Source: Longimicrobiales bacterium
GTDB lineage: Bacteria > Gemmatimonadota > Gemmatimonadetes > Longimicrobiales > Gaopeijiaceae
NCBI GenBank assembly: GCA_965116905.1
Contig: OZ220732.1
Span: forward strand, 800,001 to 864,000
DNA: 64,000 nt
Direction of reading: 5' to 3'
The notes under the pieces were generated by a model. It worked only from the letters and a program-made list of their open reading frames with translations. It was not told the origin of the DNA and did not search any database. The translations under genes and the position numbers were made by a program. Below, piece by piece: positions 1-64,000 of this stretch (position 1 is its first letter; every line of letters begins with the position of its first letter).

Positions 1-284
1 TTGAGCTCTTACGCTCGGCCTTGTCAGACGGGGCGTTCAAAAAGTGGGATGGCCAGAGACATGTTGGTGCATTCTCGGTTTCCGGGTTTGATGCCATCGC
101 CCACGGTGTCGCGAGCAATCTGGAGCAGATTATCGCGATTCCAGACGCGGCATCGTGGGTGCGGGAGAAAGCCCGTGCGGTGTGGCAGGAGCAGAAGTTT
201 CAGAAGAACTCTGGTCAGGGGGTTCGCGGCACAACGAGACTCAAGCATTTGCTGCCATTTGGAGAGACCTACTTTCGCCCATGA
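1..284 (+). CDS. 3' part of a probable DUF262-domain protein (5' end outside window)
   Basis: Frame 3 is open from the window start (ELLRSALSDGAFKKWDG...LLPFGETYFRP*). Its stop overlaps the ATG of the HEPN gene (ATGA, 281-284). The DUF262 call rests on the usual DUF262 + MAE_28990-HEPN pairing and on resemblance of the C-terminus; the DUF262 domain itself is not visible. Confidence 0.5.
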   Translation, partial: ELLRSALSDGAFKKWDGQRHVGAFSVSGFDAIAHGVASNLEQIIAIPDAASWVREKARAVWQEQKFQKNSGQGVRGTTRLKHLLPFGETYFRP

Positions 285-1006
285 ACGAAACGGTGCGCAC
301 GACTGAACAGCTGCAGGAGTTTCTTGACGGCGACTTCGGGTGGCGAGTGAAGGAAATGTCGGATATTCGCACGGCAGCTCGGCGCGCCGATACTATGGCA
401 CGAACGACGCTGGTTCGGGCTGGGATTGCGCTTGCGTATGCACACTGGGAGGGATTCGTAAAGAAGGCTGCGAACGCCTATGTGAGGTACATTTCCTGTC
501 AGGGTCTACGGCATGTCGATTTGCGGACTTGTTTTGTGGCTCTCAGTCTTCGCAGACCGATTTGGAACCTGCAATCGTCGAGGAAGGCCGAGGCGATGAT
601 AGCGGCGTTGGAGTCGGTGGTGGGCGAGCAAGCTGCACGGGCGAAGCTGAAAAAAGCAGTCTCAATCGGGACGGAATCCAACCTCAGTTCGAGTGTGTTC
701 AGGGATATGGCGTGTTGGCTGGGATTGGATGTGGGGCACTACGAGACGAAGTGGCAGTTTATTGACGAGCGCTTATTGAAGCGAAGGAACTCAATTGCTC
801 ACGGCAGTGGAGGGGAGCTCGTGCTAACGCAGGATGAGTTTGAGGAATTGGTCCATGACGTGGTACAGCTTCTCAGATGGTTTAAGACCGACATCGAGAA
901 CGCGGTGAGTACGGAAGCATTCCGAAGCGGGAGTGTGGTAGGATTCTCGGACACCGGTGGCGGTGTCGGTGAGGAAGGCGGGCCCGTACGGGTGAAAGGT
1001 CAGTAG
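281..1006 (+). CDS. MAE_28990/MAE_18760-like HEPN domain nuclease
   Basis: Start at ATG 281 (MNETVRTTEQLQEFLDGDFGWRVKE). Carries YAHWEGFVK, TESNLSS and the HEPN RxxxxH motif (KRRNSIAHG). Confidence 0.85.
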   Translation: MNETVRTTEQLQEFLDGDFGWRVKEMSDIRTAARRADTMARTTLVRAGIALAYAHWEGFVKKAANAYVRYISCQGLRHVDLRTCFVALSLRRPIWNLQSSRKAEAMIAALESVVGEQAARAKLKKAVSIGTESNLSSSVFRDMACWLGLDVGHYETKWQFIDERLLKRRNSIAHGSGGELVLTQDEFEELVHDVVQLLRWFKTDIENAVSTEAFRSGSVVGFSDTGGGVGEEGGPVRVKGQ

Positions 1007-1181
1007 AATGGGAGGTTCGGTCACGCTGAAAGTCGGTTCCCAGGGACGACCTTGACTCTCAGCACCGAGACGGCGACGGGGGTGCCGGTAACTTGAGGGG
1101 TTTGGGCTTTTCTGCGGTGGCGCGGGCCAACTGGGTTCCGTGGGATTTGGATTGCTACACGAGCGCGCCACACAGATGCCG

Positions 1182-1805
1182 TCACCCTCCGGGTATAGTG
1201 CGAACCCTCTCCGGCAGGCTCGTGCACGCTGCCGCGCGAACGGGACCGATTCGTCGGACCAACTCCTGCATCCTGTCAGGAGGAACGACCTGCATCTTGG
1301 CATCTCGCAATGCACGGAAGATCGCATCGGCCTGGCCGGTTTCTCCGAGCCCATCCGTCACCCGACCGTGGAGCAGTACATCGGCTGTCGATGCAAGTCG
1401 CAGTCCCGGGAATCGCTCGGCGCAGATCCGCCTCGCCTTGCGTTCGTCAATCAGTGCGACGGCGTCGCGCCCTACAGCATAGGCGATCGTCGCGGCCTCG
1501 CCGTCGTCCAGGGTCTCCTGGGCCTCGCCCTCCACAAGCGACCGGTAGACAGGTTCGTCGCTCCGCTGCAGCTCCACCGGGTCGATGGACCCGTCGACGA
1601 TCAGCGCTTCGAGCCCCTCCCAGGATCCGTGCCCCCGCCCTCTGCCTTCCCACAGCTCGCGGCGAACGTTGGTCGTCGCCAGAAAGCGATTCGGGAACGC
1701 ATCGACGATTTCGGACGCCGTCCGCGTCGCGACGAGATTGATAATCACGCTTGCGTCGGTTACGACCGGGGCGCCCGGGTCACCCAGGAAGCTTGACGAT
1801 GTCAT
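1182..1805 (-). CDS. PIN-domain nuclease (toxin-like)
   Basis: Acidic PIN residues in VVTDASVIINL, RREL, LDDGEAATIAYA and LIDERKARR. ATG at 1805 overlaps the 3' end of the XRE-peptidase gene. Confidence 0.8.
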   Translation of the reverse strand: MTSSSFLGDPGAPVVTDASVIINLVATRTASEIVDAFPNRFLATTNVRRELWEGRGRGHGSWEGLEALIVDGSIDPVELQRSDEPVYRSLVEGEAQETLDDGEAATIAYAVGRDAVALIDERKARRICAERFPGLRLASTADVLLHGRVTDGLGETGQADAIFRALRDAKMQVVPPDRMQELVRRIGPVRAAACTSLPERVRTIPGG

Positions 1806-2955
1806 CCGCCTCGCTCCTCTCGGTCTCTGCTCCCTCGAGGAGATCTCGCACTTCAAGCCTATGGAGCCTGAGCATCCGGGCCAGCTGTCCTTCGCTGTAG
1901 TACCCTTTCTTCCACGCTTCGCGGACCAGTAGCGCCAGGCGTCGTGGGACGTGGTCAGTGCGCGACGCTGGATCCTCGGCTCGATGGGAGGTGCCCAGGA
2001 CCTGCTCCGCCTGCCGGTCGGTGATGCCCCCGTGCGACTGGAACCAGTCCCACGTGCCGCGTCGGGCGAGATCGAGCTCCTCGAGGCGGCGCACCATGGC
2101 TTCGCGCGAGACGGTGAACCGGTCGGCCAGAAGGATTACGTGGCGTCGAGTCAGGTGCGAATGCCCGGCCGTCAGCTCTTCAAAACGCAGCTTCACGGCG
2201 CGTGCCGGGGTCAGGAAGGCGCGCGCGAAGTGGTCCGCGTACCGCTCTTCACGAGAGTGGGGGCTGTCGTCCCGCCTGAGGACGTTCGGCTCATGACGGG
2301 TCGATGTTAAGTGTCCGAGCTCGTGACCAGCGGTATAGGCGCGGCGGCTGGCAGGGTGGTTGGCGTTCAGGAGGACGCACGCCCCCACTGCGGCGTCGTG
2401 GGCGAACAGTCCCGAGATGCGGCTGCCCAGAGGTCGCACGTACACGCGGATGCCGAGGTCCAGCTCCATGACCGAGACGATGTCCCTGACCGGGCCGAAT
2501 CCGAGGCCGAGCCAGACACGCAGCTCCTGTGCGTCGTGCTCCGCCTGGGAGCGGACGTTGCCGGGCAGGAGGGGTCGGACGCGCGGGAAATTCCGGTGTC
2601 GGGCTACGCCCAAGGCATTCTCCAACTCCACCTCGGCGCTGACGAGGTCCGTCAACAGCCGGGCCGCCTGCTCGGTGCCGTCGTCCGCGCAGCGCGCCAC
2701 GCTTCGGAACTGGGGAACGAGATCTATGTGGACGGCCTCCCGCCGCAGAATCGCGTTCGCCGAGGTGCCGTAGCGAATCGCGAGCGCCTGTAGCTCGTGC
2801 GTGCGGACGCGCCGCTTCCCCTGTTCGATTGCGACCAGGGTGGTGCGGGCGACATCGATCGCGGCGGCTGCTTTGGCCTGGGTGAGCTCGGCTGTCTTCC
2901 GGGCAATCTGGAGGCGCTCGCCGATGGTGCGGTCCGTCAACCTTTCAGTTCTCAT
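1780..2955 (-). CDS. XRE-family HTH + ImmA/IrrE (DUF955, M78) metallopeptidase fusion
   Basis: N-terminal HTH (IGERLQIARKTAELTQAKAAAAIDVARTTLVAIEQGKR). C-terminal HEXXH (GHELGH) followed by EERYADHFARAFL. Confidence 0.9.
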   Translation of the reverse strand: MRTERLTDRTIGERLQIARKTAELTQAKAAAAIDVARTTLVAIEQGKRRVRTHELQALAIRYGTSANAILRREAVHIDLVPQFRSVARCADDGTEQAARLLTDLVSAEVELENALGVARHRNFPRVRPLLPGNVRSQAEHDAQELRVWLGLGFGPVRDIVSVMELDLGIRVYVRPLGSRISGLFAHDAAVGACVLLNANHPASRRAYTAGHELGHLTSTRHEPNVLRRDDSPHSREERYADHFARAFLTPARAVKLRFEELTAGHSHLTRRHVILLADRFTVSREAMVRRLEELDLARRGTWDWFQSHGGITDRQAEQVLGTSHRAEDPASRTDHVPRRLALLVREAWKKGYYSEGQLARMLRLHRLEVRDLLEGAETERSEADDIVKLPG

Positions 2956-2963
2956 CGATCGCT

Positions 2964-4307
2964 TCACACCCATTGCTTGACGAATGAGGTTGGCCCCAGC
3001 GAGTTCAGGAAGTCCTGCCATTCATCCGCGTGCCGCTCTAAGAGCTGCACCATCCGCCCCTCGATGTCCTCGACGCCCTCGATTACGCGACCGAGGGATT
3101 TCGCGTGGCGCCTCACGATCGGCCGCACATCGCCATCGGCCATGGCGGCGAGGTCGGCCATGTGTCGAGTTCCGGCGATGGCGTAGTCCCGGTAGGCACC
3201 ATTGGGGTGCTGGAAGTCCGGATCAACTGCGGTCTCCAGCGTGCTCGCGTTCATGTCAGTGCAGATGTAGCTCTCAGGATCTTCGGTGAGACCAGCCGCG
3301 TGCACGCTGACCCTTCTCAGCATACACGCGGCGCACACCCCGCAGTGGCGCCACGACCGGCGGACGGAACTCCAGCGGTTGTCCTTCCAACAGGATTTGG
3401 TGGACGGCCACCTGTCGTCGCCGGTGGCGACATAGCTAGCGAGCGTCTCCCCCTTGGTGTGCCAGAGGCGCGGGAAGCGGTAGCGGATGGGCTGTTCGAA
3501 GAGCGCTTCCAGAAACTGCTCCATGCGATGCATGAACTCCGGATGGTTGCGGTAGTCGGGGTGTGCGTGCCCCACGGTCACGAGCGGTGGACCCAGGCTG
3601 CCCTGACCGCTCTCGGGCACGATGACCCTGTTCGCGCGGGTCAGGTACGCGGCGATTCCGGCAGTGGTCGCAAACTTGAACCCGCGGCTCATGGCGCTTG
3701 GCTCGGAGCGTCGGGGGACCCGCACCCGGTAGGGAATCGACACAAATGGCTCCCCGTTGCGGGTCATTGCGCGTGGCCTCCGACCCAGACGCACCCGTAC
3801 CACTTCCTCCCCCAGACTTGCCTTGGCGAGCGCGGCGACCGCGAGCGAGTCCATGCCCTCGCTGTAGGCAAGGACCGCTCTCGAGGGCGGGAACAGAGCG
3901 AATCGATCTCCCTCAGGCTCCTGAATCGGGCTCTCTCTCTGGTGGAAATCGACTGACCAGCGGTCACCTGTGACGAGCCTGAGCGCCTCCAGCAAGGCTT
4001 CCTTCACCGGTGGAGCCCGCCAACGATCAGGGTCATCTACGGGCACGCGAATCGACAGGCGCCGAGTCCATCCACGCGGCGGCCGTCGGCACGACAGGTC
4101 CGCGAACTCCACGCTTGCCGCCACGAGCATAGCGTCGCCCACTACCGGCTCCCAAGGCGAAAAGGCGTACGACTCGAGGGCTGTCGTTGAGAAGCGGATA
4201 TGCCGGCCGAGCTCGCATTGGAGCCAGCCGTCCTGTTGCGGGCCTTCAGGCTCGCAGACGGAGACTCGCGCCTCGGCACGCGCCGCGCCGGTTGCCGACC
4301 GGTTCAC
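2964..4307 (-). CDS. QueC-family (QatC/Cap9-like) PP-loop enzyme
   Basis: QatC-type N-terminal domain (DAMLVAASVEFAD...GWTRRLSIRVPVDDPDRW...LVTGDRWSVDF), variant PP-loop YSEGMDS, TKGE and a Zn cluster SCW-x-HCGVCAAC. At 447 aa it is far longer than housekeeping QueC. Confidence 0.85.
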   Translation of the reverse strand: MNRSATGAARAEARVSVCEPEGPQQDGWLQCELGRHIRFSTTALESYAFSPWEPVVGDAMLVAASVEFADLSCRRPPRGWTRRLSIRVPVDDPDRWRAPPVKEALLEALRLVTGDRWSVDFHQRESPIQEPEGDRFALFPPSRAVLAYSEGMDSLAVAALAKASLGEEVVRVRLGRRPRAMTRNGEPFVSIPYRVRVPRRSEPSAMSRGFKFATTAGIAAYLTRANRVIVPESGQGSLGPPLVTVGHAHPDYRNHPEFMHRMEQFLEALFEQPIRYRFPRLWHTKGETLASYVATGDDRWPSTKSCWKDNRWSSVRRSWRHCGVCAACMLRRVSVHAAGLTEDPESYICTDMNASTLETAVDPDFQHPNGAYRDYAIAGTRHMADLAAMADGDVRPIVRRHAKSLGRVIEGVEDIEGRMVQLLERHADEWQDFLNSLGPTSFVKQWV

Positions 4308-4864
4308 AGTTGCGGCCCCTCGTCGATTCCGTCGCGCATGACCGGGCTACGGGCCGGTGCCGGGGATCCGGAATCGTCAACGATTTGGGAAGCCAGACCT
4401 CGGACATCGACCGCTTGGCAAGCCTCGGTGAAGCGCCCACTGACACGACCCCAAGGGAACCAGGTCTTCCTCAGGTAGTGCTCTTTGGTGGAGCGTGAGT
4501 TGTCGAGGAGGCACTCGTGAAGCGTGTCGGCGACCGCCGACTCCACCATGTCACGTCCCGACGACGCACTGGCGTCCTGCTGGCTCAGGTAGGTAAGGAA
4601 CGTCTGGGCGGTCTTCGAGCCCGAATGCTCCTGTCGGAGGGCCTCGATCGCCCTAGCGAGGTCGGGCGCGAAGAGGGTGCGTTGGCCGTTGGGTGCCAAG
4701 ATGCGTACGATTGCCTTGAGAGGCAGTTCGCGAGCTTCCTTCAGGAGCGCGGCATCCATTGCCTCAGTGACCTCCCCGGGCGAGAAAGCCCGGATTTCCA
4801 GCCGCTTCGCGACTTGCTTCCAACGCTTCCCGAGCGGCAGGCTCTTCCAAGGGCCATCGCTCAC
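4304..4864 (-). CDS. Hypothetical helical protein, first gene of the QueC-like operon (positional analogue of QatB)
   Basis: GTG start with a GGAGG RBS. 186 aa, MSDGPWKSLPL...DGIDEGPQL. Its stop overlaps the QueC-like start (GTGA, 4304-4307). Confidence 0.75.
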   Translation of the reverse strand: MSDGPWKSLPLGKRWKQVAKRLEIRAFSPGEVTEAMDAALLKEARELPLKAIVRILAPNGQRTLFAPDLARAIEALRQEHSGSKTAQTFLTYLSQQDASASSGRDMVESAVADTLHECLLDNSRSTKEHYLRKTWFPWGRVSGRFTEACQAVDVRGLASQIVDDSGSPAPARSPVMRDGIDEGPQL

Positions 4865-4895
4865 GTGCTTCCTCCCTGATCGCTGTCTGTGCTGT

Positions 4896-4934
4896 AATGT
4901 CAGAAATCCTATATGTAAAAGATGACATTGTCAA
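4896..4934 (-). promoter_or_regulatory. Sigma70-type promoter with overlapping palindromic operator boxes
   Basis: Minus strand: TTGACA (4934-4929), a 17-bp spacer, then TAGGAT (4911-4906), in an AT-rich patch. Inverted repeat AATGTCA (4896-4902) / TGACATT (4923-4929), plus the box ATGTAA-N4-TGACAT (4913-4928). Confidence 0.75.
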
Positions 4935-5044
4935 TATTCCATTCGGGCACACCCTCCTCGCCTCAACCCTAGAGAGCAATTCGAGCCTGTTGGGCGCGAT
5001 CTAGCGGTGATGGGGTAAGGGCTTCAGGGGACCCTCGGATATCC

Positions 5045-8000
5045 CTACGCTTCCGTTCCCGCCCTCCGATTCGTCACCGTCGGCTCCGTCGCCAGCATGG
5101 ACCGCCACCCGGCCACCGTCTCCGCGCTTACATCAAGCGCGGCCGCCGCAGCCTCGTCGAGGACCCGGCGAGCTTCGCACCGTTCCGCCTCACGCATGGG
5201 CAGGAGCTCCACGTCCCGCACCTGCTGCCACGCGTCGGCGAGCGCGTCCCAAGCCGGGTTGTCTGGGGTCGGCACGCGGACTTCACGGAGGTGGTGCAGC
5301 TGCCAAGTTGGGTAGGTCAGCGTCTTCGCCCGTCGATTGAGCAGCATGAGCCGGACTGGGGTGCTGTTCCACCAAGCCGCCAGCGCCTGACCCTGCCGAT
5401 CGCAATCCACGGCGACGGGAACCCACCAGCCGAAGGCCGGCGAGGTCGCCCACAGTGCGTTCACCCGGCCGGTGACCGTATTCATCCGCATGGCGACCAG
5501 CAGCCTGCTCCGCTGTCCGGCGTAGCGTTCAGCCAGCCCCTCCTTGCCTGGGCGGGGCACGTAGCCGACGTCCGGCTCTTCGCGCACCTTGCGCCGCAGC
5601 TTGCTGCTCACGGAGTGATAACCGGGGAGCGATCCCCGGGCATCGGGTTCCGCGACTTTGTAGGCGTCCTGAATGCGTTGTCCCGCCGGGCCGACTGCGT
5701 GGTCGCTCCCGAGGGGTTGCAGGCGCGGCGACGCTTCGACCTGCCGGACGACGTCGGCCAAGGCACCGTTGAACCACTGTACCGGCGTCCAGTCCCCCGC
5801 TTCGACACGGTCGCTTGGCCACTCCGTGACGCGGGCCCACTTGGTCGGCTCGCCAGCCAAGATCGCATCCGCGGCGGCGACGGCCTCCTCAGGCGTGGAC
5901 GGCATCCGGCGAAGCGAGACGAACTGGGTTGGCGGGCGGGTGTTTCCGTGCCAGCGGCGAGCGACCAGCAGGCACTCGTGGATGCTGGTGTTATCGGAGA
6001 AGTTGATGTGGCGCGGATCGTGGGAGGTGACGATGCGCTCGATGTGGAAGCGGCGGGCCAGGAATCTGCGTTCGGCGACGCCGGCTGGACCGGTGCAGCC
6101 AGTGCTCGGGACGACTTTCGCCAAGATTCCTTGACCGCCAAGGAGTCGGTCCGCCAGTGGCGAAAAATAGGTGCTGACGCTATTGGAGTTGATCACTCCT
6201 AAGACTTCGTCGTCCGATTGCTCTACCGAATCCCGAATCCGCAGCTCGTGTTCCTGCATCCGCCTAACGGTGTCTCTCCCGAACTGCCGGTTGCGCTGTT
6301 TGTTGTTCGTGAACGGTGGGTTCATCAGGACCAGATCCAGGTCCTTCAGCGGGTACTCCGCGTCCGCAGCGCTGTCGACGTGATGCGCCGCGAGCCCGGC
6401 CATGGTCCGCAAGGGCCGGATCAGCGTGTGCAGCGAATCCTCCCGGTCGGTCGCACCCAGAATGTCAAGCGACCCCGCCCTCACGCTCCCGTCCGGCTGC
6501 GGCCCGTGCTTTAGGGTGAGCAGGTTCATCCGCCGGTAGTCGACCGTCGGAGCACCAAGCGTCAAGTTACAGGCCGCCAGCTGAACGGCCGTTCGGTTCA
6601 CGTCCAACCCGCAGAGCACGTTTTCGACCAGTAGACGGTGCAGCTTGTCGGAATCGTCCAGGCCATGCCCATTGTCGTCGTCCGCCCCTGCCTCTTCGAC
6701 TCGCTTCTTGATCACATGCAGCGCGGCCATTAGCAGTGTCCCGGTCCCGCACGCAGGGTCCATGATCCGCAGCCGCGACACCTCTTCCGGGTCGCTCCAG
6801 TCGCGGAGGTCCGGGCCGAGGGCGAGCCGCGCCAGCATGAGCGCCGACAGGTTGTTCGTGTAGAAGGCCCCGTAGGCGGTCGCGTCGGGGAGGATGCGGT
6901 GATAAAGCGGGCCGGCGTGGTCGTACCCCAGCGCACTCAGAGAGTCGGCCACTCTATTCGCGCACTCGGCGAGGATGCGCAGCGCGTGACCCGCCCAGCG
7001 TCGATCGGGAATCACGTCCAGCACGGCCAGCGGAGGTTCGAACACCGGCGCGTAGTCGCGTTTCAGGATCGCCTCCCAGGCAGCGCGCAGAACGACCGCT
7101 GGCTTGTCGGCGCCGCCGACCTGATTGAGCTTGGCGATCCCCTCCATGGTCGGCACTTCGCCCAGTCGCCGGTGCAGTAGACAGGCGTTGGCCAAGAGCA
7201 GCGCGGCGATGGTGCAGATGTTGCGGTCGCCCGCTTCCGAAGGAAGGCCGAGCGCGGAAGCGACATCGCCCGCCAGCTCCCCTTCCAGGAACAGTCGCGC
7301 GGCCGCGCGCACGGCGTGCTCGATGTCCTGCGACACTTGGAGGCCGGGTTTACCAAGACCTGAGGCGGCCACGACGTGCGCGTAAACGCCTTGGCTGACG
7401 TCCGCCAACTTGAGGTCGGGTTGAGTGACCGGCTCAGGTGGATCCGGGCCCACGGGGGGCGGATCCGGTCCATCGTAGGCCCGCACGAACCGCGCCGGGT
7501 CCTCCGCCAGCCGGCCGTCGTGCGACTGGAGTGCGCGCAGCACCTTGCCCACCGCGCGATAGCCGTCCGTCCCCGCCGCCAGCGCCGAAACCAGATCCGC
7601 GCCCGGCTCGATCGGAATGGGCACTACGATGTACCCGAGGCGCTTGCCGGGGCTCTTTCGCATCACCCGGCCCACCGCCTGGACGATGTCCACCTGACTC
7701 TGGCGCGGCTCCATGAAGACGATCGCGTCGAGAGACGGCACGTCCACGCCCTCAGTGAACAGACCGACATTGAACAGCACCCGCGCGACCTTCTGGACGT
7801 CCGCCTTCGCCAAGTCGCGCAGCGCCTGATTCCGCGTGAGCGCGCTGTCGGAGGCGTCCAGATGTTGTGCGTTGACAGGCAGAGACGCCTCCGCGTCTGC
7901 GTCGTCCTTCCGCAACCGGCGAGTGGTGATGCGGCGGAGCTCCGGGAGCTTCATGCCCTCAGCGTAGAAGCTTGAACGGGCAATGGAGTTGGAGAACGCA

Positions 8001-9496
8001 ATCGTGCGGTGGAGGCGTCCGGGTCCTTCCTCTTCGGAGCCCTCGGTCACGCCGTTGATGGCGAGCGAGGTGCCCAAGAGGCGGATGACGTCCTGCGAAG
8101 TGACCACCAAAGGCTTGCCGCGAGCGACCTCCCGATCTTCCCCGAGGGATATCAGCTGACTGGTGACGCCCGCGGGAGCCCGGTCTTCGTGTATCCCCAG
8201 CACGATGACCCGGTAGTCCGACAGCATCCCCGCGTTGACCGCCTTGGAGAAGGACAGCGTGTGGAGTTCTGGGCCGTACACGTCCAGGTCGCCCATGTCG
8301 ACCGTCTCGATGCCCTTGGTCTTGAGCGCAGTGCGCGACGAGGCCGTGTAGATCCGCGGGGTAGCGGTCATGTAGAGGCGCTTGGACGATTGCAGCGTAT
8401 CACCGTGCACTGCCCGAAAGCCGCTTAGCTCCTTCGTCTTTCCGTTCTTCGATTCCACAGTGGTGACGCCGGTGGTGCGGTGCGCCTCGTCCATCAACGC
8501 CAAGTCGAAAGCGGGCGCGCCATGTGTCGCTTGAGCAGCCATCACGTGGCGTAGCGACTGGTAGGTGGAGAAGACCACGCGGGTGCGTTCGCCCTCGGGA
8601 TTCGTCAGCATCGCCGCGAGCGCCTTCGCGTCCGACGTGACCGCGCACTCAAGCTCGGACAGCCCGATGTCGTTCCTGGACTCGCCCCTGCCGCCCGCCG
8701 TGTAGTCTGAACAGACCACGCGGCTGTCGAGCTTCCTCGTCGTGTGCCGGAGCCATTCGCGCCGCGCCTGGGATACCAGCGCGATCGATGGCGCGACGAA
8801 GAGAATCCGTCCCCCATTAGGCACCATCCGCTCGGCGATCCGCAGCGAGGTGAACGTCTTGCCGGTCCCGCAGGCCATGATCAGGCGTCCGCGGTCGTGG
8901 TTGGCAAGCCCTTCAACTACGTCTTCGATGGCCTCAGCCTGGAGCGGCCAAGGATCTCGCACCGGCCGGGTCGCGACCTCCTCGGCAATGGCGTCATCCC
9001 CGTGCCGCTGGAAGTCGATCCGCCGGACTGCCGGAGTCAGCGCCTCGATCTGCACCTCGGCGGTCTTGGTCCACGGACACGTCGCGACGATCCACCGCAT
9101 GGCAAAGACCGGCCTGTTCCCGCCTCCTCCAATCTGCGACGAGGCCAAAAAGGAGTCGATGTGGCCCTTGCCCACGCGCGCCTTCGCATCGTAGCACTTG
9201 CATTGGATGGCGATCCAGCTGCCGTCGGCGTGCTCCGCCACCAAATCGATGCCGATGTCGTTCCCGCCGAGCCCGGTCACCTCCACCCGCTCCGGCCAAT
9301 CCGCCCAGCGGTGCACCTGGACGACCTCGTACTCGGGGTTCTCCATGAGCACACGGCAGACCAAGTTCTCGAACCAGCGGCCCTTCTCGGATTCGTCGCG
9401 GCTCTGGCGGCGAATCCGATCAAGGACATCGCTGACGGTGGTCTCTCCCGCTCGGAGGCCGAGGGGGAGTTGGTAACCGCGCGGTTCGCCCTTCAC
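5045..9496 (-). CDS. Type ISP-like single-polypeptide restriction-modification enzyme (Mrr-like nuclease + SF2 helicase + amino-MTase + TRD)
   Basis: GIDLVA...AIQCKCY (Mrr-cat), MACGTGKT (Walker A), DEAH, TAT, QAVGRVMR (motif VI), DPACGTGT (SAM binding) and NPPF (amino-methyltransferase catalytic motif). Confidence 0.88.
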   Translation of the reverse strand: MKGEPRGYQLPLGLRAGETTVSDVLDRIRRQSRDESEKGRWFENLVCRVLMENPEYEVVQVHRWADWPERVEVTGLGGNDIGIDLVAEHADGSWIAIQCKCYDAKARVGKGHIDSFLASSQIGGGGNRPVFAMRWIVATCPWTKTAEVQIEALTPAVRRIDFQRHGDDAIAEEVATRPVRDPWPLQAEAIEDVVEGLANHDRGRLIMACGTGKTFTSLRIAERMVPNGGRILFVAPSIALVSQARREWLRHTTRKLDSRVVCSDYTAGGRGESRNDIGLSELECAVTSDAKALAAMLTNPEGERTRVVFSTYQSLRHVMAAQATHGAPAFDLALMDEAHRTTGVTTVESKNGKTKELSGFRAVHGDTLQSSKRLYMTATPRIYTASSRTALKTKGIETVDMGDLDVYGPELHTLSFSKAVNAGMLSDYRVIVLGIHEDRAPAGVTSQLISLGEDREVARGKPLVVTSQDVIRLLGTSLAINGVTEGSEEEGPGRLHRTIAFSNSIARSSFYAEGMKLPELRRITTRRLRKDDADAEASLPVNAQHLDASDSALTRNQALRDLAKADVQKVARVLFNVGLFTEGVDVPSLDAIVFMEPRQSQVDIVQAVGRVMRKSPGKRLGYIVVPIPIEPGADLVSALAAGTDGYRAVGKVLRALQSHDGRLAEDPARFVRAYDGPDPPPVGPDPPEPVTQPDLKLADVSQGVYAHVVAASGLGKPGLQVSQDIEHAVRAAARLFLEGELAGDVASALGLPSEAGDRNICTIAALLLANACLLHRRLGEVPTMEGIAKLNQVGGADKPAVVLRAAWEAILKRDYAPVFEPPLAVLDVIPDRRWAGHALRILAECANRVADSLSALGYDHAGPLYHRILPDATAYGAFYTNNLSALMLARLALGPDLRDWSDPEEVSRLRIMDPACGTGTLLMAALHVIKKRVEEAGADDDNGHGLDDSDKLHRLLVENVLCGLDVNRTAVQLAACNLTLGAPTVDYRRMNLLTLKHGPQPDGSVRAGSLDILGATDREDSLHTLIRPLRTMAGLAAHHVDSAADAEYPLKDLDLVLMNPPFTNNKQRNRQFGRDTVRRMQEHELRIRDSVEQSDDEVLGVINSNSVSTYFSPLADRLLGGQGILAKVVPSTGCTGPAGVAERRFLARRFHIERIVTSHDPRHINFSDNTSIHECLLVARRWHGNTRPPTQFVSLRRMPSTPEEAVAAADAILAGEPTKWARVTEWPSDRVEAGDWTPVQWFNGALADVVRQVEASPRLQPLGSDHAVGPAGQRIQDAYKVAEPDARGSLPGYHSVSSKLRRKVREEPDVGYVPRPGKEGLAERYAGQRSRLLVAMRMNTVTGRVNALWATSPAFGWWVPVAVDCDRQGQALAAWWNSTPVRLMLLNRRAKTLTYPTWQLHHLREVRVPTPDNPAWDALADAWQQVRDVELLPMREAERCEARRVLDEAAAAALDVSAETVAGWRSMLATEPTVTNRRAGTEA

Positions 9497-9543
9497 CTCA
9501 GGTTACTCCCGAGCCAGCGGGCAGGTCGAACAGGAGGGTCACC

Positions 9544-10179
9544 CTACGCGATCTCGAACAGACTACGGAACCACAGTACGAACCTCCGGGCGGCGTCGCT
9601 GTCGTCGCGAAGATAGTGGGCTTTGATAGCCAAACCGTAAGGACGACCCGGCTCTTCCTGCCAAGCCAGCCAAGTGTGGAGGACTGCTTTCTTGGCGGAG
9701 ACCAAAGGGAACAGCGCGCCCAGCTCTTGGGCCGTACTGGTCGAGTCCTCAGCATGAGGAAGTAGCTGATCCTCGCCGTCGATAAGGTCTTCCAGAAAAT
9801 CCTCCAATGCACCGGTGCGCCGATTGTCCGGCATGAGCCACACCCCAACACGCGTGCCGAACTCGCTGGACTCGCCTATGAAGCCGCCTGTTGGAATCTT
9901 GCGTGGAGCCTCAACACCCACGCTTTGCAGCCGCGAGCGCACCCCATTCCAGGTGGCCTTTAGATCGGCATTCGCATCCAGAACGAAGGCCAGCGATCTT
10001 CCGGTTCCCGCGCGAATGGAAACCGTTATCGCACGGAGAACCCCTGACTTGCCCTTCGCATCCACGAGTTCCGGGATGGACTGCGAGTCGACTCCTTGTC
10101 GGAGAAGTAGCTGGCCGATCACATGCTCGTCGTCCTTGCCCTCCAGGTACGCCGCATTGCCCGTCGCGAATTCAACCAT
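9544..10179 (-). CDS. DUF3226-like / TOPRIM-like partner of the ATPase
   Basis: YLEGKDD, FVLDAN, VWLMPDN...GALEDFL, KAVLHTWLAWQEEPG. Start coupled to the ATPase stop (TGATG). Confidence 0.75.
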   Translation of the reverse strand: MVEFATGNAAYLEGKDDEHVIGQLLLRQGVDSQSIPELVDAKGKSGVLRAITVSIRAGTGRSLAFVLDANADLKATWNGVRSRLQSVGVEAPRKIPTGGFIGESSEFGTRVGVWLMPDNRRTGALEDFLEDLIDGEDQLLPHAEDSTSTAQELGALFPLVSAKKAVLHTWLAWQEEPGRPYGLAIKAHYLRDDSDAARRFVLWFRSLFEIA

Positions 10180-11258
10180 CAGCGCATTTCGATGCTCAAG
10201 TCAGCCGCTGTAACAATGGCCTCCGGATCAAAACTCACGCTGCTGTCGAGTTGTCGCTCGATCTTCTGAACCGACACCACTTCGGCGAGATCCTGACGGG
10301 CCCTAAGCAGGGCCGCCAAGCCATTGATGCAGTCCAAGCTGTGAGTAGTTGCGAATACTTGAATTGAGGATGCTAGCGCCGCATCAACGACGAGTTTCCA
10401 CATTTCCTCCATTACGGTCCAATGCAGGCCGGTGTCAATTTCGTCGATCAGAAGAAACCCGTCTGCGGAACGCACCAAGGACAAAGCGAGCGCGAGAAGT
10501 CGCCGCATCCCGTCGCCGTAGCTCCCGATTGGAGCACGGGGAGAACCTGCCTGGAAGCCCAAGACGATGCCCCCCGTGCGCCCCGCGCCCTCGCCAGTCA
10601 GGAAGTGGATCGAATCAAGGTCCGCTTGGAGGATCCTCATTGCACTGACTACCTCAGACTCACGGCCTGCGACGAGAACCTGATCCCACAGATCAGCCAT
10701 TTCACGGGGGCGCAACGACTCGGCCGTAACGAATTGGATGGGAAGCGACTTCAGCCGCCATGGCCGACCTTCCCGATGCCTCAGCGCCGCTGGCGGCCAG
10801 TCCAGGGAGCCGTCTTCCCTCAGGGGCAGCTTAAGGTGCTCATGTCCTTTTCCGCGTTGGATTAGCAACGCCAAGGGGTGAAGATCGGCTGTGGGCAGGT
10901 CAAACAGGTCATGGGATTCATCCGCCCACCCTTCCACGATTTGAATTGCTACACGTCCAAGACCCTCGGCAGAAGACACGCTCAGGCGGCTACCGAGTCC
11001 GATCCTGTGGCCGCGGAACTGGTGATAGACGGGGTACCGCAACTTGCGACCGCCCGAGGTAACGTGGGATTCGCTCCGTCGCCTCATAGGCGCGACCACA
11101 GCGGTAGGATCGCCGCGAGACGCGAGCAACTCGACGGCCTCCAAGACAGAGGTCTTCCCACAATTGTTGGCGCCTACCAACAGGTTGACCTTCGCCAGGT
11201 CGCGGAGTTCGTACTCCTTGAAGCTGCGGTAGTTTTCCAATCTGAGCGTACGGATCAT
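10179..11258 (-). CDS. ABC-type ATPase (AAA_15/AAA_21 family)
   Basis: MIRTLRLENYRSF, Walker A GANNCGKT, signature-like SYGDGMRR, Walker B/D-loop LLIDEIDTGLH and H-loop ATTHS. Confidence 0.9.
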   Translation of the reverse strand: MIRTLRLENYRSFKEYELRDLAKVNLLVGANNCGKTSVLEAVELLASRGDPTAVVAPMRRRSESHVTSGGRKLRYPVYHQFRGHRIGLGSRLSVSSAEGLGRVAIQIVEGWADESHDLFDLPTADLHPLALLIQRGKGHEHLKLPLREDGSLDWPPAALRHREGRPWRLKSLPIQFVTAESLRPREMADLWDQVLVAGRESEVVSAMRILQADLDSIHFLTGEGAGRTGGIVLGFQAGSPRAPIGSYGDGMRRLLALALSLVRSADGFLLIDEIDTGLHWTVMEEMWKLVVDAALASSIQVFATTHSLDCINGLAALLRARQDLAEVVSVQKIERQLDSSVSFDPEAIVTAADLSIEMR

Positions 11259-11367
11259 CCCCCATAGCCCCTGTGCGCTGGAACAGGCCACCGACTGGGT
11301 AGTCGATGCTCGGCTACCAAGGTGCCATTGTGGCCGATTCGTCGCCAGTTTCAAGCCGCATCCACCC

Positions 11368-11486
11368 CAACCCTAACGTTACGTCAGGATCCCATTCAAT
11401 CTCCTCGACGACCGGAGCGTCTCCCCCAACTCCCCCACCACCTGATCCCCCCTCCCCCCTCAACCCTAACGTAACGTCAGGGTCCC
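11368..11486. repeat. Two 26-bp direct repeats, each with an imperfect palindrome
   Basis: CAACCCTAACGTTACGTCAGGATCCC (11368-11393) and CAACCCTAACGTAACGTCAGGGTCCC (11461-11486), 24/26 identical. Confidence 0.85.
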
Positions 11487-11615
11487 CAACCGACTCTCCC
11501 ATAGCCACCCTGGGCGCCTCCACCACGATCTCCTCCACCCCCATCCCCCTCAACACGGCCTCGACCTCACGCCGCTCTCCCACCCCACGCTCACCGCCAC
11601 CCCCCGCGACCTCGC

Positions 11616-14600
11616 TCACGACACCATACCCCCATCTCCCCCCGGCACGATTTCGTCCTGTCCGAGCTCCCTCAACCTCGCATTCACCTCTGCCAGTTCT
11701 TCGCTCCACACCCCCTCCAGCTCCCCCACCAACCCCCTCAACCTCTCCACCATGATCTCGAACACGGCGTACATCCCGCTCCCGGGCCGCCCATCCCCGC
11801 GCTCCGACATCGACAGCAGGTTGGCCAGGCGGTTGTTCACCTTGATCGGGAAGTTCAGGGGGTCCTGGTTCGACCGGTTCCGCACCTGGTAGATCTCGCC
11901 CTCCACGGCCGACGCCGCCCTCCGCAAGCGCTCCGCCGCCTCGATCAGCGTTTTATCATCGGTCGCCTCCGCCAGGCGCTCCTCCAGCTGCGCCTTCACG
12001 TCGCGGATCGCGATCACGGCCCGGTTGGCCTCGTCGACCTTGTCCCGGATCCGGACCCCGAACTCGTACTGGGCCTGCAGGTCCTCGACCGTGACGTCGG
12101 TGATCCAGGGGTGCGGCACGACCACCACCTGGGACCGGCTCACGTGGTCGCCCATCGTCAGGCGCACCGTGTACACCCCCGGCGGCACCGCGGGCGCCAT
12201 CGTGCGCACGCCCCAGAGGATCATGCCGGGGAACGTCGTCGCCGGATCCGTGCGCAGATCCCACCGCAGTCGCTGCAGCCCGGATCCGGTGGGGAGCGCC
12301 GGTCCGGCCCACCGGTCCCGCTCCACGCCCTCTTCCGCAGGCTCGAAGGTGCGCACCACATCGCCGGTGGCGTCGATGATTTCCAGCCTGGCATCGGCCG
12401 CGCTCCCACCCCCATCTCCCACCCACCACGACAGCACCACGCCATTCGCGGACCGGTACGCCAGGGCCGGGGTGAACAGGACCAGGTCGCGGAGGGTCGT
12501 GGTCGCGTCGAGCTGGCGCAGCGGGGCGATGTTGTCGAGCGACCAGAAGCCGCGGCCGTGGCTGGCCATGGCCAGTTCGTCGTGCTCGGGGATCACGTCG
12601 GTGATGGGGATGTCGGGAAGGCCGGGGTTGAGCTCCTGCCACCACTCGCCGTCATCGAACGAGATGTAGACGCCATGGTTGGTTCCGGCATAGAGCAGGC
12701 CCTCGCGGGCGGGGTCCCCGCGGATCGAATTGACGTAGGCGTCGTCGCGCATGCCGTTCGTGATCCGGGTCCACGTCTGGCCGAAGTCGTCCGTCTTCCA
12801 GATGTGCGGGCGGAAGTCGTCGAGCAGGGCGAGGCGGGCGGACACGTAGGCTTTTGCGTCGTCGAAGGACGAGGCGTCGATCAGGCTGACGCGGCCGAAG
12901 TCGGGCATGTCGGGGGGCGTCACGTCGGTCCAGTTGGCGCCGCCGTCGGTGGTTACGTGCACGAGCCCGTCGTCCGATCCGGTCCAGATGATGTCGGTGT
13001 CGCGCTTGCCCGGCCCGACCGAGAAGATGGTCGCGTAGACCTCGGGGCCGTTCATGTCGCCGGTGATGGGGCCGCCGGAGTGGCCGAGCGTCATGGGGTC
13101 GGCGCGGGTCAGATCGGGGCTCAGCGCCTCCCAGTTGGTGCCGCCGTCGGTGGTGCGCCAGAGCCGGTTGGACGAGGCGTACAGGATATTCGGATCGACG
13201 GGCGAGAAAATGATCGGAAAGGTCCATTGCCAGCGCTCGACCATGTCGCTGGCGGGCTCGCCGGAGTAGAACCAGGGGTAGGGATTGACCTCGCGCGAGG
13301 TGCCCAGGCGCCGGTTGAACCTGTCGATGTAGCGGCCGTTGTTGGTGCCCGAGAAGAAGACGTCGAGGTCCTTCGGATCGGGCGCGATGTAGCCGGGCTC
13401 GCCGCCGCCGGCCCGGTAGTGGGCGTCCATCGAGCCGGCGGTGATCGCGGGGGCGCGGGCGGCTGTGGGGACTCCGTTGTGGTCGTGGGCGTCGGAGGGG
13501 TCGCGGTCGGTGGCGTCGGCGGGGTCGGCGGCGGCGGCGTCGGCCGCGTCGTCGTCGGCGTCCCCGTTGTCCATTGCCGCGGCCCAGGCCTGCTCGAAGC
13601 GCCCGGCGTTCCAGTCGGACGGCAGGCAGAGGGTGCTGTTGTCCTGCTGCGAGCCGCAGATGTGCCACGGGATGTGCGCGGTCGTGACGCCGTGGTAGAA
13701 CTGCGCGGTGGAAAACTCCTGGTCGGTCCACTCGCTGCCGGTGGTGAAGCTGACCGCGCCGCCGCCGTCGTTGGCGACCACGACGTGCGCGGGGTCGTCG
13801 GGATCGATCCAGAAGTCGTGGAAGTCGCCGTGGGTGCCGTTGTTGATGACTTCGTACGTCGCGCCGCCGTCGGTCGAGCGGAAGAACGACGTGTTCTGCA
13901 CGTAGACGACGTCCTCGTCGTGATGGTCGGCGAACACGTGCGTGTAGTAGAACGCGCGCTGCCGGATCCGCCGCTCGTCGTTGATGAGCTCCCAGGTGTC
14001 GCCCCCGTCGTCGCTCCGGAAGAGCCCGCCGTCGTCGTGCTCGAAGAGGGCGTAGACGCGGTTGGAATTCGCGGTCGACACCGCCAGGCCGATCTTGCCG
14101 ACGACGCCTTCCTGCGGCATGCCCGGGTTGCGGGTGATCTCGGTCCACGTGTCCCCGCCGTCGACCGATTTGAACATGCCGCTGCCCGGCCCGCCGGAGG
14201 ACATCGTATACTCCTTGCGGAAGGCCTCCCACATCGCCGCGTAGATCACGTCCGGGTTGTTGCGGTCGATCGCGATGTCGATCGCGCCGGTCCGCTCGTC
14301 GCGGAAGAGGATTTTCGTCCAGGTGTCGCCGCCGTCGGTGGAGCGGAAGACGCCGCGTTCCTCGCTGGGCACCCCGTATTTCCCGAACGACGCGACGTAG
14401 ACAATGGCCGGATCGGTCGGATGGATCCGGATCGTGGAGATGCCGTGCGACTCGGAAAAGCCGACGTGCTCCCAGGTGGCCCCGGCGTCGCGGCTGCGGT
14501 AGACCCCGTCGCCCGGCAGGATGTTGCCCCGGATGCACGTCTCGCCCATGCCGATGAAGACGAGGTCGGGGTCGGTTTCGGCCACCGCCACCGCGCCCAC

Positions 14601-14948
14601 CGACGCCGAGCTGACCTGGAAGTCCGTGACCGGGAACCAGTCCTCGCCGCCGTTGGTGGTCTTCCACAGGCCGCCGCCCGTGGCGCCGAAGTAGGCTTCC
14701 TGCGGGCGGCCGACGACGCCGGAGGTGGCGATGGAGCGGCCGCCGCGGTCGGGCCCGAGGTTGCGCCAGGAGTAGCTGGCGAGGAAGGCGGAGTCGAGGG
14801 TGATTTGCTGGGCGGCGAGTGGGTGCGGGCCGGCGAGGGCGGACACCCAGCCCGCCGAGCGAGTGATCAGCGTTTCATCATCGACGGGCGGCGCAATGGC
14901 CAGAAGGGTCGCGGCGAGAGCGATCGGCTTGAAGGAAGGGCGTGTCAC
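11616..14948 (-). CDS. Secreted VPS10/BNR (Asp-box) repeat beta-propeller protein, glycosyl-hydrolase-like
   Basis: Signal peptide, WRNLGPDRGGRS and many S/T-x-D-G-G-x-T-W Asp boxes (e.g. RSTDGGDTW, KSVDGGDTW). Helical C-terminal region. Confidence 0.85.
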   Translation of the reverse strand: MTRPSFKPIALAATLLAIAPPVDDETLITRSAGWVSALAGPHPLAAQQITLDSAFLASYSWRNLGPDRGGRSIATSGVVGRPQEAYFGATGGGLWKTTNGGEDWFPVTDFQVSSASVGAVAVAETDPDLVFIGMGETCIRGNILPGDGVYRSRDAGATWEHVGFSESHGISTIRIHPTDPAIVYVASFGKYGVPSEERGVFRSTDGGDTWTKILFRDERTGAIDIAIDRNNPDVIYAAMWEAFRKEYTMSSGGPGSGMFKSVDGGDTWTEITRNPGMPQEGVVGKIGLAVSTANSNRVYALFEHDDGGLFRSDDGGDTWELINDERRIRQRAFYYTHVFADHHDEDVVYVQNTSFFRSTDGGATYEVINNGTHGDFHDFWIDPDDPAHVVVANDGGGAVSFTTGSEWTDQEFSTAQFYHGVTTAHIPWHICGSQQDNSTLCLPSDWNAGRFEQAWAAAMDNGDADDDAADAAAADPADATDRDPSDAHDHNGVPTAARAPAITAGSMDAHYRAGGGEPGYIAPDPKDLDVFFSGTNNGRYIDRFNRRLGTSREVNPYPWFYSGEPASDMVERWQWTFPIIFSPVDPNILYASSNRLWRTTDGGTNWEALSPDLTRADPMTLGHSGGPITGDMNGPEVYATIFSVGPGKRDTDIIWTGSDDGLVHVTTDGGANWTDVTPPDMPDFGRVSLIDASSFDDAKAYVSARLALLDDFRPHIWKTDDFGQTWTRITNGMRDDAYVNSIRGDPAREGLLYAGTNHGVYISFDDGEWWQELNPGLPDIPITDVIPEHDELAMASHGRGFWSLDNIAPLRQLDATTTLRDLVLFTPALAYRSANGVVLSWWVGDGGGSAADARLEIIDATGDVVRTFEPAEEGVERDRWAGPALPTGSGLQRLRWDLRTDPATTFPGMILWGVRTMAPAVPPGVYTVRLTMGDHVSRSQVVVVPHPWITDVTVEDLQAQYEFGVRIRDKVDEANRAVIAIRDVKAQLEERLAEATDDKTLIEAAERLRRAASAVEGEIYQVRNRSNQDPLNFPIKVNNRLANLLSMSERGDGRPGSGMYAVFEIMVERLRGLVGELEGVWSEELAEVNARLRELGQDEIVPGGDGGMVS

Positions 14949-15152
14949 GGGGGCTGCGTCCTGTGGGGTGGGAGCGTGAGGGGCGGGGTCAAGCTATGGG
15001 AGGGGCGGAGGGGGGGACAAGGAAGCGGCCACGATGACCAGCGTTCGTTTGCCCCTTTCTGCCCGATTTGGGTACTCTTTGATCATGATTGAGCCCCTCT
15101 ACCCCACTGACGGAGCACTCCTCTCGACGAGACCCGCGCACTCCAGTTCTCA

Positions 15153-15980
15153 ATGAGCCACACGCACGCCGGATCACGAGGTATTCGGGACTTCCCGGCC
15201 TACACCTTCCTCGAGGCCGCTCGCTACCTCGGTATTCCCCCCGCGACTCTCAGGTATTGGGTGCTTGGGAGAAGCTCCGGCCACGGCAATGAGTCCGCAG
15301 GTCTTCAGCCCCTCATCAGGGCTCCCGCCACCAATCGGCTTTCCTTCAACAACCTTGTGGAAGCCCACGTCCTTCGTGCGCTACGCACCGTTCACCTGGT
15401 CAAGATGGCAGCGGTACGGGACGCCTTGGCGTACGCCGAGCAATCTCTCGGGATTGAGCGCCTCCTGCTCCGAGACGAACTTCGGACGTCCGGCCAGGAA
15501 GTCCTTCTTGAGCGACTCGGCGAGTTGATTTCCTTGACCAGGTCCGGACAGCTTGCGATACGTCGCATTCTGGCGGCGTACCTGAAGCGCGTGGAGCGGG
15601 ATGAGAGCGCGCTTCCTCTCAGGCTCTTTCCTCTTCCGCCCGGTTCGTCCTACACCACCAAGACCATTGTCATCGATCCGCTGGTCTCCTTTGGGCGGCC
15701 GACCGTCGCGGGTTCTGGCATCTCGACGGAAGCACTCATTCCCCGGATTGACGCTGGCGAGACGGTCGCTGCCCTTGCGAAGGACTATGGCCTCCGGCCT
15801 GCTCAGATTCACGATGCCGTGCTCTACGAAAGAGCAGCTCGAGCAGAGTCTTCTTCATTGACAGGGATCTGGGGCGCCACATCCTGCCGGAGGCCCTTGA
15901 GCTCGCGGGCTTTGCGATTGAACGGCACGACCTGCACTTCGAACCCGACACTCCTGACGAAGTGTGGATTCCGCAGGTAG
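15153..15980 (+). CDS. DUF433-domain antitoxin (VapB45-like) with apparent stop read-through extension
   Basis: N-terminal HTH (YTFLEAARYLGIPPATLRYW), LSFNNLVEAH and DUF433 (IVIDPLVSFGRPTVAGSGI...AGETVAALAKDYGL). The expected end YERAA is followed by CGA at 15840-15842 instead of a stop. Confidence 0.8.
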   Translation: MSHTHAGSRGIRDFPAYTFLEAARYLGIPPATLRYWVLGRSSGHGNESAGLQPLIRAPATNRLSFNNLVEAHVLRALRTVHLVKMAAVRDALAYAEQSLGIERLLLRDELRTSGQEVLLERLGELISLTRSGQLAIRRILAAYLKRVERDESALPLRLFPLPPGSSYTTKTIVIDPLVSFGRPTVAGSGISTEALIPRIDAGETVAALAKDYGLRPAQIHDAVLYERAARAESSSLTGIWGATSCRRPLSSRALRLNGTTCTSNPTLLTKCGFRR

Positions 15981-16108
15981 CCCAGCGAGGTTGGGTAATC
16001 GTTTCCGGAGACCGAAGGATCCTCCGACGGCCCCTGGTATCGCAAGGGAAGCCCGGCAGAGTCCAGCCCAAGGCACTCAGGAAGCCCGGGTGTCAACCGC
16101 CTCGGTAG
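15839..16108 (+). pseudogene. Decayed PIN-like toxin (VapC45-like): no start codon, truncated
   Basis: A frame absent from the ORF track reads (S)SRVFFIDRDLGRHILPEALELAGFAIERHDLHFEPDTPDEVWIPQVAQRGWVIVSGDRRILRRP and then diverges. Its first codon is TCG. Confidence 0.75.
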
Positions 16109-17284
16109 TCAGCTTTCCACCAACCGATAAACCGCCACCGTCGGCACATCCATTTCCCCGCGCTGGCCGAGAAGCACCCAGTCCGGACCCGCGTCGAGGA
16201 CGGTCGAACCGGTCGGCATTGTGACGCGGCGAATCCACATGCCATCCGCGTCCAGCAGGTGCAGTTCCTGCTCCGATGACCGCCAGCCGTAGGTCGTCAC
16301 CCACATGCTGCCGTCCGGCAACGTCAGGAGAGCTTCGTAAGCCGGAAACTGCTCCGGCAGCCCATCCCTGATACCGGGCCACCGCTGCCTCTCGAAGCGT
16401 CTGCGGTCCTCGGGATCATCGTAGCGCGCCAGCCAGGCGTCCCGGTAGCTGTTCAGGCGCTCGCGCGTGACCGCCAGATCCGGCCCGCCCCAGCGCGCGA
16501 TGCGGGTCACGTCGCCGGTCCAGTCCATGTGTTCGAGTTCGTAGTCGTCGGCCGACCCATGCCAGACACCGGTCGGCGCGACCGCGAACACCATGCTCCG
16601 TCCCCACGTTCTGGGACCGTCGCCGCCGCCAGTCCGAGTGCGCTCCGTCCCCGCGATCCCGGAACGCAGGGCGACCTGCCCGCCGTCCCGCGCCAAACGC
16701 AGCTCCATTCGCCAGCGGTGATGCTCACCCGCGGCCACGGTCAGGTCGAATTCCGGCCACGGCGTGAAAACCAAATCCCCGTCAGACGTGCATGCGGGCT
16801 CGTTGTAGGAACTCACTCCTTCCGCGGTGAGCGACCGCGTGTCCGTCACTTCCCCGTCCTGATCCAGCTGGGTGATCCGGTCCAGATGCCAGTCGAAGAC
16901 CGTAACCGCCGCTCCCGGACAGTCCCGCAGCAGCCGGAGTCCCCCGTATTCCCCAGGCCCCTCGCCATGCCGTCCGCTGGTCCACATGTGCCGACCGCGC
17001 GAGTCGAACCTGCGGACATTGTAGCTCTGCTCGTCCACGACAACGACGCTCCCGTCGTCCAGGCGGACCGCACCGGTCACGTCGCCGAAGATGTACTCGA
17101 GATCCCCATCGATGCTGCCGATCCGCACCAGCGGCTCGTCCGCCAGAGTCAGGTCGGGGTCGCGCGGGCCGTCGCTCTCGACGACGGTCTGAAACGCGAA
17201 CGGGCCGGCCGACACGGCGAGGGCGGGGCTGGCGGCGAGGAGCAGCGCGGTGCTAGCGATGGCCGGGAACAAGCTGTTGCGCAT
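16109..17284 (-). CDS. Secreted six-bladed beta-propeller protein
   Basis: Signal peptide MRNSLFPAIASTALLLAASPALA, plus RIGSIDG..YIFG, GEGPGEY and PEQFPAYEAL, typical of this expanded family. Confidence 0.7.
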   Translation of the reverse strand: MRNSLFPAIASTALLLAASPALAVSAGPFAFQTVVESDGPRDPDLTLADEPLVRIGSIDGDLEYIFGDVTGAVRLDDGSVVVVDEQSYNVRRFDSRGRHMWTSGRHGEGPGEYGGLRLLRDCPGAAVTVFDWHLDRITQLDQDGEVTDTRSLTAEGVSSYNEPACTSDGDLVFTPWPEFDLTVAAGEHHRWRMELRLARDGGQVALRSGIAGTERTRTGGGDGPRTWGRSMVFAVAPTGVWHGSADDYELEHMDWTGDVTRIARWGGPDLAVTRERLNSYRDAWLARYDDPEDRRRFERQRWPGIRDGLPEQFPAYEALLTLPDGSMWVTTYGWRSSEQELHLLDADGMWIRRVTMPTGSTVLDAGPDWVLLGQRGEMDVPTVAVYRLVES

Positions 17285-17481
17285 GGGTCGTTTCTTCCAG
17301 AAGCGGATCTCAACCTTCTCACGACTTGGACACGGACGCCAGCCGGACGGTTGCTCACCCAACGCAACCGTCTTCGTCCAGTGCAATGTCGTATGGTACA
17401 GGTACAGCCGTGTCCGAGCGTTAGTACAGCTTACGGAACAAACTGAACTACGAGCACGACGCCACCTGCAAGGGGGGATGC

Positions 17482-18699
17482 ATGTCCAGCCCAGTCTTCG
17501 CAAGCTGTCTCGCCGCAGTCCTCGCACTGTCCGCCACCACCCACCAACCCCTCTCCCCCCAACAGCCCTCCACCGTCACCGACAGCGCCGGCGTCCTGAT
17601 CGTCGAGACCACCAGCCCGGCCTGGCCACCCGGCACCGGCTGGCGGCTCGCCACCGACCCCACCCTCACCATCGGCGACGAATCGGGCGACCTCAACTAC
17701 ATGTTCGAAGGCGTCTCGCAGGCGTTTCGCCTGGACGATGGGACGATCGTCGTCGTCGACCGTCTCGCCAGCCAGATCAGCCTGTTCGACCCTGCCGGCG
17801 TCTTCATCCGCGATCTCGGAGGCCGGGGCGAGGGTCCCGGCGAGTTCCAAATCCTGCACTACGTGTGGGCCAGGGGCGACACCGTTTGGGCTTCCGACGG
17901 CCTGCTGAGCCGGGTTTCCGTTTTCGACCGCAATGGAGACGTGCTGGAGACCATTCCGGTGGAGGTGGCGCCGGGCATGGGGTCTGCGACCGCTCACACA
18001 CAGTTCGCCGATGGCGCGATCCTCGTGTTGAATGCATCGTCCGGCGGTGTGCGCCTGGGCTCAGGAGACGTCATCGAAGGTGGTGTCTGGACGCTCAGCC
18101 GGTACTCCGTCGGCGGCCGGTTCATGAACGCGATCTCCGGCCTGCGCGGGTCCTCGCGGTGGGAGCATGGCATTCAGGGGCTGTCTCCCGGCGTGTATCT
18201 GCCGTTTTCCGTGGGCACGCCCGCCTACGTGGCCGGCGACGACTACATCTACGCCGGAAGGGGCGTCGAGCCGAGCATCGGACGATGGAGCAACGACGGG
18301 ACGCTGTCCCACCTGATCCGTTGGGCAGCTCCGGAGCGGCCGGTATCCGACCGGGAGAGGCGGCGGTTCCGCGAGGCCAGTTCCGAGGGACCCCGCTACG
18401 TCGAACCCACCGCCTGGGCCCGCTACCTGCGCGAGGTCCCGTTTCCCGATCGAATCCCCGTGTACAGGCGACTGCTTCTCGACACGGAGCAGCACGTGTG
18501 GGCGGAGCGCTACCGGGCCCCCTGGGAGGACACGCCCTCCTGGTACGTGTTCGACGAGCAGGGAGCATGGCTGGGCGAGGTCGCCACGCCGCCCGGTCTC
18601 CACGTCTTCGAGATCGGCAGCGACTACGTGCTGGGCCGCTACCGGGACGAATTTGACGTGCAGTCGGTCGTCATGATTCCGCTGGATCGGGGGGATTGA
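17482..18699 (+). CDS. Secreted six-bladed beta-propeller protein (paralogue of the divergent neighbour)
   Basis: Signal peptide, VTDSAGVLIVE, GGRGEGPGEF, FPDRIPVY and YVLGRYRDEFDVQSV. Confidence 0.75.
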   Translation: MSSPVFASCLAAVLALSATTHQPLSPQQPSTVTDSAGVLIVETTSPAWPPGTGWRLATDPTLTIGDESGDLNYMFEGVSQAFRLDDGTIVVVDRLASQISLFDPAGVFIRDLGGRGEGPGEFQILHYVWARGDTVWASDGLLSRVSVFDRNGDVLETIPVEVAPGMGSATAHTQFADGAILVLNASSGGVRLGSGDVIEGGVWTLSRYSVGGRFMNAISGLRGSSRWEHGIQGLSPGVYLPFSVGTPAYVAGDDYIYAGRGVEPSIGRWSNDGTLSHLIRWAAPERPVSDRERRRFREASSEGPRYVEPTAWARYLREVPFPDRIPVYRRLLLDTEQHVWAERYRAPWEDTPSWYVFDEQGAWLGEVATPPGLHVFEIGSDYVLGRYRDEFDVQSVVMIPLDRGD

Positions 18700-19282
18700 C
18701 GCGCCGTCCGTCCAACCGCGCATTCACCCACCCCACCACCACACTCCCCGCAATCCCGATCATGGCCGCGACACTGTTCCTGACCACATCGAAGTTGTCG
18801 TACACCCGGTTCGGAATGAGCGCCTGGAGTCCCTCGTCGATCCAGCCCAGCGCCACGGTCGCCACCAGCGCGAGCACCGCCGGCGCCCGCACCCGGCGCC
18901 CATTCCGCGCCCGCTCGCTCAGCGCCTGGTAGATCAGCACGGCAACGATTCCGTACTCGAACAGGTGGGTGCGCTCCTCCATGGTGCCGCCCATCCTGAC
19001 CACCGCCATCGCGTAGACCGCCGTGACGCCCAGCGCCACCCACACCTCGCGCCCCCTGGGCCGCCGTTTCAGCCCGCTTCCCACGATCGCCGCCACCGTG
19101 GCCAGCATCAGGACGAGCACCGCGGCCGGCAGGAGGTCGTGTTCCCGCAGCAATTCGGCCAGCGATCCCGCCAGCCCCAGCGTGGAATAGATGGCGACCA
19201 CGACCGCCAGCGCGCAGAACCATAGGCGCCGTTCCCGCCGGGAGGTGAAGAGTTGGGTGTGACTGGTCATGGAGTTCGTCAT
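18671..19282 (-). CDS. VanZ-like membrane protein
   Basis: Several TM segments, ERTHLFEYG and IDEGLQALIPNRVYDNFDV. Confidence 0.7.
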   Translation of the reverse strand: MTNSMTSHTQLFTSRRERRLWFCALAVVVAIYSTLGLAGSLAELLREHDLLPAAVLVLMLATVAAIVGSGLKRRPRGREVWVALGVTAVYAMAVVRMGGTMEERTHLFEYGIVAVLIYQALSERARNGRRVRAPAVLALVATVALGWIDEGLQALIPNRVYDNFDVVRNSVAAMIGIAGSVVVGWVNARLDGRRVNPPDPAES

Positions 19283-19353
19283 GGGGTTCGGTCGGCGCGC
19301 TTCTCGGCGTTGCCTATGCTCTTGTCCGGGCCGTTATCATCGTTAAGACACGG

Positions 19354-19403
19354 TGATCAGTGTTTCATCAGTGAATCATCATTATTTCATCATTGTCTCA
19401 CGA
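19354..19403 (+). promoter_or_regulatory. Array of 11-bp-phased direct repeats (probable transcription-factor binding sites)
   Basis: TGATCA (19354), TCATCA (19365, 19376, 19387) and TCACGA (19398), exactly 11 bp apart in an AT-rich divergent intergenic region. Confidence 0.6.
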
Positions 19404-19429
19404 TACATGACTGAGAAGGAGTTGGTTCC

Positions 19430-20737
19430 ATGCGCAAGCGCATCCTCACGTTCGCTGCGGCGCTGATCGCCGTTCTCGCGATATCGGCGATATCGGCCTG
19501 CAAGGAAAGTCCGGTCGTGCCGCCGCCCCCACCTCCGCCGCCCCCGCCACCCCCGCCCATGCCGTTCCAGCCCGGGCCGCTGGGGGCCGTCACGGTGGCG
19601 CCGGGCGAGGCGGTACAGATCCGCACGCTGCTCTCGATCAGGGTAGCGCCCACGCTGGGGGCCGTGGCCAGGCGCGGGACCGAGTTCGCGGTCAACGACA
19701 TGGGCACCGTCAACGGGCGCCAGATCGAGCTGGGCAACCCCGTCGACACCAGCTGTTCGCCGGTCGGCGGCCGTGCGGGCGCGCTCGGAATCACCGGTGA
19801 TCCGAGGGTGGCCGGCATCATCGGCACGAACTGTTCGGCCGCCGCCGTTGCGGCGTCGCCCATCGTCAGCGAGGCGGGCATGGTCATGATTTCGCCAAGC
19901 AACACATCGCCTCGCCTGACCTCGGACCTGGCCGGCAACGCGAGCCCCGACTATCACCCCGGCTACCATCGCGTGGCGTCCAACGATCTTCACCAGGCTC
20001 GCGCTCTCTCGGACTTCGTCTACAACGAGCTGGGGCTGCGGACCGTGGGCACCGTTCACGACGGCGATCCGTACACCACCGCCCTGGTGGAGGCGTTCGC
20101 AAACGCGTTCGGGGCCCTCGGCGGCGAAGTGCCGGTTCAGGCCGCCATCGAGAAGGGCGCTACCGACATGACGGACGTTCTCGTGGAGTTCGCGGCCGCT
20201 GGCCCGGACGCCGTTTTCTTCCCGCTGTTCGTAAGCGAAGGGACGGCCTTTGCCGCCCAGGCGCGGGCCTTCGACGGGCTTGAAGGGACGACCCTGATTT
20301 CAGCCGCGGCGCTGCTGGTCTCCGATTTCCTGGGCACGCCGCAGTCGGAGGGAATGTACTTTGCCGGACCGGAGGCGGACTTCGTTGCGAACACGAACGA
20401 GGTGACGGGACGAAACGGCCAGCAGGTGCTGCAAGCGTTCGAGAACCGGTACGGCAGTGTCCCGGGGTCGCCCTACTGGGCGCACAGCTACGACGCGGCC
20501 ACAATCCTCCTCTCGGCCATCGGGTCGGTGGCCGTGGAGGTGGGCGACACGATGTACATCGACCGGGCACAGCTTCGCGACGCGGTCGGTGCGACCAACC
20601 TCAGTGGCCTGATCGGGAACGTTTCCTGCGATGCCTTCGGCGACTGCGGCACGGGGCGGATGAACATCTACCACCACCCGGACATCAGCGTCACGGACAT
20701 CGCCATGCTGCCGGTCGTCTACGTGTACAGTCCGTAG
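19430..20737 (+). CDS. Branched-chain amino acid ABC transporter substrate-binding lipoprotein (LivJ/K family)
   Basis: AAGGAG RBS, lipobox-like ISAC, poly-Pro linker, GIIGTNCS, MISPSNTSP and YHRVASND. No permease or ATPase genes adjacent. Confidence 0.8.
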   Translation: MRKRILTFAAALIAVLAISAISACKESPVVPPPPPPPPPPPPPMPFQPGPLGAVTVAPGEAVQIRTLLSIRVAPTLGAVARRGTEFAVNDMGTVNGRQIELGNPVDTSCSPVGGRAGALGITGDPRVAGIIGTNCSAAAVAASPIVSEAGMVMISPSNTSPRLTSDLAGNASPDYHPGYHRVASNDLHQARALSDFVYNELGLRTVGTVHDGDPYTTALVEAFANAFGALGGEVPVQAAIEKGATDMTDVLVEFAAAGPDAVFFPLFVSEGTAFAAQARAFDGLEGTTLISAAALLVSDFLGTPQSEGMYFAGPEADFVANTNEVTGRNGQQVLQAFENRYGSVPGSPYWAHSYDAATILLSAIGSVAVEVGDTMYIDRAQLRDAVGATNLSGLIGNVSCDAFGDCGTGRMNIYHHPDISVTDIAMLPVVYVYSP

Positions 20738-20804
20738 AGGCAGGCGGGCGGCGGGAGGCGGCGGCCGGCGCGCGGCGGGCGGGAGGCGAGCGACAGCCCC
20801 CCCC

Positions 20805-21809
20805 TCAGGGCACCAGCACCGTACAGCCCTGCGTCTCCCTCGATTCCAGCGCGCGGTGCGCCTCGGCAGCCTCCGCAAGCCGAAACCGCTGCCCGACGGT
20901 GATCCGGATGCGGCCGGCCTCGATGTGTCCCAGCAGCTCTCCGGCCGCCTCTTCCAGGTCTTCGCGGCGCTCGATGTAGGGCTTGAGCGAGGGGCGCGCC
21001 ACGGTGATCCCCCTGGCGCTCAGCCGCAGGAGGTCGAGCGGCGGCACCGCGCCCGAGGCGTTGCCGAAGGTGATCATCATGCCGAACCGGCTCAGGCACT
21101 CCATCGAGCCGTCGAAGGTGGCCTTGCCAACGCCGTCGAAGACCACGGGGACCCCTTCGCCGCCCGTGATCCCGGCCACCCGCTCCACGAAGTCCTCTTC
21201 CTTGTACAGGATCACGTGGTCGCATCCGTGCGCGCGGGCCACGTCGCCCTTCTCCGCGCTCCCCACGGTGCCGATCACGGTGGCACCCAGCGCCTTGCAC
21301 CACTGGCTGAGGATCGTGCCCACCCCGCCCGCAGCCGCATGCACGAGCACGGTCTCGCCCGCACTCAGCCGATAGGTGCGGCGGCAGAGGTACCACGACG
21401 TCATCCCCTTCAGCATCGCCGCCGCGGCCGTCTCGGAGTCCACGCCGTCGGGGATCGGGACCAGCTGCCCCGTCGGCATCACCCGCCGCTCGCAGTAGGC
21501 GCCCAGCCCGAACCCGTACGCGACCCGGTCGCCGGGCTGGAAGGAAGGCGCCGCCCGGTCCGCCGGCTCTCCCCCGCCCGCCGGCCCCACCGCCTCCACC
21601 ACCCCCGCGGCCTCCATCCCGATCGCGGTCGGCAGCGACGGCACGGGATACAGCCCGCTGCGGTGATACGTGTCGATGAAGTTCAGTCCGATCGCTTCAT
21701 GCCGGACGAGCACCTCGCCCGGGCCGGGCTCGGACAGCGGGACTTCTTCCCGGCGCAGCACCTCGGGACCCCCGAGTTCGTGGATGCGGACGGCTTTTGT
21801 CGTGTTCAT
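20805..21809 (-). CDS. qor: NADPH:quinone oxidoreductase (zeta-crystallin family)
   Basis: GGPEVL, GLNFIDTYHRSGLYP, HAAAGGVG and VFDGVGK. Confidence 0.9.
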   Translation of the reverse strand: MNTTKAVRIHELGGPEVLRREEVPLSEPGPGEVLVRHEAIGLNFIDTYHRSGLYPVPSLPTAIGMEAAGVVEAVGPAGGGEPADRAAPSFQPGDRVAYGFGLGAYCERRVMPTGQLVPIPDGVDSETAAAAMLKGMTSWYLCRRTYRLSAGETVLVHAAAGGVGTILSQWCKALGATVIGTVGSAEKGDVARAHGCDHVILYKEEDFVERVAGITGGEGVPVVFDGVGKATFDGSMECLSRFGMMITFGNASGAVPPLDLLRLSARGITVARPSLKPYIERREDLEEAAGELLGHIEAGRIRITVGQRFRLAEAAEAHRALESRETQGCTVLVP

Positions 21810-21866
21810 GGTCGCACTCGTGGCTCGTGGTCGTAAGCGGCCCGCCGGGCTAACCGCCCTGGGCGG

Positions 21867-22718
21867 TCAGTTCCGCATGCTGACCCTGGTGGTTCCGCTC
21901 ACGCTCATCGAGAGCGGAGGCATCCCCGCCGCCGACATCGTGCCCTCCATCTCGCGTTCGGCCTCCTGATACGCCGGCAGGCCGCGTTCCGCGTCCCAGA
22001 GAATGAAGCCCGCAGTGGAGCCCGCCATGCTCTGCGTCATCGCCATTCCGGCCACGCTTCCCTCCGCCTCGGCGGACACCTCGCCCGACATCGCGAAGTT
22101 CAGGAGCGACCGCCCGTCCACGAGCGTGTCTCCGACCAGCGTATAGGTCATGATCCCCGTCGACGTCGTCTCCATCGCGTCGATGTCGGCGGTCCACGTT
22201 ACCGTGTCCACCCACATCCCGCCCGGCTCCACCACGGCATCGGGGAGCGGTGGCAGCAGCTGGTACGCGAGGGCAGCGAACGGCGACAACTGCGCGGCGG
22301 CACCCGAAAGCTCGGGCAGCGAGGCGATTTCGACGTCGCCCCGGCGGCCGATCATGTAGTCCAGCGTCCCGCTCACGTCGTCCCCGTCGACCGACTGCGT
22401 GCCCGTCATCGGATCCTGGGAGGAAGCCGTGAAGTGTTCGACGCTTCCCATCACCCGCACCCCCTCCGCGGCGCGCTCGAAGGTCATCGCCAGCGTCAGG
22501 TCGGTGCCGGAGTTCACCATCATGTCGCCCATCGGCGTGCTGACGGCCACGGCCATCGTGTCGGTCATCTGGAAGGTCGCCGTCGGCGGCGTCGGCACGT
22601 CGTAGGCCAGCGGACGGGCGGGCGCGGGTCCACCGTACCCGGAACAGGCGGCAAGGGCTGCGGTGGCGGCGGTCGCGAGCGCGGTCGTGATGATCCTGGG
22701 TGCGTTGCTGCTGTTCAC
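21867..22718 (-). CDS. Hypothetical beta-rich lipoprotein
   Basis: GTG start after a GAGGGG RBS, lipobox ALAAC and coding-like composition. Confidence 0.65.
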   Translation of the reverse strand: MNSSNAPRIITTALATAATAALAACSGYGGPAPARPLAYDVPTPPTATFQMTDTMAVAVSTPMGDMMVNSGTDLTLAMTFERAAEGVRVMGSVEHFTASSQDPMTGTQSVDGDDVSGTLDYMIGRRGDVEIASLPELSGAAAQLSPFAALAYQLLPPLPDAVVEPGGMWVDTVTWTADIDAMETTSTGIMTYTLVGDTLVDGRSLLNFAMSGEVSAEAEGSVAGMAMTQSMAGSTAGFILWDAERGLPAYQEAEREMEGTMSAAGMPPLSMSVSGTTRVSMRN

Positions 22719-22883
22719 GGTTCCCCTCAGTGTGTGTGTGCCCCGCCTTTCCGACCGCATCCGTTCGGTTCGCGGCCGTCGCTGGCGGGGCAAGAGCGAC
22801 CCTGACGCTACGTCAAGAGCTTAGCATCATCCGGATCGATCTGCCAAAGCGCAGCCGGAGCATATCACTAGCTTCATGGTAGC

Positions 22884-25154
22884 ATGGTCGCGATCACCAA
22901 CACGCGGGAGAGCCCGGGCATGATCTGTATGATCCAGAGGATCCGGTCATGCCTGAGGCACGGAATCGCGGCGCGACCTGGTACGGCCGTGGCGGCCGGG
23001 CTGATGATCGCCGTGTGGGTCTCCGCATGCGGGGACGGCGGCACCGAGCCTCCACCCGCACCCCTACCTCCCGACCCGCCCCGCGCCACGACGGTGACCG
23101 TGACGCCGGCGGCCGCCGAGCTGACGGCGCTGGGCGCCACGGTGCAGCTGACGGCCGAGGTTCGCGACCAGAACGGACAGGTGATGGCGGGGGCCACGGT
23201 CGCGTGGTCGAGCAGCGATGCGTCCGTCGCCGCGGTGGACGGATCGGGGCTGGTGACGGCCGTCTCCGAAGGCACGGCCACGATCTCCGCCACCGCGGGT
23301 AATGCCCAGGGAACTGCCCGAATCACCGTGGCCTACCCGAGCCCCGATCCGCCTTATCGGGGCACCGTCTTCCTGGACCCGGACATCATCCTTCCATCGG
23401 ACACCACGGATTTCGTGGGTCTCGAGCCGGCGGGCCGCGGCGAGCGGCTCGTCTACGACCGGCGCCCCGCGAGGTGGATCACGATCCAGGCCTACCTGTT
23501 CGACGCCACCTTTGCCAACGGGCCGACCACCGAATTCCAGGTCAACCCCGAGTTCGGCACCTGGACGGAGGCCGAGGCGGCAGCCCGCGAATACGCGCCC
23601 GCGATCGGCCGGATTCCGGCTGCACTTCGGGAGGACGTGGACGCCGTCTGGATACACCGGGGCGACGAGGCGTTCGGAGGCGGGAACCGCTCGCTGCTCG
23701 TACACACCGGTCGCGGCGAAGAATACCGGCAACAGGGCTTCCTCGCGGAGGCGCTTGTCCATGAGGGTGTTCATACGTCGCTCGATTCGACGCATGCGGA
23801 CGCCCCCGGGTGGCGGGCGGCGCAGGCAGCCGACCCCACGTTCATCTCGACCTATGCCCGGGATTACCCCGACCGCGAAGACCTGGCCGAGAGCTTCAGC
23901 GCCTGGCTGGCCGTCAGGCACCGCGGGGACCGCATCACCGAAGGAATGGCGGACACGATCACGGCGGCGATCCCCCACCGCCTCGCCTACTTCGACAGCC
24001 TGGACCTCGACCTCTGCCCCGTTGCCGGCGGAGCGGCGTGCGAGGTGCGGGCGACGTGGACGCTGTCAGGCACCGTCAGTCACGGATGGGCCGATCCCGA
24101 GTCCAGGCCCTCGGTGGCGAATCCCGGCGGCCGAGTCGCTGGTGCCGTTGTCGAGATCGTCGATGGCCCCGACGCCGGACGGCAGGCGACGACGGACGAT
24201 CACGGTCGCTACCTGCTGGAATCCCTGGAAGAGGCCCGGGTCACCGTTCGCGCAACTGCAGAGGGGTTCGCGCCGGTCGACCGAGCTCTGGTCCTGGCTT
24301 CGGACACGGCTCTTGCGTTTGCCATCTCCCGTGAGCTGCCGCCCCGGAGACCGCCGACCCCGTTCCCCGACACGGATCCCGAATGGCTCCGGACGCTGTC
24401 CTCCGACTATCCGCACGCGCATCACATGGGCAACGTTCGCGTGTTCTCCGACATCAGCTCGGCCTTCAGCGAGGAGCACGCGGAGCATCTGAGCCAGGTG
24501 TGGGACTTCTTCGATGCGCTCTATGCCGAAAACCGCGGCGACTACGTCGATGCCTACTACACATCGGATTCGACGGTCTTCAAGAAGGTCGTGCCGCACT
24601 GTCCGACGACCTTCATCGCTGGCGCCCGAAACTTGACGTCCTGCTATCTCGACTACCCGCGCTGGTTCATCATCCCCTACCAGATCCCGGACCTGGGCAC
24701 CCAGTTGCACGAGATAGGCCACGACTTCGCCTTCGCGACATGGCCCCAAGCGTGGGAAACCTCCAACTGGTTTGTCGAAGGGACGGCCATGTACTTCGAG
24801 GGCGGTGTGTTCACCGACGACGGCTCGCTCCGGGTCCCGGCGCCACTTCCGTATTGTACGGACCTGTTCCGGCGGCATGACCAGCAGGGCGGTCTCATGC
24901 CCCTCGAGCAGCTACTCCGCCTCAGCCGCGATGCCTTCCTTGAGGACAACCTGCGCACCTACTCGCAGTCGTGCATGCTGTTCGACTACCTGGAGCGCCA
25001 CGAGCCGGGCGTTCTGTACGCGCTCATCCACCGCATCAACGCCGGCCGGATTCCGTCCAACGACGACCTGATCGCCGCGCTCCTCGAACTGACCGGGACG
25101 TCCGTCAGCGAGCTCGAGGAGGCCTACGAGTCCTATTCGCGGATCGCCGGGTGA
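22884..25154 (+). CDS. Ig-like (Big_2) lipoprotein with two zincin-like metallopeptidase domains and a carboxypeptidase-regulatory-like domain
   Basis: VSAC lipobox, Big_2 repeat (WSSSDASVAAVDGSGLVTAV), HEGVH...EDLAESF, GAVVEIVDG...ATTDDHGRYLL and HEIGH...WFVEGTAMY. The true start may be downstream of 22884. Confidence 0.75.
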   Translation: MVAITNTRESPGMICMIQRIRSCLRHGIAARPGTAVAAGLMIAVWVSACGDGGTEPPPAPLPPDPPRATTVTVTPAAAELTALGATVQLTAEVRDQNGQVMAGATVAWSSSDASVAAVDGSGLVTAVSEGTATISATAGNAQGTARITVAYPSPDPPYRGTVFLDPDIILPSDTTDFVGLEPAGRGERLVYDRRPARWITIQAYLFDATFANGPTTEFQVNPEFGTWTEAEAAAREYAPAIGRIPAALREDVDAVWIHRGDEAFGGGNRSLLVHTGRGEEYRQQGFLAEALVHEGVHTSLDSTHADAPGWRAAQAADPTFISTYARDYPDREDLAESFSAWLAVRHRGDRITEGMADTITAAIPHRLAYFDSLDLDLCPVAGGAACEVRATWTLSGTVSHGWADPESRPSVANPGGRVAGAVVEIVDGPDAGRQATTDDHGRYLLESLEEARVTVRATAEGFAPVDRALVLASDTALAFAISRELPPRRPPTPFPDTDPEWLRTLSSDYPHAHHMGNVRVFSDISSAFSEEHAEHLSQVWDFFDALYAENRGDYVDAYYTSDSTVFKKVVPHCPTTFIAGARNLTSCYLDYPRWFIIPYQIPDLGTQLHEIGHDFAFATWPQAWETSNWFVEGTAMYFEGGVFTDDGSLRVPAPLPYCTDLFRRHDQQGGLMPLEQLLRLSRDAFLEDNLRTYSQSCMLFDYLERHEPGVLYALIHRINAGRIPSNDDLIAALLELTGTSVSELEEAYESYSRIAG

Positions 25155-25208
25155 GGTGACCTTCGGCACCCGGGCATGGGCTGGGTCCTGTGCATGGGCT
25201 GGGTCCAG

Positions 25209-25652
25209 CTAATCCGCTTCGAAATCCGACCCCTTGTGCGACCCGTCGCAGAAGGGCTTCGTCGACGACAGGCCGCAGCGGCAAAGCGCCCCCTTCGTCC
25301 CCTCCGACATCGCGCCGTCCGACCCCACCACGGTCAGCGGCCCGCGCACCAGCAGCGGCCCGTTCGTCGCGCACACGATGCGCACCGGCGCGCCCGCCGC
25401 CTCGGCGTCCGCGTCCGCCTTTTCTGCGTCCGCGTCGCGGCCCGGCACCAGGCGCCCTCCCTGGATCACACCCGGATCGTCGAACCCGACGATGTTGTGC
25501 GTTCCGTCGCAGAACGGCTTGTTGGACGAGTGGCCGCACCGGCACAGCGCGACATCGTCCGTGTCCGCCACGATCTTTCCGCCGACCTCGACCTCGATCC
25601 GCCCGGTCAGGCACAGGGGCCCGGCGGCGGGCACGTCGGCCACATTGCTCAT
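25209..25652 (-). CDS. Tandem CDGSH iron-sulfur domain protein
   Basis: LCRCGHSSNKPFCDGTH and LCRCGLSSTKPFCDGSH. Confidence 0.92.
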   Translation of the reverse strand: MSNVADVPAAGPLCLTGRIEVEVGGKIVADTDDVALCRCGHSSNKPFCDGTHNIVGFDDPGVIQGGRLVPGRDADAEKADADAEAAGAPVRIVCATNGPLLVRGPLTVVGSDGAMSEGTKGALCRCGLSSTKPFCDGSHKGSDFEAD

Positions 25653-25662
25653 CGTCGTCTCC

Positions 25663-27429
25663 TCACATTCTCCGGTATCGCGGGCCGCTGCCGCCTTCGC
25701 GGGGCGCCCATCTGGGCCCGAGCACGTCGGTCGCCTTGCAGTCCACGCAGTTGGGCGCGTTGACGCGCAACTCGTCGCCGTCGCGCTCGTACACGCCCGC
25801 GGGGCACAGGTGAACGTACATCTCGGCGACCTCCGGGGACACGTCCCCGCCCACCGTCAGGTGCGACGGAATGTCGTCGCGCGTCTGGTTCCCGCTCTTG
25901 AACACGGCGTCCACCTTGGACACCGCCAGGGGACCGGGCAGTGCCCCGGGCGCACCGGCGGCGGCCGCCCGCAGCCACTTCGGCTCGGCGGCGTCGGTCT
26001 CGGTCGCGATCCGGCCAGCCGGCAGGCGCCCGCCGGTCACCGTGGCCAGGCTCGCCTTCGCGCCGCCCAGGACGAATCCGCTCTTGAACGACAGGCGCAT
26101 GTTGCGGGTGCGCCTCAGATCGCGCGCGATGAATGACCGGTCCACCGCGGCTGTGTAGCCGGCCAGCCCGCCCTCGGAGGTGTCGCCGGCCTTGAGCGCC
26201 TCGTAGATCGTGCGCGCGGCCAGGATGCCCGACTGCATCGCGTAGTGGATCCCCTTCAGCGACGCGACCTCCACGTACCCGGCCGCGTCGCCCACAATGC
26301 AGATGCCGCTCCCGTGCCGACGCTCGGGCAGCGAGTGATAGCCGCCTTCGGGGATCGTCTTCGCGCCCCATTCGACCATTTCGCCGCCCTCCAGGATGCC
26401 GCGGAAGAGGGGGTGGTGCTTCAGGCGCTGCAACAGCCCGTGCACGTCCAGCCGCGCGTTGCCGTAGTCCAGGCTGACGACCAGGCCGAGCGCGACCAGG
26501 TCGTCCGCAAGCGGATAGGCAAAGGTGCCGCCGAACCCGGCGCCGTCCGCGCCCCGTCCCACGCCCCGTCCCACGAGCGGTCCCCCGAGCGGCCCCCCGA
26601 CGAGCGGCCATCCCATGGTGTGGATGATCCGGTCGAGCGGTTTGGAGACCTCCCACAGCTCCTTGACGCCGAGGGAGTAGATCTGCGGATTCGCCGAACC
26701 CACCCCCTGCCAGTCCAGGTACGCCTGCGAGAGCGTGCCGCGAGTCCCCTCGGAGAGCACGGTGACCCGCGCGGTCACGTCGACCGGCGGCATGTAGCCC
26801 GCGCCGCCCGGCTGACCGTCGCGGTCCAGGCCGCGCGCCGCCGTCCGCACCCCGATCACGCCGTCGCCGTCGACGAGCAGGGCGTCGGCGGGGAACCCGG
26901 GCAGGATCATCACCCCGGCCTCTTCGGCGCGCTCGCCGAGCCAGCGCACGACCTCGCAGATGGACGCGATGTGATTCCCGTGGTTGCGCATCGTGGGCGG
27001 CGCCGGGATGCGCAGGTGGCTTTTCTCCGTGAGGAAATAGACGGCCTCGCGCGAGACGGGCCGCCGGAAGGGGAAGTCGGTATCGCTCATGCCGGGAAAG
27101 AGTTCCCTGAACGACCCCGGGTTGATCACGGCGCCGGACAGATTGTGGTCGCCCAGTCCCTCCGCCTTCTCCAAGACCCCGATTTCGAGGTCACCGGGGC
27201 CGTCTCCCGCTTCGTTGCCTTCCCGCACCAGCCGTGCCAGCTCGATCGCCCCTGCCAGCCCGGCGGGCCCCCCGCCGACGAACACCACGTCCAGCGGCAC
27301 TGCCTCGTCGTCCGGCGGCTCGCTGACGATAAAGCGCTCGCGGCGGAGGGCCGGCTGGTGGCGGTCGGGGTGGATGGTCGTGCGGGCTTCGGAAGACCGG
27401 GCTTCGGAGGACATGGCTGTGTGGGTCAC
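25663..27429 (-). CDS. Electron transfer flavoprotein-ubiquinone oxidoreductase (ETF-QO/FixCX-like)
   Basis: VGGGPAGL, NLSGAVI, GVKELW, WGAKTIPEGG, KGIHYAM and a C-terminal Fe-S motif CPAGVYE...NCVDCK. Confidence 0.9.
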   Translation of the reverse strand: MTHTAMSSEARSSEARTTIHPDRHQPALRRERFIVSEPPDDEAVPLDVVFVGGGPAGLAGAIELARLVREGNEAGDGPGDLEIGVLEKAEGLGDHNLSGAVINPGSFRELFPGMSDTDFPFRRPVSREAVYFLTEKSHLRIPAPPTMRNHGNHIASICEVVRWLGERAEEAGVMILPGFPADALLVDGDGVIGVRTAARGLDRDGQPGGAGYMPPVDVTARVTVLSEGTRGTLSQAYLDWQGVGSANPQIYSLGVKELWEVSKPLDRIIHTMGWPLVGGPLGGPLVGRGVGRGADGAGFGGTFAYPLADDLVALGLVVSLDYGNARLDVHGLLQRLKHHPLFRGILEGGEMVEWGAKTIPEGGYHSLPERRHGSGICIVGDAAGYVEVASLKGIHYAMQSGILAARTIYEALKAGDTSEGGLAGYTAAVDRSFIARDLRRTRNMRLSFKSGFVLGGAKASLATVTGGRLPAGRIATETDAAEPKWLRAAAAGAPGALPGPLAVSKVDAVFKSGNQTRDDIPSHLTVGGDVSPEVAEMYVHLCPAGVYERDGDELRVNAPNCVDCKATDVLGPRWAPREGGSGPRYRRM

Positions 27430-27511
27430 CGGGGGCGGCGAATCGGACGCATGACGAATGGGACGAAGGGGACAAATGGAAACCTAACGCCGGAGCGGAT
27501 AAGTTTCCCCG

Positions 27512-28939
27512 ATGACCAGAACGCTTCCCCCAACGCTTCCCCCGACCCTCGGCCAGCTGAAAGCCGCCGGGTACCGGCCGAGGACGGTCCGGGACGAGCT
27601 CCGCGCCAACCTGATCCGCAAGCTCGAGGCCGGCGAAACCCTCTTTCCGGGCGTCCACGGCTACGAGGACACCGTGATTCCGCAGCTGGCGAACGCCATT
27701 CTGGCCCGCCACGACTTCATCCTGCTGGGGCTGCGGGGGCAGGCGAAGTCGCGGATTCTCCGGCAACTGGCCGACCTGCTGGACCGTCACATGCCGATCA
27801 TCGCGGGCAGCGAGGTGAACGACGACCCGCTCGCCCCGATCTCGAAGTTCGGACGGCAGATGGTCGCGGAGCACGGCGACGACACGCCCCTCGAGTGGCT
27901 GGAACGCGATCAGCGGTACCTGGAGAAGCTGGCGACGCCCGACGTGACCATCGCCGACATGATCGGCGACCTGGATCCGATCAAGGCGGCGCGCGGCGGC
28001 TACCTCCTGTCGGACGAGCTCACGATTCACTACGGGATTCTGCCGCGCGCGAACCGCGGCATCTTCGCGATGAACGAACTGCCGGACCTGTCGCCGCGGA
28101 TCCAGGTGGGGCTGTTCAACATCCTCGAAGAGGGCGACGTGCAGATCAAGGGATATCCGGTGCGCATGAAGCTGGACGTCGTGATCGCCTTCACCGCGAA
28201 CCCGGAGGACTACACCGCGCGCGGCAAGATCATCACGCCGCTTAAGGACCGGATCTCGGCCGAGGTGCGCACCCACTACCCGAAGGTGCTGGACACGGGC
28301 GTGCAGATCACCGCGCAGGAGGCGTGGGTCGACCGGGAGGATTGCCGGCCGGTCACGATCCCCGATTTCGTGCGCGAGGTGGCCGAGCGGGTCGCGTTCC
28401 TGGGCCGCATGGAAAAGCGTATCGACCAGCGCAGCGGCGTGAGCCAGCGGCTCCCGATCGCGGTGATCGAGACCGTGGTGTCGAGCGCCGAGCGCCGCGC
28501 GATCCGCCAGAAGGAGGACGCGGTGATCCCCCGGATCGGGGACATCTACGCGTCGCTGCCCGCGATCACCGGCAAGCTGGAGCTGGAGTACGAGGGAGAG
28601 CTGCACGGCGCGGCCCGGATCGGGCGCGAACTGGTGTCGGCGGCAGCGGGCGCGACCTTCGACGCGCGGGCCGGCGGCGCCGATCTCGATTCGGTGGTGG
28701 ACTACTTCGAGGGCGGCGGCGTGATGCAGGTCTCGGAGGACGCCGCGGCGACCGCGTGCGTGCAGGGCTTCGGCCAGGTGCCGGGCCTGCTCGAAGCGAC
28801 CGAGATGGTCGGGCTCGCGCCGGCCGAGAGCGAGGACGGGCTCAAGGCGGCGGCGTGCGAGCTCGTGCTGGAAGGACTGGTCGCCAACCGGCGGATCAGC
28901 CGGACCCGCGGCGGCGGTTACCGCGCAGCCACTCCCTGA
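27512..28939 (+). CDS. AAA+ ATPase, magnesium-chelatase-like
   Basis: GLRGQAKS, EKLATPDVTIADMIGD, RANRGIFAMNELPDL and TANPEDYT. Confidence 0.85.
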   Translation: MTRTLPPTLPPTLGQLKAAGYRPRTVRDELRANLIRKLEAGETLFPGVHGYEDTVIPQLANAILARHDFILLGLRGQAKSRILRQLADLLDRHMPIIAGSEVNDDPLAPISKFGRQMVAEHGDDTPLEWLERDQRYLEKLATPDVTIADMIGDLDPIKAARGGYLLSDELTIHYGILPRANRGIFAMNELPDLSPRIQVGLFNILEEGDVQIKGYPVRMKLDVVIAFTANPEDYTARGKIITPLKDRISAEVRTHYPKVLDTGVQITAQEAWVDREDCRPVTIPDFVREVAERVAFLGRMEKRIDQRSGVSQRLPIAVIETVVSSAERRAIRQKEDAVIPRIGDIYASLPAITGKLELEYEGELHGAARIGRELVSAAAGATFDARAGGADLDSVVDYFEGGGVMQVSEDAAATACVQGFGQVPGLLEATEMVGLAPAESEDGLKAAACELVLEGLVANRRISRTRGGGYRAATP

Positions 28940-30131
28940 GCAGCGCCCCGATCTTCTGCTGCGCGACGGGAAGCGCCCATTCGTCGAGGCGGTCGGGGTG
29001 CACCCAGGCGTGGTCGGTGGGCGCGGACGGGTCCGTGGGCGCGGCGGCGAGCGCGCCCTCTTCCGCGGGGGCGGCAGCGAGTGCGGGTGCGCCCTCGTCC
29101 CCCCCGGCGGCGACCCTCACGATGACGGGCCGGTAGGTCGCGCGAAGGTGTGTGAAGGCGTGGGTGACGGGTTCGAGCCGCGGGCCCGGGGTGCCTGTGA
29201 GGCCCAGGTCGGGAAGGCCCAGGTCGCGGAGCGCGGGGAGCGCCGCGAGCGCGGGGAGCGCGGTCAGGGCCGGGAACTCCCACATGCCGGCGAGAAGGCC
29301 GGTCGGCGGGCGTTTGACGAGGAGGGTGCGGGGGTAGCCGTCGCCGCCACCGTGGCTCGCCGCCGCGTCGGGCCGGTCCGGGGCATCCGCCACCACCACC
29401 GCGACCGCGTACTCGACCCTCCGCACGCGCCGGCGCACACTCGGTGACGGGCGCGCCGCCACCGTCCCCGCAGCGAGGGCGCCGCACTCCTTCCCCACAG
29501 GACAAACACCGCAGCGAGGAGTGCGCGGTGTGCATACGGTGGCCCCCAGCTCCATCAGGGCCTCGTTGAAGTCACCCGGGCGGTCGGGGTCGATGAGGCG
29601 CGTGGCTTCGTCGCGCAGGTGGGCCGGTGTCGGGTCCCCCAGGTCGAGCAGCCGGGACAGGACGCGCCGTACGTTGCCGTCGACCGCCGGCACCGCCTGC
29701 CCGAACGCGATGCTTGCCACCGCTCCGGCCGTGTATTCGCCCACGCCCGGCAGGCTGCGGAGTTCGCGCGGGTCCTCGGGCAGCCGTCCGCCGTACCGCT
29801 CGCACACCATCTTCGCCGACCGGTGCAGGTTGCGCGCGCGTCCGTAGTACCCGAGTCCCTTCCATTCGAGCAGGATTTCGTCGTTCGATGCGCCCGCGAG
29901 CGACCGCCAGTCGGGGAATCGCTCCAGCCAGCGGCGATAGTACGGGGTCACGGTCTCGACGCGGGTCTGCTGAAGCATGAACTCGGCCACCGCCACGCGG
30001 TAGGGCGTCCGGTCGCGGCGCCAGGGGAGGTCGCGGCGATGCCGGTCGAAGTGATCCAGCAGCCTGCGCCGGAACGCGGCCGGATCGATCCGGTTTGCAG
30101 GCTCGGCTGTTCGGGTTCTACTCTTCGTCAT
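28896..30131 (-). CDS. mutY: A/G-specific adenine glycosylase
   Basis: RDLPWR, EFMLQQT, WKGLGYY, LPGVGEYTAGA, VDGNVRRV, Fe-S motif CTPRTPRCGVCPV...C and NUDIX-like GLLAGMWEFP. Confidence 0.93.
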   Translation of the reverse strand: MTKSRTRTAEPANRIDPAAFRRRLLDHFDRHRRDLPWRRDRTPYRVAVAEFMLQQTRVETVTPYYRRWLERFPDWRSLAGASNDEILLEWKGLGYYGRARNLHRSAKMVCERYGGRLPEDPRELRSLPGVGEYTAGAVASIAFGQAVPAVDGNVRRVLSRLLDLGDPTPAHLRDEATRLIDPDRPGDFNEALMELGATVCTPRTPRCGVCPVGKECGALAAGTVAARPSPSVRRRVRRVEYAVAVVVADAPDRPDAAASHGGGDGYPRTLLVKRPPTGLLAGMWEFPALTALPALAALPALRDLGLPDLGLTGTPGPRLEPVTHAFTHLRATYRPVIVRVAAGGDEGAPALAAAPAEEGALAAAPTDPSAPTDHAWVHPDRLDEWALPVAQQKIGALLREWLRGNRRRGSG

Positions 30132-31431
30132 GCGCTTCACGACCTATACGAAGTACCGCAAGAGCTGGCTGGACGCGCTCAACCTGGAGGGCCTCATGGA
30201 GATGCTCTCCGACTTTCTGCTGGACGGAGGCTTCGCCGGCGGTCCCCACTTCCACCCGTACTGGGGCTGGTCCGGTCTGGAGGATACGGCTTCGCTCGAT
30301 GCGCTGAAACAGGCGCTGCTGCGTGCGCTGGTCCAGAGCGGCCAGCTGACGCCCGAGATGATCGAGGAGCTTCGCGGCGAGGGCCCCGGCAATCCGGAGG
30401 TGCAGCAGGAGATCGCGGATCTGCTCGACGAGCTCGTTCAGAAGATGATCGAAGAGGGCTACATCACGCTGACCGGCGAGCCGTCCGGCTCCGCGGGCGC
30501 CACCGGAGACGCCACAGGCACCGGCCACGTCGACGATGCCCGCGAGGCCGCGCGCGGGGTCAACTTCAACCTCACCAGCCGCGGACTCGACTTCCTCGGA
30601 TACCGCGCGCTGCGCAACCTGCTGGGGTCGATGGGGAAGTCGAGCATCGGCGCCCACGAGACCCGCGAATACGCCACGGGCGTCGAGTCGGACGCCGGGA
30701 GCAAGCCCTGGGAATTCGGCGACACGCTGAACCTGGACATCCCCGAGACGCTGAAGAAGACGATCGCCCGCGAGGGGCTGCCGCCGCCGGGGAGCGAGGT
30801 CGCCCTGCCCCTCGACTACAAGGACCTGATGGTGCACCAGACCGACTATCGGTCCTCGTGCGCCACGGTCATCATGCTGGACATTTCGCACTCGATGATC
30901 CTCTATGGCGAGGACCGGTTCTCGCCCGCGAAGAAGGTGGCGCTGGCCCTGTCGCACCTGATCCGCACCGAGTTCCCCGGCGATTCGCTGCGCGTCGTGA
31001 CTTTCGGGGACCGTGCGCAGGAGATTCCGCTGGGCGAGCTGCCGAAGGCCCAGGTCGGCCCCTTCCACACGAACACGGCCGAGGGGCTCGAGGTGGCGCG
31101 CAGGATCCTGACGACGCAGAAGAAGGACATGCGCCAGATCATCATGATCACCGACGGCAAGCCGACCGCGATCACCCTCAAGCGGGGCCGGGTCTACAAG
31201 AACTCGGGCGGACTCGACCGCAACATCCTGCGCGCGACCTATCGCGAAGTCGCCGCCTGCAGACGCTCGGGGATCCCGATCAACACCTTCATGCTGGCGG
31301 ACGACCCCTACCTGGTCCGCTTCGTGCGCGAAGTGGCGAAGATCGCGCGCGGGAAGGCCTACTTCACCTCCACGATGACCCTCGGCCAGCACATCGTGAT
31401 GGACTTTCTTCGGAAGCGGCGGGCGGCGTAG
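30130..31431 (+). CDS. VWA-domain protein (partner of the chelatase-like AAA ATPase)
   Basis: MIDAS motif MLDISHSM, HTNTAEGL and IMITDGKPT. Confidence 0.85.
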   Translation: MRFTTYTKYRKSWLDALNLEGLMEMLSDFLLDGGFAGGPHFHPYWGWSGLEDTASLDALKQALLRALVQSGQLTPEMIEELRGEGPGNPEVQQEIADLLDELVQKMIEEGYITLTGEPSGSAGATGDATGTGHVDDAREAARGVNFNLTSRGLDFLGYRALRNLLGSMGKSSIGAHETREYATGVESDAGSKPWEFGDTLNLDIPETLKKTIAREGLPPPGSEVALPLDYKDLMVHQTDYRSSCATVIMLDISHSMILYGEDRFSPAKKVALALSHLIRTEFPGDSLRVVTFGDRAQEIPLGELPKAQVGPFHTNTAEGLEVARRILTTQKKDMRQIIMITDGKPTAITLKRGRVYKNSGGLDRNILRATYREVAACRRSGIPINTFMLADDPYLVRFVREVAKIARGKAYFTSTMTLGQHIVMDFLRKRRAA

Positions 31432-31451
31432 CTTCCTGGCCCCCTATTGCA

Positions 31452-31535
31452 AGGCGTAGTGTGTCCTACTGCCTACGGAAGCCGTCGTGCTCTTAGTTTA
31501 GCTTAGCTCGTAACCTGAACCAACAGCACGACGGC
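31452..31535. other. Structured intergenic element (small hairpin plus 55-nt imperfect hairpin)
   Basis: AGGCGTAG/CTAC(T)GCCT at 31452-31474. GCCGTCGTGCT (31481-31491) pairs with AGCACGACGGC (31525-31535), with internal GTTTAG/CTGAAC and TTA/TAA pairing. Confidence 0.6.
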
Positions 31536-31573
31536 GGCTGCGGCAACTGTTGGCGACCCGCCCTCGGTCTTCC

Positions 31574-32920
31574 CTACCCGCCCTCGGTCACCCCCTCGAA
31601 CGCCTCCGGGTTGATCGCGGCGGCGCGCCTGGCACGCAGCTCCGGCATGACGTCCTTGCGCGAGAAGCGTTCCAGGAACAGCCCTTCGATCGTCAGGCCG
31701 AAGACCGCAAGGCCCACCCCGAGCACCGCCCCCGTCACCCCCGCGTCCGCCACGAAGAACGCGGCCGCGACGATGCTGCCGACGCGCAGAACGGCTCCGG
31801 CCCCGACCACGCCCGTCCGGCCGGAGCGCACGAAGAGGCCCTGGTAGTACTGGCGCAGACCGTACAGGAAGGGATACGCCGCGGCGATCGGCAGGGCGGC
31901 GCCGGCCAGCGCGACCAGGTCAGAATCCAGCGCGAAGACGTAGCGGAGCAGCGGCTCGCGAATCGCGGGCAGCGCCAGGATCAGGAGGGTGGCCACCATC
32001 GCGAACGCGACCGCCGCGCCCCAGGTCCGGACGCGCCTGTGGGTCTCCGAGCACTCGACCAGCGCGATGCTGGCGTGCTGCAGCTGCCCCACCGGCGCCG
32101 CGATGAACCAGGCGAAGGCTTCGACCACCCCGAACGCGGCCAGGGCCAGATCCGGGTTGGCCGTGCGCGCGAGCACCGCATTGATGATCAGGGGCGTCGC
32201 CCACCACAGCAGCACGTTCAACATGAGCGGTGCCGAGAATGCGGCGACGTTCTCGCGGTCGGTTTCGCAGTCCTGCCGCTCGAGCTGGATGTCGGGGGTG
32301 GGTGACCACAGGACGATCAGCGTCTCCACGACCAGGCCGCCGGTGAACGCCGCGGCGCCCAGCCACGCGCCGCCGCCGGTGGCCAGAAGGGCGAAGGCGA
32401 CGACCGCCAGGATGCCGGTGCGGCTCCCGGTGGCCAGCGCGATGGGCATCGTGCGGTGACCCGCGACGAGGCGTCCCTGGTGCGCCGCGCGGACGGCGGT
32501 CAGGAAGGGCACCGGCCACAGGAACTGCATGGCGCGCACGGCTTCGGCCAGCACTTCGGGACCCACGCCCACCGCACCCGCAAACACCAGGTCGCCGACG
32601 GACGTGTACGCGATGAGCGCCCCGATCAGCGACATCAGCCCGCCGGTCAGGTAGGCGAAGCGCTTCACCGGCGAGAACGAGGCTTCGGCCAGCAGGCGGG
32701 CGGCGGCCACCTGCTGCACCACGAGAAGCGGGGCATAGAGGACCCCGCAGACCGCGAAGGCGACGCTGTAGCCGGCCAGCGCGATGACCGGGTCGGCGGA
32801 TCGCGCCAGCGCTGCCGCCAGAATCGGATTGGTGGCGGTCAGCAGAAGGCTGGTCGCCGCCAGGGGCGTGTAGAAGCGGGCGAAACCGCCCGCATTGACG
32901 AGTGTTTCGCCTTCCTTCAC
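31574..32920 (-). CDS. MATE/MOP-superfamily multi-pass membrane transporter
   Basis: About 12 TM segments in two homologous halves (FYTPLAATSLL / FSAPLMLNVLL; AALARSADP / AVLARTANP). Confidence 0.7.
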   Translation of the reverse strand: MKEGETLVNAGGFARFYTPLAATSLLLTATNPILAAALARSADPVIALAGYSVAFAVCGVLYAPLLVVQQVAAARLLAEASFSPVKRFAYLTGGLMSLIGALIAYTSVGDLVFAGAVGVGPEVLAEAVRAMQFLWPVPFLTAVRAAHQGRLVAGHRTMPIALATGSRTGILAVVAFALLATGGGAWLGAAAFTGGLVVETLIVLWSPTPDIQLERQDCETDRENVAAFSAPLMLNVLLWWATPLIINAVLARTANPDLALAAFGVVEAFAWFIAAPVGQLQHASIALVECSETHRRVRTWGAAVAFAMVATLLILALPAIREPLLRYVFALDSDLVALAGAALPIAAAYPFLYGLRQYYQGLFVRSGRTGVVGAGAVLRVGSIVAAAFFVADAGVTGAVLGVGLAVFGLTIEGLFLERFSRKDVMPELRARRAAAINPEAFEGVTEGG

Positions 32921-32975
32921 CCGAATGTGGACCTTACCATGTGTCGTGTCACCCCAGCAAAAAAGGCCCCGAAAG

Positions 32976-33809
32976 ATGACGGATCGAGGGATTCCATACT
33001 ATACCGTGGATGCATTCACCGACACCCCGTTTGGCGGCAACCCCGCGGCGGTGTGTCTCGAGATCGACGACCTGTCCGATTCTGCCATGGCGCGGATCGC
33101 CGCCGAAATGAACCTCTCCGAAACCGCGTTCGTCTACGCGCCGGACAGCGGCGGCGAGCGGCGGCTGCGCTGGTTCACTCCCGTGGCCGAGGTGCCGCTC
33201 TGCGGCCACGCCACCCTGGCCAGTGCTCACGTGCTGCTTCGTGAAGCCGGGCTGGCGCAGCCGGCGCGCTTCCAGTCCCTGTCGGGCCCGCTGCTGGTGA
33301 GCGAAGAGGACGGCCGGCTGCGCATGGATTTCCCCGCGAACCCGCCCCGCGAGGCGCCCATGCCGGCCGGCTTGTCCGAGGCGCTGGGGATCGGCGGCGG
33401 GGACGCATCCCGGGCCACCTTCACCACATCGGGCAAGGTCGCGCTGGTCGTGGTCGACACGGAGGCGGAGGTCCTCTCCATCCGCCCCGATTTCGGCGCG
33501 CTCGGCAGGGTGCGCCTGCCCGGCGGCGTCATGGGCGTAGCGGTCACCGCGCCGGGCGCCGAGCCGCATGTCGACTTCGTGTCGCGGTTCTTCGCGCCCT
33601 GGCTCGGCGTGGACGAGGATCCCGTCACGGGCGTGGCCCACACCACCCTCACGCCCTACTGGTCGGCCGTGCTGGAAAAGGCGGAAATGGCTGCCCGGCA
33701 GCGGTCGGCGCGGGGCGGCGAGCTCACCGTGCGGGCCCGGGGAGACCGCGTCGAGCTCGTGGGGCAGGCGGTCACGGTCGCGGCGGGGAGCATGGTGCGC
33801 CCCGGCTAA
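32976..33809 (+). CDS. PhzF family isomerase/epimerase
   Basis: VDAFTDTPFGGNPAAV, MNLSETAF, EVPLCGHATLA and EDPVTGVAH. Confidence 0.9.
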   Translation: MTDRGIPYYTVDAFTDTPFGGNPAAVCLEIDDLSDSAMARIAAEMNLSETAFVYAPDSGGERRLRWFTPVAEVPLCGHATLASAHVLLREAGLAQPARFQSLSGPLLVSEEDGRLRMDFPANPPREAPMPAGLSEALGIGGGDASRATFTTSGKVALVVVDTEAEVLSIRPDFGALGRVRLPGGVMGVAVTAPGAEPHVDFVSRFFAPWLGVDEDPVTGVAHTTLTPYWSAVLEKAEMAARQRSARGGELTVRARGDRVELVGQAVTVAAGSMVRPG

Positions 33810-34063
33810 AGCTTCGACAGGTCGATCGACTCGTCGATGAGCATCACGGGGATCCCGTCGCGGATGGCGTAGAGGATCCGGCCGTCCTCCCGCACGAGAC
33901 CCTCCGTGACGGGCTCGGTCACCGCATCGCCGCCGAGGTTTTCGACCGCACCGCCCTCGATCGCGGCGTTCAGGCGGTCGAGCACCACCGTGTCCGCCAT
34001 GCTGACGGGCGTCCTGTTCTCGGGACAGACCAGAATGTCCAGCAGCTCCTGATCGATGGGCAC
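33806..34063 (-). CDS. Trm112 family protein
   Basis: LLDILVCP...YAIRDGIPVML. Confidence 0.85.
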   Translation of the reverse strand: MPIDQELLDILVCPENRTPVSMADTVVLDRLNAAIEGGAVENLGGDAVTEPVTEGLVREDGRILYAIRDGIPVMLIDESIDLSKL

Positions 34064-34198
34064 GCGCTTGGTCCTCGGCCTTGGGTAGGTGGGATCGGGC
34101 GCAGTAAGTTAGGCAGCGTGACGGGCTGGCGGAATGGCGGAATGGCGGACGGTCCGCGCAGGGACCCGCGCGAGCACCCGGGAACGAGGGGGAAGAAC

Positions 34199-34783
34199 AT
34201 GAACGGGAACAGGACACGGGTAGCGGCGGGTCTCGCGGTGATCGCCGTGCTGGCGGTGGCAGGCGGGGCGGCGTGCGGGGCGGGGAACGGCGGCGGACCC
34301 CAGGCGGGATCGGCGGCCGCCACGGGCGCGGCGGCCCCCACGGGCTCGGCGGCCGCAGGCGCGGCCCGCTCCGAAAACGCTGCGCAGCAGCTCGTGCTGC
34401 CGGCGCCCGGGAAGGCCTGGGTGATCTTCGGCGCGGACACCGTGGTCGCCGAGGTCGCCAGCACTCCCGAGCAGCGTGAGAAGGGCCTCATGGACCGCAG
34501 CGCGGTGCCCGACGGAACCGGCATGCTCTTCGTCTTCAACCAGAGCGAGGAGCGGTCGTTCTGGATGAAGGACACCCACGTTGCGCTCGACATCGCCTTC
34601 TTCGACGACACGAACACGATCGCGGGCATCAAGCAGATGGAGGCGCTGGACGAGACCTTGACCGATTCCGACATCGCCACGGCGCTGGTGCTGGAGGTGC
34701 GCCGGGGATGGTTCGCGGAGCACGGAATCGGCGAGGGAGCGACGGCCGAGGTCGTCTTCGGCCCCGGCCTCACGGTGCGCTAG
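34199..34783 (+). CDS. DUF192 family lipoprotein
   Basis: AEVASTPEQREKGLMDR, GMLFVF, FWMKDT..LDIAF and VLEV. Confidence 0.88.
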   Translation: MNGNRTRVAAGLAVIAVLAVAGGAACGAGNGGGPQAGSAAATGAAAPTGSAAAGAARSENAAQQLVLPAPGKAWVIFGADTVVAEVASTPEQREKGLMDRSAVPDGTGMLFVFNQSEERSFWMKDTHVALDIAFFDDTNTIAGIKQMEALDETLTDSDIATALVLEVRRGWFAEHGIGEGATAEVVFGPGLTVR

Positions 34784-34807
34784 CCCAAGGGACAGACTAG
34801 CGGCGCA

Positions 34808-34868
34808 TCACTTCCCGAGAGGCGCCCGTCACTTCCCGAGAGGCGCCCGTCACTTCCCGAGAGGCGCC
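34808..34868. repeat. 21-bp tandem repeat (x3) copying the aminotransferase 3' end and stop codon
   Basis: TCACTTCCCGAGAGGCGCCCG at 34808 and 34829, partial copy at 34850. Confidence 0.95.
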
Positions 34869-36082
34869 TCGAAGGCCTGCACCAGCGCCTCCGCGTCTTC
34901 TTCCGTGTTGTAGACGTTGGGCGACACGCGGATGCTCGTGCCGCGGAACGAAACCCCGACGCGGTGACGCTCGAGGCTCGCCTTCACCCGGTCCAGCTCT
35001 GTGCCTTGCGGGAGTCCGAGTCCGAACAGGTGCGGGGAGCGCCACGGCTCGTCCTCTACCTGCACGCCCAGGCTTTGCAGCCGGGGAAACGCGTCCTGCA
35101 TGAGGGCGGCCGTGTACGCGGCCACCCGCTCCGGACGCCACTCCAGCAACAGGTTCAGCGACGCCGACAGCGCCGGAATCAGCGCGAAGTTGCTGCGCTG
35201 CCCCACGTCGAAGCGGATCGCCCCGGGCTGGTACTCGTCCTCGTACTCGACCAGGCCGGCGAAGTTCTGCGAATCGCGGCGGCCGTGCCACGTCTCCTCG
35301 AGCGGGATTCCGTCCAGATACCGGTCTCCGAACCAGGCCAGCGACAGCGAATACGGGCCCAGCAGCCACTTGTACGCGGCGACGACGAGGGCGTCGGGCT
35401 CGAGCGCGGCCACGTCGATCGGCGCGGCCCCCACGGTCTGCGTCCCGTCGAGGATCAGCGCGGCGCCGACCTCGCGGGTCTTCGCGCGGACGGCGTCCAC
35501 GTCGAAGCGGGTCCCATCGGTCCAGTGCACGGTTCCCATGGACACCGCCACGGTGCCGCGGTCGATCCGGTCCAGAATCCGGTCCGTCCATCCCGCGCCG
35601 CGCCCTCCTTCCGTCGGGGGTCGCACCACGCGTAGCTCGCCGCCCTTCTCGGCCACCAGCCGCCGCCACGGATAGACGTTGCCGGGAAACTGCTGGTGCA
35701 CGATCACGACATTGGCGCCGCGCCCGGTCTCGGTGTTGCGCGTGATCGTCGACACCGCGTACGACACCGACGGCACGGTCGCGACCTGATTCGGCTCCGG
35801 CGCCCCGATCAGCCTGGCAAAGCGCTCGCGGAGTTCGTCCGCGGGATCGAAGAAGTCCTCGGGCGAGATCGCCTGCGGGAAGCGCTTGGCCCTGAGGCCC
35901 TCGATCCCGGCACGCTCCGCCGCCCGCGGGAGCGGGCCCATGTACGCGCAGTTGATGTAGTGGAAGTCGTCCGGCAGCGAGAAGTGCGCCCGCTGGCAGG
36001 CGAGCGCAGCCGCCGCAGGCCGCCCGGGCTCCGGGGCCGGGGCCGGGGCCGCAGATCCGTCCACGCTTGTGAATCGTTTCAC
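34850..36082 (-). CDS. Class V PLP-dependent aminotransferase (cysteine desulfurase/lyase-like)
   Basis: YINCAYMGP, LDGTQTVG, AAYKWLLGP and IRVSPNVYNT. GTG start overlaps the TAXI stop. Confidence 0.85.
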   Translation of the reverse strand: MKRFTSVDGSAAPAPAPEPGRPAAAALACQRAHFSLPDDFHYINCAYMGPLPRAAERAGIEGLRAKRFPQAISPEDFFDPADELRERFARLIGAPEPNQVATVPSVSYAVSTITRNTETGRGANVVIVHQQFPGNVYPWRRLVAEKGGELRVVRPPTEGGRGAGWTDRILDRIDRGTVAVSMGTVHWTDGTRFDVDAVRAKTREVGAALILDGTQTVGAAPIDVAALEPDALVVAAYKWLLGPYSLSLAWFGDRYLDGIPLEETWHGRRDSQNFAGLVEYEDEYQPGAIRFDVGQRSNFALIPALSASLNLLLEWRPERVAAYTAALMQDAFPRLQSLGVQVEDEPWRSPHLFGLGLPQGTELDRVKASLERHRVGVSFRGTSIRVSPNVYNTEEDAEALVQAFEAPLGK

Positions 36083-37059
36083 AAGCCCCCCTCCCCGTTC
36101 CCCGGGTTGCCATCCACCCACCGCTGCGTGACGTCGTGCAGGGCGATCGGCGCATCACGGAGCGCGGTCATGGAGATCTGCTCGACCATTTCGTGGACCT
36201 GCGCCAGTTCGGCCCGGCCGTCCGCGAGCAGGCCGACCACGTTCTGGACAACGTCGTTCGGGACATCCGCCATGCCGATCACCCAGTTCATGATCCCAGC
36301 CGTGGGCACGGCTTCTTCGGTGCCGGGATAGCTCCCCGCCGGGATTTCACCGTGGACGTAGTACGGATAGCGCTCGCGCAGGTAGTCGATCTGCTCCGCG
36401 CCCATCGGGAGCAGGCGCGCGCCGCCGGTCGTGGTGGCCTCCAGCACCGCGGCGGCCGGGTAGCCCACCGAGATGATCGCGGCGTCCAGCGCGCCGTCCT
36501 TGAGCGCGGTGGCCGACTCGTTGAAGCTCAGGTAGCGCACCGTCACGTCGTCGTAGGTCAGCCCGTAGGCCTCGAGGATCTGGCGCGACATCTGCTCGGT
36601 GCCGCTTCCCGCCGCGCCCACCGACACCGTGCCGCCCGCGAGCTCGGCAAGCGAGGTCGCCGTGGTGCCGCGCGACACGACGATGTGCGTCATGTTCGGG
36701 TAGAGTGGCGCGAGGATCCTCAGCTCCGCGACGGCCTCGTCATAGTCCAGGCCGCCCGTCGCCGCCTCGTAGACGGTGTTGCCGGTGGCGAAGGCCAGGT
36801 CGATCTGCCGCTCCCGGAGGCGGTTGACGTTCTCCACCGAGCCGCCGCTCACTTCGGCGGTGTACTGCCGCAGCGTGTCCATGACCGAGAGGCGCGCGGC
36901 GATCGCACCCCCCAGCGGATAGTAGATCCCGCCGGTGCCGGCCGTGCCGAGGCTGAGGAACTGCTGGGGACCGGAACCCGAACAGGCGGCCAGGCCCGAG
37001 ACGGCCAGCACCGCGGCCGCAAGCAGCCCCGTGGTTCGCTTGGTGGTTGGTGATTTCAT
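36079..37059 (-). CDS. TAXI-family TRAP transporter solute-binding lipoprotein
   Basis: LAAC lipobox, GTAGTGGIYYPLG, GGSVENV and VGAAGSGTE. Confidence 0.92.
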   Translation of the reverse strand: MKSPTTKRTTGLLAAAVLAVSGLAACSGSGPQQFLSLGTAGTGGIYYPLGGAIAARLSVMDTLRQYTAEVSGGSVENVNRLRERQIDLAFATGNTVYEAATGGLDYDEAVAELRILAPLYPNMTHIVVSRGTTATSLAELAGGTVSVGAAGSGTEQMSRQILEAYGLTYDDVTVRYLSFNESATALKDGALDAAIISVGYPAAAVLEATTTGGARLLPMGAEQIDYLRERYPYYVHGEIPAGSYPGTEEAVPTAGIMNWVIGMADVPNDVVQNVVGLLADGRAELAQVHEMVEQISMTALRDAPIALHDVTQRWVDGNPGNGEGGL

Positions 37060-38948
37060 TTCCGCTCACTTTGGCGAGGGGTGATCGATTCGTCGCTTCC
37101 GGGCGGAACCCCCGCGAGGCCGGCGCCCAGGAAAAGGATCAAACCTATCCCGTCCCAGAGGAAGCCGGGTGCGATCAGCGCGAGGGCCGCCACCATCATC
37201 AGCAATCTCCGCCCTCTCCCCAAGGAACCCCTCACATGTCCGATCACCGCCCCGGCAAGCGCGATGACCCCGATCAGCGCAGACACCGTCGTGGTGACGA
37301 TCTCCGTCGCCGACCCGTCCAGGATCAGCGCGGGCGCGTAGACGAACATGAACGGCACGAGGAAGCCGGCCGACGCGAGTCCCATGGCGGTCCACGCCGT
37401 CTTCAGGGGCGGCGAGCCCGAGATTCCCGCGGCGGCGTACGCGGCGAGCGAGACGGGGGGCGTCACGTTCGAGATGCAGCCGAAGTAGAAGATGAAGAGG
37501 TGCGCGGCCAGGAGGGGCACGCCGAGTTCGACCAGCGCGGGCGCGCCGAGGGCGGCGAGGACGACGTAGGCGGCGGTGGTCGGCAGCCCCATGCCCAGCA
37601 CGATCGAGCCCAGGGCGGTCAGGATCAGGGCGACGAGCAGATTGCCCTGCGAGACGACCACGATCAGCTCGGACATCCGCAGCCCGATGCCGGTCAGCGA
37701 CGCGACGCCGACCACAATGCCGGCCGCGGCGCAGGCTGCCGCCACCTGGACCGCCCCCGAGGCCGCCCGCCGCAGCGAACGCGCGATCTTGGCGAGCCCG
37801 GGTCGCGTGTGGGGGAAGGCGTACGCGGCCAGCACCGACGTGACGACGCCCCAGAAGGCGGCCCGCATGGGCGATCGTCCCAGCGCGAGCATCAGGACGA
37901 TGATCAGCACGGGGATGAGCAGGTGTATGCGCCTGGCGATCTCCTCCGCCCGGCCCGTGGCGCTGCCTTCGAGCCCCACCTTGGTGGCGCGGAAGTGGAT
38001 GGCCCACAGGAGGGCCGTGTAGTAGAGGATGGCGGGGATCGCGGCCGAGAGCGCCACGGTTGCGTACGGGATGTTGGTCCAGGTCGCCAGGATGAAGGCG
38101 CCCGCGCCCATGACCGGGGGCATCAGCTGGCCGCCGGTGCTGGCCGCGGCCTCGATCGCGCCGGCGAAGAAGCGCCGGAATCCGGACCGGCGCATGAGGG
38201 GGATGGTGAAGGTCCCGGTCGTGACGACGTTCGCCACCGCGCTTCCCGACAGCGAGCCCATGAACGCGCTCGCCACCGCCGCCGTCTTCGCGGGGCCGCC
38301 CCGGGTGCGGCCGGCCACGCGGTCCGCAAGCGCGATCAGCAGACCGCCGCCGCCCGCGACGTCGAGGAACGCGCCGAAAAGCACGAAGAGGTAGACGAAA
38401 TCGGCGGATACGCCCAGGGGGACGCCCCAGATTCCCTCCGTGGACAGGTAGAGCTGCTCGATCAGGCGCCCGGGTCCGTACCCGCGGTGAGCGAGCACGC
38501 CCGGCAGCCAGGGTCCGGCAAGCGCATACAGCAGCGCGCCGCTGGCGACCACGACCAGGCCCCACCCGGTCGCGCGCCGGGCCAGGAGCAGCACCCCGGC
38601 GACCAGCACCGCCCCCGTCGCCAGGTCGAGGGTCGTCGGGCTGCCCGAACGCGCCACCAGCGCTTCGTTCTGGGAGACGAGGTAGAGGGCGCAGGTGACC
38701 AGGACGGTGCCGAAGACCGCGTTGAAGATCCATCCCCACTTCGATTTGGGGAGCGCCCGGACCCCGACGCCCAGGAACGCGAGCGAGGCCATGAGGGCGA
38801 GGTGCACGGGTCGCTGGACGAGCGCGGTGAAGGGCGAGAAGCCGGCGCCAAAGAGGTGGAAGGCGGCGGCCAGCGCGGCGACGGCCAGGATCGCGCGCGC
38901 ACGGAGCGAGCCGCGGGGATCCCTGGCTTCGGCGGAAGCTGCGGTCAA
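37056..38948 (-). CDS. TRAP transporter fused permease (TAXI type)
   Basis: GGPAKTAAVAS, SGSAVANVVTTGTFTIP, ASTGGQLMPPVMGA, LGMGLPTTAAY and TPPVSLAAYA. Confidence 0.92.
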   Translation of the reverse strand: MTAASAEARDPRGSLRARAILAVAALAAAFHLFGAGFSPFTALVQRPVHLALMASLAFLGVGVRALPKSKWGWIFNAVFGTVLVTCALYLVSQNEALVARSGSPTTLDLATGAVLVAGVLLLARRATGWGLVVVASGALLYALAGPWLPGVLAHRGYGPGRLIEQLYLSTEGIWGVPLGVSADFVYLFVLFGAFLDVAGGGGLLIALADRVAGRTRGGPAKTAAVASAFMGSLSGSAVANVVTTGTFTIPLMRRSGFRRFFAGAIEAAASTGGQLMPPVMGAGAFILATWTNIPYATVALSAAIPAILYYTALLWAIHFRATKVGLEGSATGRAEEIARRIHLLIPVLIIVLMLALGRSPMRAAFWGVVTSVLAAYAFPHTRPGLAKIARSLRRAASGAVQVAAACAAAGIVVGVASLTGIGLRMSELIVVVSQGNLLVALILTALGSIVLGMGLPTTAAYVVLAALGAPALVELGVPLLAAHLFIFYFGCISNVTPPVSLAAYAAAGISGSPPLKTAWTAMGLASAGFLVPFMFVYAPALILDGSATEIVTTTVSALIGVIALAGAVIGHVRGSLGRGRRLLMMVAALALIAPGFLWDGIGLILFLGAGLAGVPPGSDESITPRQSERK

Positions 38949-38979
38949 AGGGGCAGCCAGACGGGCAGAGGGTGGCCGG

Positions 38980-39681
38980 CTAGACCAGAGCTCTGATCAC
39001 CGCGATCACGACCAGCACTCCGACAAGGACCATCGCGGTGGACGTCGCACTGCGCCGCTCGTCGATCACGGCCAGCCCGATGCCGGCGACGATGCAGGAC
39101 CACAGGGGGAACAGGTCGACCGCGGAGAGCATTTCGAAAAGGAAGCCCTCCGGGAGGAAGGGGAAGAAGGAGCCGACCGACAGCGTCTGTTCCACATCCA
39201 GGCTCCGCACCCGGAGGGGGTACAGGAGGACATGCCCGACCGCCGCGACTACGCCGGCGTGCGCGTTGACGCAGAGGTGCTGCCTGAAGGTCGCGCGATC
39301 TCCGCGGATGAAGACGAAGATCACGTAGGTCACGAGGGTGAAGACCAGCGGGGAGATGAGCGTGACCAGCGCGGCGCCCCCGGCGCCCACGGTGCGCATG
39401 ACCCCCGCCGGAATATCCGGCATCTGGTCCCGCTGCTCCGGCGGGACGTTGTCCCAGAGGGCCTCGAATGCCTCGGCCGGGAGCAGGAATATCGCCGCGC
39501 CGACCACGAAGGCCACGAACAGGGTCACCGGGAACCAGGCGGGATTCCGCGCGAGCGCCCGAAACAGGTCCCCCGGCTGCCCGAACACCATCCAGAGGCG
39601 GCGGACGAACGCCGGGCGGGGGGGCGGTTCCTCGACGGTGGCGTCGACGTATCTTACGGGGGCCCGGGGCGCATCGGTCAT
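38980..39681 (-). CDS. Yip1-family membrane protein
   Basis: Five TM segments, FGQPGDLF..L..P.W and DLFPLW. AGGAG RBS. Confidence 0.7.
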   Translation of the reverse strand: MTDAPRAPVRYVDATVEEPPPRPAFVRRLWMVFGQPGDLFRALARNPAWFPVTLFVAFVVGAAIFLLPAEAFEALWDNVPPEQRDQMPDIPAGVMRTVGAGGAALVTLISPLVFTLVTYVIFVFIRGDRATFRQHLCVNAHAGVVAAVGHVLLYPLRVRSLDVEQTLSVGSFFPFLPEGFLFEMLSAVDLFPLWSCIVAGIGLAVIDERRSATSTAMVLVGVLVVIAVIRALV

Positions 39682-39854
39682 GTCCGTTTCTCCTTCCTGG
39701 TCTGCCGCGATCCGCTGACTTCGGGCCGCCGGGCCGCCGTCAGGCTCGTGTCGCGACGGCATCCAACCTATGCCCCCGATTCTGGCCGGGCAATCGGATA
39801 GGGGTTATCGTTCTTGGCTGAAAAACGCATGGGGTACGACAAATTCGGCGAGGT

Positions 39855-40427
39855 GTGATGAGCTACAGGACAAACCCGGACCGCATTCTTGAGAGCATAG
39901 ATCGGGCGCGCAGCAGGGACATCGAGCGCGCGCTTTCGTTGAACGACCGCCAGGCCCGGGGCAGAGACATGGACACGGAGATTCCCGATGGGGACTCGAC
40001 CACGCCCGAGCGCATGCGGCGCCTGTTCTCGCTGATCGAGGCCGGATACAGGAAGGCCGCGCAGAGTTCGGAAATGAGGCCTCTCGCCGACCGTTTCCGG
40101 GCCATCGGCGACATCTCCCACCACATGGCGCGCGGCGACGTCAGCGTTTCGATCCACTACATCGACTCGGACCGCCACGACGATGTCGGCGTGGTCCCGT
40201 TCGAGATCATCCCGAAACACCTCGAAGACGCGAAGAAGGAGACGCGCACCTCGAGGCCCGATGTCAACGCGATCAAGGTCCTGCGGCTGCGGCTCCGGGA
40301 CGGGGTGCTGGCGGCCTACCGCAAGATCGACCCGCGCCTCCGCGATGCCCTCAAGGATCGCGCCGACATCGGCCATGTCGAGGCGGAGGTGACCATGGAC
40401 CTGCGGCCGAGCGTTCCGGTCCTGTAG
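39855..40427 (+). CDS. Hypothetical protein
   Basis: GAGG RBS and strong coding bias (MSYRTNPDRILESIDRARSRD...). No recognised family. Confidence 0.75.
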   Translation: MMSYRTNPDRILESIDRARSRDIERALSLNDRQARGRDMDTEIPDGDSTTPERMRRLFSLIEAGYRKAAQSSEMRPLADRFRAIGDISHHMARGDVSVSIHYIDSDRHDDVGVVPFEIIPKHLEDAKKETRTSRPDVNAIKVLRLRLRDGVLAAYRKIDPRLRDALKDRADIGHVEAEVTMDLRPSVPVL

Positions 40428-40493
40428 CTCCGGCTGTAGCACCAGCTGTAGCTTCGGCTGTAGCACCAGCTGTAGCTCCGGCACCAGCTCCGG
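40422..40493. repeat. 12-bp tandem repeat (about x6, alternating variants) starting at a stop codon
   Basis: CTGTAGCTCCGG / CTGTAGCACCAG / CTGTAGCTTCGG / CTGTAGCACCAG / CTGTAGCTCCGG / CACCAGCTCCGG. Confidence 0.92.
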
Positions 40494-40543
40494 CCCATCC
40501 AGCCATGTAACCGCCCCGGGGTCCGTGCGACCTTCGGGGCACG

Positions 40544-42316
40544 ATGCCCACACACGACACGCTGCTCGGCCGAATCCTCCTGGAAAGGGGGGCGCTGACC
40601 GCCTCGGTGCTCCGCGATGCCGAAGAGGACCGGGACCGCTCTGGCCGGCGGCTGGACGAGGTTCTCCTGCGCCGGGGTGTTGTGGACGAGGCGCAGGTGG
40701 CCCAGGCGTTGGCAGCGATGCTCAACCTCAGCTTCGTGGCGCCGCCGCTACGGCCGGATCCGGATGCGCTGGCCCGCGTGCAGCCGGCGGTGGCGCGCCG
40801 CAAGGGCGTCCTGCCCCTGGCCGTCGAGGGACGACGGCTCACCGTTGCGATGGCCAATCCCCTCGACACGGACGCCGTCGACGACCTCCGCTTTCAAACC
40901 GGGTGCCACGTAGAGGCGGTGGCCGCGCCGCGCTCGGCCGTCGTTCAGGGCGTGCTCGACGCGTACGGCGGCGAGCTCCCGGAGCTCCTCGAAAGCCTTG
41001 GGCGGCCAAGACGCCACGACGAGGGAAGCAGTCTGAAGGATCTGGAAGAAGAGGCCGGCGCGGCCCCGATCGTGAAGATCGTGGATCACCTCCTGCTCAG
41101 TGCCATCGACAGGCGCGCGAGCGACATTCACCTGGAAACACACGGCGCGGGTTCCAGGATCCGGTTTCGGATCGACGGAGTGCTGCACACGGCGACGGAA
41201 CTGCCGCCGGGAAGCCATCGGGCGGCCATCTCCCGCGTCAAGGTCATGGCCGGGCTGGACATCTCGATCCGGCGGCGCCCCCAGGACGGCGGATTCACGG
41301 TCAGGAAGCGGAACACCAAGCTCACGGTGCGCGTGTCCACCATCCCCACGCTGGGTGGCGAAAAGGCCGTACTGCGCGTGCTGGATCCGGGCGACGCGCC
41401 GCGCGACCTGTCGTTCCTCGGGATGGCCGCGCACGACCTGGACCGCCTTCGCCACCTGCTCAAGCGCCGCCAGGGAGTCCTGCTGGCGTCGGGACCCACC
41501 GGAAGCGGCAAGACTACGACACTTTCGGCCGCGGTGGCCGAGCTCGCCGCCCGAAAACTCAACATCGTGACGCTGGAGGACCCGGTCGAGTACAGGTTCG
41601 CCGGCGTCGCGCAGATGGAAATCGACCAGAAGGCGGGCGTCGACTTCCCCTCCGGGCTCCGCGCCATCCTGCGCCAGGATCCCGACGTGATTCTCGTCGG
41701 CGAGGTGCGCGACCGCGAGACCGCCGAAATCGCGATGTCGGCGGCCGTGACGGGCCACCTGGTGCTCACGACGATCCACACCGTGGACGCCCCGAGCGCC
41801 ATCACGCGGCTGCTCGAGATGGGCGTGCCGCCCTTCCTCGTGGCCGGAGGGCTCGCCGGGGTTGTCGCCCAGCGCCTGATCCGCCGCGTGTGCTCGCGAT
41901 GCGACGGCCGCGGGGGCGAATGCACCATGTGCAACGGCGGCTACCGCGGCCGCAGCGGCGTGTTCGAGGTGCTGGCCGTAGATGACGAGATCCGCGCCGC
42001 AATCAACGCCGGCGCCGCCATCACCTCGCTGCGCCACCTCGCCCGGCGAAACGGCATGGTCTCCATGGCGCGCGACGCAATGCGCCAGGTCGCCGAGGGC
42101 GTCACCACGCCGCACGAAGCGGGTCAGATCATCGCGCTTACCCAGGGTGCGACAGTCCACTGCACAAACTGCGACGCTGCGCTGCCGCCCGCGGCAGTCG
42201 GATGCACCATGTGCGGGCGTCCTCGCGCACAAGCCTGCGCCTGCGGGGAAGCCCTCGACCCGCGCTGGAGGTACTGTCCCGCATGCCAGCGCCCGGCTGC
42301 GCCGGTGCGCGGCTAG
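40544..42316 (+). CDS. GspE/PilB family secretion ATPase with C-terminal double zinc ribbon
   Basis: N-terminal GSPII_E-like domain, ASDIHLE, GPTGSGKTTT, TLEDPVE, LRQDPDVILVGEVRD, TGHLVLTTIH and a C-terminal CxxC cluster. Confidence 0.9.
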   Translation: MPTHDTLLGRILLERGALTASVLRDAEEDRDRSGRRLDEVLLRRGVVDEAQVAQALAAMLNLSFVAPPLRPDPDALARVQPAVARRKGVLPLAVEGRRLTVAMANPLDTDAVDDLRFQTGCHVEAVAAPRSAVVQGVLDAYGGELPELLESLGRPRRHDEGSSLKDLEEEAGAAPIVKIVDHLLLSAIDRRASDIHLETHGAGSRIRFRIDGVLHTATELPPGSHRAAISRVKVMAGLDISIRRRPQDGGFTVRKRNTKLTVRVSTIPTLGGEKAVLRVLDPGDAPRDLSFLGMAAHDLDRLRHLLKRRQGVLLASGPTGSGKTTTLSAAVAELAARKLNIVTLEDPVEYRFAGVAQMEIDQKAGVDFPSGLRAILRQDPDVILVGEVRDRETAEIAMSAAVTGHLVLTTIHTVDAPSAITRLLEMGVPPFLVAGGLAGVVAQRLIRRVCSRCDGRGGECTMCNGGYRGRSGVFEVLAVDDEIRAAINAGAAITSLRHLARRNGMVSMARDAMRQVAEGVTTPHEAGQIIALTQGATVHCTNCDAALPPAAVGCTMCGRPRAQACACGEALDPRWRYCPACQRPAAPVRG

Positions 42317-42354
42317 AGCGCGTCGGCTGCCAGCAGGCCGTAGCGCCTCGGCTG

Positions 42355-43461
42355 CTAGGCCTCGAACACCTGCTTGCGCGTCGTCAGCGATTCGATTCGG
42401 TCTGTCCGCGGACGTACGCCGATCCCGGGCCCCTCTGGGACGGGCATCATGCCGTCGACCATCTCGAATTCAGGCGTGACGAGGTCCTCGGCCCAATACC
42501 GGCGCGAGTTCGATATGTCCCCGGGAAGCGTGAAGCCGGGCAGCGTTGCAAGTGCGACATTATGGGCGCGCCCAATCCCCGATTCCAGCATTCCACCGCA
42601 CCAGACGGGCCATCCGGCCGCCTTGCACACGTCGTGTATCGCCACGGACGACTTGAGGCCGCCAACGCGCCCCGGCTTGATATTGATGATGCGTCCGGAC
42701 CCGAGGTGAAGAGCAAGGCGTGCATCATCCGCGGAGCGGATCGACTCGTCCAGACAAACCGGCGTGGAGATGTGCTTTTGCAATGCCGCGTGTTCGAGCA
42801 GATCCTCGTGCGAAAGCGGTTGCTCGATCATCATCAGATCATAGTCGTCCATGGCGGCCAGACGATCCAGGTCGTGTTCCAGCGAGTATGCGGAGTTGGC
42901 ATCGGACATGATCGGCACGTCGGGAAAGTGCTCACGGACGACTCGCAGCATCTCGACATCGCGCCCGGGCTTGATCTTGATCTTGATCTTCCGATAGCCC
43001 TCGCGCTTGTATCCCGCAACCTTGTCCAACAGCTCCCGGTCGGTCTTCTGAATGCCTATCGAAACACCCACCGGCACCGCGTCGACGGTTCCGCCCAACA
43101 ACTCCGCCAGGGACACGTTCCGGCGTTTTGCTTCAAGGTCCCAGCCCGCCATCTCCACAGCGGCCCTGGCCATGGGATGGCCGCGCAGCCACGGCACAAT
43201 CTCCAAGTGCCGGGCATCGTCGAACTCGGTGCCCACCAGCGCCGGCAGCAGCCACCGTGTCAGGACATGCCACGCCGTCTCCGTGGTCTCGTAGGTATAC
43301 CCCGGCGTGTCCCCCGTCACGCACTCCGACCAGGCCTCGATGCCGCCGGATTCCAATGTCAACAGGAGGATGCGCCGCGCTTGCGTGCCGCCACTGCTGA
43401 TTTCGAAGAATTCACGCAGTTCGAGAGGCACTTCGCGCAAGACCGCCCGGTCGATTCTCAT
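42355..43461 (-). CDS. menC: o-succinylbenzoate synthase / N-acylamino acid racemase (enolase superfamily)
   Basis: KIKIKPG, DANSAY, IEQPL, LDESI, NIKPGRVGG, WCGGMLESGIGR and PGDIS. Confidence 0.85.
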   Translation of the reverse strand: MRIDRAVLREVPLELREFFEISSGGTQARRILLLTLESGGIEAWSECVTGDTPGYTYETTETAWHVLTRWLLPALVGTEFDDARHLEIVPWLRGHPMARAAVEMAGWDLEAKRRNVSLAELLGGTVDAVPVGVSIGIQKTDRELLDKVAGYKREGYRKIKIKIKPGRDVEMLRVVREHFPDVPIMSDANSAYSLEHDLDRLAAMDDYDLMMIEQPLSHEDLLEHAALQKHISTPVCLDESIRSADDARLALHLGSGRIINIKPGRVGGLKSSVAIHDVCKAAGWPVWCGGMLESGIGRAHNVALATLPGFTLPGDISNSRRYWAEDLVTPEFEMVDGMMPVPEGPGIGVRPRTDRIESLTTRKQVFEA

Positions 43462-43488
43462 GCGCTTGTCGTTCTCATGCGCTTGTCG
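43455..43488. repeat. 17-bp tandem duplication over the menC start codon
   Basis: TTCTCATGCGCTTGTCG x2. Confidence 0.95.
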
Positions 43489-43542
43489 ATTGTTGTCCGC
43501 CGAACGCCCTAAAGCGATCGGCACGCTGTCGGGGACAGAACC

Positions 43543-44013
43543 CTATTCGTCCCCGCCGCTCGACTCGGCGCTGGCGTCGCCGGCTGCCCGCGCGGCGGCC
43601 TCGGCCTTGAGGCGATCGCGCCTGCGCACGGAATGAAGACCGGTCAACAACGAGGTCTTCGACTTGGACCGCACACCGCCCTGGACCAGCGCATCCCGGA
43701 TCTGCGGCACGGTGTAACCGTCACCATAGATCGAGATGAACTTGCGATAGGCAAACGTTGGCCCCATGCCCTTGAAGGTTCCGGCCGGCACATCCGGGTG
43801 GCCCGCACCGGCACTCTGGCGCCGCTTTCTCCGCTTACGGACGGGTGCGCGCTTTGGTGCTGCCCTGCTTGCCGGCTTCCGGTCGACTCCGAGCAGTGTC
43901 TTGAGGCCGGCGATCGTGTTGCGAAGCGCCTCGCCGCGCTTCTCGTGGTTGGCCAACTCCGCCTCGGCCTGTTTGAGCGCCATGCGGTAGTCGTTCCGTG
44001 TTCTTGCATCCAT
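43543..44013 (-). CDS. Small basic hypothetical protein (coiled coil + K/R-rich linker + helical C-domain)
   Basis: AAGGAG RBS before ATG 44013. Contains MALKQAEAELANHEKRGEALRNTIAGLKTLL, PVRKRRKRRQ and YTVPQIRDALVQGGV. Confidence 0.7.
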   Translation of the reverse strand: MDARTRNDYRMALKQAEAELANHEKRGEALRNTIAGLKTLLGVDRKPASRAAPKRAPVRKRRKRRQSAGAGHPDVPAGTFKGMGPTFAYRKFISIYGDGYTVPQIRDALVQGGVRSKSKTSLLTGLHSVRRRDRLKAEAAARAAGDASAESSGGDE

Positions 44014-44156
44014 TAACCAGTGTGCTCCTTCGGGTTGTGTGGAGTTCGCACCGATACCGTGTCCACCCTGTCGGGGAACCCTTTGTGGGAAGCGGATTAT
44101 AGGACTTTGTACGGTGAAGCACAATGCCAGGCTTTTCCGTTCCGGCTCCGTGTCGC

Positions 44157-45302
44157 TTATATGGACTCAAAAAGCGCAGCCATCAGACCGATCCTGCGCG
44201 GCACGTCCTCGAGAAGGATGTGCTCCCAGAGTGTGTGGGCGCCACCGCCGTCGGGCCCCAGGCCGTCCAGCGTGGGACACCCGGCTGCCGCCGTGATGTT
44301 GCCGTCACTGCCGCCGCCGGTCGCCTTTTCGCCGATCTCGAAGCCCAGTTGTGCCGCCAGCCGACGAGCCGTTGCGAACATCCTGCCGGATGCCTCGGTC
44401 TTTTCCAGCGGTCCCCGGTTCACACCGCCTTCAAGATGCAACGTGCACACCGGGTCAACCGGCCTGAGCGCGCGCAAGGCTGCATGCACTCGTTCGGCCT
44501 CGACGGCTGTCCAGAAACGGACGTCCACCGTGCAGCGCGCCGACGACGCCACCACGTTTTCGGCGGTGCCGCCTTCGACAACCCCGATGTTGATCGTGGT
44601 GCCTGCACCGGGATCGGCCAGTTCAAGGATTCGGCCAATTTGCCGCGCGATCTCGTGAATCGCGCTGGCCCCGGCCTCGGGCTCGATCCCCGCGTGCGCC
44701 GGCGTGCCCTCGACCGCGAGTTCGTACGCGCTTACACCCTTGCGCCGGCTCTTCACCGCGCCTCCCGGCGCCGATGGTTCCAGCACTAGCGCGGCGCGCG
44801 ACGCCCTCGCCTGGGCTTCGATCGTCTCCCATGAGCGAGGCGAGCCCCTCTCCTCGTCGCATGTGATAAGCACGGACAGGTCCGACGCGGGCTTGCGGCC
44901 CTTCGCCGCCAGCAGCCGGAGGGCGACGATCGCGACCGCAAGCCCTCCCTTCATGTCGTAGATGCCGGGGCCGGTCACCTTCCCCCCGGCTTCCGCGAAG
45001 GGGTTCCGTTCCAGCGTGCCCACCGGATGAACGGTGTCCATGTGCCCCAGAATCAGCAGAGGAGGGCCGTTCCGCTGCGCGCCCGAAATGCGCGCCAGCA
45101 GATGCTCGCCATAGCCGGGAGCGGGTATGCGCTCCACGTGACCGCCGACGGCTGCGAGCGCTTCGGTCAGCAGATCGGCGGCGGCAAGGTTCGCCGCAAC
45201 GTCGCCGGTGGGCGACTCGATCTCCACCAGGGTGCGCAGGAACTCAAGGCACTCTCCCGTCCGCGCCTCGGCATCCGCGATTGAAAGCCTGCGTTCGCTC
45301 AT
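44157..45302 (-). CDS. M20 family metallopeptidase (glutamate carboxypeptidase-like)
   Basis: LVEIESPT, GHMDTV, GPGIYDMKGG, DEERGS, AHAG and GGSDGN. ATG overlaps the glcF stop. Confidence 0.88.
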   Translation of the reverse strand: MSERRLSIADAEARTGECLEFLRTLVEIESPTGDVAANLAAADLLTEALAAVGGHVERIPAPGYGEHLLARISGAQRNGPPLLILGHMDTVHPVGTLERNPFAEAGGKVTGPGIYDMKGGLAVAIVALRLLAAKGRKPASDLSVLITCDEERGSPRSWETIEAQARASRAALVLEPSAPGGAVKSRRKGVSAYELAVEGTPAHAGIEPEAGASAIHEIARQIGRILELADPGAGTTINIGVVEGGTAENVVASSARCTVDVRFWTAVEAERVHAALRALRPVDPVCTLHLEGGVNRGPLEKTEASGRMFATARRLAAQLGFEIGEKATGGGSDGNITAAAGCPTLDGLGPDGGGAHTLWEHILLEDVPRRIGLMAALFESI

Positions 45303-46690
45303 CGGCGCGGTCCCGCGTACAGTCGGCGCGGCCCCCCGTACAGTCCCCCGCGGCGATAGCTCTCGTCGACCAGTTCGACCAGGTGCAGCACGGGGATTCT
45401 CGCCCCGGCCAGCGCAAGTCCGGCCCCAATCTGCATCATGCATCCCGGGTTGCCTGTGACCAGCGCCGCGGCGCCCGTCGCGAGCACGTTTCGAACCTTG
45501 TCGGTCCCGATCCAGCCCCCGAGACGCGGGTTGGTCAGCCCGTAGATCCCCGCACCGCCGCAACACTCGGCCGCGCCGGGCAACGGAACGACCTCGAGGC
45601 CCGGGATCGAATCGAGCACGCGGGCGGGCGGATCCGCGACCCCCTGCGCGTGCAGAAGGTGGCACGGTGCGTCGTAGGTGACCTTGACGGGCACGGTGCC
45701 GCCCGGAAGCGGGCCGCGCTCGGCGAGCAACTGGGAGATGTCCCGTACCCTGTCGGCCAGCGCCCGCCCGCGCGCGGCCATCTCCTCGTCGTCGGCCAGC
45801 AGGGACCCGTAGTCGGCCATCGCGGCTCCGCACCCGGATGCGTTCATGGCCACGATGTCGATGCCCGCCGCTTCGAATGCCTCCACGTTGCGCCGCGCCA
45901 TGGCCCGCGCGGCCTCGAGATCGCCGCCGTGGGCGTGGAGGGCCCCGCAACACCCCTGGTTCGGCACGCTGACCACCCGGTATCCGTTGGCTTGCAGCAC
46001 GCGCGCGGTGGCCTGGTTCACGCGAGCAAACAGCCCGGCCTGGACGCACCCGGCAAGCACCCCGACGGTCGGACGGCCCTCCGGGCGGCTCGGCCGGGTC
46101 TCCTCCGGGCGGGTCCCCTCGGAACGGCTCGGCCGGGTCCCCTCCGGCCCGCTCTCCGCACGACCGGGCAGCGGGGGCGCGGGGGCCGAGGCCGCGAGCA
46201 TGGCCACAGCCAGCCGGGCCCCCCTTGGAGGCTGGCGACCCGCCAGCATGCGGGTGAGCAGCGCGGGGAGCCCCGTTGCACGCATGACGCGGCCCAGGAA
46301 CATTGCCGGCCGCGCCATCCACGCCGTGCCGAATACGCGCAGGAGCGCCCGGGTGAGCGCCGAAGGCCGGCGGGCGTCGATGCCCACGTGCCGCGCGAGC
46401 TCGAGGAGGTGCCCGTATTCGACCCCCGAAGGGCACACGGGCTCGCACGCGCGACAGCCCAGGCAGCGTCCGATGTGGGTCTGAAATGCCTCCGCGCCCG
46501 GATCCAGCCGGCCCTCGACCACCGCCTGCATCAGGTACAGCCGGCCGCGCGGCGAATCGGCTTCGTCGCCCAGACGCCGATAGGTCGGGCAGGCCGGAAG
46601 ACAGAAACCGCAGTGGACGCAGTTGAGCAGCCCCTGCTCCTGCTCACGGACCGCGCTGGCCAGCGAGTCGACGGGCTTGCTCACGGACAC
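45299..46690 (-). CDS. glcF: Glycolate oxidase iron-sulfur subunit
   Basis: CVHCGFCLPACPTY, CLGCRACEPVCPSGV and two CCG domains (CCGALH, CCGGAGIY). Confidence 0.88.
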   Translation of the reverse strand: MSVSKPVDSLASAVREQEQGLLNCVHCGFCLPACPTYRRLGDEADSPRGRLYLMQAVVEGRLDPGAEAFQTHIGRCLGCRACEPVCPSGVEYGHLLELARHVGIDARRPSALTRALLRVFGTAWMARPAMFLGRVMRATGLPALLTRMLAGRQPPRGARLAVAMLAASAPAPPLPGRAESGPEGTRPSRSEGTRPEETRPSRPEGRPTVGVLAGCVQAGLFARVNQATARVLQANGYRVVSVPNQGCCGALHAHGGDLEAARAMARRNVEAFEAAGIDIVAMNASGCGAAMADYGSLLADDEEMAARGRALADRVRDISQLLAERGPLPGGTVPVKVTYDAPCHLLHAQGVADPPARVLDSIPGLEVVPLPGAAECCGGAGIYGLTNPRLGGWIGTDKVRNVLATGAAALVTGNPGCMMQIGAGLALAGARIPVLHLVELVDESYRRGGLYGGPRRLYAGPRR

Positions 46691-48024
46691 CGCGCTGCAA
46701 GTACCGAGGCCGGATCGAACAGCTCCTTGATCCGTCCACCGAGTCTCCGTCCACCGAGTCCGCCGTCACTCCCCCGCCCCCCCGTCCACCCCACCCGAGC
46801 GGCGACCTCCCCGGGCGCCTGGCTCAGTGTCATCGACCCACCCGCTTCCTCCACCTCCGCACGCATCCGCGACAGCTCGCCCACGGTGGCCACTTCCCGG
46901 GCCGCGTCCGGCGACGCCTTCACGCGCACGACCCCCCGCAGCGCATCGGCGGCGACCTCCCCGCCCAGCGCGCCCGCCAGCGCTTTCGCGCGGCCGAACA
47001 TGTCCGCCAGCCGGTCCGGCAGCGCCGCCAGGCGCACGACCAGGGCGCTCCCCTCCTCCCACGCGGCGCGATCCCCGTGCAGGGCGGCGCTGTCGTCACC
47101 ATGCACGGTCCGCCGGGGCTTCGCTTCGACGGTGTCGATCAGTCGGGACCGCACCTCCTCCACCTCGCCCCCGCTTCCCAAAAGGCGCACGGTGCACACC
47201 GCGTCCGTGTCCCCGCTTCCGGACTCCAGCTCGACCGCCGCGACCGGCAACGGGCTCTCGCACACGGTCCGCGCCAGCGCCGTGATCCCGGCCGGCCGGC
47301 CGGCATAGCACAGCGTGACATCGCTTTCGGGACGCGGGAACAGGCGCACCGAAGCGCTCGTGATGATCCCGAGGCTGCCGCGGCTTCCCGTGAAGAGGCG
47401 GACCAGGTCGTACCCGGCCACGTTCTTGACCACCCGGCCGCCGATCCGCAGCACGCGCCCGGCACCCGTGACGACATCGACTCCCAGGACGTTGTCGCGA
47501 ACCGCGCCATAGCGGCCCTGCAGCGCCCCGGAGATCCCGCACGCCACCAGGCCTCCCAGCGTTCCCTGGTCGGCGCCGGGCGCGTCCGCCGGGAGCCATT
47601 GCCCATTGGGCCGCACGAGGTCGTCCAGCTCGGCCAGGCCGATCCCGGCGCCCGCCGTCAGCGTAAGGTCGGCGGGTTCGTAGTGCTCCAGCGCGTCAAG
47701 GCGCGCGCAAGACACGATCACGTCGCCGGGACGGGTCCACCCTCCCGCGCCCAGCCAGCTCCCCAGCCCGGCAGGCAGCAGGCGCGTACCGGATTCGTTG
47801 GCCACGCGGACCAGCGCCGCCGTCTCTTCCACGCTCGCCGGGAAGACGACCGGCGGGTCGTGCGGGCCCCGCGGCCTCCAGCCCGACCCGCCGGGCTGGC
47901 CTCGGGCCCACTCACGCGCGCCCTCGCCCGTCAGGACCCGGTCTTCCGGCAACACCGCCAGCACGGGGGCGGCCCGATCCACGCCGGCGTCAATCACCGC
48001 CGGTACCCGCCGGAAGAATGGCAT
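46681..48024 (-). CDS. glcE: Glycolate oxidase FAD-binding subunit
   Basis: YEPADLTLTAGAG and GGRVVKNVAGYDLVRLFTGSRGSLG. Lies between glcD and glcF. Confidence 0.8.
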   Translation of the reverse strand: MPFFRRVPAVIDAGVDRAAPVLAVLPEDRVLTGEGAREWARGQPGGSGWRPRGPHDPPVVFPASVEETAALVRVANESGTRLLPAGLGSWLGAGGWTRPGDVIVSCARLDALEHYEPADLTLTAGAGIGLAELDDLVRPNGQWLPADAPGADQGTLGGLVACGISGALQGRYGAVRDNVLGVDVVTGAGRVLRIGGRVVKNVAGYDLVRLFTGSRGSLGIITSASVRLFPRPESDVTLCYAGRPAGITALARTVCESPLPVAAVELESGSGDTDAVCTVRLLGSGGEVEEVRSRLIDTVEAKPRRTVHGDDSAALHGDRAAWEEGSALVVRLAALPDRLADMFGRAKALAGALGGEVAADALRGVVRVKASPDAAREVATVGELSRMRAEVEEAGGSMTLSQAPGEVAARVGWTGGRGSDGGLGGRRLGGRIKELFDPASVLAARCP

Positions 48025-49459
48025 CCGCTGAACGACCGGCGTCCTCTGAAGGACCGGCGTCCTCCGAACGACCGGTGTCCTCCGGCAGAACCTTGCCCGG
48101 ATTCATCACGCCGCCGGGATCGAACACCCTGCGAACCTGCCACATCGCGTCGAGCTCGTCCGGGCCATAGATGAGCGGCATGTGGTGCTTCTTGTCGAGC
48201 CCGACGCCGTGTTCGCCCGTGATCGTGCCCCCGGAATCGACGCAGAGCTGCATGATCTCCTTCGACGCGCGCTCGACGCGTTCCAGCTCGTGCTCGTCAC
48301 GGCGGTCGAAGAGGATGTTGGGATGAAGGTTGCCGTCGCCGGCGTGGAAGACGTTGGCCACGACGAGGTCGTAGCGCCGTCCGATGTCGGAGATCCCGCG
48401 CAGGATCGACGGCAGCGTGGTGCGCGGCACGGTGGCGTCCTGCACCAGGAGATCGGGCGCGATCCGCCCCATGGCGCCGAACGCCTTCTTCCGACCCTTC
48501 CACAGCGCCAGCCGCTCTTTCTCGTCGCGCGCGGTGCGCACTTCACGGGCACCCGCCCGCGCGCACAATGCCGCCGCCCGCTCGGCGTCCTGGTCCAGCC
48601 CCGCCCTCAGCCCGTCGAACTCGATCACGAGGGCGGCCTCGGCGTCGGTCGGATATCCCGCGGCAAAGACGCTGTCCTCGACGGCGCGGATGGTCGGCCC
48701 GTCGATGATCTCCAGCGCGGCGGGCAGCAGTCCCGCGCTCACGATGTCGGACACGGCCTGCCCCGCGTCATCGATGCGGTCAAAGATGCCGAGCAGCGTG
48801 CGCACGCCTTCGGGCACGGGAAGAAGCCCGACCTCGATCTCGGTCGCGATCCCGAAGCAGCCCTCCGAGCCCACAAACAGGCCCACCAGGTCGTACCCGG
48901 GCGATTCGCGCCCCTGTCCGCCCAGCCTGACGATCGATCCGTCGGCCAGGACGACCGCAAGGCCCGTCACGTAGCGCGAGGTCACCCCGTACTTGAGGCA
49001 GTGCGGCCCGCCCGAGTTTTCGGCCACGTTGCCGCCGATCGTGCACGTCGTCTGCGAGGACGGGTCGGGCGCGTAGTACAGCCCGTGCACCCGTGCCGCG
49101 TCCGAGAGTTCCGCGTTGATCACGCCCGGCTGAAGCACGGCGCGCCGGTTCGGCACATCGATGTCCAGGATCCGGTTCATCCGCGCCGTGCCGATCACGA
49201 CCGCTCCGTCGAGCGCCACCGCTCCGCCCGAAAGTCCGGTCCCCGCGCCCCGCGGCACGATCGGCAACCCACGCTCGGCAACCGCGCGCACGGCCCCCTG
49301 CACCTGGTCGGTGGATCGCGGGAGCACGACCGCGCCCGGGCGGTGCCGGTAGGCGGTCAGCGCGTCCGATTCGTAGACGAGAAGCCGCTCCTCGTCCAGG
49401 ATCACGCCGTCGCTACCGCAGATCTCGACGAGCGACTTTGCGAGGGTGGCTGGGACCAT
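47990..49459 (-). CDS. glcD: Glycolate oxidase subunit (FAD-linked oxidase)
   Basis: RGAGTGLSGG, PDPSS, GGPHCLKYGVT, HAGDGNLHP and GEHGVG. Confidence 0.9.
   Translation of the reverse strand: MVPATLAKSLVEICGSDGVILDEERLLVYESDALTAYRHRPGAVVLPRSTDQVQGAVRAVAERGLPIVPRGAGTGLSGGAVALDGAVVIGTARMNRILDIDVPNRRAVLQPGVINAELSDAARVHGLYYAPDPSSQTTCTIGGNVAENSGGPHCLKYGVTSRYVTGLAVVLADGSIVRLGGQGRESPGYDLVGLFVGSEGCFGIATEIEVGLLPVPEGVRTLLGIFDRIDDAGQAVSDIVSAGLLPAALEIIDGPTIRAVEDSVFAAGYPTDAEAALVIEFDGLRAGLDQDAERAAALCARAGAREVRTARDEKERLALWKGRKKAFGAMGRIAPDLLVQDATVPRTTLPSILRGISDIGRRYDLVVANVFHAGDGNLHPNILFDRRDEHELERVERASKEIMQLCVDSGGTITGEHGVGLDKKHHMPLIYGPDELDAMWQVRRVFDPGGVMNPGKVLPEDTGRSEDAGPSEDAGRSADAILPAGTGGD
48028..48081. repeat. 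18-bp tandem repeat (x3) in the glcD 3' tail
   Basis: CTGAACGACCGGCGTCCT / CTGAAGGACCGGCGTCCT / CCGAACGACCGGTGTCCT. Confidence 0.9.
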
Positions 49460-49468
49460 TCGGGCAAG

Positions 49469-50200
49469 CTATCCGGCGGTGGCAAGGTAGTCCAGAATGG
49501 CCTCCACCCCCGATGCGGCCATGCCGTGCACTTCGCGGGGAAGCTCGCCATAGACACGCCGGGTGAGAAGATCGAGGTCGCTGCTGCCGGTCTCCGCCAG
49601 GGCACACCGGACCTGCTCGATCCGCGAAAGGCGGTGGTTGCGGAAGCGGGCGATGGCCTCCGCCGGGTCGTGGAGGGGGTCTCCGTGGCCCGGATAGAGG
49701 ACGCGGGCGTTCAGCGCGTCGATACGGTCCAGCGAGGCCAGGTAGTCGGCGACGCCCCCCGGGTATTCGCCGACCCACGTCGTGTCGCCCTCTCCCAGGA
49801 TGAGGTCGCCGGTGAAGACCGCACCCTCGTCCGGAAGGTGGAAGCAGAAGTGCCGGCGCGCGTGGCCGGGCGTCCAGATGGCGACCAGATCGCCGCCGTC
49901 CGTTGCGATGATTTCGCCGTCGCCGAGGTCGTGGCCGCTCCCCGGGCCGCGCACGGCGGCTCCGGTCAGGCGCGCGAGTTCTTCCGCGCCCGCCGCGTGA
50001 TCCGCGTGGGCGTGGGTGACGAGGACAACGACATGATCCGCCCCGCGGACCGCCGCCGCCAGGACCCGAAGGTGGCTTTCGAGGACCGGGCCGGGGTCGA
50101 TGACGGCCGCCCTGCGTTCACCGACGACATGGCTTCTCGTGCCGTCGATCGTGAAGCGTCCGGGGTTGTCGGCCCGGAAGGACCGCACAGCCACCGGCAC
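49469..50200 (-). CDS. MBL-fold metallo-hydrolase
   Basis: IDPGP, THAHADH, TPGHA, FTGDLILG and YPGHG. Confidence 0.88.
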   Translation of the reverse strand: MPVAVRSFRADNPGRFTIDGTRSHVVGERRAAVIDPGPVLESHLRVLAAAVRGADHVVVLVTHAHADHAAGAEELARLTGAAVRGPGSGHDLGDGEIIATDGGDLVAIWTPGHARRHFCFHLPDEGAVFTGDLILGEGDTTWVGEYPGGVADYLASLDRIDALNARVLYPGHGDPLHDPAEAIARFRNHRLSRIEQVRCALAETGSSDLDLLTRRVYGELPREVHGMAASGVEAILDYLATAG

Positions 50201-50205
50201 GGCCT

Positions 50206-50673
50206 CTAGCGTCGCTCGTGGGCGATCTGCTCCGCCAGCTTGTCGGCGATCATCTGCACCGCCACCTCGTCCTGCGAGGTGAAGGCGGCCGGCTGGTGCG
50301 AGTCGATGTCGAACTGTCCGTAGATCTCGGTTCCGGCACGGATCAGGACGACCAGCTCCGACTTCACCTCCGGGCTGCAGGCCAGATAGCCCTCGAACTG
50401 CGTCACGTCGGGAACGTTCTGGTTGGCCCCGTGCGCGATCGCGGTGCCGCACACGCCCTGGCCCACGGGAATCCGGGCGTGCTCGGTGGGCTGGCCCACG
50501 TAGTTGTGGAGCCACAGTTCAAGCCCCTCGTCGTTGAGCAGGTAGGCTCCGACCCAGTCGGCACGATCGTCCCGGTGGAGGGTCTTTACGGCGTGCCGGA
50601 GAAGGGCGTCCGAAAGGTACCCTTCCTCCCTCATCTCCTGGATTTCCCTAATTACGATCCGGGCGTCGACCAT
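50206..50673 (-). CDS. GAF domain protein (free methionine-R-sulfoxide reductase-like)
   Basis: DWVGAY, RIPVGQGVCGTA, YLAC, SELVV and DIDS. Confidence 0.8.
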   Translation of the reverse strand: MVDARIVIREIQEMREEGYLSDALLRHAVKTLHRDDRADWVGAYLLNDEGLELWLHNYVGQPTEHARIPVGQGVCGTAIAHGANQNVPDVTQFEGYLACSPEVKSELVVLIRAGTEIYGQFDIDSHQPAAFTSQDEVAVQMIADKLAEQIAHERR

Positions 50674-50730
50674 CTCCTCGCTTCTTGATCAGGAGTCACT
50701 GGATTCACGGGCACTCAATATAGCCCCACG

Positions 50731-51795
50731 TCAACCGCGCCCGAAATCAACCCCCTCATCCAGCCTGGCCACAAACGCCGCCAGGAGGCGCGCCGTCAGA
50801 AAGAGGTCGGAGGCCGACACCATCTCGCTGGGCGAGTGCATGTACCGGTTCGGCACCGACACGAGCCCCGTCGGGATCCCGCCGCGCGCCAGGTGAATCG
50901 CGTCGGCGTCGGTGCTCGTGCGCAGCGGCGCCGCCTGGATCGAGTACGGGATGTCGTTGGCCTCGGCCGTCTCCGCCAGCAGTTCGAACACCCGGGGATG
51001 CGTGGCCGATCCGCGCGTCAGGACCGGACCACCACCCAGCGAGTGCTCGCCCACTTCGGACTTCTCGACCTCCGGCACGTCGGTGGCGTGCGTCACGTCC
51101 ACCACCAGCGCCACATCGGGGGCGAGGCCGAACGCGCTGGCCCGCGCGCCCCCGCCCGAGTAGCCGATCTCCTCCTGCGCGGTCGCGACGGCCACCGCCC
51201 CCGCCCGGCCCCCCCGTTCGGCGACGATCCGAAGCGCTTCAAGCACGATGAACGCGCCGACGCGGTTGTCGATCGCCCTGCTGGCCACCCGGTCCCCCGC
51301 AAGACGCACCATCCCGGCGTCGATCACGGCGGGGTCGCCCACCCGCACGCCCAGTTCGCCAAGCTGCTCCCGCGATTCGGCCCCCACATCGATCCAGAGC
51401 TTCTTCACCTTCACGGCCTTGTCCCGCTCCTTCGGGTCGATCAGGTGGATGGCCTTGCGTCCGATCACGCCAGCGACGTCGCCCTTCGACCCGAGCACGC
51501 GCACCCGCTGCCCCACCAGCACCTGCGGGTCCCAGCCCCCGATGCCGGCGAAGTAGAGCAGGCCCGACTTGTCCGCGTGCGTGACCTGCAGGCCGATCTC
51601 GTCGATGTGGCCGGCCAGCAGCGCCAGGGGCCGCGCGTCGCGCCGGACGGCCGCGTACGTGTTGCCGACGACGTCGGACCATGCCTCGGCAAACGAGTCC
51701 GCCTCTTCACGCCACACCCGCGCGGCGCGGGCCTCGAAACCCGACGGGCCGGGCGCATCCAGCAGGCGCTCCAGGAATGCGATGTCCCCGCTCAC
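50731..51795 (-). CDS. M42 family aminopeptidase
   Basis: PGPSGFE, AGHIDEIG, AIDNRVG, QEEIG, VDVTHA and NRYMHSP. GTG start overlaps the fxsA stop. Confidence 0.9.
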   Translation of the reverse strand: MSGDIAFLERLLDAPGPSGFEARAARVWREEADSFAEAWSDVVGNTYAAVRRDARPLALLAGHIDEIGLQVTHADKSGLLYFAGIGGWDPQVLVGQRVRVLGSKGDVAGVIGRKAIHLIDPKERDKAVKVKKLWIDVGAESREQLGELGVRVGDPAVIDAGMVRLAGDRVASRAIDNRVGAFIVLEALRIVAERGGRAGAVAVATAQEEIGYSGGGARASAFGLAPDVALVVDVTHATDVPEVEKSEVGEHSLGGGPVLTRGSATHPRVFELLAETAEANDIPYSIQAAPLRTSTDADAIHLARGGIPTGLVSVPNRYMHSPSEMVSASDLFLTARLLAAFVARLDEGVDFGRG

Positions 51796-52361
51796 TGCGA
51801 GTCCCCCCAGTCCGACCGCCGACTGTGCACCTCGGTCCGTCCGTGCACCTCGGTCCGCTCGTGCACCTCGGTCCGCTCGTGCACCTCGGTCCGCCCGTGG
51901 ACTTCGGTCCGCCCGTCCATCTCGGTCCGCCGCGACGTGAACCCGCCGCCGGGACCCCAGACCCGGAACTCGACCGCGCCCTCGCTCATGCGCCGCTCGA
52001 GCCCGCGGCGCACCAGCCGCTGCAGCCATCGCCGCGAGGTCGGAATGAGCAGGCTGAAGCCGGCCACGTCGGTGAGGATCCCCGGGGTCAGCAGAAACGC
52101 ACCGCCCACCAGGATCGCCAGGCCGTCGAGCAGCGACCGCCCCGGCAGCCTGCCCTCGGCGAGTTCGCGCTGCACCGCCATGAACGCCCGCAGGCCCTGC
52201 CGCCGAGCCAGGGCCGCGCCCGCCACCCCGGTCACCACGACCAGCGCGAAGGTGGGGCCGATCCCGATCCACTGCCCGACCTGCAGCAGGATCGCCAGCT
52301 CCACCAGCGGGACGGCTACGAAGAGAAAGATCAATCTGCTCAGCACTGGGCGGGCTCCCAT
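51792..52361 (-). CDS. fxsA: FxsA family membrane protein with C-terminal repeat tail
   Basis: LFVAVPLVELAILLQVG and GGAFLLTPGILTDVAG. Confidence 0.85.
   Translation of the reverse strand: MGARPVLSRLIFLFVAVPLVELAILLQVGQWIGIGPTFALVVVTGVAGAALARRQGLRAFMAVQRELAEGRLPGRSLLDGLAILVGGAFLLTPGILTDVAGFSLLIPTSRRWLQRLVRRGLERRMSEGAVEFRVWGPGGGFTSRRTEMDGRTEVHGRTEVHERTEVHERTEVHGRTEVHSRRSDWGDSQ
51825..51932. repeat. 18-bp tandem repeat (x6) encoding RTEVH(E/G) in the FxsA tail
   Basis: GTGCACCTCGGTCCGCTC and variants at an 18-bp period. Confidence 0.95.
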
Positions 52362-52424
52362 TCGTGGGTCTGAAGTCCCCGAAGAATACCCCCGGTGGAC
52401 ATTGCAATGTATATTCTTCGGACC

Positions 52425-53636
52425 ATGCAGCAGACCTACTTCCGAAAGGGTTTCGGGCTCAAGGCCGAGGTCAGGCCCGTCATTGACTCCGAATACCACT
52501 CCGCCATCGTCGAACGAATCCGGTCGCGTGCCTACACCGATCGGTTCGGAGACATCAAGGTACGCCTGGCGAAGGATTTCGGTTTCTGCTACGGGGTCGA
52601 CCGCGCGATCGACTACGCCTACGAGGCGCGCCACAAGTTCCCCGACAAGCGCATCTACCTGGTCGGCGAGATCATTCACAACCCGCACGTGAACCGGCGG
52701 CTCGCGGAGATGGGCATCGAAATGCTCGTTCCGGGGGAAGGCGGAAACTTCGACTACGGGCACATCGCCGCCGACGACGTCGTGATCATCCCCGCCTTCG
52801 GGGTGACGATCGGCGACATGAAGAAGCTCCAGGAGATCGGCTGTATCCTCGTCGACACCACCTGCGGCTCCGTTCTGCTCGTGTGGAAGCGCGTGAACGG
52901 CTACGCGCGCGACGGCTTCACCGCCGTCATCCACGGCAAGTACAAGCACGAGGAGTCGCGGGCGACCGCCAGCCAGGTGCACAAGCACGAGGGCGGCAAG
53001 TACATCATCGTGCGGGATATGGCCGAGGCGGAGAGCGTGGGCGCGTACATGACGGGCCGCGGCGATGCCCCGAGCCGGGACGAGTTTCTCCGGCGCTTCG
53101 CCGACCGCAGTTCCGACGGCTTCGACCCCGACACCGATCTCGCGAAGATCGGCGTGGCCAACCAGACGACGATGCTGGCCACCGAATCGCTTGCCATCGG
53201 CGCGCGCCTGCGCGAGATGATGGCCGACGCGCAGGGGGAGGACCACGCGGAAGAGCACTTCCGGTCCTTCGGGACCATCTGTTCCGCGACCCAGGAGCGT
53301 CAGGACGCCGTGCTCGAGATGATGCGCGAGCCGCCCGACATCATGATCGTTGTCGGCGGCTACAACTCGTCCAACACGAACCACCTCGCCCACATGTGCC
53401 GCGAGTACACCGAGACGTACCACATCAAGGACGCGGCGTGCATCGACATGGACACCGGCGCGATCCACCACAAGCCCGGGCTGGATCCGCAGTCGCCCGA
53501 GGTCACCGAGATGGACTGGCTGCCGGAGGGCCCCTTCGAACTGGGAATCACCGCGGGCGCGTCCACGCCGAACAACAAGATCGGCGAGGCGGTTTTCCGG
53601 GTGCTGAAGATCAAGGGGATAGAGCCGGACCTATAG
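52425..53636 (+). CDS. ispH: 4-hydroxy-3-methylbut-2-enyl diphosphate reductase
   Basis: FGFCYGVDRAI, IIHNPHV, DTTCGSV, HEE, TICSATQERQ, SSNT and TAGASTP. Confidence 0.95.
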   Translation: MQQTYFRKGFGLKAEVRPVIDSEYHSAIVERIRSRAYTDRFGDIKVRLAKDFGFCYGVDRAIDYAYEARHKFPDKRIYLVGEIIHNPHVNRRLAEMGIEMLVPGEGGNFDYGHIAADDVVIIPAFGVTIGDMKKLQEIGCILVDTTCGSVLLVWKRVNGYARDGFTAVIHGKYKHEESRATASQVHKHEGGKYIIVRDMAEAESVGAYMTGRGDAPSRDEFLRRFADRSSDGFDPDTDLAKIGVANQTTMLATESLAIGARLREMMADAQGEDHAEEHFRSFGTICSATQERQDAVLEMMREPPDIMIVVGGYNSSNTNHLAHMCREYTETYHIKDAACIDMDTGAIHHKPGLDPQSPEVTEMDWLPEGPFELGITAGASTPNNKIGEAVFRVLKIKGIEPDL

Positions 53637-53652
53637 CGTCACGGTGCCGTGT

Positions 53653-54447
53653 TCACATCCCCGGAGGCGTGAACCTTCCGTCGATCGCCGTCCAGCCGCC
53701 GTCGGCGAAGAGCACGGCCCCGGTCACGTAGCTTGCCGCGTCGGAAGCGAGAAAGACCGTCGGCCCGGCCATCTCCCGCGCGCTCCCCCAGCGCCCGAGA
53801 ATGTTGCCCTCTGCGTAGGCACGGTACCACTCCGGCCGGTCCTTGATCGGTGCCGTGAGCGGCGTGTCGATGACCCCCGGCGCCATGGCGTTGACGCGCA
53901 CCCCGTACGGCCCCAGTTCGGCGGCCGCCGCGCGGACCATCTGCACGATGCCCGCCTTGGTGGCCGCGTACATGCTCTGGCCCGGCTCGACGACGACCGA
54001 CCGGACCGAACTGAAGAGGACGATCGACCCGCTCCCCTGCTCCCGCATGATCCGCCCGGCGGACTGGATGACGTGCGCACCGCCCTTGAGGTTCAGGCCG
54101 AGCACGCGGTCGATCTCGTCGTCGGTGTAGTCGAGGAGGGGCTTGCGCACGTTCACGCCGGGGGTGCACACGACGACGTCCAGCGACCCGTGATCGGCCG
54201 CGATCGCCTCGAACGCGGCGGTGACGGCGGGCCCGTCGAGGATGTCGAGCTGCGCGCTGGTTGCCCGGGCGTCCTTCGCACCCGCGCGAATCGCCTCCGC
54301 CGTCGTCGCGGCGCCTTCCGGGTCCAGGTCGAGGCAGTGCACGCGCGCGCCGGCCTCCGCGCATCCGATCGCGACCGCCTCTCCAATGCCGGAGCCGGCA
54401 CCCGCCACGGCGGCGTTGCGCCCCGCCAGGCTGAACATGGAACTCAT
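53653..54447 (-). CDS. SDR family oxidoreductase
   Basis: GAGSGIG, YAATK, VRVNAMAPG and DGGW. Confidence 0.9.
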   Translation of the reverse strand: MSSMFSLAGRNAAVAGAGSGIGEAVAIGCAEAGARVHCLDLDPEGAATTAEAIRAGAKDARATSAQLDILDGPAVTAAFEAIAADHGSLDVVVCTPGVNVRKPLLDYTDDEIDRVLGLNLKGGAHVIQSAGRIMREQGSGSIVLFSSVRSVVVEPGQSMYAATKAGIVQMVRAAAAELGPYGVRVNAMAPGVIDTPLTAPIKDRPEWYRAYAEGNILGRWGSAREMAGPTVFLASDAASYVTGAVLFADGGWTAIDGRFTPPGM

Positions 54448-54473
54448 TCCATCTCTCCCTCGATGAGACGACA

Positions 54474-54507
54474 TTGCGTAAACTGGAGTTTGCGTAAACT
54501 GGAGTTT
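54474..54507. repeat. 16-bp exact tandem duplication in a divergent promoter region
   Basis: TTGCGTAAACTGGAGT x2. Confidence 0.92.
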
Positions 54508-54556
54508 ATCATGGGGAACCAATCTACCCAACCGGAACACACGGAAGGGCACCAGG

Positions 54557-55879
54557 GTGCCTCCGGCGTCTAGCCGGCGGCCGGGCAGGCCTGAGCAACG
54601 ACCGGGCAGGGCCGCCCTCATCGACCGCGTCCTGCAGCAGGCCGAGGCCGCCCGGGACGAGATCGTCGAGTTCACGGCTGGCCTCATTCGCATCCCCACG
54701 GTCAATCCGCCGGGGGACTACTACCGCGAGTGCGCGGAAGTGATCCACGGGCGGCTGCGGGAGGCCGGGATGGCCGTCCAGTACGTAGCGGCGGAGGGTC
54801 TGCCCGAGCACACCGCAAAGTATCCGCGCATCAACGTGGTGGGGCGAAGCGGCGATGCCGGCGCACGGCCGCGGATGCACCTGAACGGCCACTTCGACGT
54901 GGTTCCGCCGGGCGATGACTGGTCAGTCGATCCGTTCGGCGGACTCGTGCGCGACGGACGCATCTACGGGCGCGGCGCCTCCGACATGAAGTCGGGGATC
55001 GCGGCGGCGGTCTTCGCGGTGGAAGCCATTCGCAGGGCCGGCGTGCGGCTGCGCGGCGGGGTCGACGTCAGCGCGACCGTGGACGAGGAGAGCGGCGGCT
55101 TCGCCGGCGTGGCCCATCTTTGCGAAGCTGGAGTGATCTCGGCAGAGAATACGGACTTCGCGATCATCCCCGAGCCCTTCGGACCGACGCGCGTCTGTGT
55201 GGGACACCGAGGCGTGTACTGGTTCGACGTCGTCGCCCACGGCCACACCGCGCACGGCAGCATGAGCCATCTGGGCCGGAGCGCCATCGACGACATGGGC
55301 GCGCTGCTGGAGGCCTTCCGCACGCAGCTCGGTCCCGACCTCGCCGTCCGCCTCTCGGAACTGCCCGTCGTGCCGGAGCCATCGCGCCGACCCTCGCTCA
55401 ACGTCAACGCCATCATCGGCGGCCAGGCGGACGAGTCTTCCCAGTCGCCCTGCGTCGCGGACCGCTGCGCGGCCACCTTCGACCGGCGGTTCATCCCCGA
55501 GGAGCCGTTCGAGGAGGTGCGGGACGAGATCGTCCGCCTCGTGAAGGCCGTCGAAGCGGCGGAGCCGGGACGCCGCTTCACGATCGAGGACCGCATGACC
55601 GTGCACCCCACCTGGGCGCCGCGGGGCTCCCCGCTGGTGGCGGCGCTGTCAGCGGCGGTGCGGACCGTGACCGGCGCGGATGCCCGGCAGGTGGCCAGCC
55701 CCGGCACGTACGACCAGAAGCACTTCGCGCGGATCGCGGGGGTCGAACATTGCGTGGCCTACGGACCCGGCCCGCTCGAGGAGGCGCACCAGCCGGACGA
55801 ATCCTGCTCGATCACCGACATCGTGGCGAGCACGCAGGTGATGGCGTTGACGGTGCTGGAACTGGTGGGGCCGCCATGA
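54557..55879 (+). CDS. ArgE/DapE-like M20 deacylase
   Basis: NGHFDVVP, YGRGASDMK, DEESGG, IPEP, AHGS and AHQPDE. Confidence 0.88.
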   Translation: MPPASSRRPGRPEQRPGRAALIDRVLQQAEAARDEIVEFTAGLIRIPTVNPPGDYYRECAEVIHGRLREAGMAVQYVAAEGLPEHTAKYPRINVVGRSGDAGARPRMHLNGHFDVVPPGDDWSVDPFGGLVRDGRIYGRGASDMKSGIAAAVFAVEAIRRAGVRLRGGVDVSATVDEESGGFAGVAHLCEAGVISAENTDFAIIPEPFGPTRVCVGHRGVYWFDVVAHGHTAHGSMSHLGRSAIDDMGALLEAFRTQLGPDLAVRLSELPVVPEPSRRPSLNVNAIIGGQADESSQSPCVADRCAATFDRRFIPEEPFEEVRDEIVRLVKAVEAAEPGRRFTIEDRMTVHPTWAPRGSPLVAALSAAVRTVTGADARQVASPGTYDQKHFARIAGVEHCVAYGPGPLEEAHQPDESCSITDIVASTQVMALTVLELVGPP

Positions 55880-55924
55880 CCATGGGAAGGGAGGTCGGCC
55901 GCGGTGCGCGGGGCCGACCGGCCA

Positions 55925-57982
55925 TCAGGTCCCGGATTGGGTCGCCGCTCTCCCGTCATCGTGGGTGCCCCAGCGCTCGAACCACTTCCGCAGGTAGAGC
56001 TGAGTGCGCAGGAAGTTCGAAGGGATTCGCGACGTGCCGTGCCACTCGCCCTGGAAGCGCAGCATCGCCGTCGGCTTCTTCTGCGCCTTGAGCGCCTGGT
56101 AGAACTGTTCGGTCTGCGACATCGGCGTGCGGAGGTCGAGCTCACCGGTCATCAGCATGGTCGGCGTGGTCACGTTGCCGACGTACATGATCGGAGAGCG
56201 CCGGATGTGCTCGCTCGGGTCTTCCCAGGGAAAGCGCTCGAAGTCCGCGTACCAGCGCAGCGGGTTCCCGTCGACCTCGCCGGGAAAGGCCAGCCAGTTG
56301 GTCACAGGGCAGTTCGACGAGGCCGCGCGGAAGCGGTCGGTGTGTCCCACGACCCAGGCGGTGAGCACGCCGCCACCCGAGCAGCCGTAGACGAACATGT
56401 TCGCCTCGTCCACGTAGCCGTGCGAGATCAGCTCGTCCACGCTGGACATGAGGTCGTGGAAGTCGTGGTTCGGGTAGTCGTACTGGATCGCGTTGCCGAA
56501 CTCGGTGCCGTACCCGGAGCTTCCGCGCGGATTGGTGTAGAGCACGACGTAGCCGTTGGCCGCGTGTTCCTGCCAGGCGAAGTTGAAGCCCCCGTTGTAC
56601 ATGCCGTGGGGTCCGCCGTGGATGACGAGCATCATCGGGTAGCTGATCCCCGGGCGGAAGCCGGGCGGCTTGATGACCCAGCCGTGGATCGGCAGTCCGT
56701 CGTGAGACGACTCCGCCCAGATCTGTTCCACTTCTCCCAGGGTCACCCCGGCCAGCACGTCCGCGTTGACGTCCGTGAGGCGGGTGCGCTGCTGCGGCCG
56801 GTCCACGGGGAAGGCGTAGACATCGCCCGGCTCGTGGGCGTCGCCCCACGTCCCCACCGCCATGCCACCCGCGCTGACGTCGTTCAGCGAGAACATCTGC
56901 GGACCTTCGCTCGCGGCGCGCACCTCGCCGTCGATCGACGCGTACATGATGTTTGCGTAGCCATCGGCCTGGACGTTGAAGTAGACGCCTCCGCCATCCG
57001 GCGCCCACTGCAGGCCGCGCGGGGTACGGTCGAGCTCGGTGGTGAGCGCCCTCGGGTTCGAGCCGTCGGCATTCATCACGTAGAGCGTGGACTCGATGTA
57101 GTCGAAGGTGGTCGTGTCGTGACCGACGTATGCGATCATGCTTCCGTCGGGTGAGGGTGCCGGCGCTCCGTCCGGCCCCTTGCGCGCGGTCACCTGGCGC
57201 AACTCGCCCGAATCGACGCCGAGCCTGTAGACTTCGCTCTCCTGCCACCTGTAAAGCGCGTCGTCTTCGATCAGGCCGCTGAAGAGAAGGGTCTCGCCGT
57301 TGGGCTCCCAGACGGGCATCCCGTAGTTGTGGTCCCCGGCGGTGAGCTGTCGCGGCGTGCCCCCGTCTGCCGGCACGACGAAGATGTGGCGGAAGTTCTC
57401 GTCGAGGAATCCGACGCGGTCCTGGCGGTAGACAAGGCTCTCGATGATGCGGGGCCCGGGGGTCCAGTCGGCGCCCTCCGGCGTCGGCAGCGACACCTGC
57501 CAGTGGCGCGCGCTGGGGTTTTCGGCGGGGACGCTCATGGTGAACGCCAGCCGTGTTCCGTCGGGCGACCACTCCGGGGCGGAGGGGCTCTCTTCGACCC
57601 GGGTGACCTGCGTTACCGCGCCTTCGGCGTCCATCCAGCGCACGAAGATCTGCGTGTTGCCCGCCTCGTCGTCGGCCAGGAAGGCGATTCGGTCGCCGTT
57701 GGGCGACCAGCGCGGCGAGGCACCCGCGATCAGGTTGCGGGGACGCGACCCGTCCGAATCTACGATATGGATCGACGACTCCCAGCGGTCGTTGATCCTG
57801 TCGACCCACCCGCGCGTGTAGACGACGGCGGATCCGTCGGGCGAGATCCTGGGGTCCGAGACGCGCTCCCAGTCGAGCCAGGTCTCGAGGGTGAGGGGGG
57901 TGGGGGCCTGAGCACGGGCAGACTCGGGGACGGCCGCGGCGAATACGGCGACGAATACGACGGCGGGGACCATGGCCTTCAT
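55925..57982 (-). CDS. Secreted S9 family serine peptidase
   Basis: Signal peptide, WSPDG propeller repeats, IHGGPH, GCSGGG nucleophile elbow, GELDLRTP and GEWH. Confidence 0.92.
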   Translation of the reverse strand: MKAMVPAVVFVAVFAAAVPESARAQAPTPLTLETWLDWERVSDPRISPDGSAVVYTRGWVDRINDRWESSIHIVDSDGSRPRNLIAGASPRWSPNGDRIAFLADDEAGNTQIFVRWMDAEGAVTQVTRVEESPSAPEWSPDGTRLAFTMSVPAENPSARHWQVSLPTPEGADWTPGPRIIESLVYRQDRVGFLDENFRHIFVVPADGGTPRQLTAGDHNYGMPVWEPNGETLLFSGLIEDDALYRWQESEVYRLGVDSGELRQVTARKGPDGAPAPSPDGSMIAYVGHDTTTFDYIESTLYVMNADGSNPRALTTELDRTPRGLQWAPDGGGVYFNVQADGYANIMYASIDGEVRAASEGPQMFSLNDVSAGGMAVGTWGDAHEPGDVYAFPVDRPQQRTRLTDVNADVLAGVTLGEVEQIWAESSHDGLPIHGWVIKPPGFRPGISYPMMLVIHGGPHGMYNGGFNFAWQEHAANGYVVLYTNPRGSSGYGTEFGNAIQYDYPNHDFHDLMSSVDELISHGYVDEANMFVYGCSGGGVLTAWVVGHTDRFRAASSNCPVTNWLAFPGEVDGNPLRWYADFERFPWEDPSEHIRRSPIMYVGNVTTPTMLMTGELDLRTPMSQTEQFYQALKAQKKPTAMLRFQGEWHGTSRIPSNFLRTQLYLRKWFERWGTHDDGRAATQSGT

Positions 57983-58078
57983 GGAAGACCTCCTGCGATG
58001 CGGGCAAATGCGGGAACCGGCCTCAAGATGGGGCGGCCGGCGGCAATTGGACAGCAGGGCGCCTTTGTCGGCGGGCTG

Positions 58079-59497
58079 CTAAACGTGCAGCGCCCTCCCC
58101 AGCGCGCCGAGCGCGCCTTCCGCCACCGCCTCCGACAGCGTCGGGTGCGGGTGCATCGCCAGGTCGATCTCCTCGACGGTCGACTCCAGGTGCCGGGCCA
58201 TCACGAACTCGGCGATGAGTTCGGTGGCGTGAGGCCCGACGATATGCGCGCCAACGACCTCCGAGTAGCGCTTGTCGCGGATCACCTTGACGAAGCCGGT
58301 GGCGTCGCCGGCGGCCAGCGCGCGTCCGTTGCCCACCCACGGGAACTTCCCGACCTCGATGTCGAGCCCCTTTTCGCGCGCCTGTTCCTCGGTGAGGCCC
58401 ACCGACGCCACCTCGGGGTGACAGTAGGTGCAGTTGGGGACATTGCCGTAGTCGACGGTGTGGTGTCCGACGCCCGCAATATGCTCCGCCGCGACAACGC
58501 CCTCGTGCATCCCCTTGTGGGCCAGCAGCTGCTCGCCCGCGCAGTCGCCGACCGCCCACACGCCCGAAACGTTGGTCCGCATGGTCTCGTCTACCGCGAC
58601 GAATCCGCCGCGATCGGTCAGCTTTACGCCCGCCGCCTCGGCACCGATGTCTTCCGTATTCGGAATCCGCCCGACCGCGGACAGGACGTAGTCGACATCG
58701 AGCGTGTGCGCCTTTCCGCGCTTGTCCGTGAACGAGATCGTGACCCCGTCCTCCCGCGCTTCCGTGCTCTCGACGCGGGCACTGGTGAAGATGTCCATCT
58801 TCCGCTTCTTGAACGCCTGGGCAACCGCGCGTGAAGCGTCCTTGTCCTCGAGCGGCAGGACCCGATCGAGGGCCTCGATGACCGTCACCTTCGACCCGTA
58901 GGCGTTGTAGATGTCGGCGAACTCCATGCCGACGGCACCCGCGCCCACGATGACGAGCGTCTCTGGAGCCTTGTCCTGAAAAAGGGCACCGGTCGAGGAC
59001 CAGATCCGCTCTTCGTCGATCTGGAGGAACGGAAGGCTCCGCGGCCGCGATCCCGTCGCGATGATGATGTCCTTCGCCGTGATCGAGCGCCTGTCCCCGT
59101 CGTTCTCGACCTCGACCACCCCTCCGCCCGCCAGGCGTCCGTACCCCTCGATGTGCTCGACCTTGTTCTTCTTGAGAAGGAAGCCCACGCCGTTGGAAAG
59201 GCGGTTTGCGACCTGTCGGCTCCGCGCCTGGGCCGGCCCGAGGTCGACCGTGAGCCCCTCGAAGGCGATGCCGTGTCCGTCCGCCTTCTTGAGTTCATTG
59301 ACCATCAGGGCGCTGCTCAACAGCGCCTTGGTCGGGATGCAGCCGACGTTGAGACACACGCCGCCGAGCTTGTCGGCCTCTACGCACGCGGCCTTCAGCC
59401 CCAGCTGGCCCGCGCGGATCGCCGCAACGTAGCCGCCGGGGCCGCCGCCGATGACGATGACGTCGAAGTCGGTCCTGTTCTGTGAATTGCCTGCCAA
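58079..59497 (-). CDS. lpdA: Dihydrolipoyl dehydrogenase (E3)
   Basis: GGGPGGY, GGVCLNVGCIPTK, GAGAVGME and HPHPTLSE. Confidence 0.95.
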   Translation of the reverse strand: MAGNSQNRTDFDVIVIGGGPGGYVAAIRAGQLGLKAACVEADKLGGVCLNVGCIPTKALLSSALMVNELKKADGHGIAFEGLTVDLGPAQARSRQVANRLSNGVGFLLKKNKVEHIEGYGRLAGGGVVEVENDGDRRSITAKDIIIATGSRPRSLPFLQIDEERIWSSTGALFQDKAPETLVIVGAGAVGMEFADIYNAYGSKVTVIEALDRVLPLEDKDASRAVAQAFKKRKMDIFTSARVESTEAREDGVTISFTDKRGKAHTLDVDYVLSAVGRIPNTEDIGAEAAGVKLTDRGGFVAVDETMRTNVSGVWAVGDCAGEQLLAHKGMHEGVVAAEHIAGVGHHTVDYGNVPNCTYCHPEVASVGLTEEQAREKGLDIEVGKFPWVGNGRALAAGDATGFVKVIRDKRYSEVVGAHIVGPHATELIAEFVMARHLESTVEEIDLAMHPHPTLSEAVAEGALGALGRALHV

Positions 59498-59558
59498 GGG
59501 GAACCTCTCTTGAGGGTGTGATTCCGGGGCCGCGCCGGGCAGCCCGTGGAAAGCTAAC

Positions 59559-60926
59559 CTAGCGGCCCTCCGCCAGGTCGGCCCGATGGACTTCGCCGCC
59601 CTTCATCACCCACATCACCCGCTCGAGCGCGGTGATGTCGTCGAGCGGGTTACCGGGAACCGCAATGATGTCGGCGTACTTCCCGGCCTCCAGCGCACCG
59701 ACGTCCGCCTCCCAGCCCATGATCATGGCCGAGACGCTCGTCGCCGAGGTGATCGCGTCCATTTCACTCTCGCCGATCTCGACCCGGATCTGGAATTCTC
59801 GGGCGTTGTGGCCGTGCTCGAAGACGCCCGCGTCGGTGCCGAACCCGATGGTCAGGCCGGCTTCCAGAGCGCGGCGGAAGGTGGCGTTGCGGTAGCGCAT
59901 CATCTCGACAGACCGCTGGATCAGTGGCTCGGGTATGCCGAGGGCCGCCCCGTCGCGCGGGACGATCACGCCCACGTACAGCGTCGGGACGTAGTACGTG
60001 TGGTCGCTCTCCTGCAACATCGCGATCGCCTCGTCGTCGAGCATCGAGCCGTGGTCGACCGTGCGGACGCCGGCGCGGATCGCCGCCTTGATCCCCTCGG
60101 TGCCGTGCGCGTGCGCGGCGGTGAAGCGGCCCCAGCGGTTCGTCTCCTCGACGGCCACCACCAACTCCTCGTCCGAGTACTGCTGCGCCCCGGGAGGCAG
60201 CCCCTGCGACAGCACCGCGCCCGTGGCCAGGATCTTGGTGAAGTCGGCGCCGTTCTTGTGGTTGGTGCGGACGGCCGCCCTCACCGCGTCCACCCCGTCG
60301 GCGAGGTTCTGCACGGTGGGCACGTCCACGTAGATCGAGAACTGGCGCGCGTCGCCGGCGCCTCCCGTGGCAGAGACGTAGTTGCCGGCCACCTGCATGC
60401 GCGGTCCGGGAACCACGCCCGCGTTGATGGCGTCCCGAAGGTCCACGTCGGTGTAGGACCAGGTGGGGCCCATGTCGCGCACCGTGGTGAAGCCGGCGCG
60501 CAGGGTGGTGAGCGCGTTCGCCGCACCGTAGAGCGCCGCCTGGGCCGGGGTGGTCGTGATCAGGACCTCTTCCCAGTGCGTGCCGACCTTGTCGGTAAGG
60601 TGCGTGTGCAGGTCGATCAGGCCGGGAAGGATGGTGGCGTCGCCCAGGTCGACGACGATGTCGCCCGACAAGGTGCTCCCCTCGGAGCCCACCGCGACAA
60701 TCCGGTCGCCTGCGACGACGACCGCGCCGGGCTCGACGAGGTTGCCCCTCCCGTCGATCAGGCGGTCCGCGCGGATCAGGGTGTGATCCTGCGCCTGGGC
60801 GGACGCGGCGGCCGGCTGCGCCACGGTTGCCGCCGCCAGTAGGAGGACAGCCACGGCGAAGCCGCGGAGCGCCCGCACACGTAAAGCCCGCGCGAGCAAA
60901 CGGTGACTGGGCCGACGAGGACTCAT
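59559..60926 (-). CDS. Secreted amidohydrolase-superfamily protein (Xaa-Pro dipeptidase-like)
   Basis: LPGLIDLHTH, GFTTVRD, AHAHG, DHG and FGTDAG. Confidence 0.88.
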   Translation of the reverse strand: MSPRRPSHRLLARALRVRALRGFAVAVLLLAAATVAQPAAASAQAQDHTLIRADRLIDGRGNLVEPGAVVVAGDRIVAVGSEGSTLSGDIVVDLGDATILPGLIDLHTHLTDKVGTHWEEVLITTTPAQAALYGAANALTTLRAGFTTVRDMGPTWSYTDVDLRDAINAGVVPGPRMQVAGNYVSATGGAGDARQFSIYVDVPTVQNLADGVDAVRAAVRTNHKNGADFTKILATGAVLSQGLPPGAQQYSDEELVVAVEETNRWGRFTAAHAHGTEGIKAAIRAGVRTVDHGSMLDDEAIAMLQESDHTYYVPTLYVGVIVPRDGAALGIPEPLIQRSVEMMRYRNATFRRALEAGLTIGFGTDAGVFEHGHNAREFQIRVEIGESEMDAITSATSVSAMIMGWEADVGALEAGKYADIIAVPGNPLDDITALERVMWVMKGGEVHRADLAEGR

Positions 60927-60933
60927 GGTTTCC

Positions 60934-62220
60934 CTAAATGAGGATCGCCGCGGGCTCCTCGAGGAAGGACTTCAGCGTGGCCAGGAAGCGGGCTCCCTGG
61001 GCACCGTCGATCACCCGGTGGTCGCAGCTCATCGTGATTCGCATTCGCGGCTGCACGACCACCTGGCCGTCCTCCACCACGGGCCGGTCCTCGACCGCGC
61101 CCACCGCGATGATCCCCGCCTCGGGCGGGTTGATGACCGCCGTGAACTCCTCGATCCCGAACATCCCCAGGTTGGAGATGGAGAAGGTGGACCCGGTGTA
61201 TTCGTGCGGCTGCAGCTTCTTCTCCCGCGCGCGCCCCGCGAGTTCGCGGATTTCGGTGCTGATCCGGCCCAGTCCCTTGGCGTGGGCGTCCCGCACGACC
61301 GGAGTGATCAGGCCGTCCGGAACGGCCACCGCGACGCCCATGTGAACCCGGTTGAAGCGGCGGATGGAATCGCCCTGCCACCACGCGTTGCAGTCCGGAT
61401 GGTGGGTAAGGGCGACAGCGGCCGCCTTGATGACCATGTCGTTGAGCGACGCCTTCGCGCCCTGCGCGGCCAGCAGCTCGTTCACTCTGGCGCGCGCCTG
61501 CAGTGCGCGGGTCATGTCGATGTCCACCGTCAGGAAGAAGTGGGGCACGGGCCCGAGCGATTCCGCGAGACGGCGCGCGACCGTCTTTCTCATCTGGGTC
61601 AGCGGCACGTCCACGAACTCCGTGTCCGGAAGCTCCGGTGTGACCACGGGCGCGACGGCGGGCACGGGCGCCGCGGCCGCCGCCTCGACATCGCGCTTGA
61701 TCACGCGACCGTTGGGACCCGACCCCTGCAGCGCGGCGATGTCCACGCCCAACTCGCCGGCGAGCCTGCGCGCGACCGGCGAGGCCTTGATCCGGCCCGT
61801 GGTGGCCGCCGGGGTCGCGGTGGCTTCCGCCGCGGGCTGGGTCGGGGCTGGGGGTGGCGCCACGGCCGGGGTCGTTGTCTCGGCCCGGGCCGGCGCGTCT
61901 TCGGGCGCCGTCGCCGCGGCGGCCTCCGCCGCTGCCGGCTCCGCGCTCCCCGCCGACGCCACCAGCGCGGCGATGTCCTCGTTCTCCGCCCCGATGACCG
62001 CGATCACGTCGCCGACGGGCGCCGTCGCGCCTTCACCCACGAAGACCTTCCTCAGCACGCCCTCGCCACGCGCCACCAGTTCCATCGTGGCCTTGTCGGT
62101 CTCGATCTCGGCCAGGATGTCACCCTGCGCGACCGCGTCGCCCTCGCCCTTCAGCCACTTGACGACCTGCCCCTCTTCCATCGTGGGCGAGAGCGCCTCC
62201 ATGTGGACCTTGGTTGCCAT
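60934..62220 (-). CDS. pdhC: Pyruvate dehydrogenase E2, dihydrolipoamide acetyltransferase
   Basis: LSPTMEEG, EIETDKATME (lipoyl domain), ASPVARRLA (E3 binding), SNLGMFG and DHRVIDG. Confidence 0.95.
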   Translation of the reverse strand: MATKVHMEALSPTMEEGQVVKWLKGEGDAVAQGDILAEIETDKATMELVARGEGVLRKVFVGEGATAPVGDVIAVIGAENEDIAALVASAGSAEPAAAEAAAATAPEDAPARAETTTPAVAPPPAPTQPAAEATATPAATTGRIKASPVARRLAGELGVDIAALQGSGPNGRVIKRDVEAAAAAPVPAVAPVVTPELPDTEFVDVPLTQMRKTVARRLAESLGPVPHFFLTVDIDMTRALQARARVNELLAAQGAKASLNDMVIKAAAVALTHHPDCNAWWQGDSIRRFNRVHMGVAVAVPDGLITPVVRDAHAKGLGRISTEIRELAGRAREKKLQPHEYTGSTFSISNLGMFGIEEFTAVINPPEAGIIAVGAVEDRPVVEDGQVVVQPRMRITMSCDHRVIDGAQGARFLATLKSFLEEPAAILI

Positions 62221-62233
62221 TGCTTCGCTTCTC

Positions 62234-63211
62234 TCAGAGGTAAAGCACGCGCTTGCACGCATCCACGACGGCCCGGGCGCTCGGCTTGGCGAGCTGCTCC
62301 AGGTTCTTGGCGTACGGCATCGGCACGTCCGCCTGGGTCACGCGAACCACGGGCGCGTCGAGCTCGTCGAAGGCCTCGTCCTGAATCAGGGCCACGATCT
62401 GCGCACCCACGCCGGCAAAGGGCCACCCCTCTTCGAGGTAGACCACCCTGTTCGTGCGCGCCACGCTCTCGAGGATGGCGTCCACGTCCAGCGGCCGGAG
62501 CGAGCGCAGGTCCAGAACATCGGCCTCGATCTCCTCACGGGCCAGCGCGGTCGCGGCCTGCAGCGCCACATGCACCATCTTGCCGTGCGTCACAATGCTC
62601 ACATCGTCGCCCGAGCGCTTCCGGTCGGCCACGCCCAGGGGAATCACGTATTCATCGTCGGGCACCTCGCCCCGCACGTTGTAGAGCAGCTCGCCCTCCA
62701 TCACGGCGACCGGATCGTCGTCACGGATCGCGGCCGCGAGCAGCCCCTTGGCGTCGGCGGGAGTGGCCGGGGTCACCAGCTTCACTCCGGGCGCGTGCAC
62801 ATAGTAGGTCTCGCAAGCCTGTGAGTGCTGGGCCGAGAGCTGAAGAGCCGCCCCGGTCGGCCCCCGGAAGACGATCGGCACGGGCACCTGGCCGTTCGTC
62901 ATGTACAGCATCTTCGCCGCGCTGTTGATCACCTGGTCGAGCGCGAGGATCGAGAAGTTGAAGGTCATGAATTCACAGATCGGGCGCAGGCCGGCCATCG
63001 CCGCGCCCACGCACAGCCCGGCGAAGCCCAGCTCGCTGATCGGGGAATCCACGACGCGCCGGTCGCCGTAGCGTTCCAGCATGCCTCGCGAGACCTTGTA
63101 GGCGCCGTCGTATTCCGCCACTTCCTCGCCCATGAGAAAGACCGAGTCGTCCCGGTCCATCTCCTGGCACATCGCGGCGTTGAGGGCCTCCCGGTAGGTG
63201 AGCTCAGCCAT
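62234..63211 (-). CDS. pdhB: Pyruvate dehydrogenase E1 beta subunit
   Basis: GEEVAEYDGAYKVS, DSPISE, EFMTFNF and AQHSQ. Confidence 0.95.
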   Translation of the reverse strand: MAELTYREALNAAMCQEMDRDDSVFLMGEEVAEYDGAYKVSRGMLERYGDRRVVDSPISELGFAGLCVGAAMAGLRPICEFMTFNFSILALDQVINSAAKMLYMTNGQVPVPIVFRGPTGAALQLSAQHSQACETYYVHAPGVKLVTPATPADAKGLLAAAIRDDDPVAVMEGELLYNVRGEVPDDEYVIPLGVADRKRSGDDVSIVTHGKMVHVALQAATALAREEIEADVLDLRSLRPLDVDAILESVARTNRVVYLEEGWPFAGVGAQIVALIQDEAFDELDAPVVRVTQADVPMPYAKNLEQLAKPSARAVVDACKRVLYL

Positions 63212-64000
63212 GCGCGCCTCCGGACCCGTGCTCCCGCCCGTCCAGGAACAGGCGGCCGTACTCGTTGATCTCGGCGTACACGTGGTCGTACAGCGTCGAC
63301 GGGTCCGGCAGCGGCGACGCGTCCGCAAAGTCGGCGGCCTCGTCGCTCAGGGCCCGCGCCTCCGCGTCCAGCGCCTCCAGCTCCTCCTGGGTCAGGAATC
63401 CCGCGTCCATCAGACGGTCTTTCAGGATCTTGATCGGATCCTGCTCCTCGACGTGCGATTCGACCTCTTCCTTCGACCGGTACGTCCCCGAGACCGGATC
63501 CGACATGGAATGGCCCCGGAAACGGTAGGTCAAGGCGTTCACGAATTGCGGGCCTGCCCCCGCGCGGACCCGCTCCGCCAGCTCCCCGAAGAAGCGGTGG
63601 GTCTCGACGACGTCCTGGCCGTTAACGGTGTGCGCCGGAATCCCGTACGCGCCCGACCGGGCCTCCATCTCGGTGGCCGAGACGCGCGAAAAGGCCGTCC
63701 CCATCCCGTAGCCGTTGTTTTCGACGACGTAGATGACCGGCAGGTGCCAGATCGCGGACATGTTCAGCGCTTCGAGGAACGCGCCCTGATTCACCGCGGC
63801 ATCGCCCATGAAGCAGACGCAGATCTGGTCGCCGCCGCGGTACTTGATGGCCCACGCCAGCCCCGCGCCCAGCGGAATCTGTCCCCCGACGATGCCGTGG
63901 CCTCCCCAAAAGCCGAGCGTGGTGTCGAAGAGGTGCATGGAGCCGCCCCGGCCGCCCGAGCAGCCGCCCACCCGCCCATACAGCTCGGCCATCACCGCGC
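63204..64000 (-). CDS. pdhA: Pyruvate dehydrogenase E1 alpha subunit (5' end outside window)
   Basis: GRGGSMH, TPP motif GDAAVNQG...ENN and YRFRGHSMSD. Confidence 0.95.
   Translation of the reverse strand, partial: AVMAELYGRVGGCSGGRGGSMHLFDTTLGFWGGHGIVGGQIPLGAGLAWAIKYRGGDQICVCFMGDAAVNQGAFLEALNMSAIWHLPVIYVVENNGYGMGTAFSRVSATEMEARSGAYGIPAHTVNGQDVVETHRFFGELAERVRAGAGPQFVNALTYRFRGHSMSDPVSGTYRSKEEVESHVEEQDPIKILKDRLMDAGFLTQEELEALDAEARALSDEAADFADASPLPDPSTLYDHVYAEINEYGRLFLDGREHGSGGAHG

Follow-up and report, generated by a model that had tools for sequence, protein, structure and literature searches.

Do four tightly packed genes in a defence island of a Longimicrobiales bacterium make up a defence system of their own, and what would a QatC-like enzyme do in it? 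The genes lie on the minus strand of the 64,000-nt stretch of DNA analysed here (the window). Gene A (4304..4864, GTG start) encodes an all-helical protein of 186 aa, predicted to be the substrate of B in a QatB-like role; gene B (2964..4307) encodes a QatC-like PP-loop ATP pyrophosphatase of 447 aa; gene C (1780..2955; 391 aa from ATG) combines an XRE-type HTH with an ImmA/IrrE (M78) Zn-peptidase and is a predicted autorepressor/sensor; and gene D (1182..1805; 207 aa from ATG) encodes a predicted PIN-type nuclease. The co-directional packing that the first-pass annotation had described is borne out by the junctions: A and B overlap by GTGA, 8 bp separate B from C, and C and D overlap by 26 bp. 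The defence-island setting also stands, with a HEPN gene (155-1006), a type IIG restriction-modification-like gene (5045-9496) and a PDC-M38A/B pair (9544-11354) around the cassette. In agreement with that annotation, ORF analysis and Pfam, PADLOC and NCBIfam searches of the window place no KAP ATPase, TatD or CD-NTase beside the cassette, and A, B, C and D are contiguous in the homologous loci, with no intervening gene.

The check proposed at the outset, whether the four-gene order is conserved near defence genes, came out in favour. The order A-B-C-D recurs in 53 of 53 metagenome loci that were collected with B as the seed and have room on both sides, in all 12 plasmid loci that were fetched and in all 11 genome loci in which A is complete. 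On plasmids, B (25 full-length), C (25, E<=1e-20) and D (26, one more) matched one and the same set of 25 records, and the pairwise identities of the four proteins co-vary over 67 distinct intact loci (rho 0.71-0.83; 0/499 permutations). The cassette spans Gemmatimonadota and Alphaproteobacteria and is patchy, being present in 6 of 37 genomes of the genus and in 0 of 24 others. In 21 of 30 loci the nearest neighbours include members of Pfam families linked to defence or toxin-antitoxin functions; in the control, 0 of 37 ORFs at 15-63 kb of the window belonged to such families, one DUF433 aside. Taken together, A-D are one conserved, co-inherited unit in defence neighbourhoods, with its catalytic motifs intact.

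The enzyme of this unit resembles QatC. B matches the Pfam QueC profile (E 9.4e-9) and the PADLOC QatC profile (3.9e-34) and reaches 118.6 bits with NCBIfam QatC (NF041925), under the cut-off of 280. HHalign against QatC gave 99.9% over 303 columns, and the top Foldseek match of the B model was QatC 9y01_B (E 4.6e-16, TM 0.64). The protein has a PP-loop (S149-E-G-M-D-S154), predicted zinc cysteines C306/C322/C325/C328 and the substrate loop H249-P-D251-Y-R253-N-H-P. In a quick tree B is a clade of its own (SH-aLRT 100), 35 B rows branching apart from 11 QatC rows, and D-x-R stands in 67/67 B proteins where QatC carries T-x-T. A QueC/Cap9-like Y-x-D is kept in 57 of the 67, in an ambiguous register; in the T-x-T register of QatC, B has D251-x-R253, not Y-x-D, and the B of the window has His249. 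A housekeeping QueC was considered and rejected, as B has 447 aa against ~220 aa and scores 28.9 bits with TIGR00364 (cut-off 150.3). The canonical QueC motifs YxQxHxxE and VPxRN, as given in PMC13329287, were not found in B, and neither queD nor queE lies beside it in the annotated plasmid loci or the homologous loci. The label '7-cyano-7-deazaguanine synthase', which B homologues currently bear on plasmids of cultured, harmless Alphaproteobacteria such as Labrenzia, Methylocystis and Bosea, is thus misleading. Other QueC-like matches in the genus are two ordinary qatABCD loci (L112 and L113) and another variant (L111). Viral contigs searched with A or C yielded nothing, and with B only a divergent locus, L105, which as a query found only itself.

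Pfam, PADLOC and NCBIfam contain no match to the partner protein A at E under 0.01; homologues of A fall into 823 clusters at 50% identity (E<=0.001). Nearly all start with M[S/T]DGP (130 of 136 A proteins), and an acidic motif, G[LIV]DxG[PV]xL, lies on a flexible C-terminal tail (predicted structure, pLDDT 89.8; tail 60-64). Kinship of A with QatB was sought by HHalign, PADLOC, PDB sequence search, Foldseek and VIA-align and none was detected. HHalign against an 8-sequence QatB profile gave 2.4%, a value from a small profile that is compatible with remote kinship; PADLOC on 133 A members gave no QatB match, the PDB sequence search with A no QatB homologue, and Foldseek with the A model nothing at E<=0.001, though its library includes a QatBC entry. 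The best VIA-align result (Z 7.7, rmsd 6.0, 107 aligned) is no clear match, and an ESM Atlas search gave no usable one. These structure and profile negatives are no proof of a new fold.

Pairwise modelling, as had been suggested at the outset, gave the A-B complex a score of 0.85, the best of 3 controls reaching 0.00; the mark is attained by 116 of 157 solved complexes and by 2 of 215 mismatched pairs. Between model runs, 75% or more of the contacts are shared (partner pLDDT 77 or higher); they involve B 243-250 and 373-404 and A 5-13 and 113-138; residues 2-4 of A are absent from the confident contacts. QatC docks QatB through the equivalent loop and C-terminal extension (PMC13279940). A is thus predicted to bind B on the surfaces that QatC uses for QatB, and the pass may reflect the likeness of B to solved QatC. 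The predicted acceptor on A is Ser2/Thr2, unlike the Gly2 of QatB and CdnD, which is conserved in both and whose G2D substitution abolishes qat defence. Only two residues precede the Gly-Pro of A, versus about seven in QatB. The host carries QueE-like and PTPS/QueD-family genes; its PTPS has Cx5HGH, which we take to be a PTPS-II signature rather than that of QueD. CDG was not bound to QatC in two of three QatBC structure papers (PMC13279940, PMC13639016).

Upstream of A lie a promoter and a predicted operator (4898..4934, minus strand), recognised by motif conservation across loci. The promoter, TTGACA-17-TAGGAT, occupies 4934-4906 (-35 at 4934-4929, -10 at 4911-4906). Counted alone, it is one site where shuffles give 0.5 +/- 0.8; its conservation across homologous loci upholds the view that the operon has its own promoter. 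A palindrome, TGACA-N-TGTCA (4933-4923), covers the -35 box, and a third half-site, CTGACA, lies at 4903-4898. Of 76 distinct regions upstream of A, 74 contain the palindrome with at most one mismatch (59 of them exactly), and 70 a third TGACA as well, 19-20 nt beyond it; among ~5000 random control windows, 10 matched. TGACA.TGTC was found neither in 7 qat loci nor in L111. A host-wide regulon was rejected, the 4.2-Mb genome having only 2 exact palindromes and one full three-site match.

The likely binder of this palindrome is C, and the conserved operator offers a concrete route by which C could control the whole operon. That C is an XRE-HTH/ImmA-IrrE peptidase agrees with its Pfam domains (HTH_3/HTH_31 and Peptidase_M78) and with HExxH in 82 of 82 C proteins (HELGH at 211-215 in the window); in PADLOC it matches RmrA (3.2e-25) and capP (3.4e-16). 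D has no Pfam match. It matches five PADLOC PDC-S70 models weakly (best E 1e-8), one homologue is annotated as a PIN domain protein, and its PIN-like acidic residues D17, E50, D100, D101, E103, D120 and E121 are each kept in 95% or more of 80 rows.

The cassette is neither qatABCD nor type IV CBASS. As in qatABCD (PDB 9Y01/9Y02; PMC13279940, PMC13376578, PMC13639016), the enzyme has the three-part fold of QatC, extended at both termini, together with the SxGxDS loop and the four cysteines, and directly upstream lies the gene of an all-helical partner with a conserved small-residue N-terminus and predicted docking on the same loop and extension. The cassette differs in having no QatA ATPase or QatD TatD (neither gene occurs in the annotated plasmid loci, and in every locus with room C and then D directly follow B), in the extra C, D and operator, and in the separate clade of B, below the NCBIfam QatC cut-off and with D-x-R for T-x-T. 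A combines M[S/T]DGP with a short tail, whereas QatB has MGTS (8/8) and a tail of 30-90 aa, and the two share no detectable similarity. With the Cap9-CdnD pair of type IV CBASS (PDB 9NTO), the cassette shares a QueC-family enzyme that acylates the N-terminal amine of its partner (predicted for B), and Y-x-D in most B proteins. However, Cap9 is a minimal core of ~185 aa against ~450 aa for B, and the acceptor is Gly in CdnD versus predicted Ser/Thr in A. No CD-NTase or Cap10 TGT-like gene was found, either as a family match of A, C or D or in the annotated loci.

The second half of the operon has relatives of its own. A toxin-antitoxin pairing of XRE-COG2856 (ImmA/IrrE) fusions and PIN genes was predicted long ago (PMC2701414), and C likewise fuses HTH and HExxH ahead of a predicted PIN-type gene; here, by contrast, C-D go with a QueC-like enzyme and the partner of that enzyme, third and fourth in an operon that C likely controls. 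CapH/CapP provide transcriptional control of defence operons as split proteins, the two functions being fused in C. C resembles the RosmerTA antitoxin RmrA (E 3e-25), whereas D matches no RmrT model in PADLOC at E<=0.1; D also resembles, weakly, the candidate single-gene system PDC-S70 but sits in a four-gene unit. The expectation that no described system has this composition held for PADLOC, Pfam, NCBIfam and the open-access literature, where no description of the four-gene unit was found. The cassette is likely an undescribed anti-phage system.

How might it work? We give an even chance to the model in which this mobile, co-inherited operon is an inducible anti-phage system: C would repress, B would modify the N-terminal Ser of A, and D would arrest the cell. 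Through its HTH, C would bind the TGACA half-sites, which cover the -35 box and the transcription start. Its HExxH domain may be activated by a signal, for instance single-stranded DNA as with CapP, whereupon C would cleave itself and derepress the operon. The predicted docking site of A on B consists of the C-terminal extension and the substrate loop, by analogy with QatB on QatC. Once Met is removed, the amine of Ser2 in A would attack an acid activated by adenylation. This acid is most likely CDG, because the QueC/Cap9-like Y-x-D is so widely kept, and B would thereby transfer an ATP-activated carboxylate onto the N-terminal Ser. In the weakest step, modified A-B may license or supplement D, which would cut RNA and abort the infection. 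Weighing against the model are the Ser/Thr acceptor and the short stretch ahead of the Gly-Pro of A, the lack of A 2-4 among the confident contacts, the two crystal studies in which QatC did not bind CDG, D251-x-R253 and His249 in B, the PTPS-II-like signature in the host, and the loci described below in which D persists without a whole C. The original idea of QueC-type modification wired to a protease-controlled PIN effector survives in part: the unit is co-inherited and A is predicted to bind B; the acceptor is predicted to be Ser2/Thr2 and D need not be the effector.

The strongest competing explanation, which we consider rather unlikely, is that defence rests entirely with A-B, as it can with QatBC, and that C-D are a regulator and addiction module, which retains the cassette and turns it on, with no functional link between modification and the PIN protein. 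QatBC alone are able to defend (PMC13279940, PMC13639016), protecting against lambda-vir (PMC13279940), so D need not be the effector; C-D, for their part, have the composition of the toxin-antitoxin pairing described above (PMC2701414). One locus (L012) has lost A-B, but its operator is still there, 18 codons of A remain as a stub and C-D look intact; in L105 a different QatC-like gene and an unrelated partner stand ahead of XRE-ImmA and PIN-like genes, which suggests that C-D may be a portable control module. Yet the C-D clade almost never occurs without A-B (C is with A-B in 25 of 25 plasmid records), and A-B never occur without C where there is room (67 of 67 loci). Strict addiction is also disfavoured by a plasmid with an intact D and no C (L126), which, with two loci where an apparently whole D lies beside a C broken by a stop (L057) or a frameshift (L072), fits poorly with a constitutively lethal toxin or a strict pair.

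It is improbable that the operon is instead a module of the ImmR/ImmA or IrrE type, induced by damage and serving stress response or plasmid/island maintenance: the nearest characterised homologues, QatC, RmrA and CapP, all act in anti-phage systems, the flanking genes vary between loci and an integrase flanks only 1 of 30. Such a role would suit an operon common on mobile DNA (20 of the 25 cassette plasmids are predicted conjugative or mobilizable), addiction modules likewise cluster in defence islands, and ImmA cleaves ImmR to control ICEBs1 (PMC2701414).

B might also join A's own ends, adenylating Asp181 or the terminal carboxyl for attack by the Ser2 amine to give cyclic or polymeric A without a small-molecule base; we regard this as improbable. 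At the protein level both ends of A are conserved (G183 100%, D181 91%), while the synonymous codons are mixed, and the C-terminal motif lies 3-4 residues ahead of the stop in 70 of 78 proteins, on the flexible tail. PP-loop lasso cyclases perform comparable chemistry. The genus has no canonical QueC and one genome (G000) no QueF, and the first substrate of QatC has been left open (PMC13376578). Against this, the A tail makes no confident contact in the A-B model, its last residue varies, Y-x-D is kept in most B proteins, and a low-level NDG peptide has been reported on QatB (PMC13639016). The motif also overlaps the ribosome-binding region of B (GGA/GGG in 57 of 71); a pure ribosome-binding-site effect is partly possible, yet the synonymous codons vary. 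Finally, chance adjacency of unrelated A-B and C-D modules is scarcely credible and is refuted by the co-occurrence counts. Lone XRE-ImmA-PIN pairs are common, and A-B are missing once beside C-D (L012) and once beside D (L126), yet wherever a locus has room the order is the same, in Gemmatimonadota as in Alphaproteobacteria; reciprocal searches return the same records, the identities co-vary and the four genes share one operator.

Returning to the inducible anti-phage model, we tentatively suggest that the cassette could add a third architecture to immunity by QueC-family protein modification. In it, a new QatC-sister enzyme would acylate A, a new helical protein, on its N-terminal serine, where the acyl donor may be the acidic motif at the C-terminus of A itself (head-to-tail ligation); this modification would act as the switch for a protease-gated PIN nuclease. 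The 2026 structure papers state that the anti-phage mode of QatB-QatC and the first substrate of QatC are open. The cassette is an independent and widespread counterpart, its partner protein forming 823 clusters. It differs in its pocket and in the predicted acceptor, Ser for Gly, and brings a candidate effector and a candidate switch, so that chemistry and output become directly testable; its tightly conserved operator offers a ready assay for the inducing signal.

The four genes lie on the minus strand: A (4864-4304, 186 aa), a partner protein without a family; B (4307-2964, 447 aa), a QatC-like enzyme; C (2955-1780, 391 aa), an XRE-HTH/ImmA-IrrE Zn-peptidase; and D (1805-1182, 207 aa), a predicted PIN-type nuclease. 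The ORF coordinates and junctions (a GTGA overlap at A/B, an 8-bp gap at B/C and a 26-bp overlap at C/D) agree with the co-directional, tightly packed genes of the first-pass annotation. Its defence-island setting also holds, with a HEPN gene (155-1006) on one side and, on the other, a type IIG restriction-modification-like helicase-methylase gene and then a PDC-M38A/B pair (together 5045-11354). The island is separated from the first housekeeping gene by low-complexity DNA (11306-11709) that is strongly GC-skewed and contains a repeated peptide. The island goes on upstream of the window, at G000:C1:786000-801000 of the host genome, with ORFs that by eye resemble DUF262, IS21, Vsr and cytosine methylase.

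B was proposed to be a QueC/QatC-like enzyme, and it matches Pfam QueC and PADLOC QatC (E 3.9e-34), with QatC likeness over its whole length; against NCBIfam QatC it scores 118.6 (cut-off 280). A rapidly built tree of 49 rows, not from an exhaustive search, puts the 35 B proteins on a single branch (SH-aLRT 100), separate from 11 QatC. The PP-loop S-x-G-[ML]-D-S is found in 66/67 B proteins and the four cysteines are retained. The substrate loop of QatC is S-T-R-T-T-H-P, whereas that of B is x-x-D-Y-R-[NS]-H-P, with D-x-R in 67/67 proteins and Y-x-D, reminiscent of QueC's YPDCR, in 57/67; the window copy carries His there. In the register followed by the QatC papers (PMC13279940, PMC13376578, PMC13639016), D251 and R253 fall on the T-x-T positions, and reading the deazaguanine acid CDG from Y-x-D therefore depends on register.

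A has no match below E 0.01 in Pfam, PADLOC or NCBIfam, and profile and structure comparisons with QatB detected no kinship, which leaves room for a remote relation. At E<=0.001 its profile retrieved 823 clusters (50% identity). Modelling of the A-B pair, an earlier suggestion, gave a score of 0.85 (attained by 116/157 solved complexes and 2/215 mismatched pairs) against 0.00 for the best of three controls, a pass that may stem from likeness because a QatB-QatC structure is already solved. The runs share at least 75% of contacts, with partner pLDDT of at least 77. Confident contacts involve loop 243-250 and the C-terminal extension 373-404 of B and residues 5-13, 81-95 and 113-138 of A, including the conserved R124, E128 and R132; QatC holds QatB via the equivalent loop and extension (PMC13279940). 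We consider A a likely substrate of B.

The consensus upstream of A is TTGACATTGTCA, followed by ~20 nt of AT-rich DNA and cTGACAT. A TGACA-N-TGTCA palindrome with at most one mismatch occurs in 74/76 distinct upstream regions (59 exact), compared with 10 of about 5000 random windows, and the two non-matching regions lack the spacer base; a third TGACA follows 19-20 nt further on in 70 of the 76. The -35 box accounts for the left arm, but neither the right arm nor the third site matches promoter consensus. All three sites in this arrangement occur once in the host genome, and no copy of the palindrome was found at seven qat loci. The only other exact palindrome in the genome (G000:C1:1618331) is nested in a longer one upstream of a secreted-looking ORF, without the third half-site. 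C comprises an HTH and Peptidase_M78, with HExxH in 82/82 proteins, which upholds its earlier assignment. As C is the only DNA-binding protein of the cassette, the natural reading is that it would bind the TGACA sites and repress its own operon. D has a sole match, PADLOC PDC-S70 (E 1e-8), and each of its acidic residues D17, E50, D100, D101, E103, D120 and E121 recurs in 95% or more of the 80 rows.

Our preferred reading, about evenly balanced between right and wrong, is an inducible anti-phage operon with C gating, B acylating A and D arresting the cell. C would likely repress the operon until an infection signal led to its inactivation by its own peptidase; B would likely acylate the N-terminal Ser of A, most likely with CDG; and the predicted nuclease D would likely arrest the cell. 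CDG supply appears plausible from gene content, since the host genome has a QueE-like gene (G000:C1:896258-896914; E 2.4e-23, below cut-off), a PTPS/QueD-family gene (G000:C1:4142014-4142412) and a TGT gene (G000:C1:3976284-3977369). Searches found neither QueF nor canonical QueC in this genome (a second weak QueC match reads as an asparagine-synthase-like protein), nor full-length QueC in 36 congeners. That the modification is coupled directly to D is somewhat less likely than not. It is unlikely that A-B is enough by itself, with C-D as switch and stabiliser. A strict C-D toxin-antitoxin pair is disfavoured because C is broken beside D at two loci (a stop in L057 and a frameshift in L072, both possibly assembly errors) and an intact orphan D homologue lies on a Microvirga plasmid (L126:4953-5588), where neither the operator nor genes A, B or C lie within 5 kb of it.

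Nearby defence genes, another suggested check, were frequent. A scan took in 106 of the 209 flanking ORFs picked (those closest to the cassette, at 30 of 43 loci), and 21/30 loci had a defence-type neighbour by our own classification (restriction-modification, Abi, HEPN, RES, SIR2, Fic, HipA, Piwi, STAND or similar), against 0/37 comparison ORFs at 15-63 kb of the window, one DUF433 aside, in an unmatched control. Annotated plasmid loci had such neighbours by annotation in 8/10, one reverse transcriptase counted in. A defence role is probable, and a non-defence module for stress or maintenance quite improbable.

Both ends of A are conserved. Among 136 of 147 matches, length-filtered, 130 start M[S/T]DGP, and the tail closes with G-[LIV]-D-x-G (G183 100%, D181 91%); conservation reaches at least 92% at W15, E128, H129, R132 and R144. 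The tail motif, encoded by mixed codons, is present in 71/78 distinct locus proteins, 3-4 residues ahead of the stop in 70. The predicted structure is all-helical (pLDDT 89.8) with the last 20 residues flexible, and neither residues 2-4 nor the C-tail are among the confident A-B contacts named by the model. Self-ligation joining these two ends has a slim chance of being correct.

Conservation of the four-gene order, another proposed check, was borne out in genomes, metagenomes and plasmids. The A-seeded search gave 12 genome loci, 11 with full A (10 Gemmatimonadota, 1 alphaproteobacterium) and ordered ABCD in 11/11; in L006 B is frameshifted and the order otherwise kept. The twelfth (L012:7950-9860) has lost A-B: it is a deletion derivative with the operator and first 18 A codons fused directly to C-D, the remainder of A and entire B missing. 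Among B-seeded metagenome loci with room (best 80 of 446 confirmed stretches, without dereplication), A is upstream of B in 66/66, C is present in 67/67 and D in 61/61, and all four genes in 53/53 where both flanks had room. Profiles for C and D were made from these same loci, with window proteins as seeds. B matched 56 plasmid records, 25 full-length at 34-50% identity; the 12 of these fetched all carry ABCD (A is split in L018). Reverse plasmid searches returned the identical 25 records with C (E<=1e-20) and the same 25 plus one orphan D with D. Eleven of the 31 weaker B matches were fetched: nine qat-type, one unannotated and one something else. When 67 distinct intact loci (dereplicated from 73) are compared in pairs, the identities obtained for the four proteins correlate (rho 0.71-0.83, 0/499 permutations), values inflated because the hosts are related. 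A occurs in 6/37 genomes of the genus and 0/24 other relatives; by source names, A and B are also in Chloroflexota bins, and B in Nitrobacter, Bradyrhizobium and Mesorhizobium. A-B-C-D is almost certainly a single unit, and a chance neighbourhood of A-B and C-D modules is rejected as extremely improbable, given the fixed order, matching reciprocal plasmid searches and co-varying identities.

Other QueC-type loci were also seen. A viral contig (L105:7351-11023), adjoining a type I HsdM-like gene, repeats the four-slot layout, filled by other components: a 195-aa ORF without detectable relation to A, a divergent QatC-like protein (loop TTKGCHP), an XRE-ImmA and a PIN-like protein; it may be a second lineage or an independent assembly of the architecture. 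A QatC-like variant in genome G034 (L111:5166-7783) pairs a 257-aa uncharacterised partner with a 616-aa QueC-like protein that has a long extra stretch at its C-terminus; neither qatA/qatD nor C-D matches accompany the pair. In genome G058 (L125:2607-4143), a short Cap9-like QueC adjoins a Cap10-like ORF, a probable type IV CBASS from the same order.

The first-pass annotation knew no named system of this composition, and the openly accessible literature searched yielded no description of the four-gene unit, which may be listed elsewhere as an unnamed candidate. In the accessible portion of a QueC-family survey, none of the ten clusters discussed shows the A-D neighbourhood, and only about a third of genes in its QatC cluster adjoin qatA/qatD (PMC13329287); B may be hidden within that cluster. 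The cassette is real and widespread, and apparently an undescribed candidate variant of QueC-family immunity, distinguished by a partner family and an operator of its own.
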